This document shows positions 1-7,861 of a stretch of DNA of 7,861 nt, in pieces. The position numbers and the translations under genes are program-made. The DNA lies in IMG/VR virus record IMGVR_UViG_2541047171_000018. One strand, given 5' to 3'. A model generated the notes under the pieces. It was given only the letters and a program-made list of their open reading frames with translations. It was not told the origin of the DNA and did no database searches. Positions within the stretch are counted from its first letter, which is position 1. Each line of letters starts with the position of its first letter. The DNA is from a virus (lineage: Duplodnaviria; Heunggongvirae; Uroviricota; Caudoviricetes).

Positions 1-94
1 GCCTTCGGTATTGACGGCATGGAACCAGGGGATCCAGCTCGCGCAATTAGCAGAGGGGGCGTAGTAATCCTTGTATACCGGAGTGAAGAGAAAA

Positions 95-313
95 ATGAGC
101 AAGATTGACTATCAGGCACTGCGTGAAAAGGCAGAGAAAGCAACTAAAGGAAGCTACATCGTAGGGCATACATCTGTTAACCAGCACGGCAATTTAACAG
201 GAGTTTTTGTTTGCCAAAAATGGAAAGGAGAACCCGGTGGCGTGATTGCAGAATGTCATGTTAACTGCCTGGTTGAAACAGATGCTCAGGCTTATGCAAC
301 GCTGAATTCATAG
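95..313 (+). CDS. hypothetical lambdoid prophage protein (72 aa from ATG 95; ORF track opens at TTG 71)
   Basis: ORF 71..313 in track; internal ATG at 95 (MSKIDYQ...) is preceded by GGAG about 11 nt upstream. GC-normal phage-like composition. Function not recognised. Confidence 0.4.
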   Translation: MSKIDYQALREKAEKATKGSYIVGHTSVNQHGNLTGVFVCQKWKGEPGGVIAECHVNCLVETDAQAYATLNS

Positions 314-333
314 CAGAGGCTAACCCGGCTACC

Positions 334-993
334 GTGCTGGAACTGCTGGATGAACGGGAAAGAAACCAGCAATACATCAAACGCCGCGACCAGGAGAACG
401 AGGAGATTGCGCTTACGGTTGGGAAGCTGAGAGTTGAGCTGGGAGCAGCAGAGAACAACCTTATTGATAGTGAATGCCATGTTGCTGAACTGGAAGAAGC
501 GCTACGCGATAAGCAGGCGTTACTTGAAGCATCAGAGAAGCGCATAGCAGAACTGGAAGCCGAACTCGTAAGCCAAACTTACAAGTTGCCACACACGCAG
601 TTTGAACAGATTGCTAACCTCTACGAAATGCAATTTGATGACGGTCGCACTTGTGCCTTTCACACTGATGCGCAAAAGGCTGAGCAATGGCTTCAGGCGT
701 GCGACGGAAACAGGGTTCAGGAATACGTTAAGCTGGAACGGTTGCAGAATGCGCTGTCTGGCAACTCTCCGGTAACTCCGGATGGTTGGATAAGTTGTAG
801 TGAGCGAATGCCGGATACCAAAACAGCCGTTCTTGTTGCCGTGGAGTTTGACAGGAAAGGTGACTGGCGAATGAAGTGGGCGACTTACATCCCGGGGCAT
901 CCTGACGCTAATGATGGGTGGATAATTCCTGGTGCGTCGTGGAAACCGTCACACTGGATGCCGCTACCAGAACCGCCGCAGGAGGTGAACTGA
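334..993 (+). CDS. DUF551-type lambdoid prophage protein (Ea22-like architecture: charged coiled-coil-like N-terminal part, C-terminal DUF551-like segment)
   Basis: 219-aa ORF; heptad-like charged region (ELEEALRDKQALLEASEKRIAELEAEL); C-terminal segment ending ...SHWMPLPEPP, which I recall as the hallmark of DUF551 in enterobacterial prophages. Start is uncertain: GTG at 334 is the first start codon and the frame is open only from 277. Confidence 0.55.
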   Translation: MLELLDERERNQQYIKRRDQENEEIALTVGKLRVELGAAENNLIDSECHVAELEEALRDKQALLEASEKRIAELEAELVSQTYKLPHTQFEQIANLYEMQFDDGRTCAFHTDAQKAEQWLQACDGNRVQEYVKLERLQNALSGNSPVTPDGWISCSERMPDTKTAVLVAVEFDRKGDWRMKWATYIPGHPDANDGWIIPGASWKPSHWMPLPEPPQEVN

Positions 994-1388
994 TGGAAAA
1001 TGAAGGCGATAATATCATCACACTGGTGCAGCCAAAGCGCGATGAAGAGAAGCTGCTGAACATTACAGTAACTGGCAGAAAAAACTACACACAACAGAGC
1101 TGTAAGCATCGGGCCATTGAGGTTCATGAACAGGATCACGTTATCCTGTGCTTGCAGTGCGGATGTGTTGTGGACCCTTTTCAGTATGTTCTGCGGTGTG
1201 CGAACGATGGTGAGGCTGTGGTGAGAGAGATTAGACAGCTTCATAACAGACACGATCAGCTCCGAGAATCTGTTGCCAGCCTCGAGCGTGAAGAAAAGAA
1301 CACCAAAGCACGGTTGCGGGCAGCAAGAACTGCAATACTGTATGCGGAAAATGACCTTAAAAATATTGAGCAGAAGGTGAATCAATGA
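993..1388 (+). CDS. hypothetical phage protein with Cys cluster (131 aa from ATG 993)
   Basis: ORF track gives 918..1388, but ATG at 993 is preceded by a strong RBS GGAGGTGA (981-988) and overlaps the upstream stop (TGATG), indicating translational coupling. Contains C-x(16)-C-x2-C-x-C; C-terminal charged helical region. Confidence 0.5.
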   Translation: MENEGDNIITLVQPKRDEEKLLNITVTGRKNYTQQSCKHRAIEVHEQDHVILCLQCGCVVDPFQYVLRCANDGEAVVREIRQLHNRHDQLRESVASLEREEKNTKARLRAARTAILYAENDLKNIEQKVNQ

Positions 1389-1468
1389 CCTGGCCTGAAG
1401 CATTCGCAAATGTAGGAACAGTAATGGCGGTGGTGCTGGTTGTGTATTCGATTTGTCGCTGGAGATAA
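1385..1468 (+). CDS. putative small hydrophobic peptide (27 aa, MTWPEAFANVGTVMAVVLVVYSICRWR)
   Basis: ATG at 1385 overlaps the stop of the upstream gene (ATGA); hydrophobic core typical of a single-pass membrane peptide. Below the ORF-track length cut-off; hand-translated. Confidence 0.2.
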   Translation: MTWPEAFANVGTVMAVVLVVYSICRWR

Positions 1469-1756
1469 AAACGGTTTGCGGGAAAAGGAGAGTTAAGTAG
1501 AATTGCTGCGGGTGCTTGAGGCTATCTGCCTCGGGCATGAACACCAACGGCAGATAGAGAAAAACCCACCCGACTATAAATCAAAGTGTATTACCCCCAT
1601 TTGTTGGACGATGAAATGGGTTTAGTTAACTATGTCGGTATCGACATGACTAAAACAACCTTAAATTGCTCGATTAATAGACAAGTAGTTTTGAAAGATT
1701 AAATTTATGCGATCCGGTATTTTCAAGGGATAGCCTTTATGAGGTTATCTTATGGG

Positions 1757-1787
1757 GTTAAAACATCAAGAACAGTTGTGTTATAAT
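1757..1787 (+). promoter_or_regulatory. putative sigma70 promoter for the methyltransferase (extended -10 TGtTATAAT)
   Basis: TG at 1779-1780 and perfect TATAAT at 1782-1787, about 33 nt upstream of ATG 1820; weak -35 candidate TTAAAA at 1757-1762 with a long 19-nt spacer. Sequence-only prediction. Confidence 0.35.
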
Positions 1788-1819
1788 ACATAGAAACTAA
1801 TAAGAGACGTTGCAACTAT

Positions 1820-2971
1820 ATGAATGTAATAGATTTGTTTTCTGGCGTTGGAGGTCTAAGTCTTGGTGCTGCACGTGCTGGATTTGATGTTAAAATGGCA
1901 GTTGAAATTGATCAACATGCTATTAATACTCACGCAATTAATTTTCCAAGAAGTTTGCACGTCCAAGAAGATGTTTCTTTACTAAATGCAGAAATAATTA
2001 AGGGTTTTTTTAAAAACGATATGCCCATAGATGGTATTATTGGCGGTCCTCCGTGCCAAGGATTTAGTTCAATAGGCAAGGGGAATCCTGATGATAGCAG
2101 GAATCAGCTTTACATGCATTTCTACCGTTTAGTATCAGAATTACAGCCATTATTCTTTTTGGCAGAAAATGTTCCAGGTATTATGCAAGAGAAATATTCT
2201 GGCATTAGAAATAAAGCATTTAATTTGGTTAGCGGTGATTATGATATTCTTGATCCCATCAAGGTAAAAGCATCTGATTATGGTGCTCCAACTATTCGAA
2301 CTAGATATTTTTTTATCGGTGTAAAAAAATCATTGAAGCTTGATATTTCAGATGAAGTATTTATGCCTAAAATGATTGATCCGGTTACTGTAAAAGATGC
2401 TTTGTATGGATTACCAGATATTATCGATGCCAATTGGCAATCAGACTCTGAGAGTTGGCGAACAATTAAAAAAGATCGAAAAGGGGGATTTTATGAAAAA
2501 TTATGGGGGCAGATCCCTCGGAATGTTGGTGATACAGAATCGATCGCTAAGTTAAAAAATAATATCATATCTGGATGTACCGGAACATTACATAGCAAAA
2601 TCGTCCAAGAGCGTTATGCTTCCTTATCTTTTGGGGAAACTGATAAAATTTCAAGATCTACAAGATTAGATCCAAATGGTTTTTGCCCGACTTTAAGGGC
2701 GGGAACCGCTAGAGATAAAGGAAGCTTTCAAGCCGTCAGGCCGATCCACCCTTATCATCCAAGAGTGATTACACCAAGAGAAGCTGCTAGATTACAAGGC
2801 TTCCCTGATTGGTTTCGCTTTCATGTAACTAAATGGCATAGTTTCAGACAAATAGGAAATAGCGTGTCACCAATAGTTGCTGAATATATATTAAAGGGGC
2901 TGTACAATTTATTAAATAAAAGAGTACAGCCCGAATATTTAAACCATAATTCTTTGGAAGTTAGGGTATAA
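1820..2971 (+). CDS. DNA (cytosine-5)-methyltransferase (Dcm-type m5C MTase), 383 aa
   Basis: Canonical m5C-MTase motifs readable in order: motif I FSGVGG (1838-1855), motif IV GGPPCQGFS with catalytic Cys (PCQ at 2051-2059), motif VI ENV (2165-2173), motif VIII-like RTRYFFIGV, motif X QIGNSVSP. Weak RBS AAGAGA upstream. Confidence 0.9.
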   Translation: MNVIDLFSGVGGLSLGAARAGFDVKMAVEIDQHAINTHAINFPRSLHVQEDVSLLNAEIIKGFFKNDMPIDGIIGGPPCQGFSSIGKGNPDDSRNQLYMHFYRLVSELQPLFFLAENVPGIMQEKYSGIRNKAFNLVSGDYDILDPIKVKASDYGAPTIRTRYFFIGVKKSLKLDISDEVFMPKMIDPVTVKDALYGLPDIIDANWQSDSESWRTIKKDRKGGFYEKLWGQIPRNVGDTESIAKLKNNIISGCTGTLHSKIVQERYASLSFGETDKISRSTRLDPNGFCPTLRAGTARDKGSFQAVRPIHPYHPRVITPREAARLQGFPDWFRFHVTKWHSFRQIGNSVSPIVAEYILKGLYNLLNKRVQPEYLNHNSLEVRV

Positions 2972-3931
2972 CCTATAGTATTTATAATAGTTATCCCGTT
3001 CATTTTCGTTTAAAGAGAACTCTTCAGCGGCTGCCTGATATGCTTCTTTATCAGGCAGTTTACTATCTAAATTTATCTTTTCTTTAATTGTTAGTGTTGG
3101 TATTGCTATTTCTTGCACGTCTTCCCAATTTGTTGAATAAAATTGCCAGTTAGAAAGGTCGCATGCCTTAGATAACTCTATATATTCTTGTTCTGAGGAG
3201 AAAAAACCTGATATTGTCAACATGGTATGACTGCCATCATTATATTGATTTAAGGATAATGGGTAATACTGAATCTTATCCTTACGTCCTGAAAGACCAC
3301 GTTCTATTGCTGATCTAAAAGCGTTTGTAATAATTCGTATTAAAAGAGCTTTAATCTTACGATCTGAAAGATCTGCATTTGATATCTGAAGATTAAAATC
3401 AAGATACTTTTTCCCAAGCAATGATTTTAATGAATTAATAAAAGCTTCTTTAAAAATATCTAAACTTTCTCCAACTCTACGTTGGTAATAAGAACTAGGA
3501 TTTATGGGGAAGGTGACCTTCAAAATATCAAAAGAGCTTACTTTAGTACTTAGTAAGTGTATATCATCTAGATCCGTTTGTATTTTTTTCGGGGAGGCAT
3601 AGTCTAACCATGTTATTGATGGTTTAGAAAAACTATAATCAAGAATAAAGTCATGAGCTGATATTAGCTTACAATCAATACAATTATAAGGCAAATTATA
3701 TTTTTGTCTGATGTGAGTAGACTCTTGTTCTTCGAGAGAAATCATATCAGAAAGAGCGATACGATTATGCATGATTCTAAAATCTTCAAGCATCGGACCA
3801 CCAAAACCTATATATGTATATTCTTGAATATTTAGTCTTTTGCTTAAGAGGTTTAGGCTTTCGAGAAAAATCTCTCTATCAATAGACTTATTATGCCTTA
3901 AGTGATAGGGAATGTATTGTCCAGACATCAC
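2939..3931 (-). CDS. hypothetical protein, 330 aa, no recognisable motif; second gene of the - strand operon (candidate effector partner of the GHKL ATPase)
   Basis: Long AT-rich ORF. Its start overlaps the stop of the upstream ATPase gene (minus-strand GTGATG: GTG 3931-3929 or ATG 3928-3926, stop TGA 3930-3928), with RBS GAGGTGA immediately upstream. If ATG is used the CDS is 2939..3928. Confidence 0.7.
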   Translation of the reverse strand: MMSGQYIPYHLRHNKSIDREIFLESLNLLSKRLNIQEYTYIGFGGPMLEDFRIMHNRIALSDMISLEEQESTHIRQKYNLPYNCIDCKLISAHDFILDYSFSKPSITWLDYASPKKIQTDLDDIHLLSTKVSSFDILKVTFPINPSSYYQRRVGESLDIFKEAFINSLKSLLGKKYLDFNLQISNADLSDRKIKALLIRIITNAFRSAIERGLSGRKDKIQYYPLSLNQYNDGSHTMLTISGFFSSEQEYIELSKACDLSNWQFYSTNWEDVQEIAIPTLTIKEKINLDSKLPDKEAYQAAAEEFSLNENERDNYYKYYRLYPNFQRIMV

Positions 3932-5319
3932 TTCACCTCTTCAATCACCGTATCAAAGCATTGCATCCCCACATCAGAAGCGCTAGCATCTTCATGTCCA
4001 AAGAAATATTTAGATAAAATTTTAACATCTTCTTTCTCTCTGGTGAAGATTATTCGTACAGTAGAGCTTTTTTTTACTGGGGTAGGCAGCTTAGGTGTAT
4101 ATCGCCACTCATTTTTGTTTCTATTAGGGTTGGACCAGTTATTTTTTTTATCTTCTGGAGTTGATTGTGGGGTAATTTCAAATAAAGATTGAGCTTCATG
4201 TGACTGAGCTGACTTAAGTAATTTTTTCCCTTCTTCAAGATGCTCACCTTTCCACTGATTGGTGAATCGAATAAAATGCATCATCCCTTCAATCATTTTA
4301 TTTCGTACATCATTGTACAATGTAGAACTAAGATCGACACCTCGTTTCGTTGTTGTTATTGGTAATTTTTCTGGGTTTTTACTGGTAAAGCGAACAACCC
4401 CAGAAATTGCTATAAATTGGGTATGAAACCTTGGTACATTAGCAAAGCCCCAACCTGTGAGATGTGTCTTATCACAATATAGAACAACGCGGTCATTGCA
4501 AATGACAGTCCATCCAGCATCATCAGAACTCCTTTTTTCTAAAACATCATCATTGTCATCTTCTAAATTTTTATAGAAGCCAACAACTAAATCGATATCA
4601 ACATCGTCTATTTTAGCTTTATATATGTATGGTTCTATTTTAGAATGATCAGTTATGATGTTAATCGGATTATGTTCAACAACAACTCCATTTAATTCTA
4701 TTTTAAATCCTTTTTGAATAATAAATGACAATGAGTGTTTTATCTGTAAAAAGAGATCAGTAAGATATGTGCTCTCATTAAATTTTTGTGCCACATTAGA
4801 ATGGAGTTTTTTTATCTCTATAGTTGTGCCTGTTGGATTTTTGTTATCATAGTCACTCTCGTGCATCGGTATTTTCCAACCATCACCATCGATCCAATCA
4901 GGTGTTATATCTACAGTGAATGCGCCATCGGGATTATTCGATTGTATTGAGCAATCTCTACCCATTTTAAAAATGGCTCTTTTCATACCAATACCATAGA
5001 CGCCAACGGTGCCTTCATTTTCTTCTTCTTTTTGATGGGGTCGTCCCATTTTAAAAGCATATTCTCGGAAGCTTTTAGGGATACCTCCGCAATTGTCTTC
5101 TATAATAAAGACATCTTTATTAATCGTAAGTTTCGCATAAAATCCTTCATATGGTTTTGAAGTTTTTTTTGTGTCTTTTATTGTACGTAAAGCCCCATCG
5201 ACGCAGTTATCAAGCAGATCAAGTATGGCATCGTTTAAGTCGATATCTCGAGTTAGCATACTTACAAAAAATCTTTTACTAGGACTAAAGTCTGCTGTTG
5301 GAGTCGTGTTCTCAGTCAT
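3928..5319 (-). CDS. GHKL-superfamily ATPase domain protein (MutL/MORC/Hsp90-type Bergerat fold) with about 290-aa uncharacterised C-terminal region, 463 aa
   Basis: Bergerat-fold motifs in correct order in the N-terminal about 170 aa: N-box DLLDNCVDGA (5191-5220), G1 IEDNCGGI (5080-5103), G2 GVYGIGMK (4981-5004), G3 TGTTIEI (4813-4833). RBS GAGAG upstream of ATG 5319. Confidence 0.8.
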   Translation of the reverse strand: MTENTTPTADFSPSKRFFVSMLTRDIDLNDAILDLLDNCVDGALRTIKDTKKTSKPYEGFYAKLTINKDVFIIEDNCGGIPKSFREYAFKMGRPHQKEEENEGTVGVYGIGMKRAIFKMGRDCSIQSNNPDGAFTVDITPDWIDGDGWKIPMHESDYDNKNPTGTTIEIKKLHSNVAQKFNESTYLTDLFLQIKHSLSFIIQKGFKIELNGVVVEHNPINIITDHSKIEPYIYKAKIDDVDIDLVVGFYKNLEDDNDDVLEKRSSDDAGWTVICNDRVVLYCDKTHLTGWGFANVPRFHTQFIAISGVVRFTSKNPEKLPITTTKRGVDLSSTLYNDVRNKMIEGMMHFIRFTNQWKGEHLEEGKKLLKSAQSHEAQSLFEITPQSTPEDKKNNWSNPNRNKNEWRYTPKLPTPVKKSSTVRIIFTREKEDVKILSKYFFGHEDASASDVGMQCFDTVIEEVK

Positions 5320-5371
5320 AATTTACTCTCTATGTGTTTGGGAAAATAAATACCTTAAGTGCAAATTGTTG

Positions 5372-5399
5372 ATTTTAAACGCTTCGCATGCGAAGTCAA
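5372..5399 (-). promoter_or_regulatory. putative sigma70 promoter of the GHKL-ATPase operon with a palindrome in the spacer
   Basis: Minus-strand -35 TTGACT (plus-strand 5394-5399), 16-nt spacer, -10 TAAAAT (plus-strand 5372-5377), about 50 nt upstream of start 5319. Perfect 14-bp palindrome CTTCGCATGCGAAG (5382-5395) occupies the spacer and overlaps the -35 by 2 bp. Confidence 0.4.
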
Positions 5400-5818
5400 C
5401 GATGTTAAGAAAGAAAGTGCATGTGATCTAACAGTATGTTTTTAAAAAAAGATTAGCTTTATGAGAATTCAGGACTGAATCCCGTGAGAGGAAAATAACA
5501 TATGTTATTGTTGCATTGCTGTGTTGTTTGGGATTTGTTGCACCATTCTGGCGTTGGTATATCTAGTTCGTTGTTCATTTTGTTAATTGTACAACAGGCA
5601 GACAACAGAGAGCTTTTAGCCTAGTTAGCTTACGAAATTAAACAACTAAGATTATCGGCGGGGAGTGGTCACCGCTACTCTTTGGCTAGGAGACTTCAAC
5701 GCAACCGCACACAACCAGCTTCGGCGGGTTTTGTTTTTTCCTGGCATTCTGGTTTACAATTTGCGTGCTAGCTTGAACAACTGGCATCTGCTGCACTGCG
5801 CCATCGAGAGATTGAGAA

Positions 5819-6418
5819 ATGGCGCATATACAACTGGTCAAACAAACTTCTTCTGGTTTACTTCTCCCGGCGACGCCGGAGAGTTGCGATTTTCTGCATC
5901 AAATCAAAATAGGTGAGTGGATACACGCAGATTTTAAGCGTGTGCGTAACTACGCATTCCACAAGCGTTTTTTCAAACTCCTGCAACTGGGATTCGATTA
6001 CTGGACTCCGGTCGGTGGGGCGATCACGCCTCGCGAACGAGAACTGCTGTCTGGTTTCGTTGATTACCTGTGCGAATCAGTTGGTCGGGAACACACGCCA
6101 GCCCTGAGTGATGCCGCAGAGCAATACCTTAACACCGTTGCGACTCGTAGAACCCGGGATACGGCGTTGCTAAAGTCGTTTGAGGCTTTCCGCGAGTGGG
6201 TAACCATTCAGGCCGGATTTTACACCGAGCATATTTATCCGGACGGTAGCCGTGGGCGTCGGGCAAAATCCATCGCTTTTGCGAATATGGACGAAGTCGA
6301 GTTTCAGCAGGTTTATAAATCTGTACTGAATGTGCTGTGGAACTGGATTCTGTTCCGTAAATTCTCCTCTCAGGAGGAAGTTGAAAATGTGGCCGCACAA
6401 CTACTGGAGTTTGCGTAA
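5819..6418 (+). CDS. conserved lambdoid prophage nin-region protein (possibly DUF1367 family), 199 aa
   Basis: GC-normal ORF in the expected position upstream of the YbcO-like gene; stop overlaps the next start (TAATG). Family assignment is from memory of prophage nin regions, not verified. Confidence 0.55.
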   Translation: MAHIQLVKQTSSGLLLPATPESCDFLHQIKIGEWIHADFKRVRNYAFHKRFFKLLQLGFDYWTPVGGAITPRERELLSGFVDYLCESVGREHTPALSDAAEQYLNTVATRRTRDTALLKSFEAFREWVTIQAGFYTEHIYPDGSRGRRAKSIAFANMDEVEFQQVYKSVLNVLWNWILFRKFSSQEEVENVAAQLLEFA

Positions 6419-6708
6419 TGGTGAATTTACGTAAAGCGGCTAAAGGCCAGATATGCCAGATCAGAATCCCTGGCTACTGCAATCACAATCCCGAAACCTC
6501 TGTGCTGGCGCATTACAGGCTGGCGGGAACGTGCGGAACAGCGATAAAGCCACACGATATGCAGGCAGCGATTGCCTGTAACTCATGCCACGATTTAATC
6601 GACGGGAGAGTAAAAACCAGCGATTACACCAAAGAAGAATTGCGCCTGATGCATGCAGAAGGTGTTTTTCGCACACAAGAGATCTGGAGAAAGGACGGTT
6701 ATTTATGA
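6418..6708 (+). CDS. YbcO-like (DUF1364) Cys-cluster prophage protein, putative nuclease, 96 aa
   Basis: 96 aa with cysteine pattern C-x7-C ... C-x9-C-x2-C-H-D (CQIRIPGYC ... CNSCHD) and LRKAAKG N-terminus resembling E. coli DLP12 YbcO as I recall it. Coupled to neighbours by overlapping start/stop codons. Confidence 0.6.
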   Translation: MVNLRKAAKGQICQIRIPGYCNHNPETSVLAHYRLAGTCGTAIKPHDMQAAIACNSCHDLIDGRVKTSDYTKEELRLMHAEGVFRTQEIWRKDGYL

Positions 6709-7259
6709 TTTACCCAACGAACACAGGAAAAAGCGGAGAGCACCTTCGTCTCACCACGCTGGAAAGTGTCTGGATTCAGGGGAAACTACGTATGTGGGGG
6801 CGCTGGTCGTATATTGGCGGCGGTAAGACGGGAAATATGTTCAACCAGTTGCTGACCTCTAAAAAGCTGACAAAAACGGCAATTAACGAGGCGCTCCGGA
6901 GGATGAAAAAAGCGGGTCTGGACAAACCTGAACTTGAGGCTTTTTTGCGGGATATGATCAACGGCAATCAAAAAAGCTGGCTGGTGCATTGTACCGATTC
7001 AGAGGCGTTAATAATCGACAGGGTTATTGGTGAAGTACTGGCAGGTTATCCCGGGCTGCTCAATGTTCTGAGTCAGCGTTATGTGGGGCGGGGGATGACT
7101 AAGCGCAAAATGGCTGAACTGCTGAATGATGCACATCCGGAATGGAGTTTAAGAACCTGTGAAAGACGCATTGAGCATTGGCTAAAGGTGGCAGAATTTA
7201 TTTTGTACAAACCAATGGTTATGGCTTTTGGTATAGAGAAAAAAGTTATTGCTTTTTGA
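6705..7259 (+). CDS. putative phage antitermination protein Q-like (184 aa from ATG 6705)
   Basis: ATG 6705 overlaps the upstream stop (ATGA) with RBS AAGGACGG; the ORF track's 6585 start is inside the upstream gene. N-terminal L-R-M-W-G-R-W resembles the L-E-R-W-G-A-W motif of QuuD/phage-82-type Q proteins; position (end of nin region, followed by an intrinsic terminator) fits Q. Function moderately uncertain. Confidence 0.5.
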   Translation: MIYPTNTGKSGEHLRLTTLESVWIQGKLRMWGRWSYIGGGKTGNMFNQLLTSKKLTKTAINEALRRMKKAGLDKPELEAFLRDMINGNQKSWLVHCTDSEALIIDRVIGEVLAGYPGLLNVLSQRYVGRGMTKRKMAELLNDAHPEWSLRTCERRIEHWLKVAEFILYKPMVMAFGIEKKVIAF

Positions 7260-7337
7260 CGTAAAAACTGCTTCAATTCCGGTAAGCTTCGCAAAGCTGT
7301 ACCGCGAGGCGAATAGCAGACATGGACATTTGAAAGA

Positions 7338-7360
7338 GCCCGCTTTTTGCGGGTTTTTTT
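7338..7360 (+). terminator. Rho-independent terminator (candidate tR'-like)
   Basis: GCCCGC-TTTTT-GCGGG stem-loop followed by a run of 7 T (7354-7360), about 80 nt downstream of the Q-like stop. Confidence 0.7.
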
Positions 7361-7483
7361 ATGACTGAAAAACGGCACGGGGCGTTAAACGCGCTGGTGG
7401 TTGCTAATACCGGTCTTTCAACTTGCTGGCTTTTTCGACAAGAGTTATTGGTATGTCACGTTAACCGGAAAAGGGAAAAAGAC

Positions 7484-7681
7484 ATGCTAAAACAGCAGGA
7501 TATGACAGAAACCGCCAGAGTGGTGTTTAATGAATTAAGCGTTACCGAACCGGCGACAGTCGGGGAGATTGCGCAGAATACTTACCTTTCACGCGAACGC
7601 TGCCAGTTAATACTGACCCAGCTGGTTATGGCGGGTCTGGCAGACTATCAGTGCGGTTGTTACAGACGCATTCAGTCCTGA
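7484..7681 (+). CDS. small PapI/FaeA-like winged-helix regulator (65 aa from ATG 7484)
   Basis: ORF track 7361..7681; the internal ATG 7484 has RBS AAGGGA about 7 nt upstream, whereas ATG 7361 directly abuts the terminator T-run. TVGEIAQNTYLSRERCQLILTQLVMAGLADYQ resembles the HTH of PapI/FaeA-type regulators (from memory). Confidence 0.4.
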   Translation: MLKQQDMTETARVVFNELSVTEPATVGEIAQNTYLSRERCQLILTQLVMAGLADYQCGCYRRIQS

Positions 7682-7785
7682 AGGCTTTTTATTTGTGGTA
7701 AATGGGCGGCTGGTGGGGGGGGCGGCACCTGTCAGTCCTTTGCTTATGTGTTGATGATAATTTACCTTTTGGGGCTATAATTGAG

Positions 7786-7842
7786 CTAACCAATTGCTAA
7801 TGAAAGTAAAATTATAATGGTTGTTGTCTGTTCAGTTATCAT
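7786..7842 (-). CDS. possible 18-aa hydrophobic peptide (MITEQTTTIIILLSLAIG)
   Basis: Minus-strand ATG 7842-7840 preceded by GGGGAG with 6-nt spacing; stop TAG at 7788-7786. Very short, hand-translated, and its promoter would lie outside the window. Confidence 0.15.
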   Translation of the reverse strand: MITEQTTTIIILLSLAIG

Positions 7843-7861
7843 GGTTTGCTCCCCAATTAAT

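What the first reader, a model, noticed from the sequence alone, without database searches (positions are those of the whole stretch)
1560..5650. Candidate undescribed restriction-like defence module: m5C methyltransferase + GHKL ATPase + unknown 330-aa protein, carried as a prophage moron
Seen in sequence: three AT-rich genes form a compact unit inside GC-normal lambdoid DNA. A complete m5C MTase (1820-2971, +) converges on a translationally coupled two-gene operon (5319 to 2939, -) encoding a GHKL-ATPase-domain protein and a protein without recognisable motifs. Established knowledge: MORC-like GHKL ATPases have been reported in restriction-modification contexts (Iyer, Abhiman and Aravind), and prophage moron sites are hotspots for anti-phage systems. 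Inference: the MTase protects self DNA while the ATPase and partner form an ATP-dependent restriction/effector complex. Alternatively the - strand pair is a modification-dependent (Type IV-like) system and the MTase is an unrelated passenger. I cannot match this gene trio to any named system from memory.
Basis: partly seen in the sequence, partly recalled or inferred. Interest (0 to 1): 0.8.

Follow-up and report, generated by a model that had tools for sequence, protein, structure and literature searches.

The report
Prophage-borne MORC ATPase methylation cassette
An E. coli O157:H7 prophage carries a three-gene cassette (a DNA cytosine methylase, a MORC-type ATPase and a methyltransferase-like partner); the ATPase-partner pair lies next to a DNA methylase in almost all of about 90 loci examined across bacteria, most often inside DISARM anti-phage systems, has no nuclease, and I found no study of it.

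Summary
Window 1568-5695 is a 4.1-kb AT-rich island in the Rac-like prophage CP-933R of E. coli O157:H7 EDL933. It encodes an m5C DNA methyltransferase (1820-2971, +) converging on a translationally coupled operon: GHKL ATPase (5319-3928) and a 329-aa protein (3928-2939).

In 80 species-representative genomes the two genes are adjacent in 80/80.
- 57 pairs sit inside class-1 DISARM (DrmD-DrmMI-[pair]-DrmA-DrmB-DrmC).
- 21 sit beside an m5C methyltransferase, 10 of them with Vsr.
- 2 are on contigs too short to judge.

Pairs about 90% identical occur in both contexts. No nuclease is conserved in the m5C-type cassettes. PADLOC has no model for either protein, and I found no paper describing the pair.

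Best reading: a portable, methylation-linked defence module, with the MTase marking self DNA and the MORC pair acting on unmarked DNA. Its chemistry is unknown and defence is untested. This is a new variant of RM/DISARM-type immunity.

The parts
1568..5695 (.). AT-rich inserted island (moron cassette) in the nin region of Rac-like prophage CP-933R
   Evidence: GC drops to 0.28-0.40. Homology to an island-free prophage (strain RSHH22, L096) stops at 1567 and resumes at 5696, where that prophage has about 320 bp with hok.
1758..1787 (+). Candidate promoter of the m5C methyltransferase gene (TTAAAA-18-TATAAT with upstream TG)
   Evidence: Best + strand consensus match, 33 nt upstream of the ATG. 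This is a consensus match only; function was not shown.
1820..2971 (+). C5-cytosine DNA methyltransferase, 383 aa
   Evidence: PF00145 at 2.6e-61, TIGR00675 dcm at 9.6e-46, PADLOC MTase_II at 2e-98. Motifs GGPPCQGFS, ENVPG and QIGNSV are visible in the translation. Identical over residues 1-367 to PDB chain 3G7U_A.
2939..2971 (.). 33-bp overlap of the convergent 3' ends of the methyltransferase gene and the PF20553 gene
   Evidence: Read directly from the sequence. The same convergent overlap is seen in the Klebsiella, Enterobacter and Methylomonas loci.
2939..3928 (-). PF20553 (Methyltransf_35) protein, 329 aa from ATG 3928 (330 aa from GTG 3931): class I SAM-methyltransferase fold, obligate partner of the ATPase
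3928..5319 (-). MORC-type GHKL ATPase, 463 aa (GHKL domain, S5 transducer, about 130-aa helical C-terminal extension)
5372..5399 (-). Candidate promoter of the ATPase-PF20553 operon (TTGACT-16-TAAAAT), with the palindrome TTCGCATGCGAA in its spacer
   Evidence: Best - strand consensus match, 53 nt upstream of the ATG. The -35 and -10 elements are conserved in the Klebsiella and Enterobacter orthologous loci. Function was not shown.

Best explanation
The island is a self-contained, horizontally mobile, methylation-linked immunity cassette carried as a prophage moron.

Shown:
- Its core is an obligate two-protein module: a MORC-type GHKL ATPase and a SAM-methyltransferase-fold partner (PF20553), translated from one coupled operon.
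- In almost every locus examined, this module is encoded next to a DNA methyltransferase. The partner is either the N6-adenine DrmMI of class-1 DISARM or, as here, a stand-alone C5-cytosine methyltransferase, with or without Vsr.

Inferred:
- The C5-methyltransferase marks the lysogen's DNA as self.
- The MORC ATPase dimerises on ATP and clamps DNA, as characterised MORC, MutL and topoisomerase GHKL modules do.
- With its SAM-bound partner it acts on DNA that lacks the host's methylation, blocking replication or expression of incoming phage or plasmid DNA.
- Nearly identical modules serve m6A and m5C methyltransferases of unrelated specificity. The module therefore probably does not read a specific methylated sequence itself. 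It more likely uses the neighbouring methyltransferase, or a generic property of methylated versus unmethylated DNA.
- No nuclease is present. The effector step is therefore either non-nucleolytic (compaction, silencing, or a chemical mark placed by the partner), or delegated to other nucleases (DrmC/DrmAB in DISARM, host nucleases here).
For: - Obligate pair: the ATPase gene lies immediately upstream of the PF20553 gene in 80/80 species-representative loci and in every further locus examined. The stop and start codons overlap in the window.
- Methyltransferase linkage: 57/80 are in DrmD-DrmMI-[pair]-DrmA-DrmB-DrmC, 21/80 are beside an m5C MTase (10 with Vsr), and 2/80 are on 2-4 kb contigs. 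No locus has both contexts. DISARM identities were confirmed with PADLOC on L037 and L070.
- R-gene position: in many m5C-type loci the order is M-(V)-ATPase-PF20553 on one strand with overlapping or abutting genes, the slot an R gene occupies in M-V-R operons.
- Portability: DISARM-context and m5C-context pairs interleave in the ATPase and PF20553 trees and reach 89.6% and 84% identity.
- Both proteins look catalytically competent.
- Mobile, defence-typical locations: nin-region or end-of-prophage morons in E. coli, Klebsiella, Yersinia and Enterobacter. The accessory (moron) end of Pf inovirus PfAC20, the region where sister Pf phages carry defence genes. Insertion at a hok/sok locus. Cassettes dropped between housekeeping genes in Methylomonas and others.
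Against: - No experiment exists; defence is inferred from context only.
- No nuclease or other recognisable effector domain was found in either protein, and no further conserved gene occurs in m5C-type cassettes.
- The partner keeps all SAM-binding motifs. It may simply be a second modification enzyme rather than a sensor or effector.
- Two cyanobacterial lineages carry the pair with no methyltransferase within 8-9 kb. The pair is therefore not necessarily lethal without an adjacent MTase.
- Its substrate (DNA, RNA, protein or small molecule) could not be determined. Pfam labels it a putative O-methyltransferase, while the fold searches put Trm1 (a tRNA N2-guanine methyltransferase) first.
Confidence: 0.45

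Rival explanations
1. The pair is an ATP-dependent second modification enzyme, not an effector. The PF20553 protein methylates DNA (or another nucleic acid) with help from the MORC clamp. The cassette would then be a dual-modification module. It would either add a second self-mark, as DrmMII does in some class-1 DISARM systems, or, in prophages, protect phage DNA from restriction in new hosts.
For: - SAM-binding and motif IV residues are 94-100% conserved in 143 diverse members.
- The nearest solved folds are nucleic-acid methyltransferases: Trm1, RsmD-like, RlmI.
- There is no nuclease anywhere in the cassette.
- None of the 57 DISARM loci with the pair has an m5C DrmMII within 7 kb. Some class-1 DISARM systems are reported to carry DrmMII as a second methylase (bioRxiv 10.1101/2021.12.28.474362).
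- From my own knowledge, phage nin regions often carry orphan methyltransferases.
Against: - A protective modification would not need to be strictly linked to another methyltransferase (78/80).
- The M-V-[pair] operon layout mimics M-V-R.
- In the window the pair has its own promoter, convergent with the MTase gene.
- Most occurrences are chromosomal defence operons, not phages.
Confidence: 0.25
2. The pair is a repair or maintenance accessory of cytosine methylation. It would be a MutL-like matchmaker that stimulates Vsr nicking at T:G mismatches made by 5mC deamination, or that controls the methyltransferase. It would not be an immune effector.
For: - Vsr is present in 13 of 27 m5C-type loci, sometimes directly upstream of the ATPase in the same operon.
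- MutL is known to stimulate E. coli Vsr (my own knowledge; the analogy is drawn by Iyer et al. 2008, PMC2292703).
Against: - 57/80 pairs are in DISARM loci with an adenine methyltransferase and neither an m5C MTase nor a Vsr.
- Half of the m5C-type loci, including the window, have no Vsr.
- This reading gives no role to a conserved SAM-methyltransferase partner.
Confidence: 0.1
3. The minus-strand pair is a modification-dependent (Type IV-like) or abortive-infection system. The m5C methyltransferase is an unrelated passenger or merely a neighbour in a defence island.
For: The pair occurs without an adjacent methyltransferase in two cyanobacterial lineages, next to other defence-like genes such as Uma2, AAA_15/AAA_21 and Mrr_cat.
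Against: - 78 of 80 pairs are adjacent to a DNA methyltransferase and the other two are on truncated contigs.
- Genes overlap in single operons.
- The exact trio is conserved from E. coli to Leptospira, Methylomonas and a Pseudomonas inovirus.
- A Type IV enzyme beside a methyltransferase would risk attacking its own host's DNA.
Confidence: 0.05
4. The GHKL protein is a kinase of a two-component-like regulator that controls expression of the methyltransferase or of prophage genes.
For: Weak sequence hits to HATPase_c (E 0.0042) and to the sensor kinase DpiB (E 0.0033). GHKL kinases that regulate defence operons do exist, for example CapK (PMC13373217) and Ambrosia (bioRxiv 10.1101/2025.09.30.679545).
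Against: - An S5 transducer domain with the MORC signature motif is present.
- There is no DHp, receiver, STAS or HTH partner.
Confidence: 0.03

Closest known systems
Prokaryotic MORC / paraMORC ATPases of restriction-modification neighbourhoods (Iyer, Abhiman and Aravind 2008, PMC2292703)
   Same: GHKL + S5 ATPase carrying the MORC-specific GhXhhpXXRhl motif. Encoded next to cytosine methylases and Vsr, or with SWI2/SNF2 helicases. Patchy, laterally mobile distribution.
   Different: That work is a purely computational prediction. Its text, as read here, does not describe a methyltransferase-fold partner, and it predates DISARM. It expected helicases or RE-fold nucleases as partners, and neither is present in this cassette. 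The paraMORC2 ExxxH motif is not conserved in this family.
Class-1 DISARM (DrmD, DrmMI, DrmA, DrmB, DrmC)
   Same: 57 of 80 relatives of the pair lie inside such operons between DrmMI and DrmA. Both use methylation as the self mark, and in both the way unmethylated DNA is neutralised is unresolved.
   Different: The window has none of the five Drm genes. The DISARM papers searched do not mention a GHKL/MORC or PF20553 component. PADLOC DISARM models do not hit either protein.
Type II m5C restriction-modification operons with Vsr (M-V-R)
   Same: A C5-MTase with all catalytic motifs. Frequent Vsr in related cassettes. Compact mobile cassette, with the pair in the position of the R gene.
   Different: No endonuclease fold was detected. 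The 'R' slot holds an ATPase plus a second methyltransferase-fold protein. The same pair also serves an unrelated m6A methyltransferase at about 90% identity, which a sequence-specific R enzyme could not do.
[not shown]
   Same: A GHKL ATPase associated with DNA methylases in predicted or validated defence loci.
Eukaryotic MORC and SMCHD1 silencing ATPases
   Different: No CW, coiled-coil or hinge domains. The C-terminal extension differs. The eukaryotic proteins have no PF20553-type partner. The biochemical behaviour of this bacterial protein is untested.

Membership tests
C5-cytosine DNA methyltransferase (PF00145 / dcm) | Profile match above the curated cut-off and catalytic motifs IV (PCQ), VI (ENV) and X (GNS) | tested here: met
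   PF00145 scores 208 bits against a cut-off of 22; TIGR00675 scores 157 against 100.65. GGPPCQGFS, AENVPG and QIGNSV are in the translation. Identical to PDB 3G7U_A over 367 residues.
MORC family of GHKL ATPases | Four GHKL ATP-binding motifs | tested here: met
   Invariant D34-x3-N38-x2-D41G, D75-N-C-G-G, G106-x-Y-G-I-G-M-K and G164-T in 28-29 diverse homologues.
MORC family of GHKL ATPases | S5-fold transducer domain following the GHKL domain, with a conserved basic residue | tested here: met
   [not shown]
MORC family of GHKL ATPases | MORC-specific GhXhhpXXRhl motif in the S5 domain (Iyer et al. 2008) | tested here: met
   GWT[VI][LFI]CNDR[AV]V is found in 78 of 78 ATPases of the family, and as GWTVICNDRVV at residues 269-279 in the window protein.
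MORC family of GHKL ATPases | ATP-driven dimerisation and DNA clamping or compaction | not testable with these tools
   This needs biochemistry. No multimer prediction was available.
PF20553 Methyltransf_35 (putative O-methyltransferase) | Full-length profile match above the gathering score | tested here: met
   300.4 bits against a cut-off of 27, covering residues 2-329 of 330. All 21 aligned members match.
PF20553 Methyltransf_35 (putative O-methyltransferase) | Class I SAM-methyltransferase fold with cofactor-binding motifs | tested here: met
   [not shown]
PF20553 Methyltransf_35 (putative O-methyltransferase) | O-methylation as the reaction, and the identity of the substrate | not testable with these tools
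   The fold neighbours include N-, C- and O-methyltransferases of RNA, small molecules and proteins. A possible K14/D109/K137/D231 arrangement resembling the K-D-K-E tetrad of 2'-O-methyltransferases is only a lead from the alignment. It was not checked in three dimensions.
Type II restriction-modification system | A cognate restriction endonuclease (a nuclease fold with the same specificity as the methyltransferase) | tested here: not met
   No nuclease family appears in Pfam, PADLOC or NCBIfam for either protein. Fold searches give only GHKL/MORC and methyltransferase folds. No further conserved gene exists in 27 m5C-type loci. REBASE could not be consulted.
Class-1 DISARM | Presence of DrmA, DrmB, DrmC with DrmD and DrmMI | tested here: not met
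   None of these genes is in the window or within 12 kb in EDL933. They are present around 57 of 80 relatives of the pair.
[not shown]
   MzaB scores 12.4 bits against a cut-off of 850. There are no such partners.
Prophage moron | Foreign-composition insert with its own promoter, absent from otherwise syntenic prophages | tested here: met
   GC profile. Island-free site in strain RSHH22. Promoter-like sites. The same cassette occurs in different prophage backbones. Expression in lysogens was not tested.
Anti-phage defence system (functional class) | Reduction of phage infection or of foreign DNA uptake when present | not testable with these tools
   There is only guilt by association: DISARM embedding and location in the accessory (moron) regions of phages, where sister Pf phages carry defence genes.

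The most novel reading that the evidence does not exclude
A nuclease-free bacterial immune mechanism. A true MORC ATPase, with a SAM-dependent methyltransferase partner, clamps and silences (or chemically marks) DNA that lacks the host's methylation. It would work interchangeably with m5C or m6A methyltransferases and would form an unrecognised sixth and seventh component of many class-1 DISARM systems. That would make it the prokaryotic counterpart, and plausibly the ancestor, of eukaryotic MORC-based, methylation-linked silencing of transposons and viruses.
Probability: 0.15. Interest if true: 0.9.

Novelty: new variant of a known kind. Interest (0 to 1): 0.68.

Why it matters
- Annotation gap: a widespread two-gene module is invisible to current defence annotation. 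The PF20553 partner alone has at least 1,800 clusters at 50% identity. The cassette is scored as an 'orphan' or 'incomplete RM' methyltransferase, as in Pf phage PfAC20 (PMC11878078).
- DISARM: most members examined sit inside class-1 DISARM, whose way of neutralising DNA is unresolved and whose nuclease DrmC is dispensable. Two overlooked conserved genes in those operons could be part of the answer.
- Eukaryotic MORCs: the ATPase is a true MORC. A tractable E. coli system in which a MORC works with DNA methylation would let the long-standing prediction of Iyer et al. (2008) be tested directly. That prediction is that eukaryotic MORC silencing descends from bacterial RM-like systems.
- Practical relevance: the cassette sits in EHEC O157:H7 and O111 prophages (172 of 5,426 complete E. 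coli genomes). It may contribute to their phage resistance and methylome.

Tried and rejected
- Sequence search of both minus-strand proteins against PDB chains found nothing usable.
- PADLOC and NCBIfam have no family for either protein. The weak MzaB and DpiB hits were rejected on score.
- Permissive Pfam scans of 21 PF20553 members found no second family that would hint at a substrate.
- paraMORC2 membership was rejected. The ExxxH seen in the E. coli protein (EGMMH) is not conserved in the family.
- I looked for a hidden nuclease. The conserved D231...E283-K284 of the partner lies in beta-6 and a helix N-terminus of the methyltransferase fold, not in a PD-(D/E)xK arrangement. The NDR/H299/Q301 residues of the ATPase lie in the S5 domain that aligns with MORC. 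Neither is evidence of a nuclease.
- I looked for further conserved genes in 27 m5C-type loci and found none.
- A supposed natural knock-out of the MTase in a Yersinia record was only a missed gene call. The DNA is identical to a record with the gene.
- The palindrome TTCGCATGCGAA in the ATPase promoter is only partly conserved in Klebsiella and absent in Enterobacter and Yersinia, so I make no operator claim.
- Literature searches for PF20553, the three RefSeq protein accessions, DISARM+GHKL, and MORC+anti-phage+methyltransferase+bacterial found no description of the pair.
- Ofir et al. 2018, the original DISARM paper, is not held in the library, so I could not check its figures or supplement.
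- The AFDB Foldseek library was unavailable.


Full report
**1. What is in the sequence**

The window is 100% identical to the Rac-like prophage CP-933R of E. coli O157:H7 EDL933. It covers the region between the replication genes and the DUF1367 / YbcO / antiterminator-Q genes, i.e. the nin region.

- m5C methyltransferase, 1820-2971 (+), 383 aa
- GHKL ATPase, 5319-3928 (-), 463 aa
- a third protein, 3931/3928-2939 (-), 330 or 329 aa

GC content is 0.28-0.40 across about 1500-5700 and 0.45-0.56 on either side.

The ATPase stop codon overlaps the next start (TGATG), with a GAGGTG Shine-Dalgarno sequence upstream. The two convergent units overlap by 33 bp at their 3' ends.

The best promoter-like sites lie just upstream of each unit, at 1758-1787 (+) and 5399-5372 (-). 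The total number of such sites in the region is not above chance, so only their position counts.

A syntenic prophage without the island (strain RSHH22) fixes the borders. Homology stops at window 1567 and resumes at 5696. In that prophage the site holds about 320 bp with a hok toxin gene. A sub-threshold sok-like RNA match remains at 1510-1634.

172 of 5,426 complete E. coli genomes carry the island, all at 99% identity or more.

**2. What the three proteins are**

*The methyltransferase* is a complete C5-cytosine DNA methyltransferase. It matches PF00145 at 2.6e-61 and has the PCQ, ENV and GNS motifs. It is identical over residues 1-367 to PDB chain 3G7U_A. That entry is a structural-genomics deposit, and I found no functional paper on it.

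*The ATPase* matches PF13589. Twenty-eight to twenty-nine homologues at 40-87% identity keep all four GHKL motifs and an invariant TTK325. An AlphaFold2 model (pLDDT 83) is most similar to:

The family carries the motif that Iyer et al. (2008) gave as diagnostic of MORCs, GhXhhpXXRhl in the S5 domain. Here it reads GWT[VI][LFI]CNDR[AV]V and is present in 78 of 78 family members. I therefore file the protein as a prokaryotic MORC, not merely 'MORC-like'. About 130 C-terminal residues form a helical extension with no detectable relatives.

- It matches Pfam PF20553 (Methyltransf_35, 'putative O-methyltransferase') at 2e-89 over its full length.
- Its model (pLDDT 88) is a seven-stranded class I SAM-methyltransferase.
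- In 143 members only 27-38% identical to it, motif I G43, motif II E66 and motif IV W107-D109-Y110 are 94-100% conserved. So is an N-terminal Y8-x-x-R11-x-x-K14-x3-R18 motif.
- It thus looks like an active enzyme, but its substrate cannot be deduced.
- The family has 2,214 clusters at 50% identity (1,804 at E 1e-10 or better) among 1.84 billion representatives. Nearly all are stand-alone proteins of about 320-345 aa.

**3. Context across bacteria (the main new result)**

I scanned one genome per species (GTDB) with the PF20553 alignment. This returned 80 loci from many phyla. Scoring all ORFs with the window proteins and with DISARM proteins gave the following.

| Context | Loci (of 80) |
|---|---|
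| ATPase gene immediately upstream of the PF20553 gene | 80 |
| Inside class-1 DISARM, order DrmD-DrmMI-[ATPase-PF20553]-DrmA-DrmB-DrmC | 57 |
| Next to an m5C methyltransferase, no DISARM genes | 21 (10 with Vsr) |
| On 2-4 kb contigs too short to judge | 2 |
| Both DISARM and an m5C methyltransferase | 0 |

PADLOC confirmed the DISARM components on two loci.

Further look-ups agree:
- Leptospira and Methylomonas carry Vsr, ATPase, PF20553 and a convergent m5C MTase.
- Two metagenomic genomes carry M-ATPase-PF20553 operons set among housekeeping genes.
- Klebsiella aerogenes, Yersinia enterocolitica and Enterobacter asburiae carry the same trio in other prophages.
- The Pseudomonas inovirus PfAC20 carries ATPase-PF20553-m5C MTase in its accessory (moron) region, where sister Pf phages carry defence genes. 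The paper describing it lists it as an incomplete RM system with only a cytosine methyltransferase.
- Only two cyanobacterial lineages have the pair with no methyltransferase nearby.

In 27 m5C-type loci no other gene is conserved. The cassette is therefore M, sometimes V, the ATPase and PF20553, and nothing else. Often these form one strand-continuous operon, with the pair where an R gene would sit.

**4. The module is portable**

In neighbour-joining trees of both proteins the window's version belongs to a deep clade, together with Methylomonas, Leptospira, Scytonema and Achromobacter. In the large remaining clade, DISARM-context and m5C-context pairs are interleaved.

Pairs from the two contexts reach 89.6% (ATPase) and 84% (PF20553) identity, for example Bauldia litoralis (DISARM) versus a Hyphomicrobiaceae genome (M-V-pair).

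The associated m5C methyltransferases also fall into at least two distant groups (E-values from 1e-134 down to 1e-12 against the window enzyme).

The same module thus works beside methyltransferases of different chemistry and specificity. This argues that it does not itself recognise one particular methylated sequence.

**5. Mechanism**

Shown:
- an obligate MORC-ATPase / methyltransferase-fold pair
- near-universal linkage to a DNA methyltransferase
- embedding in a validated defence system in most cases
- residence in mobile, defence-typical locations
- conserved catalytic residues in both proteins
- no nuclease

Inferred, and my best reading (confidence 0.45): the cassette is a methylation-linked immunity module. 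The m5C enzyme marks self DNA. The ATP-driven MORC clamp, with its SAM-bound partner, acts on unmarked incoming DNA. The effector step is either non-nucleolytic or handed to other nucleases.

Rivals:
- The pair is a second, ATP-assisted modification enzyme (0.25). This is favoured by the intact SAM motifs, the lack of a nuclease, and the absence of DrmMII from all 57 DISARM loci that carry the pair.
- The pair is a MutL-like accessory for Vsr repair or methylation maintenance (0.1). This is disfavoured by the DISARM majority, which has neither m5C MTase nor Vsr.
- The pair is a Type IV or abortive-infection system with a passenger MTase (0.05). This is contradicted by the 78/80 linkage.
- The ATPase is a regulatory kinase (0.03). 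This is contradicted by the fold comparison.

**6. Relation to what is known**

The nearest description is the 2008 computational paper on MORC and paraMORC ATPases in RM neighbourhoods (PMC2292703). It noted methylases, Vsr and SWI2/SNF2 helicases next to prokaryotic MORCs. Its text does not mention a methyltransferase-fold partner, and it predates DISARM.

The DISARM class-1 study, the 2025 YprA/ARMADA survey, the two-component/paraMORC paper and the modularity-network preprint do not mention this pair.

No paper in the library contains PF20553 or the three RefSeq accessions. PADLOC v2 has no model for either protein.

I could not read Ofir et al. 2018, REBASE or the current DefenseFinder models. 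The claim of novelty carries that caveat.

I rate it a new variant of a known kind: methylation-based RM/DISARM-type immunity with a MORC ATPase. It is not categorically new, because the general association was predicted and no function is yet demonstrated.

**7. Verdict**

Its interpretation is partly supported: the conserved trio, the MORC-like ATPase, the moron status and the lack of a named system all hold. It needs three corrections:
- The 'unknown' protein is a SAM-methyltransferase-fold enzyme.
- There is no nuclease, so classical restriction is not shown.
- The core pair is chiefly a component of class-1 DISARM loci.

Interest is 0.68. A specialist would be surprised to find two unannotated conserved genes inside most of the DISARM-I loci sampled, and a true MORC working with DNA methylases in an E. 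coli prophage. The system is directly testable in its native, genetically tractable host.

Noticed in passing
window 1510-1634 (+), and the island border at 1567/1568: There is a sub-threshold Rfam match to the sok antitoxin RNA (46.4 bits against a gathering score of 59, E 3.8e-8). In island-free relatives the site holds a hok/sok locus (hok or hokD is annotated there). No intact hok ORF remains in the window, so the cassette seems to have replaced the toxin gene of a type I toxin-antitoxin locus.
   Followed up: partly
window 5378-5389 (- strand), within the promoter 5399-5372: A perfect 12-bp palindrome, TTCGCATGCGAA, fills the spacer between the -35 and -10 elements of the ATPase operon promoter. 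It could be an operator, or could contain the methyltransferase target. It is only partly kept in Klebsiella (TTCCCTAGAGAA) and is absent in Enterobacter and Yersinia.
   Followed up: partly
window 1385-1468 (+): An unannotated 27-codon ORF encodes a hydrophobic peptide (MTWPEAFANVGTVMAVVLVVYSICRWR). Its ATG overlaps the stop of the preceding gene (ATGA). It may be a small membrane peptide or may be chance.
   Followed up: no
window 1820-2971: The methyltransferase is identical over residues 1-367 to the solved structure PDB 3G7U chain A, named only 'Cytosine-specific methyltransferase'. Its target sequence appears not to be reported in the papers searched.
   Followed up: partly
L097 (Pseudomonas phage PfAC20, PP058144) 280-3711: A filamentous Pf prophage carries the same trio (ATPase, PF20553, m5C MTase, all on one strand) in its accessory (moron) region. 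A second, shorter cytosine methyltransferase gene lies at 5438-6082. The source paper scored the phage as having an incomplete defence system.
   Followed up: partly
L004/L005 (Scytonema hofmannii) 8001-10438 and L100 (Oscillatoriaceae) 9001-11441: In these cyanobacteria the ATPase-PF20553 pair has no DNA methyltransferase within 8-9 kb. It sits near Uma2, Mrr_cat and AAA_15/AAA_21 genes. These are the only clear exceptions to the methyltransferase linkage.
   Followed up: no
L070 (Spirochaetota MAG) 1420-5448 and 8224-12033: Two DrmMI-like N6-adenine methyltransferase paralogues flank the pair, with different C-terminal target-recognition domains (MmeI_TRD versus TaqI_C). A small Mrr_cat nuclease gene lies at 770-1411.
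   Followed up: no
window 71-313 and 334-993 (+): The Ead/Ea22 profile is split between two consecutive ORFs: profile positions 1-56 in the first and 69-139 in the second, which continues into DUF551. RefSeq annotates this stretch differently, including a frameshifted DUF4014 pseudogene. The early-region genes left of the island therefore look partly decayed.
   Followed up: no
L092 (Yersinia enterocolitica GCA_028838665) 10052-11152: The public gene calls for this record omit the m5C methyltransferase, although the DNA is 100% identical to a record where it is called. This is an annotation gap that could be misread as loss of the methyltransferase.
   Followed up: yes

Follow-up and report, generated by a model that had tools for sequence, protein, structure and literature searches.

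The window analysed here is a stretch of viral DNA of 7,861 nucleotides (IMG/VR record IMGVR_UViG_2541047171_000018) carrying an ORF for a GHKL ATPase with a long C-terminal region, and it raises the question of what this region is and what the ATPase does together with its neighbouring genes. A first-pass annotation, made from the sequence, had listed four Bergerat motifs in this ORF, had placed them closest to MutL and MORC proteins and had supposed that the remaining ~290 residues, in which it recognised no motif, might hold a DNA-binding or effector activity. The features on which the following analysis is based are collected in Table 1.

Table 1. Features of the ATPase locus in the window
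Feature	Position	Strand	Details
C5 DNA cytosine methyltransferase (Dcm)	1820..2971	(+)	383 aa
PF20553 (Methyltransf_35) partner gene	2939..3928	(-)	329 aa from ATG 3926-3928
MORC-like GHKL+S5 ATPase ORF	3928..5319	(-)	463 aa; stop codon 3928-3930
GHKL (Bergerat) ATP-binding domain	4774..5319	(-)	aa 1-182
N-box DLLDNCVDGA	5191-5220	(-)	aa 34-43; general-base position is Asp34
G1 EDNCGGI	5080-5100	(-)	aa 74-80
G2 GVYGIGMK	4981-5004	(-)	aa 106-113
G3 TGTTIEI	4813-4833	(-)	aa 163-169
Predicted S5-fold transducer domain	4324..4773	(-)	aa 183-332
MORC signature GWTVICNDRVV	4483-4515	(-)	S5 domain of ATPase
TTTK325RG, candidate phosphate-sensing lysine	4339-4356	(-)	end of S5 domain
Family-specific C-terminal tail of ATPase	3931..4323	(-)	aa 333-463, 131 aa
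Promoter-like TTGACT-16-TAAAAT	5372..5399	(-)	upstream of ATPase gene; consensus match only
Low-GC island with the three genes	1500..5700	(.)	32-38% GC vs 47-52% in flanks

Domain architecture of the ATPase

All four Bergerat motifs are found in the translation of the ORF, with the very sequences first listed. More than 5,430 protein clusters match the ATPase over its full length and at the same size (about 456-490 aa), and Pfam family PF13589 (HATPase_c_3) matches residues 28-132 with an E-value of 2.9e-9, above the Pfam cutoff; these matches mark the gene as genuine and conserved. In an alignment of 40 homologues showing 43-85% identity (alignment A1), the residues D34xxxN38xxD41, D75xxG78G79, G106xxG109xG111xK113 and G164T165 are invariant or nearly so, and the ATPase possesses all four nucleotide-binding motifs of the GHKL superfamily; the N-terminal segment PxKxFFVxMLTRDI of the GHKL domain is also conserved. 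The general-base position of the N-box is an Asp (D34) throughout the family and not the Glu of GHKL proteins, a conservative change that nevertheless counts against the explanation preferred below; ATPase competence is assumed here with Asp at this position. Conservation in A1 is strong well past the ATP-binding domain.

An AlphaFold model was built on A1 (mean pLDDT 82.5, pTM 0.75; low confidence in the ATP-lid, residues 97-108, and in the loop 256-265) and submitted to fold comparison and to Foldseek, the structural approach that the first-pass annotation had proposed; both place the ATPase among GHKL+S5 proteins. The fold comparison returned two figures for each relative, the second being the alignment length: MORC3 (19.6; 278), SMCHD1 (17.3; 288), MORC2 (16.7; 307), TRAP1 and GRP94 (about 15; 257-308), the N-terminal domain of MutL (14.0; 256-261), the ATPase modules of type II topoisomerases (12-13.6; about 240-300) and histidine kinases (about 5-6; about 100). 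Such alignment lengths require the GHKL domain together with a following S5 domain, which makes residues ~183-332 a predicted S5-fold transducer. The assignment rests on predicted structure because a profile of the S5 region alone matched nothing in the PDB. An S5 signature, which had not been evident at first reading, is thus recovered by alignment of the model with S5 transducers, and the protein would have the organisation of the GHKL+S5 subgroup, in which the ATP site receives a basic residue from an S5 transducer placed after the GHKL domain.

Within the GHKL+S5 proteins, Foldseek ranked Hsp90/TRAP1, SMCHD1 and MORC2/3 together (E-values 1e-13 to 1e-11, TM about 0.45-0.5) and cannot tell MORC from Hsp90-type folds for this model. 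Searches of PDB sequences were marginal or uninformative: the whole ATPase found no match, and the family profile found only MORC3 and MORC4 (E-values 0.03-0.15, G1-G2 region only), so that only the fold comparison is informative. According to the text of Iyer, Abhiman & Aravind 2008 (PMC2292703), MORC proteins are defined by the S5 signature GhXhhpXXRhl. This pattern fits residues G269-W-T-V-I-C-N-D-R-V-V of the ATPase, and a regular expression for it finds a match at the equivalent place in 85 of 90 family ORFs. The signature is part of the first of four motifs conserved in the S5 region of A1, DAGWTxxCNDRxV (residues 267-279), TGWG (288-291), HxQF (299-302) and LPxTTTKRGxD (319-329). The phosphate-sensing basic residue of MutL, GyrB and MORC sits at the end of the S5 domain. 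K325 of TTTKRG is invariant and lies at the end of the S5 domain of the ATPase; by analogy, it is a candidate gamma-phosphate sensor.

The likeness to MutL and MORC noticed at the outset is sustained by the predicted GHKL+S5 fold and by the MORC signature, but it does not extend to a canonical MutL, as the profile and the C-terminal domain of MutL are absent: no MutL family of NCBIfam or Pfam matched, and the 463 residues of the ATPase end in an unrelated tail. A safe description of the protein is "GHKL+S5 ATPase, closest to MORC". With high confidence, we regard it as a prokaryotic MORC-type GHKL+S5 ATPase with a family-specific tail.

This tail is modelled as four helices (residues 333-355, 358-369, 429-440 and 447-462) and two short strands, with pLDDT values of 72-93. 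Its motifs in A1 are WK (356-357), an (F/Y)xPxLPxP peptide including LPxP (411-414) and VGxxCF (450-455), and its invariant residues are G345, F349, T353, W356, K357, L411, P412, G451 and F455. The alignment of homologues that had been suggested as a search for invariant acidic, His or Lys residues thus gave a divided answer, with D276, D283, H299 and K325 in the S5 domain but no invariant Asp, Glu or His in the tail, nor the acidic or His cluster expected of a metal-dependent nuclease. In the same way, the impression that the C-terminal region holds no recognisable motif remains true of the tail, which has no match in Pfam, NCBIfam, PADLOC or the PDB, but not of the S5 domain with its MORC signature. 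A tail profile run against 1.84 billion representative proteins gave 328 matches, all of them the extreme C terminus of members of the ATPase family or their fragments; as the tail is absent from other architectures, there is no function to borrow from elsewhere. The tail is basic (pI 8.6; at least 8 in 16 of 18 family tails), in contrast to the acidic core of the ATPase, a property that suits nucleic-acid or partner binding and proves nothing. Co-evolution with the partner protein described below does not discriminate the tail, since GHKL, S5 and tail behave alike (Spearman 0.80-0.83, partial correlations 0.42-0.56).

The three-gene cassette in the window and across genomes

The start codon of the partner gene overlaps the stop codon of the ATPase gene (TGATG) and is preceded by GAGG. 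The product matches PF20553, "Methyltransf_35", with an E-value of 2e-89. Its model (pLDDT 88, pTM 0.87) is a seven-stranded class-I SAM-methyltransferase with a basic helical insert (residues 143-220, pI 10) and a C-terminal helical extension. The SAM-binding motifs of this fold are intact, and invariance or near invariance of their residues G42xG44G45, E49/D50, S65xE67 and D110 argues for real SAM binding. The name "putative O-methyltransferase" given to PF20553 is unsupported; the nearest structures are nucleic-acid base methyltransferases. Among 615 matches to the partner profile in a set of 5.8 billion proteins, the best 120 comprise single-domain proteins only, 307-351 aa long, and with no fusions among these they give no hint of the substrate. 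ATPase and partner have co-evolved tightly (Spearman 0.86) and Dcm less so (0.36), some close ATPase-partner pairs carrying quite different Dcm genes.

The Dcm gene of the window runs towards the partner gene on the opposite strand, the two sharing 33 bp at their 3' ends, and encodes the same protein as PDB entry 3g7u (E-value 1e-254). A scan of the region for promoters and terminators gave a number of sites not above that of shuffled controls. In the mosaic lambdoid prophage of the window, the low-GC island that holds the three genes has early-region genes on one side and DUF1367/DUF1364/DUF1133 genes on the other. It is 100% identical in 172 complete genomes of E. coli, O157:H7 and O111 among them, and is there part of a Rac/CP-933R-like prophage, flanked by replication-region genes and again by DUF1367/DUF1364/DUF1133 genes. 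The full window is not contiguous anywhere in the collection of complete E. coli genomes and is a mosaic. Strain F6294 is the only genome that lacks Dcm; the same deletion removes the C-terminal two-thirds of the partner and leaves the ATPase intact. Being one contiguous deletion, it fits only weakly with the idea that the partner does harm when Dcm is missing.

Homologues of the ATPase were found in at least 585 species, and the neighbourhood was scored with HMMs built here in 80 loci from 80 species of many phyla, including one archaeon. The PF20553 partner is directly downstream of the ATPase in 76 of the 80 loci, usually with a 4-bp overlap. A C5 methyltransferase is present in 72, directly upstream and on the same strand in 54 of these. 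The eight loci in which the pair has no adjacent Dcm are nearly all cyanobacterial; the four loci with ATPase and Dcm and no partner are cyanobacterial as well, and two of them contain an unrelated 270-aa ORF that matches no family. The linkage is thus looser than that of a classical restriction-modification (R-M) pair (8/80 without Dcm, 4/80 without partner). Vsr (PF03852, E-values down to 6e-34) is an optional fourth gene, present in 33 loci and absent from 47 (59%), that either follows the partner directly or overlaps the start codon of the ATPase; the latter arrangement was seen in four loci, with Dcm at the far end. No Vsr gene is present in the window. The partner occurs on 52 viral contigs of IMG/VR, 51 of them with the ATPase, 51 with Dcm and one with Vsr; the triplet is complete on 50, the exceptions being at contig ends.

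The cassette is also common in chromosomes without phage context. One copy lies within a type I R-M operon, with hsdS on one side and hsdR on the other, and a Serratia island carries, beside the pair, HNH_2, a second GHKL+Dcm pair, CdiI and toxin-antitoxin genes. Neither the ATPase nor the partner is covered by a PADLOC model or an NCBIfam family; PADLOC matched only Dcm, and PHROGs gave only the "unknown function" families 20521 and 19983. Our literature search found no experimental paper on the ATPase family or the cassette, and the text of PMC2292703 does not mention the partner PF20553, although the family may be listed in its figures or supplement. Combined, these results indicate that the cassette is widespread and mobile and that Dcm, the ATPase and the PF20553 partner very probably constitute a three-gene functional unit.

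Proposed function and competing explanations

The tie to Dcm, the mobility, the location in prophages and islands, and the placement of bacterial MORC-type ATPases in predicted R-M systems by computational work in 2008 (text of PMC2292703) make a methylation-gated R-M- or BREX-like module the most likely role. The best explanation overall is that the ATPase is the MORC-type clamp subunit of a Dcm-gated, R-M-like cassette, to which we assign a probability of about 0.5; the chances that the cassette serves in defence or addiction are likewise evenly balanced. As in MutL, MORC, Hsp90 and topoisomerase II, ATP binding would dimerise the N-terminal domains, K325 in the S5 domain would sense the gamma-phosphate, and the dimer would form a clamp or matchmaker on DNA. 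The genomic context suggests that the cassette may work as an R-M or BREX-type module in which resident DNA would bear a mark set by Dcm and DNA without this mark would be the target of the ATPase-partner complex, the partner being either a site sensor or a modifying effector. This action could be nuclease-free (entrapment or modification) or could go through Vsr or host nucleases. In the window, the genes are an accessory set ("moron") that a lambdoid prophage carries, and their probable benefit is protection of the lysogen or stabilisation of the element. As in R-M systems, a methyltransferase is tightly linked to the putative restricting components (Dcm in 72/80 species and on 51/52 viral contigs). 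The main gap of the defence reading is that the core cassette contains no recognisable nuclease, Vsr being present in only 33 of 80 loci; the immediate flanks, only modestly enriched in defence-type genes, also count against it. A more specific version, nuclease-free methylation-gated immunity in which a methyltransferase-fold sensor would guide the MORC clamp to DNA without the Dcm mark for entrapment or silencing, is unlikely; if true, it would be a prokaryotic forerunner of the methylation-linked silencing mediated by MORC in eukaryotes.

The strongest rival, although a doubtful one, is that the cassette serves Dcm/Vsr repair and not defence: acting as a portable analogue of MutL, the ATPase would join the partner in helping a cassette-encoded or host Vsr to repair the T:G mismatches arising by deamination at Dcm sites. 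Vsr does belong to the cassette in 33 of 80 species, including the four loci where it overlaps the start codon of the ATPase, and MutL of E. coli, itself a GHKL+S5 protein, interacts with Vsr and stimulates it (work cited in the text of PMC2292703). However, the pair follows Dcm (72/80 species; 51/52 viral contigs) much more closely than it follows Vsr (33/80 species; 1/52 viral contigs), and no Vsr gene occurs in the window. It is also hard to see what a methyltransferase-fold protein would do in nick-directed repair, and wide horizontal spread as a unit better fits a selfish or defence module. The retention of all SAM-binding residues by the partner, its nearest structures among nucleic-acid base methyltransferases, the completeness of the triplet on 50 of 52 viral contigs and its place among the accessory genes of a lambdoid prophage could instead speak for anti-restriction, with Dcm and PF20553 modifying phage or host nucleic acid to the benefit of the phage and the ATPase loading or regulating them. 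We consider this quite improbable, as the cassette is common in chromosomes without phage context, even within a type I R-M operon, and as known anti-restriction methylases need no ATPase.

Two further explanations concern the ATPase itself. That the region after the ATP-binding domain is the nuclease or effector of a single-protein enzyme, as is the C-terminal domain of MutL or as in paraMORC3/Shedu-type fusions, could be argued from the basic tail and from an unusual cluster of invariant polar residues in S5 (C274 N275 D276 R277, D283, TGWG 288-291 and H299xQ301). This effector, initially supposed for the post-ATPase region, has become very unlikely: residues 183-332 align structurally with S5 transducers, the tail has neither invariant Asp, Glu or His, nor a profile or PDB match, nor any occurrence outside the ATPase family, and the separate enzyme-fold partner, to which the ATPase is strictly coupled, points to an effector in trans. 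That the ATPase is a histidine kinase of signal transduction, or a protein chaperone like Hsp90 with no link to DNA, is scarcely credible. The former would draw on a weak NCBIfam match to DpiB (E-value 0.003, 16 bits vs a cutoff of 656) and the latter on the Foldseek ranking of Hsp90/TRAP1 level with MORC; a sensor histidine kinase was rejected, as the ATPase has no DHp domain with a phospho-accepting His joined to a kinase-type catalytic domain.

The ATPase family is large (>5,430 clusters and at least 585 species in many phyla, with one archaeon), and the cassette, in which a MORC-like motor is joined by a second methyltransferase-fold protein in place of a nuclease, is compact and easy to test, with its three genes present in prophages of E. 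coli O157:H7 and O111. If it is a defence system, it would represent a new nuclease-free architecture and a tractable model for the reading of DNA-methylation state by MORC proteins; if it is a repair accessory, it would reveal a MutL-Vsr-type pathway that is portable and moves along with Dcm genes.

Comparison with known systems

In eukaryotes, the structural relatives MORC2, MORC3 and SMCHD1 (PDB 5ix1, 5of9, 6mw7) share only 12-16% identity with the ATPase, which lacks their CW, coiled-coil and hinge domains, has Asp in place of Glu and ends in another C-terminal tail. Compared with MutL acting with Vsr or MutH, it has no C-terminal dimerisation/endonuclease domain and no MutS accompanies it; 59% of loci, like the window, lack Vsr. 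The likeness to BREX, Pgl and DISARM-type systems, by analogy only, lies in a methyltransferase self-mark and in ATPase subunits. As described in passages of PMC11842806, BREX has no dedicated nuclease and its methyltransferase senses unmodified sites. The cassette differs from these systems in having three genes, a C5 and not an N6 methyltransferase, and no homologous components (PADLOC matched only Dcm). N-terminal GHKL ATPases do serve anti-phage systems, namely Shedu VcSduA/paraMORC3 and MzaB (PMC12137116). VcSduA carries a fused DUF4263 PD-(D/E)xK nuclease that the present ATPase lacks, and the match of the ATPase to MzaB is negligible (E-value 0.037, 12 bits vs a cutoff of 850).

The closest comparison is with the prokaryotic MORC and paraMORC proteins as presented in the text of PMC2292703. 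Common to both are the GHKL+S5 module with the S5 motif GhXhhpXXRhl, neighbouring cytosine methylases and Vsr-superfamily endonucleases, and a patchy, laterally transferred distribution. In the same text, paraMORC1 has a conserved extension past S5, as does the ATPase here, co-occurs with a MORC gene and a DNA methylase, or with HNH, and is said to lack the MORC signature. The extension and the Serratia island with its HNH_2 and second GHKL+Dcm genes recall paraMORC1, but the MORC signature is present in our family. In contrast to the systems in that text, the cassette has neither a superfamily-II helicase nor an obligate nuclease, and its obligate neighbour is PF20553. The combination of an obligate methyltransferase-fold partner and a private tail with no helicase or nuclease falls outside the models and papers found, although the 2008 supplement may list the family. 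In conclusion, ATPases of this kind, GHKL+S5 proteins with cytosine methylases and Vsr as neighbours, had already been described computationally in the text of that 2008 work.

Conserved residues of the ATPase and relatives of the Dcm

In the GHKL N-box the catalytic general base is usually Glu, but throughout the family of the MORC-like ATPase this position is an invariant Asp (D34). The S5 domain carries an invariant polar cluster specific to the family, comprising C274, N275, D276 and R277, D283, the TGWG motif at 288-291 and H299xQ301. The C5 DNA methyltransferase of the island (Dcm, window 1820-2971, + strand) and the PDB 3g7u protein are essentially identical (E = 1e-254). Of the relatives of this Dcm, M.HaeIII is the best characterised, the match being confined to the catalytic half.

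Prophage setting of the island

The window consists of mosaic prophage DNA, and its left end shares 99.9% identity with early-region DNA of Stx-converting phages. The right end differs from that of the CP-933R-like arrangement of O157, where genes for tRNA-Ile and tRNA-Arg are present; ARAGORN found no tRNA in the 7,861 nt of the window. Downstream of the island, the DUF1367, DUF1364 and DUF1133-like genes are typical of the late region of lambdoid prophages, which places the island in a region that commonly holds accessory genes of lambdoid phages.

Features of the window and of homologous loci (L numbers)
Feature	Position	Strand	Detail
Prophage-mosaic end, left	window 1-1567
S5 polar-cluster region	window 4417-4518		aa 268-301
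D34 codon	window 5218-5220
Genes downstream of island	window 5819-7259	+
DUF1367 gene	window 5819-6418	+
DUF1364 gene	window 6418-6708	+
DUF1133-like ORF	within window 5819-7259	+
Prophage-mosaic end, right	window 7314-7861
ORF	window 7361-7681		106 aa
Vsr gene examples	L040:8357-8797; L010:5082-5627
ORFs of partner-less loci	L050:8908-9726; L077:6922-7728		~270 aa
Serratia extra genes	L005:10672-13662		second HATPase_c_3 + Dcm
Serratia extra genes	L005:6572-7333		HNH_2

Variation in cassette composition

Among loci L010-L089, which come from 80 species, 33 carry a gene for the Vsr mismatch endonuclease as an optional fourth cassette member; this gene either follows the partner directly or has a 4-bp overlap with the start codon of the ATPase. 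Vsr was found in only one of 52 viral copies of the cassette and is not present in the 7,861-nt window. In four cyanobacterial loci (L038, L050, L075 and L077) the PF20553 partner is missing and Dcm directly follows the ATPase; two of them then have an unrelated ORF of ~270 aa, without a match in Pfam or NCBIfam, which is possibly a substitute effector. The only E. coli genome lacking the Dcm gene is that of O157:H7 F6294 (L142, 3501-5260), in which a single deletion removed Dcm and cut the partner to 123 codons, leaving the ATPase gene intact.

The ATPase is duplicated at two loci (L014:3593-5206 and L060:8945-11204), one carrying two tandem ATPase paralogues and the other a second ATPase-partner pair, inverted, beside the first. 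In the Serratia locus L005, and likewise in L006, the pair is adjoined by a second HATPase_c_3 protein of 608 aa with its own Dcm, and also by a gene for an HNH_2 endonuclease. This layout resembles the paraMORC1/MORC neighbourhoods described by Iyer et al. 2008 (PMC2292703).
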